64,000 nt of DNA, from the NCBI GenBank assembly GCA_001599295.1, contig BCGN01000011.1:124001-188000 (forward strand), read 5' to 3'. How positions within the stretch are numbered: position 1 is the first letter of the stretch; each line of letters starts with the position of its first letter. Positions 1-64,000 of the stretch are shown here, piece after piece. The translations under genes and the position numbers were made by a program. The notes under the pieces were generated by a model, which did not search any database, was not told the origin of the DNA, and worked only from the letters and a program-made list of their open reading frames with translations. The stretch is from Sporopachydermia quercuum. Its lineage: Eukaryota.

Positions 1-989
1 CAGCTTCTCAAAAGAACCCACCATACCGGCCAAATTATCAAATAAATCAAAAGTCCAGTCAAGCTTCCAAATGACAGATACCTCCTAGTAGATGGGGATC
101 TCATAAGGCCAGGATTGGCAACTAAAACTCTTGTATTATTTTTCCCATTATCAGGCCTTGGATAATCGTTTAATTCTTTCTGAAATCTAATAGCGAACAG
201 TGATAATGCAAGTTTGGAAGCACCAAATACTTTCCATGGTTTGTTTGATGGGTATGTTCTTTTGGTAAATGAAACATCGTCTAGGTTAAGGTCACCAACT
301 GCATTACTGGTGCAAGAGCATAGAATAACTCTTACATCTCTATCAATTGGTTGAACAGTCAAAGCCGGTCTTATCAAAGTGAGAAAATGATAGATTCCAA
401 GGTAATTCACTTGTGTTTGAACTTCCAGTCCATCAATAGTATGTCTTCTACCAAAACCAGGGTAATTACTAACATGATGACATAAAACAATCATATCCAA
501 TCTTCTGGCCGGTTTATTATCCAACCATTTAACAACAAACTTTCTTATTGAATGAAAATTTGCAAAATTGCATTCTTCTGCATAGATCAGCATATTACCA
601 GTGTCATCTCTTAGCTCATCTATATATTCAGCAAGCCATTGATCGTTGGTGTTTTTCACTAAGAGAATCAAATGCGCACCCTTTTTTGCTAGCTCTCTCG
701 CGACAACTGCTCCTGCGCCTGATGTTCCTCCCTAATAATGAACTGTTAGCATTCGATCTAATGTAATAGGAAATTAATGACAATAGATAATAGAGTGTGA
801 TCCTATACTTACACTTAATATAACCACTCTACCATGCATATTTCTGTCCCAAGTGTTTTCTTTTCCTGCCCAAAGCCATTTCAGGAAAACAATTAGCAGT
901 ATAGCAGATCCATATAGTTTAATTTGAGGCCAATAAGGAATTCCATCCGTACCTTTAATCAGTAGCGTATAAGCAACATTAACTGGCAT
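1..989 (-). CDS. PBR1: SDR-like ER oxidoreductase Pbr1 (YNL181W-like); 2 exons, 3' end runs off the window
   Basis: Exon 1 is 989-813 (MPVNVAYTLL...WDRNMHGRVVILS). Intron 812-732 has GTAAGT, branch TGCTAAC and TAG. Exon 2 from 731 reads GGTSGAGAVVARELAKKGAHLILL...FVVKWLDNKPARRLDMIVL, an SDR Rossmann motif plus a Pbr1-type segment. Confidence 0.85.
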
Positions 990-2180
990 TGTGATAGAAT
1001 ATGTCGTAACAGAATGAGACACAGCGCAAAGGAAAGAGAAATTGTTTAGGCGCTATGAAGAACAGAATAGTTAAAATAAACACTCCAATCGAAAATAATG
1101 AAAAAATTTTAAATTGGTAATATTCTGCGATCGTTGAAAACTTCACAGCAATGTTTTATTTCTAGATTACTGCAGTTTATTGATCTGAAGAGGTGAGAGA
1201 ATGCTTAGTGATGAGCGGTTAAGAGAACTAAGACGATCATATAGTTCATAGCAGCAGAACAATCACCAGATTCTAACACACAATTTAATACTGAACAGAA
1301 GTTAGAAATAAGTCTGCAAAACAAAATCCTCGCGTTAAACTATCCTTTAATAACAAATAATCAAAGATGAATCAGTAAGTATGACAATGAACTAACACGT
1401 TGGAAAAGAAAGAGAAAGTGAAGTACCATTTGGCATTTGGCTGGCAATTTAAAGTTGAAGCTTAATTTGAACATAATTAAGTTATACTGAATTAGGAAAT
1501 ATAATTGAACTTAAATAAAATTTCGGAGACGATGTGAATATCGCGGAAGTTATGAGGTAGTTACTTGATTTTGGACTGACTTTACATTCTAATAAATATT
1601 TCGCAAGCAATTAATGATTAATGGCCACTAAAGTAATATAAAGAGTAACAATCATGTCATGGGTTGGAATATGGGTAATTAATATGAAGTGGTTAGCTGT
1701 ATTATGATACGTTTTCAATAGTGGCAGGCAATTGCTACGGAGATCCATGCACAATTCTCTCTATACATTTATCTTGCTTCAAACTCTATTTGCAGCTTGA
1801 ATCGTTTTTACACCTTCATCATTGAGTCATAAAGAAGCAAAAAAAAAACCAAACAAGTGTTACCCACAAAGCGATTTAGTTACAATTACTTATTGATTCA
1901 AAACAAAAATGTGACCTTCATGTTAGTACCATCACTAAAGAGCTATCTCTAAATGGTATTCTTACATGCATTCATTGATTGTAGTACCTATACATACATT
2001 TCCATGCATAAACGTTAAACTCTAAAACAGCAGCCAAAAAATTTTCGTTATTATGGACCATTTCTATCTCTTTCTATTTACCATCAACAACAGTTCAATC
2101 ATAATCGAAATTCACCATTAGGTCAGTATAAAATCTATTAAAGTTCCCTCAAAACTGACAATTCTCTCAANTCATCTCAA

Positions 2181-3905
2181 ATGGAAGAAATCCTACTAAT
2201 ATCTTCACAGCCTNAGGCTGTGAAAACTGTTAACTCTCTATCATTTCCTGAATCAGTTATTTCAGTATTTGACCTTCATAATCATTCACATATTTCAACT
2301 TTTAAGAATAACACTTCTCCGGAGAAGTCAGTTTTTGTTAATGATACGTTCATAATAACCAGTCAAATTGGTAAACCTATCCTAAATGTGTATTTATGGG
2401 GCAAAGAATCATTACATCAAAAGATTATTATACCTGAGGCTCTCACTTGTATAGATATTATAGATCTACAAGACAACAATCATAACGATAACAAGAGCCA
2501 GATCTTTGGCTATAATCACCGAAATGTGAATTACAATATCGAAAGCAAATATGTTAACCAAGCAAATATTCCTTGGCTTTTAGCCGGTGGCACAGCATCA
2601 GGAAAGATATACCTATGGGATCTTCTATCAGGAGATCTACTGATAGTCAAACAAGCCCATTACCAAAGAATCAATGTTATCAGATTCACAAATGATGCAA
2701 CCTTTTTGTTAACCGGATCAAGTGATGCTCGTGTTATTGGCTGGAGTTTACTTGATTTGGTAGTAAATTCTTCTAATTCTTCAGCTTCTTCCGATTCAGT
2801 AGACTCAGCCTTTATATGGTCAGATCATTCATTAGCCATTAATGACTTGGTTATAAGCAAATGTTCAAAGTATCAAGATACAAGAGTGTTCACATGCTCA
2901 AAAGATGGCACATTGGGTGTTTATGATTTATTAACGAAAGAAAGAATTTGCTTGTTCACTCTTAATTTGGAGATTCTAACATTATGTTTAGACCCATGCG
3001 AGAGAAGCATTTACTTAGGATTAGCCAATGGAGTAATCAAACATGTTAAACTTATAGCAATACAAGGAAATAAGCTAGTTAGTACTATTGGTGATGACAT
3101 TGTTAAGGATATTGACAAAGAAGTAGAATTAAATCATCATTTACAATCTGCTAGTACTAGCTCTACTGATAGCGATTCAATGTCCAATACTGTGAGAATA
3201 ACATCTCTTGCGTTATCTATTGATGGCACTATACTTGTATCGGGTGACTCCAAAGCAAATGTGTTTATTGCCAATACCCATTCCGGTCAAATCATACGGA
3301 AAATCAATAACCATAGAAATACGGGTGCTATTACTAATGTTAATATATTCACCAAGCCAAAGAAGCAATCACTTGGAGGTAGTAGCGATGAAACCAGCAA
3401 TAACAGTAGCAATGTGAATAATAATAGTAATAATAATGGAAATCGTGGTTCTATTGCTAGTTTGTTCAAATCAATTGAAAAACATAAATTGCCTCAATTG
3501 AAAAGAGTAATTGGCAATAGTAGTTCTATTTGGATCCAAATACCAAGTGGCATTGACAACATCGATGATGATGGATATGACGACGATATCACGGGTAACA
3601 TTCCTTATAGTGATACTTTACAGTATACTACATCTACTATTGAAAGAGATTTACTATTAATTGATCAGTTGGACAAAGGATCGAAGGCAGTAGATAAGAT
3701 ATCGTTTGGTGATGACGGTGAGTTGGATAAGAAGACTATTAATGTTAGTAGGAATGATAGTAGTAATGGTGATAACCTTAAACATATCAAAAAGCTTGAA
3801 GGAGAATTAGAGAAAAGTAAGAAAGGTTACAAGGAGCTTAGAGAACTTCACGATAAGCTATTCATTGAGTTTATGGCTTTGAAGAAGAAGAATGCAAGAA
3901 AGTAA
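2181..3905 (+). CDS. IPI3: WD40 pre-rRNA processing protein Ipi3 (Rix1 complex)
   Basis: 574-aa ORF with WD40 repeats (GKIYLWDLLSGDLL, AHYQRINVIRF, WSDHSLAINDL) and a C-terminal coiled coil typical of Ipi3/WDR18. Confidence 0.85.
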   Translation: MEEILLISSQPXAVKTVNSLSFPESVISVFDLHNHSHISTFKNNTSPEKSVFVNDTFIITSQIGKPILNVYLWGKESLHQKIIIPEALTCIDIIDLQDNNHNDNKSQIFGYNHRNVNYNIESKYVNQANIPWLLAGGTASGKIYLWDLLSGDLLIVKQAHYQRINVIRFTNDATFLLTGSSDARVIGWSLLDLVVNSSNSSASSDSVDSAFIWSDHSLAINDLVISKCSKYQDTRVFTCSKDGTLGVYDLLTKERICLFTLNLEILTLCLDPCERSIYLGLANGVIKHVKLIAIQGNKLVSTIGDDIVKDIDKEVELNHHLQSASTSSTDSDSMSNTVRITSLALSIDGTILVSGDSKANVFIANTHSGQIIRKINNHRNTGAITNVNIFTKPKKQSLGGSSDETSNNSSNVNNNSNNNGNRGSIASLFKSIEKHKLPQLKRVIGNSSSIWIQIPSGIDNIDDDGYDDDITGNIPYSDTLQYTTSTIERDLLLIDQLDKGSKAVDKISFGDDGELDKKTINVSRNDSSNGDNLKHIKKLEGELEKSKKGYKELRELHDKLFIEFMALKKKNARK

Positions 3906-4979
3906 TATAAACTTTAGTATAAGTATGAATATAACACGAGTACAGAATAATATAAATAGCTTCTAAATGACCTATGTAGAATAATGTCACACTTGTAATA
4001 TATTATGTTGTATGAGTATAATCGGTGTAATCAAGGTAATGAATGTACTCATGCTGATTGAAGAGCTTCTTCTAGACGATCTCCTACAGTATATGCAATA
4101 GAAATCGTAGAAACTGACTTTCCTTTGTGTTGTGTATTTCCTTCTATCTTCAACCAAGACAACCATTACTATCAGTTGACGATTTATGCATTTATATGTA
4201 TTTTCATTCCTGGATAATTAGAAATAAACAGTATAATACACCGTAAGACCAGGAAAAAAATCACTCATAAAAATCCTGCGGTCTTGGATAATCTTCCTCA
4301 TCTGCAAATGAGCCAATTATTTAGTTAGATGTCTTCAACAAGTTCTTCAGCATTGATATTTTTCGTACTAGATTTCTCTACCTTCTGCTTCATAAAGATG
4401 CTTGAACGTTGTTATCTTTGTATGATTGAACGTTAAGTAGTATAGAAACTTGAAAAATATAGTCGTGATCAACAGATAAACTGAAAACGCAGCACACAAG
4501 ATATTGAATAGGGCTAATATGAACGATTGTAACTCATATTTGACCCTGTGATGAATATTAGTGGAATATATGCTAATATATATGCTAGACTGTCTCGCTT
4601 TCAGGAACTCAGAGCTCCAGTCCACAGGCTGATGCTTCAAACTTGAAGTTTATAGATACTTATTGTTACTATTAGAATACAGTTAATATATGTTTCATGT
4701 AAAGTATTAACCATCAACTATCAGCTATAGTGAAAAATCGAGCAGATTTCACAGCTGACACCAGCCAGTTGGTATTTCATTGATGCTTTTGATGAAGCCA
4801 ACGAGTAAGAGCCATATCGTTTTAAGTGATATGACAATTGGCTGCTATTATGGTAGATGTTATTATTCTTTTGATGTGCAGTATTATGCTGATATGTAAA
4901 TGCCAAGTCGATTCTCAGCAAGTAATCCTTTTATAACAGCTTCTCTTACTATACTATAATTATTAGACTCATTGTGTGA

Positions 4980-5507
4980 TTACTTTTCATCAGGTGGTGG
5001 AGATAAAGCCCTGTTGAATCCACCACTTCTATTCATATACTGACGGAACTTCGATGATTTATCTTTTCTTACTGCACCAATATTTGAATGTTTTTTATCC
5101 TTTGTTGTCCCAAATGATCCAAACCCCATCATTTGAGCCATCAGTGCTGAAGGATCAGTTTCTGTGATATTGTCAACAAAATCGCCATTCGAATGGTTAT
5201 TTTTATCACTATGGACATTGCCATTGATAGCCTTCGAGTTCTCAGTGACTTTTGGTTCAACAGACCTACCGCGTGGTGTTTCGTCGTAATCAAAGTCAGT
5301 ATTCTTTCCGTCATTACTACTAATATCATATATTTGGTCGTCCTTTCTTTCAGACCTTCTCGTCATTCCGTCACCAATATCACCATGATCATTTCGTCTA
5401 CTATTACTTCGTGACCTTCTTGGGTTGGTATTGTACCTACCACCAGGAGATTTCGACCGATTCACATTTCTCTTCATTCGCTCTTGATGAGGGGTAGCTA
5501 AACTCAT
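4980..5507 (-). CDS. U4/U6.U5 tri-snRNP 27 kDa protein (SNRNP27-like)
   Basis: Arg/Ser-rich N-terminus followed by the family signature MMGFGSFGTTK...FRQYMNRSGGFNRALSP. Confidence 0.85.
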   Translation of the reverse strand: MSLATPHQERMKRNVNRSKSPGGRYNTNPRRSRSNSRRNDHGDIGDGMTRRSERKDDQIYDISSNDGKNTDFDYDETPRGRSVEPKVTENSKAINGNVHSDKNNHSNGDFVDNITETDPSALMAQMMGFGSFGTTKDKKHSNIGAVRKDKSSKFRQYMNRSGGFNRALSPPPDEK

Positions 5508-6522
5508 GTTAATATATGAGTTTTAACNGCAAAAAACGCAATATTCTTTATCAGCAAAGCCAAACTGTGAAACTGTTAATCATTTAGCACTTACAAGATC
5601 GTTTTCTTCTTTCCACCATTGTGGTTGGTGAAGGCAGCTGATATCTGATGAATAAGGAATCTATGAGACTGCGAATCTGTGAAACTAGATGAATCACGAG
5701 CTTACTTCAGATAATATAAGCAATCAAAACAATGGGCAATGCTGAAAAAACTGGAATGAATATTCAAAGGATGATGAATAAATTAAATCAAACAGATTAT
5801 TAGCTGACCAACAATCAATCAGAAGTGAACAAATAAATGTATGGCAAAGGCAAGAAAAATAGAGTTAAAAAATAATAAGCCGAAATCTGCAATATTAATG
5901 CAGGTTTGATTATAATCCCAAAGTGGCCGTGAAGACTAACCGAGAAGCAACTAACGCAAGATCTACTCAGACAATAGAGAAAAGGGATTTCGGAGAAAAC
6001 TGATTGAAAAGTACGAAGAATCACGGCAAATTCTTGAAGATAAGAAAATAAAACCAGGCAAAGGCCACATAGACATTTTCCTTTTAATCAAACTACAGTT
6101 CAACGATGTATCCCTAGATCACTTTAAAGTAGCCTTAAAAGCAAGCGGATAGAACTACAAAAATCGAACTTTAATTCCAAACTTACATATATCTTGCATA
6201 TGAATATACTAACTTAATTTCACATATTAAACAAAAATTTTCGTTTCTATGATGAAACTTTTCCATTGTAACAAGTTAAATTGTTTATCTTATAGCCTAT
6301 GAATAGAATAAGATGCTAAAGAGTATATAAAGATTGGCAGTAAAAACAAAGTACTGTCCTCATTTTTGTTATTCTTGTTGATTTGAAAATTTAACTGTGT
6401 TACTATTAGTAATACATTTCGGGAAATATATCAAGAACTGTGAATTGTATTGCATCGTCTATCTACTACTCTAGTATACATACCTTTTTTTTGGAAATAG
6501 TACAGATAAATATAAAAATATC

Positions 6523-7236
6523 ATGGAGACAGAGAAACTCACAAAAAAGCAGAGAAAGGCTTTAGAATTCAGGAATAAGAAGCAGGGTATTATAACCGAG
6601 AAACCAAAGAAACGTAAAGCTGATGCTATTGATGGTGATGGTGATGGTATAGATACGAGGTCCACAACAGAGAGTTCTACAGGAAATGACTCGACAACTA
6701 TATCTACATCAACTTTAATATCTAAACAATCGACTATAGTAGATNCAAATGCTCAGCCAAAGAAGAAAAGAAGAAGAGGCAAGAAACCTAATAACAATGG
6801 AACAGAAGGACCAAGATTTATCCTGTTTGTTGGTAACTTACCTTATAACATAACGGAAGAAGAGCTCTTGAAACATTTCAAACCTAGTGAACCAACATCG
6901 GCTAGAATCAGGCAAGAGAAAGGTATTGCATTTATCGAATTCACAGGCGAAGATATAAGGAAACGAATGGGAGTTGCTTTAAAGCTGCATCATACCGTGA
7001 TAGGCAAGAGAAAGATTAATGTTGAGTTGACTGCTGGTGCTGGTGGTAATAGTGAAGGAAGGCGACTAAAGATAAAAGAGAAGAATGAGAAACTAAACGA
7101 AGAACGAAAGGTAAGAATTGCCGAAGAAGAAAGGGAAAGGAAAGAAAAAATCAAAGGTAAGAGAAGTGAGAAAAGTGAGAAAAGGGAAAGAGTTCCTATA
7201 GTTCATCCGTCAAGAATGAACATAGTGAAAGACTGA
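6523..7236 (+). CDS. NOP6: Nucleolar RRM protein Nop6
   Basis: KLTKKQRKALEFR N-terminus, RRM (RFILFVGNLPY...KGIAFIEF...RKINVELTAGAGGNS) and C-terminal VHPSR. Confidence 0.85.
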   Translation: METEKLTKKQRKALEFRNKKQGIITEKPKKRKADAIDGDGDGIDTRSTTESSTGNDSTTISTSTLISKQSTIVDXNAQPKKKRRRGKKPNNNGTEGPRFILFVGNLPYNITEEELLKHFKPSEPTSARIRQEKGIAFIEFTGEDIRKRMGVALKLHHTVIGKRKINVELTAGAGGNSEGRRLKIKEKNEKLNEERKVRIAEEERERKEKIKGKRSEKSEKRERVPIVHPSRMNIVKD

Positions 7237-7663
7237 AAGAAAATAATTTTATTATACAAATAGTGCAGCAAAAGATAATGATATATGCTACAAACAAGTT
7301 ATAATGTGTTTAGTCTGGAATTCATGACTTCTTTTTACAAGTTTTCAGCTATTTTTAGTGAATCACAGCAAAATGTTACTTCATGGGGGGTAAGTGAAAA
7401 AAACAATCTATATCATAGGAGCAATTTTCATACTATTGGGGACTGGAAAGAAGATGTCAATCTATAGAGAGATAACCTATTTTAGTTCTAATAATTTTAT
7501 TCAGTAGATATACCAGTAGAAAATATGGTTTTGTAGGTAAAACGAAACAAATGAGTGACACTATATGTCAATTAAACAAGTACATTTGATTAGCAATAGT
7601 AGTACAAAGACATCAAAACAATTAAATCTCTATTATTAAATAAGTAAATACAGTACATTAAAT

Positions 7664-9123
7664 CTAAAAAATCACACATTTTCTCTTACGTTTCTTTAAT
7701 CCTGAATTAGTCTTATTCTTTGCTTTCTGGTGCTGTTGATCATTTGGCCATGGTACGTTACTTGTCTGGTTGACGCCAACAATGTTGCCTGATCTTGAAG
7801 CAGCATTGTTGTCTGTAGTTGCATTTACTGTACCAGCAGACTCCGTAGTCTTAGCAGTTTTGCCTGCATCAGAAACAGGGTTCAGTACTGCACTAATTGC
7901 TTCATCAAATACCTCCTTTACACCTTTTTGGGTCATAGCTGAACATTCAAGGTATTCCACAGCACCGACTTCTTTTGCTAAATCTAGTCCTTCTTGATAA
8001 GTTATAGGTTCCGATCCAGTTTCTGCTAGGACGTCAATCGATTCTAAGTCGTCTCTTAAATCAACTTTAGTTCCTACTAGGATAATTGCAACACCTGGTG
8101 CGTGATGCTTTAGTTCAGGTACCCACTGAATAGTGTTAATAACATAATATGAATAAAAGATTCAAACGAATAAGGCATTGATTCTGATAGGAATACAATT
8201 GAGATAGATACTATGAATCGATCAGGATAACATATAATGATATTCAAGTGGATAAGATTCGGTCAGTTTCATCTGTTCACAAAATCAATGTGTCTCCACA
8301 GATGACAATGAAAACAGTATTGCCAATCAGTTTGTCCTCAATTCTTATAACGGCAATTAAATCAAAACTCTTGATCATACATCGCTTCATTTTCTTTCTT
8401 GTCTACCTCTTCATAATATCTCATATCATATAAACACCAATCCCTCAGAACAAAATCATCACTTACTTTTGTCTTTACATTAGCGAAAGACTGAGGTTGA
8501 ACAATTGAAAAACATAAAAGAAAGACTTCGGTTTGAGGGTAAGAAAGTGGTCGTAATCTATCATAATCTTCCTGTCCAGCAGTATCCCATAATCCTAAAT
8601 TAATTGGTTCACCATCGACCATAACAGTTGTTGAATAATTATCAAACCTACCACGAGAAGAAAAGTAGTGTTAGAATATATAATAAGTAACTGCTTTATC
8701 GTTGAACAACTAATCAATAAACAAATATTGATACAGTACTTGATGGAACCTTTGCTTTAACATACACTGTTGGAACATATTCTCCTTCAAATGTGTCATT
8801 GGTGTAACTGATTAGTAAACTAGTTTTACCAACGAAACTGTACAATCGATAGGTTAGTAGAGAACAAAAAGAATCAAATGAGATACAAGATATACGATAG
8901 TGATAGAAATACAACAAAAATCAAAATGCTCCTTGATTTACTGCTCTCGGAAGCTGCTTGAATAAATTGCTGTACAATTCNAGTTCGGGCCGCACAAGTT
9001 TTTCAGAACGGTTTACATGCCACAATAGCAGCGACATTTCACTATCTACTGACAATTTGATTCCAGGAACCAAAGAAAAACAACGTACCCATCACCAACG
9101 ACAACACATTTAATTTCTCTCAT
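7664..9123 (-). CDS. RAC1: Rac/Rho5-type small GTPase, 4 exons, about 249 aa, with CAAX box
   Basis: Exons are 9123-9089, 8837-8766, 8647-8467 and 8125-7664. Introns are GTACGT/TACTAAC/CAG, GTATGT/TTCTAAC/TAG and GTAAGT/TATTAAC/CAG. Spliced product: [69 protein letters not shown]56 is the Rac signature. Confidence 0.85.
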
Positions 9124-10908
9124 GATGCAGTTCTTATCGGTAATTACAATGATTGATCTGATAGAGCTGATAGAGCTGACTGGTTTGAACAACTATTGAT
9201 ATGCTACAATTAATTGATTGATACACAACAAATCAAACAGCCAAACATTCACCAATTAATTATCTGAATTTACAATAAATTCATTAAACAAAAATAGCTA
9301 TTCTGTTATTGATTATAGTAATATTAGCAATAATGACAATCATTGATATACCTCTCATTTTTTTTTCTTATTTTTTTCACATTTTCATTGAATTGAAAGG
9401 AGAAAAGAAAAAATGAATATTTATTCTTTTGGTTATGCTTAACAAAAAATCTATTATATAAATAAGGTTTTTGTTTTATCGATCGACATAAAGTTGTCCT
9501 CAATTGATTTACGGGGAAATGAGCGAGTAAGAAAACGAGCCGTAGAATAACAGATTTGATAGACGTATTAATATATTAATATATAAATACACCAGAATTG
9601 AATAAATACTAATATTAAAGGCTTCTCCCAATATGTAAATACTGTTGAGTTGCTTTCGTCATAGTCGTGATGAAAGTTCGGAAATGATCTACTTATGTTA
9701 TTTCTCTTCGGGCATTCTCCATACCCAAAAACCATAACATAAATTACATCAAGCTCATTATAGTTCATCTTCTCCTTTTTCATGCCTATGCCTATAAAGG
9801 AAGCCAATGGTTACGTTAGTTTCATTATACCCATAAAAAAAATTGATGAACTGTGAGTTGACATGTTTGGGATTAAATGAATGTAGATGAAAGTTGCAAA
9901 GGAATTTTTTCTTCAAACTGTGTCGACTGTATTGCTGAAATGTTTCTCGTCATTCAGATCTCCGCCCTGAATTAAACACTTACAGATATTATAATCAATA
10001 CTTTGACTAGGTCATCAAACATCTGATTATTGATTGTTGGTGTGAAAATATGCAATAATCATGTGAGTTTTATTTTACGTTCTGATGCGATTTTGTGAGA
10101 AAAGTTCAGTTTCGCACAATCGATTCAACGAAAGCCCCAATTCTTCTCGAAGAGAAGGGTTATTGGACAGTTGATCCTTTTAGTAAAAAATTCATCCATT
10201 TTTGGTATCGATGAAATATTTGTGAGTGTGAGTTTTACGGACAGGCAGTGAGATTTTTGACTACAAGCGAAAATCAGAAGTAAATATGTAGATGGTTGAA
10301 TTTGAAGTTGAAGTTGAAATTGAATTGATTAATTGTTTTGATTAAATAAACTGGAGAATTTTTGATTAAATCCTTTTGTTGGTTNTTACTAAAGGACTGA
10401 AACGCGTGAAGGAAATGAAATGTTAATCAGTGCCCACAGTTCCTGCTGGACACTTAGCTGATATAAGAATGGTTTGCAGTACTGTAATATAGCTAAGGAA
10501 CCCATGGTATAATTCTATCCATCAAGCTTGTTTATGAATTGATTTTCAATTAGAAAGTAAATAGAAGCATTATAAGCAAGAATATGTACAATTTTGATAA
10601 TATCTACGATTAAACTGACCATCAAAAGGACTCTCAATCTAGTTCAAATGTCCTGTGATGCTGTGAAATCCTGTAGGCTGCACAACACATTATCGAACAT
10701 AGGATCCAGATAATGAAATTTCTGATACTTGACAAGATGCGGATCATCTGGATTATCAGGTTTCTTATTATTTCAATCTCAATTCTTATTATTATTAGTC
10801 AAACTCCTCAACTCTACACAAATAAGAATTCAGATTCATTCACGTTTAACTTTTATTAACTAAATAAATATAAACTCATAACATACTTGTTCTCACAACA
10901 CCTAACAC

Positions 10909-12483
10909 TTAGTACTTAGGAGCAGTAACCTTAGTTCTCACAGCCTTGGTTTGAGTGTAATTGTCCAAAGCTTGAGCACCCATTTCTCTGCCAACACCAG
11001 ACTCATTAAATCCACCAAAAGGAACATTGTGATGGAAGTTGTTGTAACAATTGATCCAAACTGTACCAGCAGTTAAACGAGCAGCAACGTCATGGGCCTT
11101 ATTGACGTCAGTTGTGTGAATACCAGCAGCTAAACCGTAAACGGAGTTATTAGCCTTTTCAACAACTTCGTCAACAGATGAAAACTTGCTCAAAGTAACA
11201 ACAGGTCCGAAAATTTCTTCCTTAACAACATGCATATCTTCTGTAACATCAGAGAAAATAGTAGGGGCAACAAAGTATCCCTTGTCACCAATTCTACTAC
11301 CACCAGTTAAAACGGTGGCACCTTCTTTCTTACCAGTTTCAACATATCCTAAAATCTTGTCCAATTGGTTTTGAGACGTCTGAGCACCTTGGAAAGTTTC
11401 AGGGTCAAAAGGGTTTCCAACCTTGACGGACTCAGCAGCCTTCTTGAAAGCAGCAGCAACTTCGTCATAGACAGTGTCTTGAACGTAAACACGAGAACCA
11501 GCACAGCAGACTTCACCAGAGTTGTAGAAAATACCTAAGGTGATGTTTTCAACGGCTTGTTTGATATCAGCGTCAGCGAAAACAATATTGGGGGATTTAC
11601 CACCTAACTCCAAAGTGACCTTCTTAATGTTGCCAGCAGCAGCCTTCATGATGTGCTTACCAGTAGCAGTTGAACCAGTGAAAGCAACCTTCTTGATCTT
11701 AGGATGAGTAGCAATTGCTTCACCGGTGATTCTTCCGAAACCAGAAACAACGTTCAAGACACCCGGTGGGAAACCAGCTTCCTTGACCAGCTTGGCAGCA
11801 TATAAAGCTGATAAAGGAGTAGATTCAGCGGTTTTGATAACGACAGTATTACCAGTAGCTAAAGCAGGACCAATCTTCCAAGAAAACATCAACAATGGGA
11901 AATTCCATGGGATAATTTGACCACAAACACCCAAAGGTTCTCTTCTGGTATAGTTGAAGTATTCAGGACCAGTTTCAATAACGCTTCCAAATACCTTATC
12001 AGCCCATTCACCCATGTTTCTGATACAAGCAGCTGATAATGCGACATCACCTTTGGCAAGTTGAATAGCCTTACCGTTATCGAGGGTTTCAATTGATGCT
12101 AAGACTTCGGCGTGTTCGTCAATCAAATCAGCAAGCTTGCTAAGTAAACGGCCTCTTTCTGTTGGATCGACATTCTTCCAGGTTTTGAATGCAACTTCTG
12201 CAGCTTCAACAGCAGCATCGACATCACTTTCACGTGCTTCGTACACATGAGTTACCTCTTCTTCCGTAGATGGCGACAAAACTTCAAAGGTTTTTCCGTG
12301 CTTAGAAGCAACGAACTCATTGTTAATGAATAAACCAGTTGGTTGTTCATACTTAACGCCATTAGGTAGAGTTAAAGGAACTGATAATGGCAATGTAGAA
12401 TAGTATTTAGAGGAAAGGAGCACCATTCCCCTTTGAACTGTGGGAACAGCGGGTCGGGCGAATCTGATAGTTCTGGATAGCAT
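10909..12483 (-). CDS. Mitochondrial aldehyde dehydrogenase (Ald4/Ald5 family)
   Basis: ATG at 12483 begins an Arg-rich presequence ([10 protein letters not shown]). Motifs [23 protein letters not shown], catalytic EVCCAG and EEIFGP are present. Confidence 0.92.
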
Positions 12484-15400
12484 TGTCGAATTGGAAGGTG
12501 ATCTTTCAGTTGATAATCCTAAAAGTTGATGGATCAATGAATGAATTCAATAGGAAGGTTGTAGGNTCGCTGAAAAGGATTATTAAATGGTGAGAAAAGG
12601 ACTATAGTTGGTGGATTCTCTGTTACTTATATAGTATTCAATGACCAATGAGTAAATTTCACACCGTAGTTGATGATTGTGATACTTATGATATACGTAA
12701 GATTGAGGATTCGTAAGTATGTACTAATTTGGAACAAGGTTTTTCCTTTATAATAAAAAGAAATGGTTATTCCTTTTCTTGTACGTAAAGGATAATCTGT
12801 CGCGGTGTGCGGGTTAAACAGTGAACGGTTTGTGGGACTACAGAGATTGTCAATTGACAAGGCTGTGGCGGTTCATACCAAGGAAGACCTGGGTAAGGCA
12901 GGATAGGAGTGAACAAGGAGCTAGAGTAGGAGAAGGGATGAGGGAAGAGCGTTGAAATGTAGAAAGGTTAAGGTAATGATGAGTTATAGTTGAAGTATGG
13001 AATAATACTTATACAGAATTAATTATTATGGCAAAGATTAAGGAGCTCTCCATTCCGTTGTTATTGCTCAAGTGCACTGTATCAATAATTTGATGTTCTG
13101 CGAACGATCAGGAACCATCTGGGGGTATGGTGAGAAGGTTGTACGGAGATAGACCTCCCGGTTCTAACGCTTGATTAAACAACAGGAGAATTGGCGTTCA
13201 GGAGATCATAACTGTTGTTACAGAAATTGTTCCAATGAAATAAACAGAGAGAAATTAAGAGGTTATTCATTGCTCTCGAATTGAAAGAAAGAAAAAAAAT
13301 CTTGTCAACTATTTAGCCTGGTGATGATTCATTCATTCTGATTAGGACGGGCTGATGATGAATGAAATACAAGAATCAACTGAGAGGTTCTCTTTTGCCA
13401 TTTACTTTACAAAATCGAGTAATTGATCAGTCCCAATGATCCACTACTTATTCAATTCTGAAATTATACCATATGATACCCTGTAGTCCATAAAAACCGG
13501 AACGATTATCTTTTCTATTTGACCCAGCCATCTCGAATATTACTTTACTAAGAAACATCTCTGATATTTGGAACACTATCTTTACCTACTAACGTTTGCA
13601 TGAACATTACATTAGAATTATGACCGTGCTCTCTGTCAACATTTCATATTAAATAAATGGGGAACTAGAAGAAATATGAGATATATAATGAGGTACGCAA
13701 GACTTAGTAATATTCTGTTCATTCTCCTGTAGACACGCCCTTCGTATCCAACTGTCGCGCACAATGCACCCAGCTGGGCACAGAGTATCAAACTGGTGAA
13801 GAAATCCTGGGACTACAAGTAATAAGAGAGGGGACAGATTTTAGCTCTTATTCCTATACTTAATGAATTTGAATTCTATTATTTGGAAACTTCTCCGCAA
13901 TTCGTTGTTTGTTTTCAGTTTCTTATTCACTTTCTTTCTCCAGATACAGAGAATGTTAATACATACTTAGTGCTTAACTACCTACCCACTTGTTTCAATA
14001 TTCGATTATTCTCGTAGACCTTTCCGTGATAAGTAAGAAATTCGTAGACATTCGCACGGAGGTTCCGAAACTCAGATTGAATATACCGATAATTGTACGG
14101 AAGGTGACTGGTAACTGTATTTGGTAGGTATATATGGGGTAAAGATAGTAGAGCAATTGAATAGTACCTTGTATAAAGATATATGCTGCTATTAAATCTG
14201 TTGAAAGCATTCAAATTGGGATACTAGCAATAAAGAAAAACGAGAACAGAGAGAACATAATATCGATAGATTACTATTGAGATTCTCACTATACATGGCC
14301 CCCATATTTGAAGATTAAAAGAGAGATTCCGTAGTTCCATCCTAATTTTAGTGAAAATATGTACCGAAGAAGAATAACAATCTCATTCAATTTTTTTAAT
14401 ATCCCTTTGTAATATGCCTAGTTTTTAAACGTTCTCAAATTTCTCAATCGGAAAAGTGTAAAACAAACCATTTGATTAGAAAATAACATCACTTAAACTT
14501 CTACAAATTCTATTGATGTTCTACTGATTTCTCTTCTATATAGCTGGTTCTTACATTTTACAACTCGCAGACTGACAGGTTCATAATAATAAGGTTTACT
14601 TGTCTTATCAAATTCGGTAATTGAATACGCTACTAGTTAAGTTTAATTCAGGTAAGTAAAAAGAGGGGTAAACTTTATTAATATGGCAGACATTAATGAA
14701 TACTAAAAGTTAATAATCCGGTTCCGTATATCGCAATAGAAGTTCCAGTTATCATACTTTAATGATGTAGAATCATTCTTGATGATAGAAGAAAAGGGAA
14801 TCCTATGATTTAATTCGTTAATGACAAGTCCAGATCTCAATTACTAATGGAAAATTGGGGAAATGAATGCAATAGAGTTATGAGAAATTATTGTCTTGTA
14901 GTGTTTTCCTTTGTGAACCAGTGGACCTATGATTGATGTCTAGATAATTACAACTCTCTGCTANCAACTGTATGTTTAAGGGAAGTACGCAACTTGTTTT
15001 GTTTTATCAGTAATTGACGGGATGATTTTTCGGTAACAAAGTGTGAGTCAAAGGTTGTTTAATGACTGGGCAAATTGCTAACATTGGTGAAATAGAACAA
15101 TGGAGCAGATTTGTTGAGTCCAAAATGAGCAAAATGGTCCTCAATCATGAGCAGGTGTGTATGAGCAGGTGATATATGAGAAGCTGCTGAAATATAGTGT
15201 TTTTGAGAATAGATTGACCCTAACAAACACTTGTTGACAAATATAAGCAAGTGGAGGAAAAATAAATCAATAACTTAAGCTTCTAATACTTGTCAATTGT
15301 TTTACTTTCTTGCAGTAATAATGTATATTGTATGCTCCATGATACAGATCTATGAACGTTTAGACAAAATGGACAAATGTTCAATTCGGCAATTGTCATT

Positions 15401-15773
15401 TCAATTCTACTCTTTGTACTCGTTCAGATGATTAATTTCGTCATAGGTTATTATAATTGATTCGCTTCAAAAAGATCTGTTCCTTTCTCCTCTGCGAATA
15501 CTTCTGTCATACTTTTACTGTGAAGCGCCAATTGCACATTAAGTATCATCTCATCTTCATAGCCCTATATAATTCTATCAGCCTCGCACGATAAATCCGT
15601 AACTCATTAATCCGCTAACAAACTCCATTAGTCTGCTGAGAAAAGACTTGGTGAACAACTTAGTAATTCNTTTCTTTAACATCTTGAGCATCGAAATTTT
15701 ATTTGACTCTTATTGAAACAAAAATTGACTTAGATACAATAATAATAACAATCATAATCATCATAATATATCA

Positions 15774-16763
15774 TTAATTTCCAATAGTTGCATTAAACCA
15801 TGTAGGAATAGCATAACCAGATGCTGATAAGCAACCGCATACTCCAACCCATTTTGGTGTTAAAATACCTCCCGTCATTGATGACCAGTGAATTGTCAGT
15901 GGAAAATATGCACCATTGTATAAAAACTCTTTCCACCATCTACTAGAATTCTCACCTTTATAGATCTTTTCGTAAGCCAATCTTCCCAACTCCAGAATAG
16001 TGAAAAGGAACCAAAACTTACAAGCAGTAGCAAAAAGCCATGTTTGAGTTTTTGGTTCTATGTTCAAGATGCCATGTTTTGATAAATACCAAAGGTTCTC
16101 AAATGGTTGATAGCATAGTAAAGCGGTGAATTTCGCAACAGTATGGAAATTGATCTCACTAGGTGACTTCACTGCTTGGACTAGCATATTAGCCCATATA
16201 GGACTTGCATATAACCTGTTGAATATACGAACGTCTGATATCAAAGCTGCAATAGCTGCTAGTGATTTGGCATATGGAATACTGGGTATTGCTTGAGTTA
16301 ATGCTAAAAAGCCATATCCAATAAATGCAAATGTTTTATCCATCAACGCTGGATTGGTAAGAACTTGAGTGATCTTCAATAACCTTGGTCCTAAGGATTT
16401 CTTGAGAACCAGTAATAGTTTGATAATGAAAAGAGATTTTGGTTGTTTTCTTGGCTGTTCAATTGGGATTGGTTCCGGGAATGTCACCTTTGAATCTCTA
16501 ACTTCGTTTGTATGGCCTATTTTTGCTTTCTCTAAGGAGAGATCCTGTGGAGGATCATTTATCTCCTCTGCTTTAGTCGTGGTAGCTTTAGTTGGAAATG
16601 CTGGCTTGTTCCCATCTTTCAGCTTCTTAGAATGCGCTTCTTGTTGTTTCTTTTTCTCAGTATTNGTCTTTGATACTGAACCACTAGGTTTCAGTTTGAT
16701 TCCTGTGGATACTCCATTGATACTGGCATCACCAGCGGCTTTCTCTATCTTTACTGATGACAT
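15774..16763 (-). CDS. Pex11-family peroxisomal membrane protein (Pex11C/Pex11B-like) with a charged N-terminal extension
   Basis: The C-terminal ~190 aa show Pex11-family motifs: DKTFAFIGY, ISDVRIFNRL, YQPFENLWYLSKHGIL, CKFW and YFPLTIHWS. Confidence 0.7.
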   Translation of the reverse strand: MSSVKIEKAAGDASINGVSTGIKLKPSGSVSKXNTEKKKQQEAHSKKLKDGNKPAFPTKATTTKAEEINDPPQDLSLEKAKIGHTNEVRDSKVTFPEPIPIEQPRKQPKSLFIIKLLLVLKKSLGPRLLKITQVLTNPALMDKTFAFIGYGFLALTQAIPSIPYAKSLAAIAALISDVRIFNRLYASPIWANMLVQAVKSPSEINFHTVAKFTALLCYQPFENLWYLSKHGILNIEPKTQTWLFATACKFWFLFTILELGRLAYEKIYKGENSSRWWKEFLYNGAYFPLTIHWSSMTGGILTPKWVGVCGCLSASGYAIPTWFNATIGN

Positions 16764-19479
16764 TATTTATATGAAATTCTTACTCAGATTGCTTATGTTT
16801 CTTTTGTCAATAAATTTATCTATGATATCAAAGCATACACATTTGATTTTATTTAGTTAGTTGATGGCCAGTCTCCAGAAGGTATAGAAAGTCTACAAAA
16901 CTATCAATATTGTAAACTGATCATTTGGAATGTCATAACCTTTTTATAGGAAACAGAAAGATGTGAAAGCAATATTAAATCTCATCTGTGGGGTAATTGC
17001 TTTATCATTCTATTTCGTCCTTAGAATCCGCTAGTGAACAATTATATAAAGGACAGCTAATCCAATCTTTTCCCGGTTATGTTATCGTACTTCCTCGGTA
17101 ATGCAATGTTCACTTATCAGCAGCAACTTGTCAACCAGCCAAGACAATACTTATAATATAATGTGTGTTATATAGCACTAGCATATCTGAGGTTTAAAAC
17201 AGTGTAAGCTAACTAAACAAGGCAAATAAACTAAGGTACATCGCTTCAACCCANTAACTCTACCTATCCATACATCCTTCTCATTTATCGTATAAATCTG
17301 CAATTCCTACTATTTCAATACTTACCTGTAAATTCTTAGTAGTATTATGTACCCTTGTTTTACGATGATCTGACAAGTATTATTGCTACTATTCTCAAAT
17401 CACCCTCTATTGTTGGTTTCTGTAACCCTAGTTGAAGATATTTCACAGATAGATTCTAGATATTTGATGCCGAAGATAAACTTAGGATTTGAAAAATTGT
17501 GGGGTAAATGATATCACGTGAATTGTAGTTATAGTTTTTGGTGTTTGACTATTGATATCATAGTAGATAAAGATAAATAATAGTTGATTGGGAAGATGAG
17601 AAATGAAAGATGGAAATAGGTGATAATGTAAAATAATTGTAAACGCGATCCAAAATATGAACGTAAAATACTGTAAGAACAGATTATGGTATGTACTATA
17701 TATGTAACAGGTATTATGAAGAACGGAGAGAGGAGCGTTTGAGAGCATGGAAGACTTATTTGAAGCTTACTGACATGATTTCCATGAAGAAAAATGGGAA
17801 TATCTGTTTAAGCAGGCCTTTTTGTTCTATTAAAATCATAAACAATTCAGTTGAACTTGGGAAAAACTTGTGTCTGAAATGGTCATATTATAAAAAATTC
17901 TTTATAAAGAATTCTTTTAATAAGTCTAACCTTGAATCTCCTACCCAATTCCAAATATGAAGCAGAAGTAACAGTCACCTCTTGCAGTCAACCCAACCTA
18001 ATCAGACCAAAGAAACATGCCTACTTGAATATTATTATAACATCAAAATTGATTTATTATAATTTTGTTTAAGATAATCTTGTTCAAAATGATGCACCAA
18101 AATGAAAGAATATTCAATTATAATGGCCAAACAATTGANATTAATCGAAGATCAACTCGATGATCATATAGTAGAAAGCCGATTTCGGGATTTCACAAGA
18201 TAATCGTTTTAATCAGGTATCTCATCTCAATTGACTTTCAACCCCTTTTGATAACAAATTCTTGTATAATTCACCAGAAATGTAGAAAATTAAACAGTAT
18301 GATTGTTGCACGAACAATCCCAAACAACTAATAATTATTGCAGATCAGCTGTTTACATCCTTCTTCATTGCCTTCAGTCAACTACGATCGTAGTTTTTCA
18401 TCTTCTTCTTATAAAGTCAAACACTTAAGAATAACCGTTAAAACTCCGACAAAAAATTACTGATAAGTTCCTATATCAGGTACTTTTTTACCACAAAAAG
18501 TATCGAACACCGAAGTAAGTTCCAGTGATAGTACTGTCACGTGGAGCAATGACGTCCTGAAAACTTTAAGAAGTAAAAATACAGTTTCAGACCCTTGTCT
18601 AATTTCTTCTCTACAAATAATAGATTTTTCGAACTTCGGAGTTAAGGTTCTCAGACTCTTTTCTTATCCCCTTTGCATATGTAGCAGAGAAGTGAACAAT
18701 GACTATGCAAGGAACTATGTGATATTTTACCTCAAACTTCTTGTAAATTAATATATGTAATCCTTTAAATAACCAATTNTATACACATCGGAGTAAAGTT
18801 CCAACTCTCTATGGAGTCATAGTCCTATTCCACAACCATTCTCCACCTCATCGCCTCGTCTAACTCTATTTTCAAGTTCCCAGAGTTTACTCCTCGCCCG
18901 CCAGTCGTGTTTCTTACTAATTACATATATATATATAGACCCCTTTCACATAAGGGTCTGTCCAGTGGCAACTTCCAAAGTTTAGCGGGTTTTTCTTCAG
19001 TTTCACACCCATAATAAAATTAGTTAGCAATTCTTCCTGCTTCTCTAAATATTTCACATTATATATAAAGAAGACGATGCCTATGTGTATATAAGATTAT
19101 CTTTCCCATCAGAAGAAAAAGATTGTTATTGTGATTAAAGTTATATCTTTATCTATTTATTCATCATCAATCTTAATTTATACCTGTTTGTGTTACTATA
19201 CTAAAGGTACATACACATTCTATTAAACTCATTGGTTAATTCAACAAGTTAGTCAGTAGAGGAAGAACGAGCCAATCAGCAAGGTATATCAGAAGTATAA
19301 AAGAATTAGAAGACTGTTTTCTATCACTCAGGAAGAACCAAACTGGGCAGCGGAATATCAAATAGTGATATAATCGACTCCCAGAGTTCTCGTCTCATTT
19401 AATTATATAAGCTCGACGTATTTGGCATATTTCCGTTATCCAATCAAATTTCACAGCAATACATTAATTGGCCATCAAA

Positions 19480-19989
19480 ATGTTTTCCATNACAAGATCA
19501 ATTCGATTAGCTAAGCTACCGGTTCAACCAATTGCTCAAGCAACAAGAGCATATCATCCAAAGGTCATTGATCATTATACAAACCCAAGGAATATGGGAT
19601 CAATGAATAAGAACGATGAGAACGTTGGTACGGGATTAGTTGGAGCTCCAGCTTGTGGTGATGTTATGAAGTTGCAAATCAAAGTTGATGATAAGGGAAT
19701 CATTTCCGACGTGAAGTTCAAGACATTTGGTTGTGGCTCAGCTATTGCCTCATCTTCTTATGTCACAGAGCTCGTCAAGGGTATGTCATTGGAAGAAGCT
19801 GGTAAAGTGAAGAACACAACTATTGCTAAGGAATTATCGCTACCACCTGTGAAGCTTCATTGTTCAATGTTGGCAGAAGAAGCGATCAAGTTTGCTATTG
19901 AAGATTATCAAAAGAAATCAAAGAGAAAAGTTACTCTAGGTCCTGATGCAGACACTAATTCAACAGTGAAGGAAACTCTTACTAAATAA
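19480..19989 (+). CDS. ISU1: Mitochondrial Fe-S cluster scaffold Isu1/IscU
   Basis: ATG at 19480. Motifs YHPKVIDHY, GAPACGDVM, KTFGCGSAIAS and LPPVKLHCSMLAE. Confidence 0.95.
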   Translation: MFSXTRSIRLAKLPVQPIAQATRAYHPKVIDHYTNPRNMGSMNKNDENVGTGLVGAPACGDVMKLQIKVDDKGIISDVKFKTFGCGSAIASSSYVTELVKGMSLEEAGKVKNTTIAKELSLPPVKLHCSMLAEEAIKFAIEDYQKKSKRKVTLGPDADTNSTVKETLTK

Positions 19990-21170
19990 GGCTGGTTATA
20001 TATAGTTTAATGTTATGTTTATTTATTTCGCGATTGAATTTTTTGTGTTGTATTTTGAGATTAGGGTTATGTTTAATTTTCTATTTCCAATGTTAGAATT
20101 TTAGGTGATATGATTGATTGGTTAGGAACCTAAGAATGCCAATGATTGTAGGATCAGTGGTAGAATAAGAGTGATAGTGAGAGTCGGTCAAGGNACTACT
20201 TTTTGGTCAATTGTCAGCCAGAACCTTTTACGTTCACTAAGTATGGAGTGGTTATTTTTCTCATTACTGGCAGGAAGGAAGTTGATTTGTTACATATGAT
20301 ATTGTCTTAGCGTGTTCTCCATTGTTTATCTGTTCCTCCTATACTATCAAACGCTATCAGGGACAACCGATTGAGATATAAGGCGTTTTAACAACTACGG
20401 CGCGTTCAATTGTGTTAGGTGTATTTACTTACGTTTTCAATCATTGATAAATAAATNAATAAGAAAATGAATAAATTAACATTTCACTGTTATCTTTTCA
20501 ATTAACTAAGTATACTTATTACTTGTAANCCGTTTATTCGAGGTCACCAGACAAATCTGATTAGGGCTGGAGAGAGATCCCGGATTTTCCTTGTACGTAT
20601 TCGCAATAACCAGAGAAAACAGATTTCCTCAGGTTTTCTATAAGAATTCATTTAGCTGTTCCTTCAAGAAACGATCTACATTACTGGATTTATTCATTGG
20701 ACTGTTCAATCTAGTCTCCTGTTTATTCAAATCCCATGCGTTCGTTCAGTGAAGTGGTACAATATCAAAATGAAAATATAACAGTAAGGCAAGATAACAA
20801 TGAATTTTGCATACAAAAATTATGTGTTGCATGCAACCTTAATGTCTGACAAAAATAACAAAAATAAGCACATGGCGACTGTTTGTTTTGTGCTTCAATG
20901 CTCAGTAAAGAGAAATACTGCATACGTCCTGTCCAATAGTTTAAAATATTATCTTATCTGTTTCCATATCACACATTCTTGTGAAGCTATCCTATACTAT
21001 TTTTCTTTCCGATTTACGTGTACGTTCAGCCATCTATCGATTTCGTAGAGACCTAGTGTACCGGTTTTTCCAATCCACGGCTGAATAATGAAAGGCAAAC
21101 AATTCGCTGAATGTTCTTCTGGTTCTCATAGCAATTATATGAATAGTTGTAATATCTACTCAATTACTAT

Positions 21171-21199
21171 ATCTCAACATCTCAACATCTCAACATCTC
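21171..21199 (+). repeat. Short tandem repeat (ATCTCAAC)x3.6
   Basis: Read directly; intergenic. Confidence 0.8.
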
Positions 21200-22066
21200 T
21201 GCCACTAATGGCTAATCTTTCATTCCTCTTTGTAGTTTCTCTTCTTCTTTCTTTATAGTGGAGAGAATACCTTACGGTAAATCCTTGCGTAAATTACATT
21301 AATTGCTTACACTAATAAAACAATCAATTACATTGATGTAAGAAAAATTAATACTGCNTATCATAGTATTTGGATTTGTGACTTCCACATGTATTTAATC
21401 ACAAATAAATACAAATTGCATACACACATTAAAATTAAGTACTTGGAGCATCCAGTATTTATTTCATCATCTTGTTGATATACTAATTTTTCTTTTCTGA
21501 AGAGGTAAGATCGGCAAAGAAAAGAGCGAAGTAGGTTTATCAAAAATACGCATATACCCTAGGCTGTGAATTTCAATAATTCTTCAGTTTATTCTTATCA
21601 TCAAAGAGTCTGCTGTCGAAACACTCATTCATTCATTCTCTTTCAGCTTTTAGTTTTTCGGTGGATAGATACTTCAGTTGCTTCCTGGTTGCTGCTTGAA
21701 GAATAGTTTTACATTGCCTTATACCGTTGTGGTCTGTTCTTGATTGTCTCTATCATTTGCAATTGATAGAAAGAAGTTGCTTCAATAATTATATAAGATA
21801 CTATCGACTGCCAAGTTAAGTTGGCCTATTAGATAACATTCAGATAGCAGGCAGGTCTACTATATTTCGACCATCTCACTGCAATCTATTATCTAATTCT
21901 AATTCCAAAGCAAATAAACGGAGATAAAACATAGGTATCCTTTAATAATCTCAACCAATTCAACTCAGTAAATGAACTGTTAGGATCTTGTAGACTATTT
22001 TCATTTTTAGTCTACACAATTTATAATACGATACCATCTATATAAACGACCTAAAACAGACCTTCG

Positions 22067-25000
22067 ATGACATCACCAATAAGCATCAACAATGAACTGA
22101 AAAATGGTTCTAAACAACAGAAAGAGCATACTCATCAGCCGCTATCATCATCATACTCATCTGGTGTTAGTAATAACGATGTGGACTGGGTCTTTCGTGG
22201 GAAGCTTAAGAAGTCTCGTAGCAGATCAAACACTGTCCCTGCTAGATCAAACGATAAGAACAATACTTCGGATACCAAGCAGAAATCAAAAGAATGGGAG
22301 GACAAGGAGACCTTGAATTCAAGTAATAAATTGGTAGAGGAACCAGAAGAAAGCAAGAGCAATGAACGCCTATCGTCAATCAGAGATACAGATAGAACGA
22401 CTGATGCAGCTACTATTGCAAACTCTGCCACGGGTCCAGGAACTGGAATAATTCTTACAGGAATACCACTTACAAATACCACGAAGTCCTCATCTAGTAC
22501 CGCTGCGCCAAAAACTATCCCTACAGTATCCACTCCTGCTGTGAATCCTACATCATCGGCCACATCTCCGTCTGCAATCTCGCCAACGAAAGTNCCTACG
22601 AACCCTGTTAAAAAGCAATCACCACCTTGCCTATCTCCCATACAGGTAAACGTGAAGGAGACTAAAAAGTCATCTTGGCGCTCAGCATTTTCATCTAAGT
22701 TTAAGCAGAGCTCCCCAACAACGCCGGCAGGTACGGTACCAGTAAATCAACAGACCACATATGATACAATAGCGGCCATTAACGGTAGCAGCTTAGAGAA
22801 AGTAAGTTCAAGCGCCGGTAACTATAAAAATGTACCATCTGTTACTATATCACAACCACCTATAAGTCCCAATAACACCAACAATTCATATGCTGTTACA
22901 CCAGTAAGCGGTACGGGATCGCCTAGTACAAGCATCCTAGCCAATACTACAGAAAAGTCATCAGGGTTCTTTGGTTCTTTGAGACGATCAAAATCACCAA
23001 CACCTAATGATGGCACCACATCTTCAGTAGCACCAACCTCAGCCTTAACTGCTGCCTTGAATACTTCTTCTCAAAATACTTTCAGCTCTTCAGCTACAAG
23101 TGCTCCCACACCTTCAAAGGAAGCAGCTTCATCAGCTCAATATTTTTCAACAACAGCTTCATTATCCTCAACTCCAGCGTCTACAGATGCTAATTTTTCT
23201 GCTTCCAACCTTTCGGCAAGCCTCGACAGAACTACTTCCAATATATCAATAGCAAGTATGTCCAGCAGCGTTTCTAAACTATATNTTTCCCCAAGGATGG
23301 TTCTCAACAAAAATAGAACCCGTTGTAAGCTGTCGAACGAAACATTACAAACCATCGCACTGAAAAGAGTCTCTTTCCGCCTAGACGAATTGGAAACAGA
23401 TCCTCCACAACAAATTCCTTCTAGGAATCCTCGTAAGGGGTTTGTGGAGCTCATTGACACTAGAGATATTGCTCAGGGTATCAATACTAGNTCAGAGGTA
23501 GTACCAGGTTCGTCAGTAGGTACAGCTTTTAGCACTAAGACCAGCTTAACGACGCCAGAAATAGTAACACCTTCTCCTGTATCTTCCCCTAAAAAAGCTT
23601 ATATAGACCCTGTTGCAGCATTATCAACNGACAGTTTGATTGCCACTAAGCGCGAGCCTTTCAATGACAATATTCCCTTGGAGAAAATATATACCCGATG
23701 TTGCCATTTACGGGAAATTCTACCGATTCCCGTCACCATGAGACAAGTGGAAGGAAAAACATCTCCTCTATCATCTCTCAAAATGGTCAATCCAAAACCA
23801 ACCCTTGTCGATGTGCTCGCATTCTCTGATTTCATTTCAATAGTTCCCATAACTTGCCTGATCCTCGACAACGTATTCCTGACAGATGAAATGGTGAAGA
23901 TATTATTTTCAGCTATTTTAACGGCTCCAGAGATTGAAAAACTTTCACTGAGGAACAGTCCTTTATCAACTACGGGATGGTCGTATTTATGTTCATTGAT
24001 TGCTCGTAATAAAACGATAATAAAGCTTGATTTGTCTCAAACCAAAGTGAAAAACGAATGGAAGAAGGACTATTTACGTTCCGATAGAAATTGGGAACTA
24101 CTTGCGGAAGCTATTGAAATCCGTGGTGGCTTACAGGAACTAGTGCTGAACGGTTGTAAAATACCTTCATCACAGTTTGGTGACTTCATGAAAAAGGCTA
24201 TGAAGTTCTACACCAACAGAGTGGGCTTAGCCTCTAATAATCTATCAAAGAACGAGTATAAGGTTATTAGTAAATGTATCACCAGCAACAATAGTCTAAT
24301 TCAAGGACTGGATATTGGTTTCAATAAACCAATGATAGACGAGTACTTCATACCATTTCTCAAATATTTCAATCCTGATATGAAATTGAAGTTCCTTTCT
24401 TTAAATTCATGCGATTTGAAGATTGGTGAAAATCTCATCTCATTTCTTAACAAACTGGCTACAACTGAATTAAGATTTATTGATCTCTCCGCCAATCCTG
24501 AATTATTTCCAGGCATTATTCCTGTACTGAAAGATTTGTTGCCCAGGTTTCCTGATCTAAGAAGAATACATCTAGACTCGAACGCCCTTTCGTCGAGAGA
24601 TATCATCACAGTAGCTGAAGTGTTACCAAAAATGAAGAACTTATGCCATATCAGTTTGTTGGATAACTTAGCTATGGATAAAGCTGCTACCGGGGCAATA
24701 TACACGGCTATTAAAGCATCGAGAACTATTATAACTATTGATCTTGACGAAGAATTGATACCAGAGAAGTTCAACAAGAGTATTGCGTTCTATTGTATGA
24801 GAAACATGCAATGGCTAGTGAATAAAGACGTGAAAGGACTACAGGAAAGTAACGAAGACGAGTTTTTCTCATCACAGAACTTTGATAACAGACCAGATGA
24901 TTTGATGAAGGCTGGCTCTTTGGTAATTCAATCTTTGCAAGGATTTTTTGATCATAAAGTCGACGAAAGTGACTATAAAGAAATTATCGAGTCTCTGATT

Positions 25001-26065
25001 AACACCACGTTAACAATAAGATCGAAACTGCATCATGCAATGGATTTACTTTTTGATAAGAGATCAAAGGAAGTACTCACGATAGAAGAAAAAGAGTATT
25101 TAGTGAGATTCTGTTTTCTGGATAATGCTATTGACAGAATATTGGACACTTTCGAGGCCCCACCTAATATGAACAAGGGCGAAAACCTTACTNTTGAACA
25201 GTCAAAAGACACAACAACAGGTACAAATTTTCTTACTGTTGGCAACGATATATCATCAGCTTCAACATCTGCTCCTACTCCCTCAACACCTACGCTTGGC
25301 CGTAGACCTAGTCTTGATCATAGACATTCCGCAGCCGAACAAAACGAAAAATACCAATTGGCCGTTACGGAGAATATGTTCTATGAAGCACACGATAATC
25401 CACTACCTTCAACAGACATTCCGTCAGAATCCGACCTATTGCCTCACAATGTCCTTGAAGATAGATCTGGTGATGTATTCGATGATAGCACAGGTCGTAT
25501 AGTTCTTACAAGACGACCTAGCTCTACAATGCTAGAAGCTAAAAAGCAAGAAATCGAAGAAGGTGAACTTCATAGATGGGGTACTTACGTCATCAAGAAA
25601 CAATCATTACATGACTCTTCAATTGATTTTGCTTCTAATTCTATCGTGGCAAGAAAAGTTATGGAAGCTCATAGATCAAACGAATCAGTTCCACAGATTA
25701 AGAAATCTGAACCCAAGACCAACAAGGAAAACTCAGATAGAGATAACTTGGTTGATAAAACTGTTTCACCAAATGGCGGATCGGTCAACACAGGATCACC
25801 AAACAGTTCGTTACCTGGATCTGCTTCAAGCTCAATGCCAGTCACGCCAATTCCTGGCTCATATCTGCCATCAGGTGATGAACTGAGAAAGGCAGTGTTG
25901 AAAGCCAAGGGTATCAGTAGTATCAATGAGCTATTGAGTAATGTGCCTAGCGATGATCAAGAAGATAATGGCGAAGATATCACTAAAGAGGAAGATCAGG
26001 CAGTTGTTGATGAAGCTTATGATAAGATATTGAATGAGTATGTACGTAACCCACGTAAGAACTAG
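22067..26065 (+). CDS. Leucine-rich-repeat Glc7-interacting protein (Gip3/Her1/Mhp1 family)
   Basis: DVDWVFRG N-terminal motif, S/T-rich region, PP1-docking-like LKRVSF with DPPQQIPSRNPRKG, IYTRCCHLREILPI and RNI-like LRRs. It lies next to ISU1, as GIP3 and HER1 do in S. cerevisiae. Confidence 0.8.
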   Translation: MTSPISINNELKNGSKQQKEHTHQPLSSSYSSGVSNNDVDWVFRGKLKKSRSRSNTVPARSNDKNNTSDTKQKSKEWEDKETLNSSNKLVEEPEESKSNERLSSIRDTDRTTDAATIANSATGPGTGIILTGIPLTNTTKSSSSTAAPKTIPTVSTPAVNPTSSATSPSAISPTKXPTNPVKKQSPPCLSPIQVNVKETKKSSWRSAFSSKFKQSSPTTPAGTVPVNQQTTYDTIAAINGSSLEKVSSSAGNYKNVPSVTISQPPISPNNTNNSYAVTPVSGTGSPSTSILANTTEKSSGFFGSLRRSKSPTPNDGTTSSVAPTSALTAALNTSSQNTFSSSATSAPTPSKEAASSAQYFSTTASLSSTPASTDANFSASNLSASLDRTTSNISIASMSSSVSKLYXSPRMVLNKNRTRCKLSNETLQTIALKRVSFRLDELETDPPQQIPSRNPRKGFVELIDTRDIAQGINTXSEVVPGSSVGTAFSTKTSLTTPEIVTPSPVSSPKKAYIDPVAALSXDSLIATKREPFNDNIPLEKIYTRCCHLREILPIPVTMRQVEGKTSPLSSLKMVNPKPTLVDVLAFSDFISIVPITCLILDNVFLTDEMVKILFSAILTAPEIEKLSLRNSPLSTTGWSYLCSLIARNKTIIKLDLSQTKVKNEWKKDYLRSDRNWELLAEAIEIRGGLQELVLNGCKIPSSQFGDFMKKAMKFYTNRVGLASNNLSKNEYKVISKCITSNNSLIQGLDIGFNKPMIDEYFIPFLKYFNPDMKLKFLSLNSCDLKIGENLISFLNKLATTELRFIDLSANPELFPGIIPVLKDLLPRFPDLRRIHLDSNALSSRDIITVAEVLPKMKNLCHISLLDNLAMDKAATGAIYTAIKASRTIITIDLDEELIPEKFNKSIAFYCMRNMQWLVNKDVKGLQESNEDEFFSSQNFDNRPDDLMKAGSLVIQSLQGFFDHKVDESDYKEIIESLINTTLTIRSKLHHAMDLLFDKRSKEVLTIEEKEYLVRFCFLDNAIDRILDTFEAPPNMNKGENLTXEQSKDTTTGTNFLTVGNDISSASTSAPTPSTPTLGRRPSLDHRHSAAEQNEKYQLAVTENMFYEAHDNPLPSTDIPSESDLLPHNVLEDRSGDVFDDSTGRIVLTRRPSSTMLEAKKQEIEEGELHRWGTYVIKKQSLHDSSIDFASNSIVARKVMEAHRSNESVPQIKKSEPKTNKENSDRDNLVDKTVSPNGGSVNTGSPNSSLPGSASSSMPVTPIPGSYLPSGDELRKAVLKAKGISSINELLSNVPSDDQEDNGEDITKEEDQAVVDEAYDKILNEYVRNPRKN

Positions 26066-26622
26066 TGTTTGAACTTGAAGCATTCTATAGAAAAAAATAT
26101 TATTCTGTATATATTGATAACAACAGCAACATTGTACTATCATATTCTATAGGCTTAGAGTTAACAAAAGCAAATGAAACAAAGGATGAAATGCCATTTC
26201 CTAGGATTCATAATCACTTTACCCTATCCTCACTATTACTAGANTATTCAATACAATAGACCAAGAATCGAATTCTAGCAGTTACACAACAAGTTCTCCA
26301 TTCCAGCCATATGGGCCATATAGTTTATTCGAATTACATACGGTCTCTTCCATACCTCATCATGCAACAAATAACGTATGGTTCTGTTCATAATTCACCG
26401 GGAGCCCACCAAAATCTAATTCGATGTTTCAATAAGCGTAACTCAAACATGCAATACCCGTTGCTCTGACACCTTGCCATAATTCACTCACTCTCATGGT
26501 ACACTTCCTCCTATTTCTTCAAAACTGTGAATAACTTATACCTACGATTTATATAACATAATTGAAACTAAGAGGAAAGCATTCACTCACCAAACTGTAT
26601 TACTAAATTTATATTTACANAC

Positions 26623-27510
26623 TTATTGTTGTAAAGCAGCAATCTTCTTAGCAATGTTGGCATTTCTTTGTTCAGCAGTAAGCTTAATGGTTCTGTATTT
26701 CTTGGAGTTTTCAGCATATTGTTCCTTGGTGTATTTCTTCTCTGTGGCTTTGAAAGAAGGATCTTCTCTGATAGCAGCATGAGCATCAGCATAGATATCT
26801 TCAATAGCATCAGCATCAATGTCATCAGCAATGTAACCCTTGAACAAAGTCTTGTACTTTTCTTCATCATCATCTAATAATTCTTCCATGTATTCAGCGA
26901 CATGACCACCGAAGATATACTTTCTCAAGACTTCAGCATCTAATTCTTCGGATTCAATATCCCAACCAGGGAATCTGTTAGGAGAGTGAGGAACGTACAA
27001 TCCACCGTCGGAAGCACCCTTCAAGACACCGAAAACTCTGGCACCAGTGGTGGTTCTTTGTAACCCGATATCAAGGAAAACCTTGAAAGGTCTTGGTCCG
27101 TCTTCAACGGCTTCGGTTAATTCGAATTCACCTTCAACTTCTTCAACACCAGCGTAGGTTTCATCTAAACCAAGTTTTTGTAAAGTTCTTCTGGCGATCA
27201 AAAGACCAACGGCATAAGCAGCGGACCAGTTTGTAAGACCGTGGCTAATTCCGTATCTGGGTAATTCATGAGCATAAGCAGCGGTTAAAACAACATCACC
27301 TTGAACTTGAGAGGAAACAATTTGGGCAATTATATCCTTGTTGGTGAATCTGACAACAAGTCTGTACTTAGGACTGTTGTACTTGGCCTTGTGTTGAGAA
27401 ACAAGTCTCTTACGGGCGTAGTANTCAGTCTTACCTTCTCTTCTTCTTCTGAAGGGAGTTTGGAATCTGCTGTGGTAAGCAGAGGTCTTGATAAGTTTGT
27501 GGAAAGCCAT
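26623..27510 (-). CDS. RPL5: 60S ribosomal protein L5 (uL18)
   Basis: Canonical sequence (RRRREGKT.YYARKRL, RFTNKDII, DGGLYVPHSPNRFPG) with strongly biased codon usage. Confidence 0.97.
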   Translation of the reverse strand: MAFHKLIKTSAYHSRFQTPFRRRREGKTXYYARKRLVSQHKAKYNSPKYRLVVRFTNKDIIAQIVSSQVQGDVVLTAAYAHELPRYGISHGLTNWSAAYAVGLLIARRTLQKLGLDETYAGVEEVEGEFELTEAVEDGPRPFKVFLDIGLQRTTTGARVFGVLKGASDGGLYVPHSPNRFPGWDIESEELDAEVLRKYIFGGHVAEYMEELLDDDEEKYKTLFKGYIADDIDADAIEDIYADAHAAIREDPSFKATEKKYTKEQYAENSKKYRTIKLTAEQRNANIAKKIAALQQ

Positions 27511-27789
27511 TCTGAACTATAGTCTACTACTGTTTCCTTTGGTTGTTGATAGAACAAATATATGTTACTTCTTTCAACTTATANAATGTGTTGATAGTCA
27601 CTAAATAACGGAACTTTGTATAATCAAGTGATATTATTCACTTTCAATGGAAAAGATGGTACTCAGAATTCCATGCNNTCAGTTACACTCAGCGGTGGAA
27701 TCATGTGGTAAGAAATGTGAGTGGGTTGTTCCATCTCTGGAAGATTAGAGTGTATAATTCAGTTGGCTTACTTAAAATGGACATTCTCT

Positions 27790-27797
27790 TGTGACTG
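27790..27797 (-). promoter_or_regulatory. Homol-D box (CAGTCACA) upstream of RPL5
   Basis: Exact TGTGACTG on + (CAGTCACA on the gene strand), 280 nt upstream of the RPL5 ATG. This is a known fungal ribosomal-protein promoter element. Confidence 0.6.
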
Positions 27798-28266
27798 AAT
27801 ATATATATCAGGGTAATATAATCACATGAAATAATATAGGGGTTGAGACTTAAAATCAAGCGAAACTCGAAGTTACTATTTATAACAATTTGATGACATA
27901 ATCATAAATGAAAACTNGTTNAATTCTTAATAATGAATGAACTTTGGGATATATAAGAATGACCTACAAGAACTAATACAGCTACACATCTGTCCTTGAT
28001 TACAACATAAGCAAACTGTTTGGCGGTGATTTAAAAACATAGCAAGGAATCAAGTTTTCTCAAATGTAAATATACATCAACCAGTTGTAAATAATTGGAA
28101 GTTGCATCACTACCGCTCTGAACACAGCGTTCATTTCCGCACTGCTACATAGAGAATCTTCCAGTGGAATGAAGGTCCCAATGGCTGCTGGAGTCTGTAA
28201 ATTGCAATCTACTGTCATGCTTCTAGATTATGATATCAATATAGTTAAATTATGTACAAGAGTAAC

Positions 28267-29171
28267 CTAGGCAGTAATAGCTTGCTGAAGCTCAGCTTCA
28301 GCTTGAGCATTTACAGGAATGAGTGTTCCATTATCATCATCTTTATATTGGGCTTCTGAAAACAATAGTTAGTAAAACAATTTTATAATATCCTCAAATC
28401 ATAAAAACCCAAACAGTAATAATTCTTCAACTTACTGAAAAACGTGTAATGTAAAACAATATTGCCGATATTTCTCATTGCTGGATCTCTGGTGAATTCA
28501 GGATCAATGAAAAAGAACACAGGCATATCTACCTCTTCACCAGCAGCTAACTTTTGTTCTTCAAAGCAGAAACACTGAATTTTGTTAAAATACTGCGCAA
28601 CGTGATCTGGAGTCACGGAGTACGTTGCCATTCCGATGATATCATGATCGGACGTGTTCTTGGCTTTGTAGAAAGCAAGTGCTGTTTCACCTGGTCGAAC
28701 TTGAACCTCTCGCTGTTGAGGTGTAAATCTCCACGGCAAAACAGATGATACCTCAGAAGTAAATGTAACAGTAATTCTCTTATCAGTATCAACAGGTATA
28801 AGTTTATCTTTAGTGAATTTGCTTGAATCTGTAATCGGTGTACCAGCCCAACCAGTTCTTTTACAGATTGCACGATATAATGGCACAGCAGCGTACCCAA
28901 GAGTCAAAAATAGAATACCAATAGAAGCGGCATATAAAGCAGCACTTTGACTGCCCTTCTTTCTCTTCTCATATCTAATTTTCTTCAAGAGATAATGTGC
29001 TTCTTCTGATGTAAGTCTAGGTGGAGCTTTATTTATCGTACTATTGGGGGATGCATTTTTGGGTACTTCATTATTCAGCCTGTAAGAAAAAGTACTGAAA
29101 TTAAATCTTAAGACACCAACAGGTTTCCCTGATCTAGCTATAGACCTTGTGATATGTCTATAAGCAAACAT
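28267..29171 (-). CDS. COX11: Cytochrome c oxidase copper chaperone Cox11, 2 exons
   Basis: Exon 1 is 29171-28436 (YAAVPLYRAIC, YFNKIQCFCFEEQ). Intron 28435-28356 has GTAAGT/TACTAAC/CAG. Exon 2 is 28355-28267 (KAQYKDDDNGTLIPVNAQAEAELQQAITA*). Confidence 0.92.
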
Positions 29172-30637
29172 TGTCCAATTGTGTTCTAATATCAGCAACG
29201 GTATTGTATTGTTATGTCTTGAACTGAACTAGACGGTTTTCAATTTCTCAACCAACTGCCTCCTTTCAACACATAAACAATTAAGAAAAATACAATAGAT
29301 TTCAAATTGAATCTTCGGTATTTTAGAACAGAAACAAACCTCCAAACTATCTGAATGCTTTTATTTACTATGATGTTACTACCAGTTATCAAACATATGT
29401 ATGGCCTTCCCTTTAGCAAAGCATTTGAGAGGGAGAAGTAAATTGTGAGATTTAAGCAAGTAAGGCGTACATGTTTTACAAATTAAGTTATCCACTATGG
29501 AAAATTCATACATAATAATTGCATACTTGTACATTCAGATCAGGTGTCTTATATTTCTACAATTACGAGTTGGGTACCAAACAATTTAAGAAGAGAATTC
29601 ATATAAATTATATCAAAATTATCAATTATGAGATTCTAATGAAAATACAAAGTCAATAATCGTCTTCTTTGGTGATTTTTAACAACATCCCGATACGTCC
29701 TTCTATATAAATCTCGCTGCCAAAAGTACAATAAGCACATTACACATAATCAATTGGCACGCTTCAATCTCCAAAATCATCACCCACATTCTCAACAGAC
29801 ATATATAAATGTACTCCATTCAAAACTCTCAATTTCTCATAGAATTTGATGACAGTACTTTTATATTTTGCAACCAACATCAAATTCGATACTCGCATGC
29901 AAATTCTCCTCTGATCTCATATAGTCAATACTACACTATCACATTTATCACCCTTCCATCTTCTTTTCTTTTCCATTGACATTATATCTCCTCTCATTAA
30001 TCTCTAAACTTCCACATGTAAATAGTAACGCCGAACTTATTTGTTACCCCACACCTAACTTTTCCCTCTTTCATTTCCTATATGAGTACCTGTCTCAAAC
30101 ACTTTTTACGTTTCCCTGTCCAGTGGCCATGCAATGAGTTACTTATCAGAGATATTATTATGAAGACTAGTATAGTGATATAGTGAGTATTAAGTCAAAG
30201 AGAGGGAGAAACAAACAGTAAGCGAAATTTAATGAGCTGTGAGAAAGATTTGTATTAGTATTAGGAATAAGTTGTATTTATTATATCAAATAGTTGTAGA
30301 TCTATTTGAGACACAATTGGATTACTGCTAAGCGAAAGAACAGCGAGAAGGAAAGTGAAAATTTGTTGATACTTGTTATAAGCAACCAGCATAGTATTGA
30401 ATATTNAATTTGATTTTGGTGTATTCCAAACAGTGTTGGCGGATTCAAAACGGGATAATTGCATAGACCATTTCAAAAAGCTCATTCATATTCCATGGTG
30501 CATAATTGGTGTACTTAGCTGGAGTCAAATGATAAAGATTTGAAATAACAAACCAATGAGATAAATGCTTTGTCAATAGTTGATTGATTATCCAGTATTT
30601 GGTGTATATATTAATGTTCTGAAGAGGGTTATCAAAA

Positions 30638-32735
30638 ATGACAGCGATGGAACAATATATTACTGGCGCTTCAGGAGGTGCTAATAGTAGTAGCAACACC
30701 GAGGAAAATGGAGATACTTCTAAGAATAACAATAATGATCATAATGACACATCTAACAGCAATATTCAGAATACGAATAGCAGCAATAATAATACTAGTA
30801 AAAGTGATGAGAACAGTATTGACAACAACAATACTAAAAATANCAGTAGTAGTAATACCTCTGACACCAACAACAACAATACCAGTGCTAGTAGGAACAG
30901 TTCCAATGAGACCTTCAACAGTACAGCTAATAGCTCTACTAATATCAACNTTTCCAACAATGAACTTCTATCGCAGGTTAAACAAGAGAGTAGAGATAGT
31001 TTTACTATTCAACCCTCGCTGGCACCAAAGTCCCAACTGCAGGAAACCGTATCCGCCACTCATACGAGTCAACAACCAAATGCATCTCAAGCGGGCAAAA
31101 GTGAAAAAGTTAACGAAGATTCAGCATCGCAGGCAACAAATAGGAAACCAAAAAGAAAAAAGGTGAACAGGGCTTGCGTCTATTGTAGGAGGTCACACAT
31201 GAACTGTGATAATAATAGACCCTGTCTTAGATGTGTCAAGCGAAACATTGGCCATCTTTGTCATGATTCACCGCCCTCGTCCAAAAAGAAGGAAGAAGTG
31301 AAAGTGAAAACCCAAAANCAAAATCAAAATCAAAACCATAACATCGGACTTCTTCAAAGCTCTGCTGGATCTTCACCGATCAACAATATGGTGCCTCTAC
31401 ATCTACAACAGCAGCAACAACAACCATTACCGTCAATAAATGCTCAAATGAACAATCAAATGAACAATCAAATGAACAATCAAATGAACAATCAAATGAA
31501 CAATCAAATGAACAATCAAATGAACAATCAGATGAACACTGTTGGGTCTAATTCATCTCAAATGCAGATCACCCATAGTAGGAATGAAATATTGAATGCA
31601 GAGAACGTTTCATTGTCTGAACAACTAACCATTCATAATTCCAATTCTAACAAAGCATCTTCATCTATCAATTCTCTATCCAATAATCAACATACTAGTA
31701 ATCACAGTACGACGCAAGAGAAAGATCCACTGGGTAATCAGTCATTACTACAAACATTGTCATTGAATCAAAATCCATTCTTTGTTTCAGAGCATGCAAA
31801 CTCAGAATTTTCTTCTCTCAATGAATTTCTATCAATGATTAATGAACCGTCAGATCTAGATGTCATGGGCCTATCACCTAACCAACAGATGCCCTCTAAT
31901 CAAACAATTACNCCATTGCCTTATGGCAATACGATGCAATTGAACTCAAATAATCAGACAACCAATACCACNTTGCCTGTTATCAGTGATTCAGCTCGCG
32001 ACAAGTTCTTCCTTACCGCAGCAGATCCGTCAACTGAAATATCACCAGAAGAAAGATTGAAACAAGTTATCAGCGCCAAGCTTGAAGCAGGGCTTCTTCA
32101 GCCTTATAACTACGCTAAAGGTTATGCTAGGCTGCAGGTTTATATGGACAACTATATGAATCATTCATCAAGGCAAAGAATTTTAAAACCATTATCTATA
32201 TTTCGACCAGCCTTTAGAGCTATAGCACGAACATTGAAAGATGTAGACTTGATTTTGGTAGAAGAAGCATTTGAACGGATGCTTCTAGATTATGACCGAG
32301 TATTCACCTCAATGGCTATTCCAGCCTGTCTTTGGAGACGTACTGGTGAAATCTATAGAGGCAATAAAGAGTTTGCAGGTTTAGTTGAGGTATCGGTTGA
32401 TGATCTACGAGATGGCAAGCTGGCAATATACGAATTGATGAGTGAGGAAAGTGCCGTTAACTATTGGGAGAAATACGGTGATATTGCATTTGATTCTGCC
32501 CAGAAGGCAGTTTTGACTAGTTGTAACCTTCGTACAAGAGATGGAAGAAAAAGAAGAGCTTGTTGTTTTTCCTTCACTATTAGNAGAGATAGGTATAATA
32601 TGTAAGTGTTGAGATTTCAAACGTATCATCCACTCTATTAGGTTTTTATTCATCTTTCAACTGCTTTTACTAACGATATATTCCTATTCTAGCCCTAGCT
32701 GCATAGTTGGAAATTTTATACCGATTCACCCATAG
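30638..32735 (+). CDS. RDS2: Zn2Cys6 gluconeogenic transcription factor Rds2/AcuM, 2 exons
   Basis: Zinc cluster ACVYCRRSHMNCDNNRPCLRCVKRNIGHLC and a conserved C-terminal PAS-like domain. Intron 32602-32692 (GTAAGT/TACTAAC/TAG) restores the conserved end IPSCIVGNFIPIHP*. Confidence 0.85.
31445..31540 (+). repeat. Coding 12-nt minisatellite (CAAATGAACAAT)x7 plus 1 degenerate copy, encoding QMNN repeats in Rds2
   Basis: Read directly from the sequence. Confidence 0.95.
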
Positions 32736-32982
32736 GTTTTAGAAGAATATATATTAGATTAACTCCTATTANTATTACAAAAGCTGGAAATCAACAAAAT
32801 AACAAATCGAAACTAATTCGTTTCTTATCATTCATCTTTTCCCATCTTTCGCTAAAAAAATGGGATAAAACACAAACATCACATCACAATATAATATAAT
32901 ATAATATAGTAACTGTAACAAAATCCTTTAATAGATGTATATATAGTGCTCATACTACAATACTCAATTCGATTTATTGTTC

Positions 32983-33414
32983 CTAAGCAAGTGACTTGGT
33001 TAATTGTTCACCAGCAAAGAGTTCTTCCTTCAAAGAAACACCTAACTCTTCTTTAACTGCGCTCAACTCATCAAGATAAGCATCGTACTGAGATTGGTTT
33101 TCAACTTTAGCTTTCAAACCTTCGAAAACTCGAACAGCAGTTGGATAGCTGTTAACTCTTCTAGCAGCTAATAAAGCCTTTTCCAATACTGAAGGAGCTG
33201 GAACTAAATCGTAAGAAAAACAATTGTTTAGAACTCTTTGAACTTCGAAAAGGTCGTATGCTTCTTCGAATTCTTTCTCGAATCTAGTGGTGAACTCTTC
33301 ATAGGTTTCTTCATGTTCAGAGTAAAATCGCACACTTTGATTCATCCTAATTGGTGCTAAAGCTGGTGCAAGAGCCCGACGAGCCAACATAGGTCTAACT
33401 AAACGGAATGACAT
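32983..33414 (-). CDS. COX6: Cytochrome c oxidase subunit VI (COX5A-like)
   Basis: Presequence followed by EETYEEFTTRFEKEF, DLFEVQRVLNNCFSYDLVPAP and ARRVN. Confidence 0.95.
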   Translation of the reverse strand: MSFRLVRPMLARRALAPALAPIRMNQSVRFYSEHEETYEEFTTRFEKEFEEAYDLFEVQRVLNNCFSYDLVPAPSVLEKALLAARRVNSYPTAVRVFEGLKAKVENQSQYDAYLDELSAVKEELGVSLKEELFAGEQLTKSLA

Positions 33415-33845
33415 CTTTGTTGATACTTCGAAGTGTGTTTAGATTGTTGATGTAGAACCAATTAATTTAGATCTCTTTAATGCAAAATGAAGTTTGAATG
33501 CAAATCTCTCAACAGAATCCGGAGCTTTGAGTTTTCTATCAATAGATGAATCCATAAAAATATTTTTCCTCAAATTGTAGATATAGTGTATATATGATGG
33601 TAAAGAAAGAATCCTTTACTCTCTTCACAATTCAGCCAGTCAGTTGATGAATAGTAAAGTAAGTTAAGTAAAGTTTATTATGTACATGTGTCTTGCAGGA
33701 ATTCAACTCCACTTTAATCCCATCTAAATAAATGCTTTGTCTCATTCTGGTACTGAATCGAATAATTTAGTACTTAATTGAATCAGTCCATTATATTGTT
33801 TGTATAGTAATCAATCAATCTGGTTACTTCATTCTTACTTTTTTC

Positions 33846-33853
33846 TTATTGGT
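33846..33853 (-). promoter_or_regulatory. CCAAT (Hap2/3/4/5) box upstream of COX6
   Basis: TTATTGGT matches the TNATTGGT consensus about 430 nt upstream of a respiratory gene. A second TGATTGG lies near 33916. Confidence 0.4.
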
Positions 33854-34484
33854 TGAAATGAGGAAAAATTTTCCGATGTTTAAATGATTATGTGAAATAA
33901 TAAACATGTGTTTGTTGATTGGATATGGGATATGGGACCATCTTGAGTGATGCCCCCAATGCAGCGAGATGTACCGAAATGATAATAAGAGAAGATGATA
34001 ATCTATCCGCCTTGTGATTATTTACTTGTGAAAGGTTAGTTGTTGATATATTAGGAGATGTTGAGTTTATCTGTATGTGACAAATGGTACCTGTCGCACA
34101 GGCTACTGAAGATTGTTTTATTGATCGTCAGCGTAATAGTAGACAACAGGTATTGAATGATTCATGAATTCTAAACCCTTTGGGTGTGAATCTGGTATTC
34201 TTGACATTTACTAGGTCGCAAGGAAAGTCACGGCTACTGTTATGCATAGCTGCACACTTTTCGTCTCCAAAATATAATACAGTCGGTTTACACCCCTCTC
34301 ACACACTCACACTTTGAGCGCTACAGTCTACAGAAAAGTGCTTCAAAATGAAACTGTTTATTCGAAATGCACATACGATTATCTTAAACCATCTATGCAT
34401 AAATTCAGAATATGAAACTCCAGGCTCTCCATCTATAAGTTTTTCAATCATTTATACTCAATTCGTATATTCCTGTTATCAACC

Positions 34485-36635
34485 TTATTCATCATTTTCC
34501 AGTTCTTCCTCCTCGTTCTCGCTTAGTTCTATTTTATCTTCACCAAAATACTTTTTGGTTTCATCTTCCTGCCCCCTTTTATCGTTAGGAGCATCTTCTA
34601 AGCTTTCCTTCAACAGCTTGACCTTCTCTTCATTGACTTGNCGTTGAACAACAACATAACCTCCTAATGGTGTNTTCTCCCACTTTAAGTCAATTAGGAA
34701 TTTATCAACTTCCGTAAGATTATCAGGACCAAATTCAACATTAGACCTCTTTGCTAAGATGAATTCATTATTCTGTTTCAACTTCTCAATTAAATTGGAG
34801 ATCATCTTGTTAAACTTGACATTTTTGCTCCCTTTGACAAACTTCCTCAATGAAACAATAATAGGAATTGTAAGTTCAGGGAATGCCACGCTCTTGCAAT
34901 ATAAAACAAAGAATTCGCCCAGTAATTCAACAATCTTCTCACTGATACCGTCTCGGTAAATTCTGGTTCCAATGTAAGCTTGATTAGCTTTTATTTCATG
35001 TTCAAAATCAAAAGCTGGTAAAGTGGCTGACTTTGGCTTTCTAGTAAAAACTGAAGAGTCCAAAACCTCAAGAATAATTGGCGATAGAGGAATGTACACA
35101 GCTGTGGCACGAGAAATTCTTAACAAAGATCTCAAAATATAGAATCTGAATGGGGCGAATTGAGCAGTTGGAATAAGACGAATGGCACCAAGAGAAACTT
35201 GAACTAAAGGATAGATTAATTCCCTTAAAGGTGACTGTTTTCCTCTCAAGGTTTCTTTATGGCCATCGCATGATGTAGAAATAGTTCTTGACCAGAAATC
35301 CAAAGAATGGGCAAACTGCCAGTTATATATAGTTTTGTAGGTCTCCTTGGTTTGATTTACAGTCGAATTTCTCAAATGAATAGCCAATTGTCTGATATAA
35401 TCAAATCCGATTTGATATGAAAGGTTTTCATCAATAGCAAAGTTTTCTGCTAAGGAGTTCTTTTGCATGTTGATCAGATCCATATTATGAATATTAGTTT
35501 TCCTGGAGTTTTTAATGAAATCTAAATAGCAGGTTCTCAATATAAGCTCGAGTAAAGATTTTGGGTACTCTTTACCAGCATTGTTTAGAAATGCGAAGGC
35601 AATTAATTGAGCTTGTTCATCCTTTGTTGAACTCCAGAGTTGACAGATGTTGAGAATCAAGCCTTTGAGTAATTTTCTGTGTGAGAGAATGAAGGGCAAA
35701 ACTTCTTGTACACAAGCAAGTAATAAAGTAGTTGTATTCTTGTTAGAAGAATCATTAAGAAAAATTTGAACTGCAGATGCATAGGTCTTAATCACCGGGT
35801 TTAGTGTCTTTAACTTCTTACCTTGTGCTTCCACTCTGACACCCGCCTTATTTTTCTTGATTGGAACAATTTTTTCAAATGCTTTAGGGACCTTTGTCAA
35901 ACACAAGNTAAGTAACGCATCAAAAGCATCCTCGTCTGTGACAGAGTATTTGAAGTCTTCTTCAATATCTCTATGAACATTAGCAGCAGATCTAAAAGCA
36001 GTGCTAATATTCTTCAATATTTTAATACTAGGCGTTTCTACTACTGACTTCTCCCAAGATTTCACCAATTTCAATGTAACTACCACTTTACTTTCTTCTT
36101 TAGATTTCTTTTCTTTTTTGGCCTTTGTTTTGGTTGTTTCNTGTTCTCCTTCACTNTCGCTTCTATCAGCATCCTCATCGTCTATCTCATCTAAAGGATT
36201 AGTTGGGTTGAAATCTAATAGCTCTGCATCATTTTCTTGAAGGTATTTATAGAACTCAGGATCATTTTCTGCTAACTTTGATAAATCATCCTTGTGGTCA
36301 ACAGCTTCATCATCACTATCACTTTCTTCATTATCAAATTCTTCCTCAGTTGCACTTTTCTTCTGTTTCTTCTCTTTTTTCAATGNCTTCTTATCTTGAA
36401 CTTCCTCAAATCCTCCGTTGAAGAAATCTTCTGTATCCATATTTTCAGCATTTCCTTTCCCCGACTTTTCCCCTGATTCCTCTTCTTTATCACCGCCATA
36501 ATTATAACGAGCCTTGGACTTGTTTTTTCTAAACTTATCTCTTTGGTTGAACTTCTGAACAACTCTTCTTTGCTCAATCGTTCTCTTTAAGTGATTCTGC
36601 TTGAATCGTTTTGTGGATTTAGGAGCTTTCCCCAT
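34485..36635 (-). CDS. NOC2: Nucleolar complex protein Noc2
   Basis: [54 protein letters not shown] and LIYPLVQV. Confidence 0.93.
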
Positions 36636-37675
36636 TGTTGATCTCTGTTCTTCCTTGAACGATTCCCCTTGGTGGCTACCTAATACGTCTTAAATACGAT
36701 TTCTTTACCTCTTTCGATTGGTTCCAACAACAAACATATCAATAAATCTTGCCCCATGTAACTATCAGTAATCAGGCAATTTATCTCGCATCTACAGGTT
36801 TCACTGTCTTCATTACTAAAATATTTTTCATCCTAAATCGGAAGTTCAGTAGAAAAAATAATTTTGCGGTACACTTCATCCCGCAAGCGTAAATTACAGT
36901 CATAGAAATCAATCGTCTTTGTACATTACCCCCCTCAACTGCATAAGTCTGTGCTAATTGCAGTACAGCACGTCATTCTCACAGTACACCTCCAAGTTAG
37001 AACAGTAATCTCACTCCTAAATTTGGAGAATCAACCAGATAGTAGAGATTAGCTGATTATTTATTGTTTTAGGTATAGAGGTCTTGATCTGGATACTGGA
37101 AAGAAGACTGTATGAAGTGTTGAGAAAATTGGTGAACTGTTGATGAATTGGATATTGGAGACTATTTAGTACGATTTATCTGAAGATATCTTTTCATGTC
37201 CAAGGGCATATGCATATGTATGGGTATGGTGTGTTATGACATGGCATGCATGTCTTGCTGTAATGATTGTTATTGAAGATCAAATATTGGNTAAATAGAG
37301 ATTGAATGAACTATTGGAAATAAANCGCCTCTTAATTAACAGACAATCTTGTAGAAGTGGTAGGGAGAACAGTCAAACATGCTGAACATAAATTTATAAC
37401 AAGAGTTTTCTGAACAGTTATCATCTGAAGATTCAGTTAAGAAGAATAAAGTACGCGTTATATGCAATTGATGCTTGTTAACTCCACACTTTCACTACAT
37501 ATATAGAAGGGTTTATTAGCTCAAAACAGACAAACGGTGGAATTACGCAGTTAACTGATGAATATTTTCATTATTTCATGGTTCTGAGCTGTATTAACAT
37601 CCTCAATCTCCGGGGTTCATATCTTTCACTGTAAGTTATCAACATATCAACATATATTAATGAAACTGCAAAACG

Positions 37676-38848
37676 ATGTCGGAAAGCTCTACAGATATAG
37701 CTGCAGGAAAGTCTGCTGATAGGAAATCCGGCAAAAATCAGGATACTGACTACAAATCTGTACTCGAAGATACTACTATAGATTTCTCGGAGAAGCAGTC
37801 ATTACCTATCAAAGCTAGTAATTCAGTAGTACTACCACCAATCAATTCGTCAATAGAAGTTTTAAATATCAAGAAGAGAAGGAAATTGCAGCCTGATTTA
37901 TCGAATAAATCTTCTGAAGCGTCAATTGGACTGATTTCTACTCCGTCTCAGAGTTCTTCTACCATANCACCCAGTGGCAAAGCACCTAAGAAAGTGTTAT
38001 CAACAACAAGGTCATTAAGTTCGAATAGTTATGTCAAAAGGGTGCCTTCATTGACAGATTCTCCTATTCCAATACTATCTCCTCCTGCAGACAACAGAAG
38101 GTCTGTGACATCGCCAACCATTGGTTGCAGTGCTCAGTCAAACAGCCATATCAGAACACCCATCTCTACTGACACTGTTAAACCTAATATAGATGTAAAG
38201 AGCCAATCTCCATCAGACATAAAGAAACTACGAAACCAGTCGTTGGAAATAGAACGGAAGATACGGGAATTTCGAAAGAAAATTGATTTGTTGAAGCAAG
38301 CGAAGAAATATTTTGTTAGCAATAAAGATCCACAGCTTAAATTGCTAATTGATCATTGGAGAGAGGCCACCCAATCAGCCACTGAAATTATCTGCAATCA
38401 AGCAAAAACAGTCATATCTCAAGCAGGCGGACTGGATCTATATAAAAAGCAACAGCTTGAGAACAGGTTTCAAACTAGTTGTATGTTTGATGATGACGAA
38501 AGTATCAATGACAGTAAGGATAGCAATAGATATAATATCAGAGGTAATGAAGTCAAGGAATATTCATATATTGTTGATGTATATGATATAGATGGTCAAA
38601 ATTCTGATCAAGGGGCTGAATTCCTGAGATTGAAAGAATACTATGATAAAGATGTGAAGAGGAAAGTTGCTGATGCTAGAAACCAACAGGAGGAATCTGG
38701 TAAAGAAAAAGATGGGAGAAAAGGAAAAGAAAAAGAAGACAGTGATGATTGTGATGATGATGATGATGATGTAAGAATCACGAAATTTGTTCTACAATCT
38801 TTGAATGTCGACTACAGATTAATATACCCTAAGAGAGAGACGCAATAG
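37676..38848 (+). CDS. MEI5: Mei5/Sfr1-family recombination mediator
   Basis: Low-complexity N-half, then a coiled coil and LIDHWREATQSATE..AKTVISQAGG, ending FVLQSLNVDYRLIY as in Mei5/Sfr1. MCB-like ACGCGT at 37453-37458. Neighbourhood is shared with VPS30/RNY1/KAP120. Confidence 0.65.
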   Translation: MSESSTDIAAGKSADRKSGKNQDTDYKSVLEDTTIDFSEKQSLPIKASNSVVLPPINSSIEVLNIKKRRKLQPDLSNKSSEASIGLISTPSQSSSTIXPSGKAPKKVLSTTRSLSSNSYVKRVPSLTDSPIPILSPPADNRRSVTSPTIGCSAQSNSHIRTPISTDTVKPNIDVKSQSPSDIKKLRNQSLEIERKIREFRKKIDLLKQAKKYFVSNKDPQLKLLIDHWREATQSATEIICNQAKTVISQAGGLDLYKKQQLENRFQTSCMFDDDESINDSKDSNRYNIRGNEVKEYSYIVDVYDIDGQNSDQGAEFLRLKEYYDKDVKRKVADARNQQEESGKEKDGRKGKEKEDSDDCDDDDDDVRITKFVLQSLNVDYRLIYPKRETQ

Positions 38849-39720
38849 AGCCTCTATGAAGAATATGGTGTTGAAAGGTTTAGAATGAACGGATCAGGAT
38901 ATCAACAAGATATCAGGATGAGAAGTACATAGTAACAGGAATATAAACAGGACAGATTAGGTTAGGATAGTATGGTAGGATCATAAAATGGTATGGGATA
39001 TTATGAATGGCTTTGAGAAATGATTGTTCAACGATAAATAGGAATTGGAATTGGGTATGTAGAGAGCAGGAAACATAGATATGGAAAAAAGATATGGAAA
39101 AGATAAGGAAAGGTATTAAAAGGTTTTTGTTGTAGTCGAACNNTTTTTGTTTGTCATGATTAAGCTGGACAGATTGCTTGAGCAAGTTGTTTAGAATTAA
39201 GATGACTAGGTAGGTAACTTGATAGTTTGATAGTTATCAAACTCTAATATCATAAATTCAATATGATAATAATTACATTAANGAATATAACATNGACTAT
39301 TCTCAATGCTATCTCTGTGACATCTGAAATTTTTTTTTTTTTTGCATCAACTTTTTAGTATCTTTATATTCCACGTACATATGCTATAAATTATTAGTAA
39401 GTTATGGATATGTATGGAAATGGAATTCGTGATAAATAAATTTAGGTATAAGACTAAATGTTATTGATATTAGTAAATGGCCGACCTATTAATGCCTACC
39501 GGGGTAGTGTACGATACACCGTAGGTTACTGTCTGTAATTATATGTATTTCATTATTCTATCTATTTGTTTATCTCCTATATACATACATTATATATAAT
39601 TGTATGTGCATTCATTATTCATACCTTCACAGCAAGAACAATTGAACCCCAAATTATTATATTCGCTCTCATTCTAGCTACTAGATAGTTTACTTCATCA
39701 TTTTGCTACTCTCTTCTCTC

Positions 39721-42700
39721 TCAAATAGCATCCGACATCTTCAATCTAGGAGCTATATTCATACTAAGTAGTTCCTGGAATAACAACTTAGCAGCATAAG
39801 GAATAGTCATCCTAATAATATTCTCTCCACTCTTACAACTAGTACACCATCCATTGTAACCCATAAGACCACATTGATTACATATATCAACTTCAATAGC
39901 ATCAGAAGATATCATCAATCTTTCTAACAGAAGCTGCGATGCGCCATAAGCAATAACGCAGTCTCTTTCCATTTCACCCAATCTCAAACCACCATCTCTT
40001 GATCTGCCTTCTGTAGGTTGACGAGTTAAAACAGCTCTAGGGCCTCTAGCACGAGCATGCATTTTATCCAACACCATATGCTTCAACTTCTGATAATAAA
40101 TAGGTCCAAAGAAGATATATACCTGAAGACATTCACCCGTGATACCAGAGTAAAGCATATCCTTACCTGAATAGCTAAATCCCTTATCAATCAAAATACG
40201 AGTCATATCTTCCAGTTTCGAACCACCAAAACAGGTTCCATATTCAAGAGAACCATTGAGGACACCAGCCTTACCAGAGATTAATTCAATCATCTTACCA
40301 ACAGTCATTCGGGAAGGGAAACCGTGAGGATTCATAATAATATCAGGGCATACACCATCGTCATTGAAAGGCATATCTTCTTGTTGGACAATGATCCCGC
40401 ACACACCTTTTTGACCATGTCTTGATGAGAATTTATCACCAAGTTCTGGACGTCTTGTTTGCCGTAATAGCACTTTTATCAAAGGCTGTTCGTTGTCAGA
40501 TACTGATAACAACACCTTATCAACAATTGTTGGTTCAGGACCTTTATAAAAGGAAGGAGTGTTTTTATAATGAACAGTAGCACCACCACTATTCATCATA
40601 TCCTGCGAGTTTCCTGGTCTACTGTCAGCACTGCTAACAATGGGGATACTCTTATTAATATACACCTGACCAGATTCTAGTCTCATACCGACGTCAGCTA
40701 AACCATCAGGACCTAAAGCTTCATGTTGGAAGACAACATTACCTTTATCGTCCAATTCAATACCAGCCAAACGATCAGCTGTATGATTGGGATACCTTTT
40801 CAAAGCCTGGGTTGTTTTCCTCATAACTTGACAACGACCAAACCCTCTATCAATAGATGATTTATTTAACACCAAAGCATCTTCTATATCGTAACCTGAA
40901 TAACTCATCACTGCTACAGTGGCATTTTGTCCAGCAGGTAATTTATCATATTGAATCAGCTCAATTGTCTTGGTTTTCACCATTGGCTGTTGTGGATAGC
41001 ACATCAGGTATAATAACGTATCAATTCGCTGGAATTGATTGTAGGCAATAGCACCAATTGCTTGCTTACCCATAGCACATTGATACGTATTACGTGGTGA
41101 TTGATTATGATGAGGATAAGGAATTAAACCGGCAACAGCTCCTAAGACTGTGAAAGGCTCAATCTCCAAATGGGTAATATCTGGTGATAAATCAGATTCA
41201 TACAATGCAATGAAAGAATCATTTTCTTCATTGACATCCAGATACTCAACCAATCCATATTTTAAAAAATCATCGAAACCCCATTTACCTATTTTGAGAT
41301 TATAGAGATGTTTTGCCTTCACCTTTGGCACACCGTTCTCAACAATTATCAAAGGTCGACAGATTCTACCTCCATCACTTGCAATATGAACAGAATTCTG
41401 ATGAGTGTTAGCATAAATACTAACAAATTCAGAGATCTTGCCAGATCTACGTAAGTCTCTAAACCTGGTTAAAAATTTAGTAGCGTTGGTAGTAACACCG
41501 ATAATAGTACCATTGAGAAAAACAGAATAAACGTCAGGATTATGTAAAGATCTCGAATCTATTGTAGCAATGTTTTCAGCACCTAAAATATAACATAATC
41601 TTCTAATTGGTTCTTCGTCGTCGTCAGATGTAATATGAGTCATTAGTGCCAAATTCTTAACTAAACCACAGGCTTCTCCTTCTGGTGTATCCGAAGTACA
41701 TAACATTCCAAACTGAGAAGGCTGTAAAGCTCTTGGTCCACTGACTTTTCTAGATTTTTCAAACTGAGAAGATATTCTGGTCATCATACCTAATGCTGAG
41801 ATGTAGGAAAGTCTGCTTAAAATATGGGTCACACCAGCCCTTTCCATCTTGAATCTCTTCAAAGACCAATTACCTGTTGATATTGCTCTGTTGAGACCCA
41901 TTGTGATATTGTTTGAATGTACGTTGATACTTAACAGAGCGTCGAATTCGCTTGCTCGGTTGGGCTTCTTCAGCACTTTATCGATATTTGCTTTAAAATC
42001 GCTGTTGAATTTCTTGAATAAATCTTCAAACAACAAAGACATGAGCTGGCCGGCTAATTCTAGTCTTTTATTACCAACGTAATCTCTATCGTCAATCATT
42101 TTAGGATTATGCATAGCCATGACTACCCTCCGGGTCATTATAGCAAGATACAAGGCTTTTTCTCTGAAATCCAAGTCGTTGACAGTGATATGAGCAACAA
42201 TAGTTACAGCAATGGCTTCAATACCTTCCTGCAAGATTGATAGCTTGGGAGCATTCATTTTTCTGATAGTTTTAACCTTAGATCCTAAATATTCCAATGC
42301 TTGGGTTTGAGTAAACACACCTAGTTTCGAGCACTCTTCGAAATTGATTGAAAATAAATCCTGATAAGCAGGATTGCTTCCACAGACTAATTGTATGATT
42401 TCTAAATCAGAAACAATACCTGCTGCTTTTAAAACCAGAACAATTGGCATTTCTTCGGAGATCGAATTATGNTTAAGGTAGATTCTATCATTCTTAGTAA
42501 CGACATATGTCTTAGATTTTCTCTCGTGAGTTGAGGAAGTGACTGAAGCTTGCACTATTCCCTTCTTTTCATCGGCCTCCACAATAATTCTGTTTTTACT
42601 TAACTGCTCTTGAACCAATATTACTTTCTCATTACCATTCACAATGAAGTAACCACCAGGATCCAAAGGGCACTCATTCAATGCTGCCATTTCTTTCTCT

Positions 42701-43200
42701 GACTTGCCAGTTAAGATACATTTGTTGGATTTCAACATTATGGGCATTCTACCTATTTCCAAACCTTCATGGATAATAATTTTCTTGCCTCGTGTGTACT
42801 CAACATCAACATATATTGGTGCAGAGTATGTGAGATCTCTCAACCGACAGTCATGAGGAGGGATTAGATCATTCTTCCTATTGGGAGAGTTTTTCTTCTT
42901 CTGATTGACCCGGATATCTAAGTACTTGAGATAAAATTCTGGATCAACATCAGAAAGGATTTTCTCGTTTGCTTTCAAGATTTTCTTCAAATCAACGTCA
43001 ACAAAGTAGTTGAATGAGTCTAAATGCTGTTTGACCAACCCTTTGATTTTGAGGAAAGCTGGTAACAGGTTCCATTTATCTTTTGCTGTGTTAATGGGGT
43101 CTGTAAGGGTCTTACCTTTATAAATAGGCTTCAAAACCTCAGAAAATGAATCTTCGGATTTTCCTTCGGCTGTTGATAGCTTCCTTTTACCAGAAGACAT
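39721..43200 (-). CDS. RET1: RNA polymerase III second-largest subunit (Rpc2/C128)
   Basis: [57 protein letters not shown] and a C-terminal Zn ribbon. Confidence 0.96.
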
Positions 43201-44425
43201 TATGACGCTGTTTGGGGATATGAGATGCTATGATGGTGACTAGATAGTTACAATTAACAGATGAGTTGATGCTTAATGAATGGAAACAACAGCNGGTTAT
43301 TTTCCGATAATAATACAAGAATAGATCAAATAAGAGTAAAACCTCAATCGACTATTTTCTCTAGTGAATAGNCTAACCGTCCGCTTTGTGATTTACTGAC
43401 TTGGATGATTCTTTTTAAACGTAAGATAGCTCAAGACAGAGTGATACTATTTCTTTCACTAAGCAGTTCTGAACCTTTACAATGTTACCGCAAATCTTTT
43501 CGTCTTATCATCACGGTGGTTAAATCGTCACTATTCAAAGTTTCTTTTCCAACTCCACGGTTCATTTGTCTTTTCAGTAAACATAATACTTGATCCATTA
43601 CTAATCAATCAATTAACCACAATCAATCGATCCTTCTTTTCTTTCTCATAATAAAAAAATTTCGATTATGCTTGTATTTTGGTTCCGGGTAATTATAGTA
43701 ACAGAATAAATGATTATGTGATATTTATTATATCATTTAACTTGGCACCTCATTTCAGTTATGACTCATCTGAAACGACACCTGAAGCTGATTTGTGTGA
43801 GAGATTCGATGTTATGATATATGAAGTGTGCTATTATTTGGTGATTATACGGCTTGGCTTGTTCTACCAGACATCANATATCGTGCATGGGATTTACTAT
43901 GAATTATAGATTGGTGCAACGAATTAATAACATATTTGGTGACAAATAGTGAACTAGCCGGCTAAAATTAGCGTTAGAATCTGAAGTGTAGTAGAACAAC
44001 TCCTTTATCCTGGTTTCAATCTTAAAGGAGGTATAAGGAATATATGGTTCATTAAGGATAGGATATGAGTCACTTGATGAATTGAATCTCAACACAACGA
44101 CAATTGAAAAGTATAGCTTGTGGAGTTTCGTGTGTGGCGTGAATGACTATACTCAATATTTGGAGCAATTTAAATAGAAAGCGTCGCTTTTTTATTACAG
44201 AGAAGGACTCAGTGTTCTTTATTAAAGATCAAGCATTGTTGAAAGATTGAATCAAGTGCAAAGGTGAGGTGAATTGACCTCTGACGATAATACAGTAGAA
44301 TTTTCGTTTGCATTCTTAATTTTTAAAAAAAGTTGTAAATAAACTGTGAATCGACGTTTCATATCAATTGGAAGGAATAATAAAAACCATTGGGGACCAA
44401 TTGAACACTTGGAGAGCTATCAAAC

Positions 44426-45948
44426 ATGAGTGAACCAAAACCAATTATCCAGTCGTTATTGGATACAGATCTTTACAAGCTGACAATGCAAGCAGCTGTT
44501 CTGGTCCAATTCCCTAATCATAGTATGTATTTTTTATAGGAAGAACTGTGATGAACGCTTTGTTGGTGGACGAACTGAGTGATATATCATTTTTTTAAGG
44601 AGTTAGTATTGTCCTTTCTGATACTAACTATGTACCTAGCTGCTCAATATACATTCAAAAACAGAACTCCTAAAAAAACATTTACTAAAGAAGCTTATGA
44701 TTGGATTAAACTTCAAGTTGACTGTAAGTTTTTAATTCAACCTCTTGTGATTGCTTTTCTAGTGATGGAACTAGGTNTGATGTGATGTGTGCATCACACT
44801 TAATCATCGCCATACTTCTCCTATTGTCACATTTGTTCTGAGTATAGATGCCACTAACATTTTCCTATCAAGGCCTGAAAGAATTACGCTTCACTGCAGA
44901 GGAAATTGAATATCTTAATAAAACGATTCCAGCAATACCTCAAGAGTACATTGCTTTTCTTCCTACCTTCAAACTAAACCCTGCAAGCGAAACTGTTATC
45001 AAATTTGACGAAAAAACTGGTTCAATCGATATAATAATTGAAGGATTATGGGTTCAAGCTATTCTTTATGAAATACCTGTCCTAGCAATTGTATCAGAAG
45101 CTTATTTCAAATTTATTGATACCGACTGGAACTATGATGGTCAGTTTGAAAAGGCTGAGTCAAAGGCTATACGACTTATTGACAATGGATGCCCGTTCAG
45201 TGAGTTTGGTACTAGAAGAAGAAGATCATTTGAAGCACAGGATATTGTGATACAAGGTATTATTTCGGGAGCCAGTAAATCATCTAATCGTTCCTTATTA
45301 GCTGGTACCTCTAACGTATACTTTGCTAAGAAGTATAACTTAGCTCCTATTGGAACTGTTGCTCATGAATGGACTATGGGCATTGCTACTATAACCAATG
45401 ATTATACCAATGCTAATAAGAGTGCCATGGACTACTGGGTTAAAACATTTGGAGATAAGCATGTTGGTGTTGCCTTGACTGATACCTTTGGCACTGATGC
45501 CTTCCTGAATAATTTTGACCGTAAACACGCAGAAGTGTTTGCTGGTGTAAGGCAAGACTCCGGTGATCCTGTTGAGTATACTCACAAGATTGCTGCTCAC
45601 TACAAGAAGCTTGGTATTAATGCTAATGAGAAGGTTATTATATACAGTGATTCACTAAATGTTGAAAAGTGTTTGAAATATAAACAAGAAGCAGATAATT
45701 TTGGATTCAAATCATCTTTTGGCGTTGGTACTTTTTTCACTAATGATTTCCTATCTAGCAAAGGTGTGAAATCAGAGCCTCTAAATATTGTCATTAAGCT
45801 TCGATCTGTTGATGGACAACCATCGATCAAGCTTTCAGATGACATTGGAAAGAATATCGGTGATGCTGATACTGTTGTTTCAGTGAAAANGGAGCTGAAT
45901 TATCATGATCAAAAATGGGTTGGTGGTGATGAATCAAAACGATGGTGA
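44426..45948 (+). CDS. NPT1: Nicotinate phosphoribosyltransferase, 3 exons
   Basis: Exons are 44426-44522 ([16 protein letters not shown]), 44640-44723 (YTFKNRTP) and 44873-45948 ([24 protein letters not shown]). Introns are GTATGT/TACTAAC/TAG and GTAAGT/CACTAAC/AAG. Confidence 0.92.
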
Positions 45949-46711
45949 ATATGTTTGTTTGATCTTTGATGATTGGTGTCACAGCTCCAGATTAAACGTG
46001 ATCATTCTGAATTGATTATTCATGTTTTGGTTAGAACTTTTTTGTTTAATATAAAGCAGGTTCTGGTAAAGAAATTAAAATAAATTAAGTTAAGTTAGAT
46101 AAATCTATTTGATAGTATTCAAAGCTCATTTATTTCTTCTGGTTACTTTTGTCTAGAGACATAGTAATGACATATGCATATGTTTACTTAGCTCTTTCTA
46201 CTCCATTTAACTACTTAACCCAAACTATTCTGTTTCACTAATTCACGCACAAAGCCTATTGAGAAACACCCTCACAATATTTCTATACTTTCCAATCTTC
46301 ACTTTTGATCCTCACTTCTTTATTTTACTTCATGAAATGCACGCAATCTTCGGAAACAATACTATTTTCTAGATTTCATAACTTCCATTTTAACATCACG
46401 TCTCCTCGTAGAGCTCACAAAGTTCAAAACAAAAAAGAAAAAAAAGAAAGGAAAGGGAATCTTAAGGATCGATTGTTCAATTGGTGACCATTTTTTTTTT
46501 TTTATTGTTCATCTTTTGAATTTTTCTTTAGTTAGAACTATCCTTTATGCCATTTAACAAATGATTAATTCGATAGGGATATTTGATCGAGTACTGCTTA
46601 TATTCTGCATATTTAGTTACTATTCAGTTTAAAAGTTTGTTATACCAGATGTGTACTGTTTTGTGCTACAGTGACAGATAGTAAGCTGACCATACCTATA
46701 TATGAAAGGAA

Positions 46712-49700
46712 ATGAGTGAACCGCTAGAACTTACCAGGGAAAACTTGGTTAATGTTTTGAAGGTTTCAGCTTGTAATACTCGTGGAATTGATCAGAAATA
46801 TGCTGAGAACGCGTTGCAAGCATGGCAGAAAGTAGAGGGATACGCTTACTTTCTTCAGGTATGTCACGTCACGACTCATTAGATGGAATCAATTTACATC
46901 TCGTTGTATAAAATACAATCCAGGGTAAAAATTATCTAACATACATTAGGATATATACTTTGATAAATCACAGTCGTTGGAAGTTCAGTGGTTGGCAATC
47001 ATTTGTTTCAAAAATCAAGTGGACCGGTTCTGGAGAAAATCAAGGTCAAAGTAAGTATTATCTTCTATGGTACCATATGATCAAAACTCTTCATGCTACT
47101 AACGCTTTCCTTCCTTTTTTTCTTTTTCTTTTTCTTTTTCCTGTTTCAGTTGTATTGTTGACAATGAAAAGGCTCAAATCAGAGAACGTATGTTCGATTG
47201 TCTTTCTGAACCAAACAAACAACTGTTCATCCAATGTGCTTATGCTACTGCTCGAATTTCAAGACTCGATTTCCCTACAGAGTGGCCTAACTTGTTTGAT
47301 ATCCTTTTGTCGCATTTGGTAGCATCTGTTTCGGGCAATGATTATACAAAAATCAAAAATGTGTTGATCATGTTCAGTGAGATCATTAAAATACTTGCTA
47401 CCGTTCGCATAGGCAAGTCGCGTACAGCTATGCAGCAATCGGCTCCTAAGCTTGTATCTGTCATTGGAGAAATATATTCATCATTTTTTGCTAATTGGAA
47501 TAGGTCCTCATTTACTTATGAAGTCTTCTCTGGTATTGAGATAGCTTATTTTAATCTCAAGGTGCTGAAACGGTTGCTTGTTGAAGGGTATGAACATAGT
47601 CATAGAAACAAGGAAGCAGTTGAAGTGTTCAATCTCACAGTAGAACAACTACAATTTATGATAAGCTTAAGAGAAAAAAATGCTGATGAAAAAGTCGTCA
47701 GTTGGATTGACAAGTATATTAACTCTTTTGGTAAACTATACAGTTCAATGCTCTCACAGCAACCTTTATCATTTGTTAGAATGCCTACCAGTTTTACTGT
47801 TCTATCTTGTTTTCTATCTTTAATGGAATCTCATGCAGAACACATCTCAGATTACGAGGAGGACAACATATGGACCAAAGTAGCCACAACAGGATTGCTT
47901 CTGGTTAAAAGGGCTACCACTTTTGTATATAAGCGAGGATCTATCAAAATTAGTATGCGGAAGAAAGAAGATCAAGAAGAAACAGCAGAAGCTGCTGCAG
48001 CATTGAGAGAATCATTTTTCAAAGACGAACATGTGGTTCATATATGCGAATTGATTGTCAAACACTACTTACAGCTTTCTAAACATGATTTGGAGACATG
48101 GACTAATGACCCTGAAGAATTTATAAGTGAAGAGATGAATAAAACATGGGAGTACCAATTTCGACCCTGTGCAGAAAACGTGCTGAGTGATTTGTTAACC
48201 CATTTCAAAGAATTGCTTTGCCCTAAGATACTCGAGCTATTGCAGTATGTAAGCTCCAGTAATGTCAACGATATTTTGTTGANAGATGCTGCTTATAATG
48301 CTTTTGGTTTAGGAGCAAACGTCTTGGCAGATTATGTTGATTTTGATCAAGTATTGATATCACTATTAATTCCAGAAACAGAAAATGACTCATCTTCTGA
48401 GAATAGAATAATCAGAAGAAGAATTTGCTCAGTAATATCTGAATGGATTGCAGTTAAATGTTCTGATACTAGTAGACTGAGAATATACGAACTGTTGCTT
48501 CATCTATTAGACCCATCTAATGCTTTAAATGACCTGGTGGTTAGATTATCTGCTATTACGTGCTTACGATATTGTGTTGATGTTTGGGAATTCAGACCTG
48601 ATGATTTTGTTAGTTTCATGCCCAAGTTCTTGGAAATTTTGTTGAATGAGGTTGAAGAAGTTGATAATCTTGACAGCAAACTACAAATCCTCAATTGCTT
48701 ATCTATTTTGATTGATCGTATGAAATATAAGTTTGAAATACCAAATCGTTTATTGCAAGCGATTCCTAAGTTTTGGGCAGAATCTGAAGACAAGCATTCG
48801 ATCAAAGGTACCGTTATTGATATATTAGGTAATCTTTTGATTGCATTACATGATCAATCATATGTGGTATTCAATGTGTGCAATGTTATTATCACTATGT
48901 CTTGCAGTAGACAATCGCCTCTGTTTGCTTTTTTGAACGAAGACGGATTTGAATTATGGCTGAAGTTAGTTGAAAACTCATTCACTCCTACGGAAGATGT
49001 ATTGGGTTTATTGCCACTGCTAATGACAAGCTTGAAAGACACCACTGAGATCTTAGATAGAGAGATCTTGATTCTTCAGGTCTATTTTCTGTTGGTTCCT
49101 GAGTACGTTTTGGATCATTTTGCTAGTGAATGTTTCCCTTTAATTGCTTCTTATATCGGTGGAATGAGAGATAATGTTTTACAAGACGTTTGCTCGATGC
49201 TGGGTTATTTAGTAACACTTATACCAATTGAGAAGTTAGCTTCTTCTTTAGTTATCAATGGTTTGTTCAAAGAGCTTGTGCTATATGTTGCACAGTCTGA
49301 AGAGTATCCTATTGCTTCAATAAATGTGCTTAATTTCTTCTCAAGACTGACAATTGGCAATTGTCAGTTATTTATTCAAATGCTACAGAATAACTTTTCC
49401 TCTATTGAATATATGGGATTGATAAAGCTGTGGACTGATAGAGTATGTATAATAATTATGGGGTATTGGATATTGGGTACTAGATGTTGAGTTTGAGAGA
49501 TAATGTTGATTATAAAGTACTTGTGATACTAATAGTGACTTAGTTTGAGAACATGGGAGATCCTAAGGTTAGAAAGTTGAATATTTTAGGATTAACTGCT
49601 CTTTTGAGAGTTAATGATGTTGCTGTGCTTGAACTGCTACCCAATGTACTTAGCCTTATAGCTGGGTTCCTTGAGGAAGTGAATGAAGACAATGGAATGT

Positions 49701-50164
49701 AAGTATTATGATACATGTTGTTGAATCCTTATTCTGATTATATTCTGCTTATGAATTGTAACTGCCACAGAACGAAATGAATGACTAACCTGTTTTACTT
49801 AAACTGTAGCCCACAGACATACTACAGTGATGGCGACTATATTGAAGAAGGAATCATAACTCCTCATTTGATGAGAGTGAACCATGTAAGTTATTGAAAC
49901 AGGTGTAATTGATGAGAGTTCCATATTCTATATCGTGTGTTTTTAGCTCCTAGAAGGATTGGAAAAGTTATATTATCATATAACTAACATTTTATTGATT
50001 CATAGCTTCGAGATAATGATATTGTTTACAAAACCTCGCTTAAGGAATATGCTATTGAAACCCTGAGGTTTCTTAGCACAGCTTTCACTGATGAGTTTCA
50101 GAGTACGATTTCGCGTACTGACAAAGCGGTTATCGAAACGCTTCATATGAAAGGTGTGGTTTGA
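46712..50164 (+). CDS. KAP120: Importin-beta family karyopherin Kap120/importin-11, 6 exons, about 976 aa
   Basis: Exons 46712-46858, 46950-47050, 47150-49442, 49544-49698, 49810-49885 and 50006-50164 splice in frame (2931 nt). IBN_N motifs LAIICFKNQVDRFWRK and ARISRLDFPTEWP are present, plus WTNDPEEF and RPCAE. All 5 introns are GT..AG with CTAAY branch points. Confidence 0.85.
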
Positions 50165-51030
50165 AACAACAGACCGAGATTGGTGATTTACGTCACGTCA
50201 CGTCCACAGTGTTAGTTCAGCCATTGTAGATAGCGAACTTATTATCAAATTACTCCAGATTTTGTCAACAGTTAACAATGAGCTTTTATATGTTCCACTA
50301 TTGGATGTTCTAACTGAATATGACTGAATGAAATGAATGATATGAATCCACTATAGATAGTATTTGAACCAGTGTAGAGAAGTAGGTGCTTTACCACCGT
50401 ACGTGACAGGCTTGAATGAATCCAACTTATTTTGATAAATAAACTATTCCTGCAAATGATAAGTCATTATTGAATAGTAACATCTTCTTCTCTCTTAGTA
50501 TAAATCACCTTCCTTTAATTATTTTATACACCAATATACGACCTACTCATTGCTTCCTAGTTTCTTCAAAACACTCTTTTCATAGTAATCGAAAATTCAA
50601 ATTTCGCATCTTATCATTATTTACCTATTCGGGTAAACACAAATCTTTGTAACATCACGTCTCGATTCAATAGTGGTTCCCCTGGAGACAACATTGACCC
50701 AAATTGGGCAGTAGTAAATCTCAAACATCTACACCACAAACACGGTAAACAAAATAATTGAATTAAATGACAAACCAAACAAATTCTCTGATTGTATGCT
50801 CTACAAAGGATAGACTTATTTCCTCATTTCAGTTATTAGCAGCTAGCAGTGCATTGTCGTTGTGTGAGCTTATGTGCAGGAAAGATTTCATGGTGATAAC
50901 TTACCTTACAAGCTTAGTTTTCTGTATTATAATTAACAGAATAGGTGTTTCTACATATAGTCCGTGTGGTGTTTAATTTGGTGAAATATTGATTGCTACT
51001 CAATTTTACTAGATATGATACCTTGTTGCG

Positions 51031-52578
51031 ATGGCCCAAGCTGAAAACAAACAAGAACTACAAAGCCTGGAAAAACAACTGAAAGAACGTAACTTTCAGT
51101 TGAAAGTAGAGTTGCAAAAGCTATCGGCAGGAGTTGGGAAAACAGGGCCACTGGATGTTCTTCTAAGGAACAAACTAGACGAATTGAATCATGAGTTGTC
51201 AGTCTCTGAAGCTCAGCTGAATGATGTAAAGCAGAAGCTGACTTGTAATCAGATACCCTTATCTCAATCAAACACTCAGAAGTATTCTGATAACAGATTA
51301 CCCTCTTTGACAACTATGCAAGAAAGAGTGTTGAATAGCTTGATCTACGATTCTCCGAAATCTTTACGAACAGCTAAAGCCTTGAATATGGAGGCTTCTG
51401 ACAAAGTTGGTAAAGTTCTTACGGAACAAAATTTAATGGATCCTATCAATAAGGAGAATGAAAAGAACATTCCTCAGCCTTCTACTCAATCCAAAAACTT
51501 GTTTCAAGATAGTCAACCCAGCAGTAACCTCAGTAGGGGTAAGCAACCCATACCTGGACCAAAGCCTGGCTCAGTCTATGCTGCTGGTGGTATTGATGGT
51601 AACGATGATAATGACTTGCGGAAAAGCTCAAGAAACTTGTTAGAAACATTAAGAAGCCTATCAACATCCGCTCCAGACCCTCCGTCAAAGACAAATAGTA
51701 GTAATGGTAATAGCAATAGCAATAATCACTTCGATAGCAAGGGTGCAGAGAATGCTAATATACCCTCTAACGTCCATAAATATCAACATAGCAAATTTTA
51801 CAATAAGATGTTCCCTTCTTATGCTAACAATAAGGCTAATAGCAAGGTAGATGATACAACTATAATGGAAGAATATGTCTCTTTATATCCTGATAACGAA
51901 GAAAGATTCAAAGAGGAAGAGCATAAAATTTTACAGAAGGAACTTGATGACCTGAGAGAAAAAAACGAAGAATTAGAGCTGAAGAACAAGAATAAGGATT
52001 ATGAACTTGAGCAATACAAAAAACTCTTATTATCGTACCAGACGGAAATTCTACAATGCATTTCTGATGAGAATGATAATTGCGATACCCATAGATTTGA
52101 GCTAAAGACAATTTCTCAACGACATAATGAAATCATAAATAAAGTTCAAGCAATGAGAAAGAATTTCGACCGAATGACAAATAGAACTGCAGAAACAGAT
52201 GATTTAGAAATGAAACTACATTCTCTGAAGGCTTATACTCTACGTTCTAAAGAAAAGTATCAACAAGCACAGAGAGAGACAAGGATGAAGAGTATTGATT
52301 TGCAGGTGAGTTATATGATTATACACGACAACAATTTTGCTAACAAGTTCCTGACAATGGAAGTAGAAAAATACCAAAAGAGCAGTAGAAGAGTGTTCAA
52401 CATAGTGAAAGATTTAGGGGTTATAAACAAAGAGCTGGAAGAAGCGCTGTATTTATCTACAAGAAGGAGGCCCCGTGAGAGACTTCGTAGCTATATTTAC
52501 TTTGTGATGGCAAGTATTCGTATCAGAAATCGGTTAGAAGATAAAAGGAAACTTTTACAAATAAGGAACAGCATTTGA
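51031..52578 (+). CDS. Coiled-coil protein with a C-terminal PACT-like/calmodulin-binding region; putative spindle-pole-body component in the SPC29 slot
   Basis: 515-aa ORF with long heptad segments. The C-terminus IHDNNFANKFLTMEVEKYQKSSRRVFNIVKDLGV...RRRPRERLRSYIYFVMASIRIRN resembles the Pcp1/Spc110 PACT domain by eye only. Confidence 0.55.
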   Translation: MAQAENKQELQSLEKQLKERNFQLKVELQKLSAGVGKTGPLDVLLRNKLDELNHELSVSEAQLNDVKQKLTCNQIPLSQSNTQKYSDNRLPSLTTMQERVLNSLIYDSPKSLRTAKALNMEASDKVGKVLTEQNLMDPINKENEKNIPQPSTQSKNLFQDSQPSSNLSRGKQPIPGPKPGSVYAAGGIDGNDDNDLRKSSRNLLETLRSLSTSAPDPPSKTNSSNGNSNSNNHFDSKGAENANIPSNVHKYQHSKFYNKMFPSYANNKANSKVDDTTIMEEYVSLYPDNEERFKEEEHKILQKELDDLREKNEELELKNKNKDYELEQYKKLLLSYQTEILQCISDENDNCDTHRFELKTISQRHNEIINKVQAMRKNFDRMTNRTAETDDLEMKLHSLKAYTLRSKEKYQQAQRETRMKSIDLQVSYMIIHDNNFANKFLTMEVEKYQKSSRRVFNIVKDLGVINKELEEALYLSTRRRPRERLRSYIYFVMASIRIRNRLEDKRKLLQIRNSI

Positions 52579-52858
52579 ATGTTTGATTGCAGTGTGAGTG
52601 TGTTTGTTACTTCCAAATGGTGGATCTATTGATTAGGATAGTACGTTTGTGTAATTTTATGGACTTCGTTCAATATGCACGAATGCATACGCATTCGTGA
52701 AATGATATAATACAGTGTAATATATTACATTACGATTAATGATGTACATTCGCACAATTTTATATGTATAATAAGCAGTTCAGCTCCAAAATAATGTATA
52801 ATCACAATCAGCACCTGTATTGGGCGCTACGGCATAGTCAAGTTCTATCTTGAACAAA

Positions 52859-54148
52859 TCAGACTCTTTCAAACTTCAAGTTAAAAGTAACGGGTCCGTT
52901 TGAACCAACTCCAATTGGAACTTGCTGGTATCCACTCGGCTCGTAAAGTGCATGCCATACTTTCTTGCCTCCATATGAAATCAATCCATCAGAGTCAATT
53001 TGAAATTGAACGCCTTTGTTTTTCATTGAACATGATAGTTCGTGGTCGACAACGTCACAGAATCCTCTTCTGGATTTCAAAGTAATGCCGCCAAATGGGG
53101 CTTTTTTGATAGAGAACTGAGCACAAGTACCAGACTCATACCATCTGCCGTTGGAAATTAAGCAACCTTGTTGTCCAGTAGGTTTGAGGTATCCTTTTTC
53201 TATGTCCCCTCCACCTCCTCCTGGAGGAGATGGATTTCCTGGTGTCCAGCCTTTTGGATAAAACTTAATGCCTGTTTCTGGGCATTTAGCACGATCGAGT
53301 GAGTCAATTGGATAGTATTGACCGCTTTGAACAGCACCTTGCACTGTGTAGTAATACCATACCTCTTGTAGAGCACCGTACCTGTTGCATGCAACATAAG
53401 GTAGTTTCCCGACGTTTTTCACCAATGCATCTTCAATTTGCTTTAGTGTATATATTTTTGTTTCTGAAGGAACAATTCCCTCTGCTTGTAAGAAATCAAA
53501 TGTTGGCAGCTTCTTGTAAAGGGAAACTGCCGTAGAATAAAAATCAACCACGTTCGGGTGTGAGACAATGACAGGTTCATCGTCATCCTTTTTGGGAGTA
53601 TAGCATGAAGGGTTTAAAGTCGAAATACAGGTTCCATGTTTATTGAACTCGTGCATCCAGAGCAATTCATCATTACCATTGAAGTTTTTCCAATGACTTT
53701 TCATGTACTCCAATAATTCCTCTTGGTGGTTTTCAACAAGTATCTTAGTAACATTTCTTATCTCAAGGCTTTTATCACAAAATTGTTCATATGAGCCATC
53801 ACAATTATCTGGCCACAGCCCGTGTAAAGTAAACTTATCATCGGCTCCGATGGCAGGATAATAGTCCCAGAACTGAGTTTGAAGAATTATCCCGCCAGGA
53901 TAACTGAAGCAGCAAGTATTCTCAACTTCTGTCTGGTTTGAGCATGAGATAGGAATGTCAATGCTACATGTAGGGAAATCAAAGTCAGGATAGCTAGGGA
54001 GGTCTTTNTGATGACTATCCTCGCTCAGAAACACATTTTGAGTAAGCTTTTGTTGATATTTCTCAAAGAGTTCAGGCAATTGACCTATACTTAAGGCCAT
54101 TACAATGGAGGCCAAATGGGCCACTCCAGTGATAATTCTGACTTTCAT
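52859..54148 (-). CDS. RNY1: Secreted/vacuolar RNase T2
   Basis: Signal peptide from ATG 54148, CAS I FTLHGLWPD, CAS II WMHEFNKHGTC and the fungal C-terminal extension. Confidence 0.93.
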   Translation of the reverse strand: MKVRIITGVAHLASIVMALSIGQLPELFEKYQQKLTQNVFLSEDSHXKDLPSYPDFDFPTCSIDIPISCSNQTEVENTCCFSYPGGIILQTQFWDYYPAIGADDKFTLHGLWPDNCDGSYEQFCDKSLEIRNVTKILVENHQEELLEYMKSHWKNFNGNDELLWMHEFNKHGTCISTLNPSCYTPKKDDDEPVIVSHPNVVDFYSTAVSLYKKLPTFDFLQAEGIVPSETKIYTLKQIEDALVKNVGKLPYVACNRYGALQEVWYYYTVQGAVQSGQYYPIDSLDRAKCPETGIKFYPKGWTPGNPSPPGGGGGDIEKGYLKPTGQQGCLISNGRWYESGTCAQFSIKKAPFGGITLKSRRGFCDVVDHELSCSMKNKGVQFQIDSDGLISYGGKKVWHALYEPSGYQQVPIGVGSNGPVTFNLKFERV

Positions 54149-54560
54149 TTTGAATAGCTGAAATCTATTTTTTATATGAAACGAGACCAAAAATGCAGTA
54201 CCCAAATAATATCTATTCAGTGGTGAGCATCAAAAAGAAAATCAGTTCGCTCTACCTTATAACTACTATTTTTCGCAATTTATCTTCACAAAAGCAGCTC
54301 GAAGAGATGATCTCAATTTGAAAGTGGCTCAGGTATAAGTCGTTTTTCTCGAGCTCGCCAATTCATATGCTCGACAAACAAGTATGATCACCCAAAACTT
54401 ACGGGTTGATAATCTTCCCTCCTTATTCTTCTTACAAGTTTCTATATTCAAGAAACAGATAGTTTTATGGTCTCATTATTTATTGCATATATTCAAGGAG
54501 CATTTCTACATTACTTATCCTACTTATCAGTCAACGCCTTGCTATCAAAATTAAGGTTGC

Positions 54561-54586
54561 ATTTAGCTATGTGATTTAGCTATGTG
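54561..54586 (+). repeat. 13-nt direct tandem duplication (ATTTAGCTATGTG)x2 upstream of RNY1
   Basis: Read directly from the sequence. Confidence 0.8.
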
Positions 54587-55209
54587 AAGGTACCGTAGAG
54601 TTTGTATAGGAGAATAATCAAAATGGGGATGGCATTCCAAGACAAAAGACATAGAAAAACTGGGACTTCATACTCTGCGATAACTTTACTATAATGTATC
54701 TACAAGTATTTAAAGATATAGTATATAAATGAATTTGGGCCCAGATGAGATAATACAGAATGTACCTCGATTAAAAGATGTCAGTTCAAGAGTTTAGTGT
54801 TCTTCAGGTTAAAGTTCTGGAGACCAAAATGTTCTCGGAACCTTATTTCGAAGTGAAATAGGACATCGCATCGTGTCATAACTGGAGAGGATGGTTTCGG
54901 TATATGGCCAGCTCTCCATATAAGAAAGGATACTGGCATAAAAGGTTTAAATATAGCAATAAAGAGAACGAATTTTAATAGCAGTTAATTCGTTAGATTG
55001 ACAATTATTACACAAGTAAATCCTCAAACCACCTAGAGCTATTATACAGAGAAAGAAAGGGTAGTTTAAAATAATAGTATAAACGAGTGTGAGTTTTGAA
55101 TAGCATAATTATATATATACAGGAAAAGGACGCGAGTTTTACGTCCTTAAATACCGCAAGCGATTTCTTGCTAGAAAACAAAGCAAACAAACTACTACAT
55201 AAGAAAGCA

Positions 55210-57867
55210 TCAGCCTGAGCAGGAAGTACAGTCCTCTGGTTTGTCCCTCGAACAGAACAAAGGAGTATCGCTATGAACATCGTAAGTACTGTCTTGAGTG
55301 ATTTGAGTGTTTGATTCTGAGTCTGAAAGACTCTCGACCGAACTCCTAGAACTGATCGAAGCAGGCGTTGAATCATCAGGTGAATCTGTTTTATCTCTAC
55401 CTTCTTCCTGGGCGTCTGCATTATCTAATCCTTTAGATTTCTTAAATTTCAATTCTGACTCAATTTGTTGACAGGGAGTATATTTTCTTTTGTTGCTCAG
55501 TTGCTGAAATCTTTCTTCAAGTGCCTCCGTAGATTCCCTGTCATTTCTGTCAATATCGGACAACCCCAAAAAGCTTGAGAATTTTTGTTGATCTACTGTA
55601 AATTGAATCGGTTTTGAAGCAGCCTCAGTTCTGAGATAATACATTCCGGTCTTTAATCCTTTTTTCCAACCGTAGAAATGCATCGTCGTAAGCTTTCGCA
55701 TGGTGGGCTCTGCCATGAAAATATTCATGCTTTGGGATTGATCAATGAATGCTCCTCTATCAGCTGCCATATCAATTATCGATCTCTGAGGGATTTCCCA
55801 GACAGTTCTATAAAGTAGTTTAATCGAAGGTGGTATACCAGAAATGCTCTGTATAGAACCATTGTTCCTCAGTATTTCGTTCTTCGTGGCATTATTCCAA
55901 ATACCCAGGCTNATCAGATCTTCCATCAAGTGAGGATTTACAACCTGATATTCACCTGATAGGACTCTACGATAATAAAAATTGGAAGTATACGGTTCCA
56001 TACACTCATTGAAGCCTAAAATCTGTGATGTTGACGCAGTTGGCATCAAGGCTGTGACTAATGAGTTTCTCATTCCATACTTCTTCAATCTTCTCTTCAA
56101 ACTGTCCCAATCCCAGAGATCAGGTTGCTTCACTCCCCACAGGTCGTATTGCAGGAGACCTTGGGAGGCAGGTGACCCTTTGTAAGTCTCATAAGGACCT
56201 TCCTTTTTGGCAAGCTCTATTGACTGCTCTACAGCAGCATAGTAAATAGTTTCACATATTTGACTATTGAGAATCCTAGCTTCAAGGCAATCAAAAGGTA
56301 GCCGAAGTTTCATGAAAGTATCAGCCAATCCTTGTACACCAATTGCAATGGGTCTGTGCCTCTGATTACTTCTCTCNGCTTCTTGGACTGGATAGAAAGA
56401 GCCATCAATAATTTTGTTCAGGTTTTTTGTAACAATTTTTGTAACAGCATAGAGTTTCTTGAAATCAAATTTTAAGGTGTTATCAGTCTCAGACTCCTTC
56501 ACGAACGTTGGTAATGCGACTGAACATAAATTGCATACAGCTGTTTCCTCTGGTGACGAGTACTGAACAATTTCACAGCATAGATTAGATGATTTGATAG
56601 TTCCGAGATTCTTCTGGTTTGATTTACTATTACAAGAATCCTTATAAAGCATGAAAGGTCCTCCAGTCTCTACTTGAGATTCAAGTATACTGTGCCATAA
56701 TTTCTGGGCCTTCACAACTCTCGTAAACCTCCCTTCAGCAACGTATTTCGTATACAGCTTTTCAAATTCCTCACTACACGTATCGGCAAGTCCAGGCGAA
56801 TCAACAGGTGAAAATAAATGCCAGTCATCATTGCTTTCAACTTTCTTCATAAATAGGTCGGGTATCCATAATGCATAGAAGAGGTCACGAGCTCTTAACT
56901 CTTCTTTACCATGATTTTTTCTTAAGTCAAGGAATTCGAATATATCATTATGCCATGGTTCAAGGTATATTGCAAAAGCGCCCGGTCTTTTGTTTCCCCC
57001 TTGATCAACGTATCTAGCAGTGTTATTGAAAACTCGCAACATGGGAACTAACCCATTCGAGGTACCGTTAGTTCCTCTTATGTAGGAACCTCTAGATCTA
57101 ATATTATGAACACTTAAGCCTATTCCACCAGCGAACTTGGAGATACTTGCACAATCTGCCAATGTCTTGTATATTCCTGTGATAGAATCATCCGACATGG
57201 CCAAGAGAAAACAGGATGACAATTGCGGGAAAATGGTTCCTGAATTAAATAATGTTGGAGTAGCATGAATAAAGTACCTCTTGGACATTAACTCGTATGT
57301 TTCAAAGGCAGACTTCAAATCCTCTTTGTGTATGCCAATAGCTACTCTCATCAACATATATTGNGGTGTTTCTATAATTTTTCCTTCATATTTCAGCAAG
57401 TATGATTTTTCCAGAGTTTTGAACCCGAAGTATGAAAACGTCAAATCTCTTTCTGGTTTTATTTGTTTATTAATTTTATCTTTATTCTTCTCCACAATCT
57501 CATAAATATTTTCAGCAACTATAACATTGTACTCTCCTGTTGTTCCCTCTGGGTTGTGTGATAATTTGTACATTACTTGATCGAATGGTAGATTCACTGA
57601 TTTCTGTAAAGCAGTTACAGCCACTCTGCCTCCCAGCTGGCCATAATCATAGTGAACTGTCGTCATATCAGCGCATGTCTCTGCTAGAAGACTTTCAATA
57701 TCCTTCGTTAAAACTAAATCATAGATCCCATCGCTTACCTTATCTACTACCTTTTCAATGTCCAAGAATTCCCTGTTCAGCCCAAATGCTATAACTTTCA
57801 GCCTTTGGATCAGTTTTTCCTTTTGAAACGGCTCAATGGTGCCGTCCCTTTTTGTTACATTCATCAC
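55210..57867 (-). CDS. Ribonucleotide reductase large subunit (class Ia)
   Basis: ATP cone (VTKRDG), [28 protein letters not shown] and C-terminal CxxC (CTSCSG). RNR1 versus RNR3-type paralog is not resolved. Confidence 0.95.
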
Positions 57868-58225
57868 TCACAGTTTGCAGTAACTATCAAATGACTCTCT
57901 GTATTTTTTGCCTGCTTCCATCACTTCTAACAGAATACAGAACATTCCTTTATTGTATCTTTTCAATCGCAATCTCAATTTCTATTGCCCTACAACAAGC
58001 CTATTCCAATTTTTGTCCCACTTCAGAGACTTTTCAACTCTCTTTTGCTCTCATATATTACAACCTATAGTGAGCTGCTCGATCTGTCTGCTAAGCCTTT
58101 GTATATAACTCTAATTCTCCCATCACTGTTATATCTCAGTGCGTTCCTTTGGGTAAAAGAAGAGTAAAATTCTAGATTACTCTCCAAGAAAATTTAATTA
58201 TTCAAATTAGTAACAGCATAGGTGA

Positions 58226-58257
58226 AAAGTGCATTACTAAAATCAGTAATGCACTTT
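58226..58257. repeat. Perfect 13-bp inverted repeat (AAAGTGCATTACT-N6-AGTAATGCACTTT)
   Basis: Read directly from the sequence, between the VPS30 stop and the RNR ATG. Confidence 0.85.
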
Positions 58258-58593
58258 AGTGAAGGCGATTCATTTTTTTTGTATCACTAAAACATGTGTC
58301 TTATTATAGGTTGCCGTTCCATGTAATTGCTGTTGGTGGACTTGAGTTGACAGAAAAAGTCTGAATACTGAAAGACAAAGAGTTAATAAGACAGTCAGAG
58401 TGAGATGTGAAGAGCAGTTGCGGATAGTGGTTAGTTTTGGTTTGTTTGGAATGGACAGTACGGCAATGATAAGTTGAAAAACAGAGAGAACCCATATTTA
58501 TTATACTTAATATATCATATCATTACATAGCTCGATGGTTGATGGTCATAGTAGTAGCAGTATCTAAACGACTTTTGAAATACTTTGATGCCC

Positions 58594-60070
58594 CTACCAA
58601 CTTCGAACACTGGAATGTGCCAGTATCCATTTGCAGCTATTCAGTTATTAATGTTAGTAAAATTCAATGAGATAAAGTGGTTAAATAGTAGAATAAATGC
58701 TGAATGACTTACTTCGTGAGCATTAGCTTACATGCCATCGTCCATTCTTCTCCTGTGCCTTTCGCTGAAACTTTTATACTGATGCCTCCCACTTTGTCGT
58801 CGCTGATATTATTTGGTAATCCAGAATTGTTTGCATTCCTGTTGTTTCCTGAACCAATTGTTGAAGCAGATATTGTTTCTCCTATAAGGCGAACAACTTG
58901 CAGCAAACACACTAGGCCAGAGTCGAAGTTTCCTTGGCCTAGCAACCTTCCAAAAAGTCTTTGTCCAGATGAATATAAATTATATGTTGCAGTAGTATCG
59001 TTCTCTGAATTCTCCTTATGTTCCTTCTTTTTTATACTTGAGTATGATCCCATCGGCTTCAACCTGTATTCGTCAACCTTGATTCTCTTTCGTTGCATAA
59101 TAGTAGACAGCAAGAATGTGACATGCCCCAAAGCTGCATTTATCTCCGTCCAGGGCACGGGGCATTTCTCGTAATTTCCTAGCCGCAGTCCGTTTATTGT
59201 ACCAAACATTCCATCATGAGAGATATTGAAAACATCGTTGTATACATTAGTCTTTTCCAGCTTTTTTAACTGCGACGATAGGTATGCATGTTGGGCGTCC
59301 AGTTTCTCTTGTTCGTTGGATAAATCTGTGAGTTGTAGGGTTATACTGTTTCTCTTTTCCCAAAACTCTTGCTCTATTTCATCTAGTGAGACTATTTGAG
59401 CCTGTACCTGTTGATTTCGTTTGAGTAATTCATTGTATTCTGTCTCCAGTGACTTGAGCTCCTCCAGTGATGTCGCTTCTTCATGGGCGACAGCAAGGTA
59501 ATCATTCATTATAACTCTAGATTCTTCGTTCAGCTCTTCGTTCAGCCTTTTTTCCTCTTTGTCAGTAGTTTGAATGTTAGTGACATTTTTTAATTTCTTT
59601 AGGAACTGAACATAAGTGTCCCGTTCCTGTTGCGTTCGAGCAAGCGACGTCTTAAGGCCATCGAGAATTAATGCTGAACACTCTGTGCATATAGGAAAAT
59701 CTATTTCTGTACTAAGTGATAGTACTTCGAACAGTGACTCTAATTTATGCGTAGTATCTGTTATCGAAGAGCCTGCCGTCTGATTTGCTGAAACTGTCTG
59801 GCTTATTCGGTCAATGGCCAGTGATATCTCGCCCAGCTCTGTGTCTTTCAATGTCCTTTCTTCTAGTGGTTTTAAACCATCGGCTTGTTCTAGCGCCTCG
59901 TTGAATTGCTCAACTCGCTCTCTTGGTATTGCATCGAATTCTTTTTCCGTAATCTTTATATGTGCTCTATTCAATAGTAATTTGGTTTGGGCCGGTGTTA
60001 TTTGCTTTAATGTGTCATGTATGATCAATGGCTGACTACATTTTTGACATTTAAACTCAGACAGCTTCAT
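58594..60070 (-). CDS. VPS30: Beclin/Atg6 (PI3K complex subunit), 2 exons
   Basis: ATG at 60070 (FKCQKCSQPL), FPICTEC, FGTINGLRLG and WTEINAALG. Intron 58712-58637 (GTAAGT/TACTAAC/TAG) restores the conserved end LTNCKWILAHSS. Confidence 0.9.
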
Positions 60071-60581
60071 TTTGTGCTTGCTTTTGTTTCTTATTTCATA
60101 CAACCTGACCGTGCCTGATATCCACCTTGTACATTGATTCAGAATACAAAAGGTAGCATAAAAATGTACATATATATCATTCAAGTATGCTTAAAAGTAA
60201 TAATTAATCACGAACCCTATAAAGATACCTCTGTTTATTGCCATCTCAATGATGGGGCATACCAAAATTCATATGCATATGCAGTCCAATAACAGATAAG
60301 GGTAGAGGTTATTGACGAATACTCATACTGGGCCATATACCTACCAAGAAAATAAGATAAGACCTATCAGTAATCAATAGACAAATAGACCCAACAAAAA
60401 ATCCAAAATTTCAAGATATAAAGTTACACGGAAACAACAGACCTACGAACAAAACAAACAAGCTATAACATAAAAATCAATTACTAATATACACCAAAAA
60501 GCAAAGCTTTAGAGACCAAACAGCAGACATAGAACCAAACCCCAGTTAATTAAATGTTGATTGGTTTCCCAAGGATTGCAT

Positions 60582-60980
60582 TTATAATTCCTGAGAAGCC
60601 TTTCCCTTGGAACTCTTCTTGGGCAACAAGTTTCTGTGAATGTTAGGCAAGACACCACCTTGGGCAATAGTAACATGTCCCAATAATTTGTTTAATTCTT
60701 CATCATTTCTGATGGCCAATTGTAAATGCCTAGGAATAATACGAGTCTTCTTGTTATCTCTAGCAGCGTTACCAGCCAATTCTAGAATTTCAGCAGTTAG
60801 ATATTCTAAGACAGCAGTCAAGTAAACAGGAGCAGCAGCACCAACTCTTTGAGCATAGTTTCCCTTTCTCAATAATCTGTGGATACGACCAACAGGGAAA
60901 GCCAAACCAGCTTTAGCAGATCTTGATTGAGATGCCTTAGCACCAGAAGTAGCTTTTCCACCAGATTTTCCACCAGACAT
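60582..60980 (-). CDS. HTA1: Histone H2A with SQEL tail
   Basis: Canonical H2A fold ([22 protein letters not shown]) with a C-terminal SQEL. Paralog number is uncertain. Confidence 0.95.
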
Positions 60981-62342
60981 TATGATTAGTTGTTTATATT
61001 AGTTTTTGAAGGTATTGTAAACCGTGAATCTTTTTTCTTAATTTATTCAAGTTCGTTGATGAATTAAGGGAAACAGAAGTAAAATAAAGAAATTAAACCA
61101 AGAAATCTTTGAAGAATTATTTTCTTGTTGAAGCGGATTCTCTCTATATATATATCAAATTGGATCTATATTGCTTTCGTAATACGTTGAAGGATTTGTG
61201 AAAGTATCGTTAAAGCTGTTATTATCTGAACAGATAACGGCATTTCAATCAGTATGGGAAACAGGTATGAGATTTACGCTCCAATTCTGAATGGATAATT
61301 CAAGGGTTAGATTAAGTATATACGGATGAATAGTCGATGAGGTGACACTAACAAAAATTGCATTTTTCCATATAAAAACTGAATATTTGAAAATATCAAA
61401 AGATCACTTCTGATAATTGTACGGAATATCAAGTATTAGATTTCAACTTTAATGAAGCCTGGTAGGCAATAAATTGGACACTTTGCAACAGAATTTCATA
61501 TTAAGTAAACCTATTGGACTTCCGAAGGTCAGAAAGTCAGAAAGCCAGCCACAATAAATAACTATGAATTAAATTGATAGGCCTGTAAGATATTGCAATA
61601 ATTGATTTAACAAAATAAACAGGGAATAATATATTATATTTTGTTATAGTTTGTGCTGATACAACCCATGACTTTTTTCTCCAGATTGAATAGATATTCT
61701 TTAGGCAAACTTACGTTTACTATCTTCCCAAAATAGGACAAACCAAAACTTTATTGTTTATCAATTCTTGTAGTACTAAAATTACGCTTAGAATGGAACA
61801 TATCAGCACTAACAAGTATATGCTGAAATATTTACATCTTTAGGTAATATTCAGACCATGTAGTTCACGCTACAAAATAAACTCAACCTAAAATAAAGTT
61901 TCAATTTCAAACTTCAGTTGGGACCGTTGCAAGCATTCCTACTTACGTTGCCGCCATTCAGTGAACAAATTACCATTAATTAATGCCAACAAATCAGTGC
62001 ATATAAGTGCATATAATGGCATTTGTTTACATTCCTGTTAAGTACATTCCCAATATTCATTCGAAAGTATAAGTAGAATCAAATATTCTATCACGACTTA
62101 TCTTGGGAGAATGTACTGGAGCATTGTTTACCTTAACTTACACTCACTGGTTTGAATCTTGAAAGTTGATCAGATATAAATACGAACAGAAATCCACATT
62201 TTATCATTCGCGATAAGTTCTTCTAATATAATTATATCTTCTTTATTTTCTCTCTTTTATCTGTTTTCGATCATCAATCCATTGACATTGAATACATCGA
62301 CAAAAAAGATTCACCCTTCCTTAAATATACAAATCAACAACA

Positions 62343-62756
62343 ATGGCACCTAAAGCTGAAAAGAAGCCCGCCTCCAAGGCCCCTGCTGAAAAGAAACCTA
62401 CAACTGCTGGTAAGAAGACAACTTCTTCTGCTATCTCTGGTGACAAGAAGAAGAGAACCAAGGCTAGAAAGGAAACTTACTCTTCTTATATCTACAAGGT
62501 CTTGAAGCAAACTCACCCTGATACAGGTATCTCTACTAAGGCTATGTCTATCATGAACTCTTTCGTTAACGATATCTTCGAAAGAGTTGCTACTGAAGCC
62601 TCCAAGTTGGCGGTCTATAACAAGAAGTCCACTATTTCTGCCAGAGAAATCCAAACTGCTGTTAGATTGATCCTTCCTGGTGAATTGGCCAAGCACGCCG
62701 TCTCTGAAGGTACTAGAGCTGTTACTAAATACTCTACTGAAAAGAAGAAGGCATAA
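62343..62756 (+). CDS. HTB1: Histone H2B, divergent from H2A
   Basis: Canonical H2B fold ([22 protein letters not shown]...[17 protein letters not shown]). Paralog number is uncertain. Confidence 0.95.
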
Positions 62757-62965
62757 ACTTAGTAATGATTCATTCATTCATCCTTAACGTTCATAAATAG
62801 TCATTTATATCCTTTATCATATTATATCATTCACGGGTGAATTGTTGGTTTTTTTGAGTTGGGCTTGATTTCTATTATCGAATATATAACAATGTGTACA
62901 CTATTAGCTTAATGAATTGGTTTTAAAACCTTTATTCGTATTATATTACTATCTATCGTAGGTAA

Positions 62966-64000
62966 TTAACTTTTTTCTATGTAATCTAGTAAAACTCTTC
63001 CAGCGTCCTCTCTCATTCTCAAAAACAATCCGTTTCCTTTGATGAAATGGTCATGTAATAAATCCTCAGACCGGACGTCACCTAGGTTTAGTATACAAAG
63101 ATCATGTTCGTTTGTAGGCACCGCTTCATCCATCTCCAAGAGTTTCTTTACTAATCCATAGGAAGAATACGTAGCTAAAGATGTTCCCATAACTAATACT
63201 TTAATCACATCATAGTTAGCAGACATACTTATAATACTCTGTAAACGGAGCTTGGTCTCGATTGGAATCTGTTCACCAAAAAATACAACCAGAGGTTTCA
63301 AAATTCCTGCCTCTGTTTTCAGCAAATGCTTGTCTTGTATGAACCACTCCTTGTTGTCATACATCACCTTCATACCATTTTCATGCCCTTGACTTTTTAT
63401 AATCTTTGTCTTAATCAAATCTGACAAAAGTAAAGAAGGATTCTCTTCCAATCGATCAACAATGTCTGAAAACAATTCGTTTTGTATTATTTCCAATACT
63501 CTTGGCTGCCTCGTATAATGGGTGTAGCACATCTTTCCCTTTCTCCAAGCACCATTTTCATCTACGTCGACTATTTTGGCTTCATGACACTTTGAACACG
63601 GAGGATACTTGAAACTGGAATAACTAGGTAAACTGATTTTACCTTCATGACATCTTGAACTCTGTAGAGTGTCTAAAGTCTGTTGAAAACTCAACAATGT
63701 TGAAGGATCAACGTCTCCATCAGGGTTAATTCGCAACTTACTTCTATTTTTCAACTCTTTTGCTAATTCAATATCTAAATCATACTTCATATCTTTTACA
63801 AGATTGGGTTTCTGATACAGATCACAAAACTTTTCATCACTGAATAAGAACTCATTGGGTTCTTGAAGATCTTTATCTTGCTCCGTTGTTGAAACGGGAC
63901 CTGAAGTTTTCTTTTTTGAAATGCTTCCTATCACTTCTAGCAAATCATTCCATCCTATAGCACCATCATGCTCTTTATTCAGTTTTATTAACGACTCCTG
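62966..64000 (-). CDS. Sirtuin, class II (SIRT4-like); 5' part lies outside the window
   Basis: The frame is open to the window edge. Motifs INPDGDVD, CSKC, LKPLVVFFGEQIP, LVMGTSLATYSSYGLV and ILNLG. Confidence 0.75.
   Translation of the reverse strand, partial: QESLIKLNKEHDGAIGWNDLLEVIGSISKKKTSGPVSTTEQDKDLQEPNEFLFSDEKFCDLYQKPNLVKDMKYDLDIELAKELKNRSKLRINPDGDVDPSTLLSFQQTLDTLQSSRCHEGKISLPSYSSFKYPPCSKCHEAKIVDVDENGAWRKGKMCYTHYTRQPRVLEIIQNELFSDIVDRLEENPSLLLSDLIKTKIIKSQGHENGMKVMYDNKEWFIQDKHLLKTEAGILKPLVVFFGEQIPIETKLRLQSIISMSANYDVIKVLVMGTSLATYSSYGLVKKLLEMDEAVPTNEHDLCILNLGDVRSEDLLHDHFIKGNGLFLRMREDAGRVLLDYIEKS

Follow-up and report, generated by a model that had tools for sequence, protein, structure and literature searches.

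Which gene stands between KAP120 and RNY1 in the DNA described here, in the place that SPC29 takes in Saccharomyces cerevisiae, and what kind of protein does it encode? [quoted passage not shown] Spc29, a protein of the central plaque, binds there to the C-terminus of Spc110 and to the N-terminus of Spc42. They were reported only from Saccharomyces relatives, and in the portions of the two reports consulted BLAST searches outside the Saccharomycetaceae found neither protein (PMC5626484, PMC6724696). The restriction of Spc29 to close relatives, which the first-pass annotation of this locus had mentioned, agrees with these sources. For Schizosaccharomyces pombe, the excerpts of two studies describe the absence of an Spc29 orthologue (PMC11321043, PMC6070874). 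With respect to the origin, the split of a Ppc89-like protein was proposed (PMC6724696, excerpt). The first-pass annotation offered another origin. It regarded the gene between KAP120 and RNY1 as a possible positional orthologue of SPC29, saw a likeness to a PACT domain in its last ~85 aa and suggested that Spc29, if the orthology holds, descends from a second, shorter PACT protein.

Gene order and gene model

The window, i.e. the whole stretch of 64,000 nucleotides that was analysed, contains a KAP120/importin-11-type gene at 46712..50164 on the plus strand (Pfam TPR_IPO11, E 5.8e-29). Its mechanical reading as a single ORF of 766 aa was rejected. With six exons (46712-46858, 46950-47050, 47150-49442, 49544-49698, 49810-49885 and 50006-50164) a spliced frame of 976 aa with one terminal stop is obtained. 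The five introns of 91-120 bases have GTAAGT or GTATGT at the 5' end, CTAAC or CTAAT internally and AG at the 3' end. The ORF under study follows on the same strand (51031..52578, plus). Tail to tail with it, with 280 bases between the stops, lies an RNY1-type RNase T2 gene (52859..54148, minus strand; Ribonuclease_T2 E 1.4e-42, RNaseT2L_C E 2.2e-27 in Pfam). Thus, Pfam matches and exon reading confirmed the order KAP120(+), ORF(+), RNY1(-) of the first-pass annotation.

In published tables of S. cerevisiae genes YPL125W is named KAP120, YPL124w Spc29p and YPL123C RNY1; Spc29p is given there with 29.3 kDa, as lethal and as located at the pole. According to the numbering and the suffixes W, W and C, the order and orientation of KAP120, SPC29 and RNY1 are the same as in the window, just as the first-pass annotation had stated. 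The ORF, located between KAP120 and RNY1 on the strand of KAP120, is hence the counterpart of SPC29 by position and orientation. The window also contains genes of the ISU, RPL5, COX11, RDS2/ERT1, NOC2, Pol III subunit 2, NPT1, RNR1 and ATG6/VPS30 types. These genes largely correspond to YPL120-135 and YOR205-209 of S. cerevisiae, which are sister regions. The DNA thus seems to come from a budding yeast in which gene order is conserved locally.

The same neighbourhood was looked for in metagenomes with RNY1 as query. Two loci were obtained. In the first, a yeast-like locus (L001, 43% identity), RNY1 is surrounded by AdoHcyase, an unnamed 169-aa ORF, adaptin and an XPG nuclease, and neither KAP120 nor a slot gene was found; the second (L002) comprises 1146 bases and ends within RNY1. 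With a two-sequence alignment of RNY1 as query against prokaryote genome contigs, the 80 loci retained from 237 tblastn-positive stretches were all bacterial RNase T2 loci.

The ORF consists of a single exon for 515 aa (stop included) and contains no N bases. An in-frame stop at 51016-18 precedes it, and no other start codon stands between this stop and the ATG. Between 50100 and 52700 none of the intron signals GTAAGT, GTATGT and ACTAAC was found by which an exon might be gained or lost. The stretch 46000-54500 was compared in contigs from two runs of one organism, belonging to two studies. No base difference was detected and the sole deviation was a 1-bp insertion at 54185 in one run; this agreement is not independent, as the runs may be the source data of the window. 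The sequencing runs listed as carrying this DNA are three DNA runs, all from the same organism, and no RNA run is among them. Contigs of two other organisms match it only over low-complexity bits of ~35 bases. The coding strand is A-rich (AT skew 0.21-0.24) at a G+C content of 36-38%. Since the 11 CTG codons of the ORF fall on heptad-like leucine positions, the standard reading of CTG as leucine was kept. Altogether, we regard the ORF as a real gene with a single exon, and its product as a protein that evolves fast and consists largely of helices and disordered parts.

Predicted protein and homology searches

An AlphaFold2 model was calculated from the single sequence, and its mean pLDDT of 53 corresponds to a low overall confidence. 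Helices were predicted for aa 2-33, 40-72, 287-345, 351-461, 467-478 and 481-514. The first two (51034..51246, aa 2-72, pLDDT 58-77) form an N-terminal region with a leucine-zipper-like stretch. A middle part rich in S, N and P follows (51247..51888, aa 73-286), mostly disordered with pLDDT mostly below 50 and a P+G+S+N+T+Q fraction of 0.49. The next region (51889..52341, aa 287-437) is rich in E, K and L and is modelled as long helices of the coiled-coil type. It leads into a PACT-like domain (52342..52530, aa 438-500), within which a basic amphipathic helix with calmodulin-binding-type pattern (52483..52524, aa 485-498) is located inside the last predicted helix. Like the ORF, all these features are on the plus strand. 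The model is consistent with a layout of N-terminal zipper, disordered linker of ~210 aa, helical rod of ~175 aa and divergent C-terminal PACT domain with a basic last helix. The prediction of a homodimer for aa 285-515 reached a score of 0.03, compared with a mark of 0.32.

In all searches the protein was an orphan. No match at E<=1e-3 was obtained with phmmer among 1.84 billion representatives, and there was no relative among the 8000 scored candidates of 283-902 aa. The 1485 candidates of 30-282 aa, i.e. of the size class of Spc29, gave no match at E<=10. Residues 395-515 were scored against 88 candidates of 903-2575 aa, again with no match at E<=10, which is weak evidence, as the word-based preselection yielded only these 88. 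A metagenome scan with the ORF yielded 147 pattern matches and no confirmed relative. In the PDB, neither the whole protein nor its last 115 aa had a phmmer match at E<=10, and the N-terminal 80 aa gave five generic coiled-coil or zipper matches (best E 0.18). In the ESM Atlas the best score of the whole protein was 0.88 for an unnamed cluster, under or near the noise level. For aa 1-80 it was 0.92, also at noise level, for a CEP128 fragment sharing 140 features. A PACT cluster appeared only at rank 12 with a score of 0.84. The protein did not retrieve itself. Thus, the proteome of its own yeast is evidently absent from the searched libraries, and its relatives may be absent as well. The orphan status fits a protein of the SPB core, because Spc29 and Spc42 were likewise not detected by BLAST outside the Saccharomycetaceae.

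The PACT-like C-terminus

PACT domains target proteins to the centrosome or SPB, and calmodulin binds to their C-terminal part. The top Pfam match of the whole protein was PACT (PF10495) with aa 438-500, an E value of 1.4e-4 and 22.6 bits, which is below the curated cut-off of 25 bits. When the last 115 aa were searched alone, PACT reached 26.3 bits (E 1e-5) and was the only family at E<=10. The match covers 57 of the 77 profile positions (16-72). It follows the helices of aa 287-345 and 351-461 in a protein of 515 aa. Thus, according to AlphaFold2 and Pfam, a coiled-coil part is followed by the match at the C-terminus, where PACT domains are located (Lin 2014, partial text).

The basic C-terminal helix named in the first-pass annotation is present at aa 485-498, coinciding with the PACT match. 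It shows hydrophobic residues in 1-5-8-14 spacing, the classical calmodulin-target motif, with a net charge of +5; the last 78 residues together have a net charge of +11. On the basis of this pattern the helix is predicted to bind calmodulin.

A first competing explanation regards the PACT match as an artefact of coiled-coil composition. The gene would then encode a lineage-specific coiled-coil protein of unrelated function, or it would be an SPC29 orthologue that has diverged and does not descend from a PACT gene. This explanation gains from the score of the whole protein below the cut-off and from the unrelated family DUF6449, which scores 15.5-18.5 bits elsewhere in the same protein. The distance between the PACT score and the noise caused by composition is thus only 4-8 bits, and an artefact has to be considered. 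The searches in the PDB, in the Atlas and for homologues point in the same direction by giving no support to PACT, as does the N-terminus with its generic zippers. Against it stands the behaviour of the C-terminal piece, for which no other coiled-coil family was found and in which the match takes the expected place and includes the calmodulin-type helix. Furthermore, recoding of CTG as serine or alanine lowered the C-terminal PACT score to 22.9 and 22.7 bits, respectively. The match persisted in weaker form, and the loss of ~3.5 bits by three leucine replacements indicates that the score rests on specific leucine positions. We consider the artefact rather unlikely. Of the PACT domain proposed for the last ~85 aa, the match to the Pfam profile has been found, while its statistics are borderline. 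Judged from the sequence, the assignment of the C-terminus to PACT has roughly two chances in three of being right.

The explanation that we prefer, with a probability of about 0.5, combines this C-terminus with the position of the gene. The ORF protein would be a fast-evolving SPB protein with a PACT/calmodulin module as its anchor, and at the same time the positional counterpart of SPC29. PF10495 as top match, its C-terminal place, the dependence of its score on specific leucines, the calmodulin-type helix, the SPC29 slot within a window of further genes from the two S. cerevisiae regions, the orphan status and the Spc29-like layout speak for it. The PACT score below the cut-off, the DUF6449 score in the same protein, the lack of relatives and of Spc29 and CM1 profile matches in the searches run, the PDB and Atlas results, the size of the protein and the upstream region devoid of MCB and SCB sites speak against it.

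Comparison with Spc110 and Ppc89

Spc110, Pcp1 and pericentrin have in common with the ORF protein a PACT-like C-terminus behind a coiled coil and a basic amphipathic end of the calmodulin type. Thus, the ORF might also be the sole gamma-tubulin complex receptor of the Spc110/Pcp1 class, unusually short, lying by chance between KAP120 and RNY1 and unrelated to Spc29. Members of this class have lengths of ~900-1200 aa, in comparison to 515 aa here. The CM1 motif binds the gamma-tubulin complex. Its core is K-K-E-N-F-N-L-K, which the stretch K-E-R-N-F-x-L-K at aa 18-25 resembles by eye. A KE..NF.LK motif near the N-terminus might be shared with the Spc110 class; the conserved 'KE' of CM1 is needed in Spc110 (PMC4034690, excerpt). 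A CM1-like start together with a PACT-like end would give the layout of the pericentrin class (Lin 2014, excerpt). In addition, the same excerpt ascribes to fungi a single PACT receptor, located at the nuclear face of the SPB.

A CM1 reading of the N-terminus was considered and gained no support from Pfam or the PDB. Pfam gave no match of PF07989 (CM1) to aa 1-100 at E<=10, and there was no CM1-bearing chain among the five PDB matches of the N-terminus, all of them generic zippers. In the available part of Lin (2014), CM1 motifs of Saccharomycotina are described as degenerate relative to the Pfam model, so the missing PF07989 match is not decisive. An argument against a receptor of this class comes from the residues in front. 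The CM1-like stretch starts at residue 7 with only six residues before it, and within ~930 bases upstream no 5' splice signal for an extra exon was found. This would leave no room for an SPM upstream of CM1, a feature of the Spc110/Pcp1 class (PMC4034690, excerpt).

The central part differs as well. The rod of Spc110 is a coil of ~800 Angstrom (PMC5687031, partial text), whereas the single-sequence model of the ORF protein comprises ~175 helical residues and a disordered linker, and the long central coiled-coil spacer is missing. Spc110 orthologues were readily found across virtually all fungal lineages (PMC6724696, partial text); the ORF protein, in contrast, found no relative and showed no detectable homology to members of the class in the searches run. 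Moreover, the gene occupies the SPC29 slot and not a known SPC110 locus, and arrival there by chance is unlikely. Taken together, we regard a sole, shortened Spc110 as improbable.

Ppc89 of S. pombe is different again. Its C-terminus is a domain of the Cep57 type, and Ppc89 binds the PACT domain of Pcp1 (PMC11321043, excerpt), whereas the ORF protein itself seems to bear a PACT-like domain. A match to the Cep57 family was not found in it with Pfam.

Relationship to Spc29

The slot and orientation shared with YPL124W are accompanied by a similar general character, as both proteins are orphan-like and fast-evolving and consist of a mixture of disorder and short coils. Purified Spc29 was described as largely disordered and extended with two predicted coils (PMC5687031, partial text), so its general layout is compatible with that of the ORF protein. 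The two differ in size, the ORF protein being twice as large as Spc29. They also differ in the PACT-like, calmodulin-type C-terminal helix, which is not described for Spc29 in the excerpts of the literature. At the other end of the protein a further resemblance might exist, as the N-terminal helix of Spc29 presumably contains a motif of the type L-R-E-E-N-F, comparable to L-K-E-R-N-F at aa 17-22 of the ORF protein. Neither this resemblance nor the one to CM1 was supported by the Pfam and PDB searches.

Comparison with the Spc29 profile had been suggested in the first-pass annotation and was performed with Pfam. For the whole protein and five sub-stretches no Spc29-named family was found at E<=10, with HMMER filters that may hide very weak matches. 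Thus, of the proposed positional orthology the equal slot and orientation stood, and neither the profile nor the Spc29-sized candidates added a match at E<=10. From the position we infer that the ORF may be the orthologue of SPC29. The more far-reaching proposal, a PACT protein as ancestor of Spc29, received no sequence support by these searches. In this version the ORF would be a true SPC29 orthologue that kept an ancestral PACT/calmodulin tail lost in the Spc29 of the Saccharomycetaceae, and Spc29 would originate from a short pericentrin-like PACT protein. Such a history is possible and in our estimation improbable. In the literature searched, a non-exhaustive selection, no statement was found that traces Spc29 back to a PACT protein.

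Possible function and significance

A working model can be given for the preferred reading, i.e. an SPB protein with PACT/calmodulin module in the SPC29 slot. Location at the SPB is inferred from this module and the gene position. The C-terminal module would dock the protein on the SPB core in the manner of Spc110, Pcp1 and pericentrin, which dock on PINC partners of the Spc42, Ppc89 or Cep57 type (PMC11321043, excerpt). Helical rod and flexible linker would keep the N-terminal zipper at a distance from the core and direct it to another partner, possibly the gamma-tubulin complex.

If the protein indeed bears PACT, the gene in the SPC29 slot would be a concrete candidate for the missing SPB core component in other budding yeasts. 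It would offer a testable alternative to the origin by a Ppc89 split, and fungi would have a second type of PACT protein, which is compact. If the gene is in addition a true SPC29 orthologue with an ancestral PACT tail, Spc29 would have arisen neither de novo nor by a Ppc89-like split. In the case of an artefactual PACT match, the locus would still illustrate clearly how a gene can keep its syntenic place while its sequence diverges beyond recognition.

Finally, the intergenic region in front of the ORF (50165..51030, plus strand, 866 bases) was inspected as its presumed promoter. In S. cerevisiae, SPC29 belongs to one expression cluster with SPC110 and SPC42. A motif scan found neither MCB nor SCB sites upstream of the ORF. 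GTAAACA, with 12 matches across the whole window compared with 11.4 expected and thus not enriched, occurs twice in the presumed promoter, each time close to a site of the CC(N6)GG type.

Presumed promoter region of the PACT-like ORF

The 866 bases between KAP120 and the PACT-like ORF (50165-51030), presumed to hold the promoter of the latter, were examined by motif scan. Two forkhead-type sites (GTAAACA) were found 280-410 bases upstream of the ORF and on its strand, each with a Mcm1-type site, CC(N6)GG, nearby. The group occupies positions 50624-50639, 50698-50707 and 50745-50751. At the density of the window (12 GTAAACA in 64 kb) about 0.16 sites would be expected in a region of this length, compared with the two observed. 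Pairing of forkhead-type and Mcm1-type sites is the arrangement of G2/M 'CLB2-cluster' promoters. MCB and SCB sites were not detected in the 866 bases.

Neighbouring genes

KAP120 (46712-50164, plus strand) contains five short introns (46859-46949, 47051-47149, 49443-49543, 49699-49809 and 49886-50005), whose GTAAGT/GTATGT and CTAAC signals are strong. This number is unusually high for a budding yeast with Saccharomyces-like gene order. For NPT1 (44848-45948) the first exon seems to be missing from the mechanical ORF, because the match to the NAPRTase_N profile begins at position 50.

In L001, a yeast-like metagenome contig found with RNY1 as query (43% identity), an unnamed ORF of 169 aa (11667-12176, minus strand) without Pfam family lies tail to tail with RNY1. 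Thus, the downstream neighbour of RNY1 varies between yeasts. The RNR1-type gene of the window (55210-57864, minus strand) encodes 884 aa; in its protein, the profile match to the Pfam barrel domain stops at aa 743 and is followed by a tail of about 140 aa, rich in Ser, Asp and Glu.

No Pfam match at E<=1e-5 was obtained for four more sizeable ORFs of the window, with 1332 aa (22067-26065, plus strand), 390 aa (37676-38848, plus strand), 329 aa (15774-16763, minus strand) and 274 aa (62966-63790, minus strand). The largest occupies the place beside ISU1 that is expected for GIP3/HER1.

Ambiguous bases and differences between runs

The window contains 63 N letters at 61 places (59 single positions, e.g. 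2171, 48283 and 54008, and two pairs), about one per kb; the PACT-like ORF (51031-52578) is free of them. This pattern fits ambiguous or heterozygous base calls, not assembly gaps. Immediately upstream of the RNY1 start codon, the contig of sequencing run X1 has one additional C after position 54185, which is absent from run X2 and from the window.
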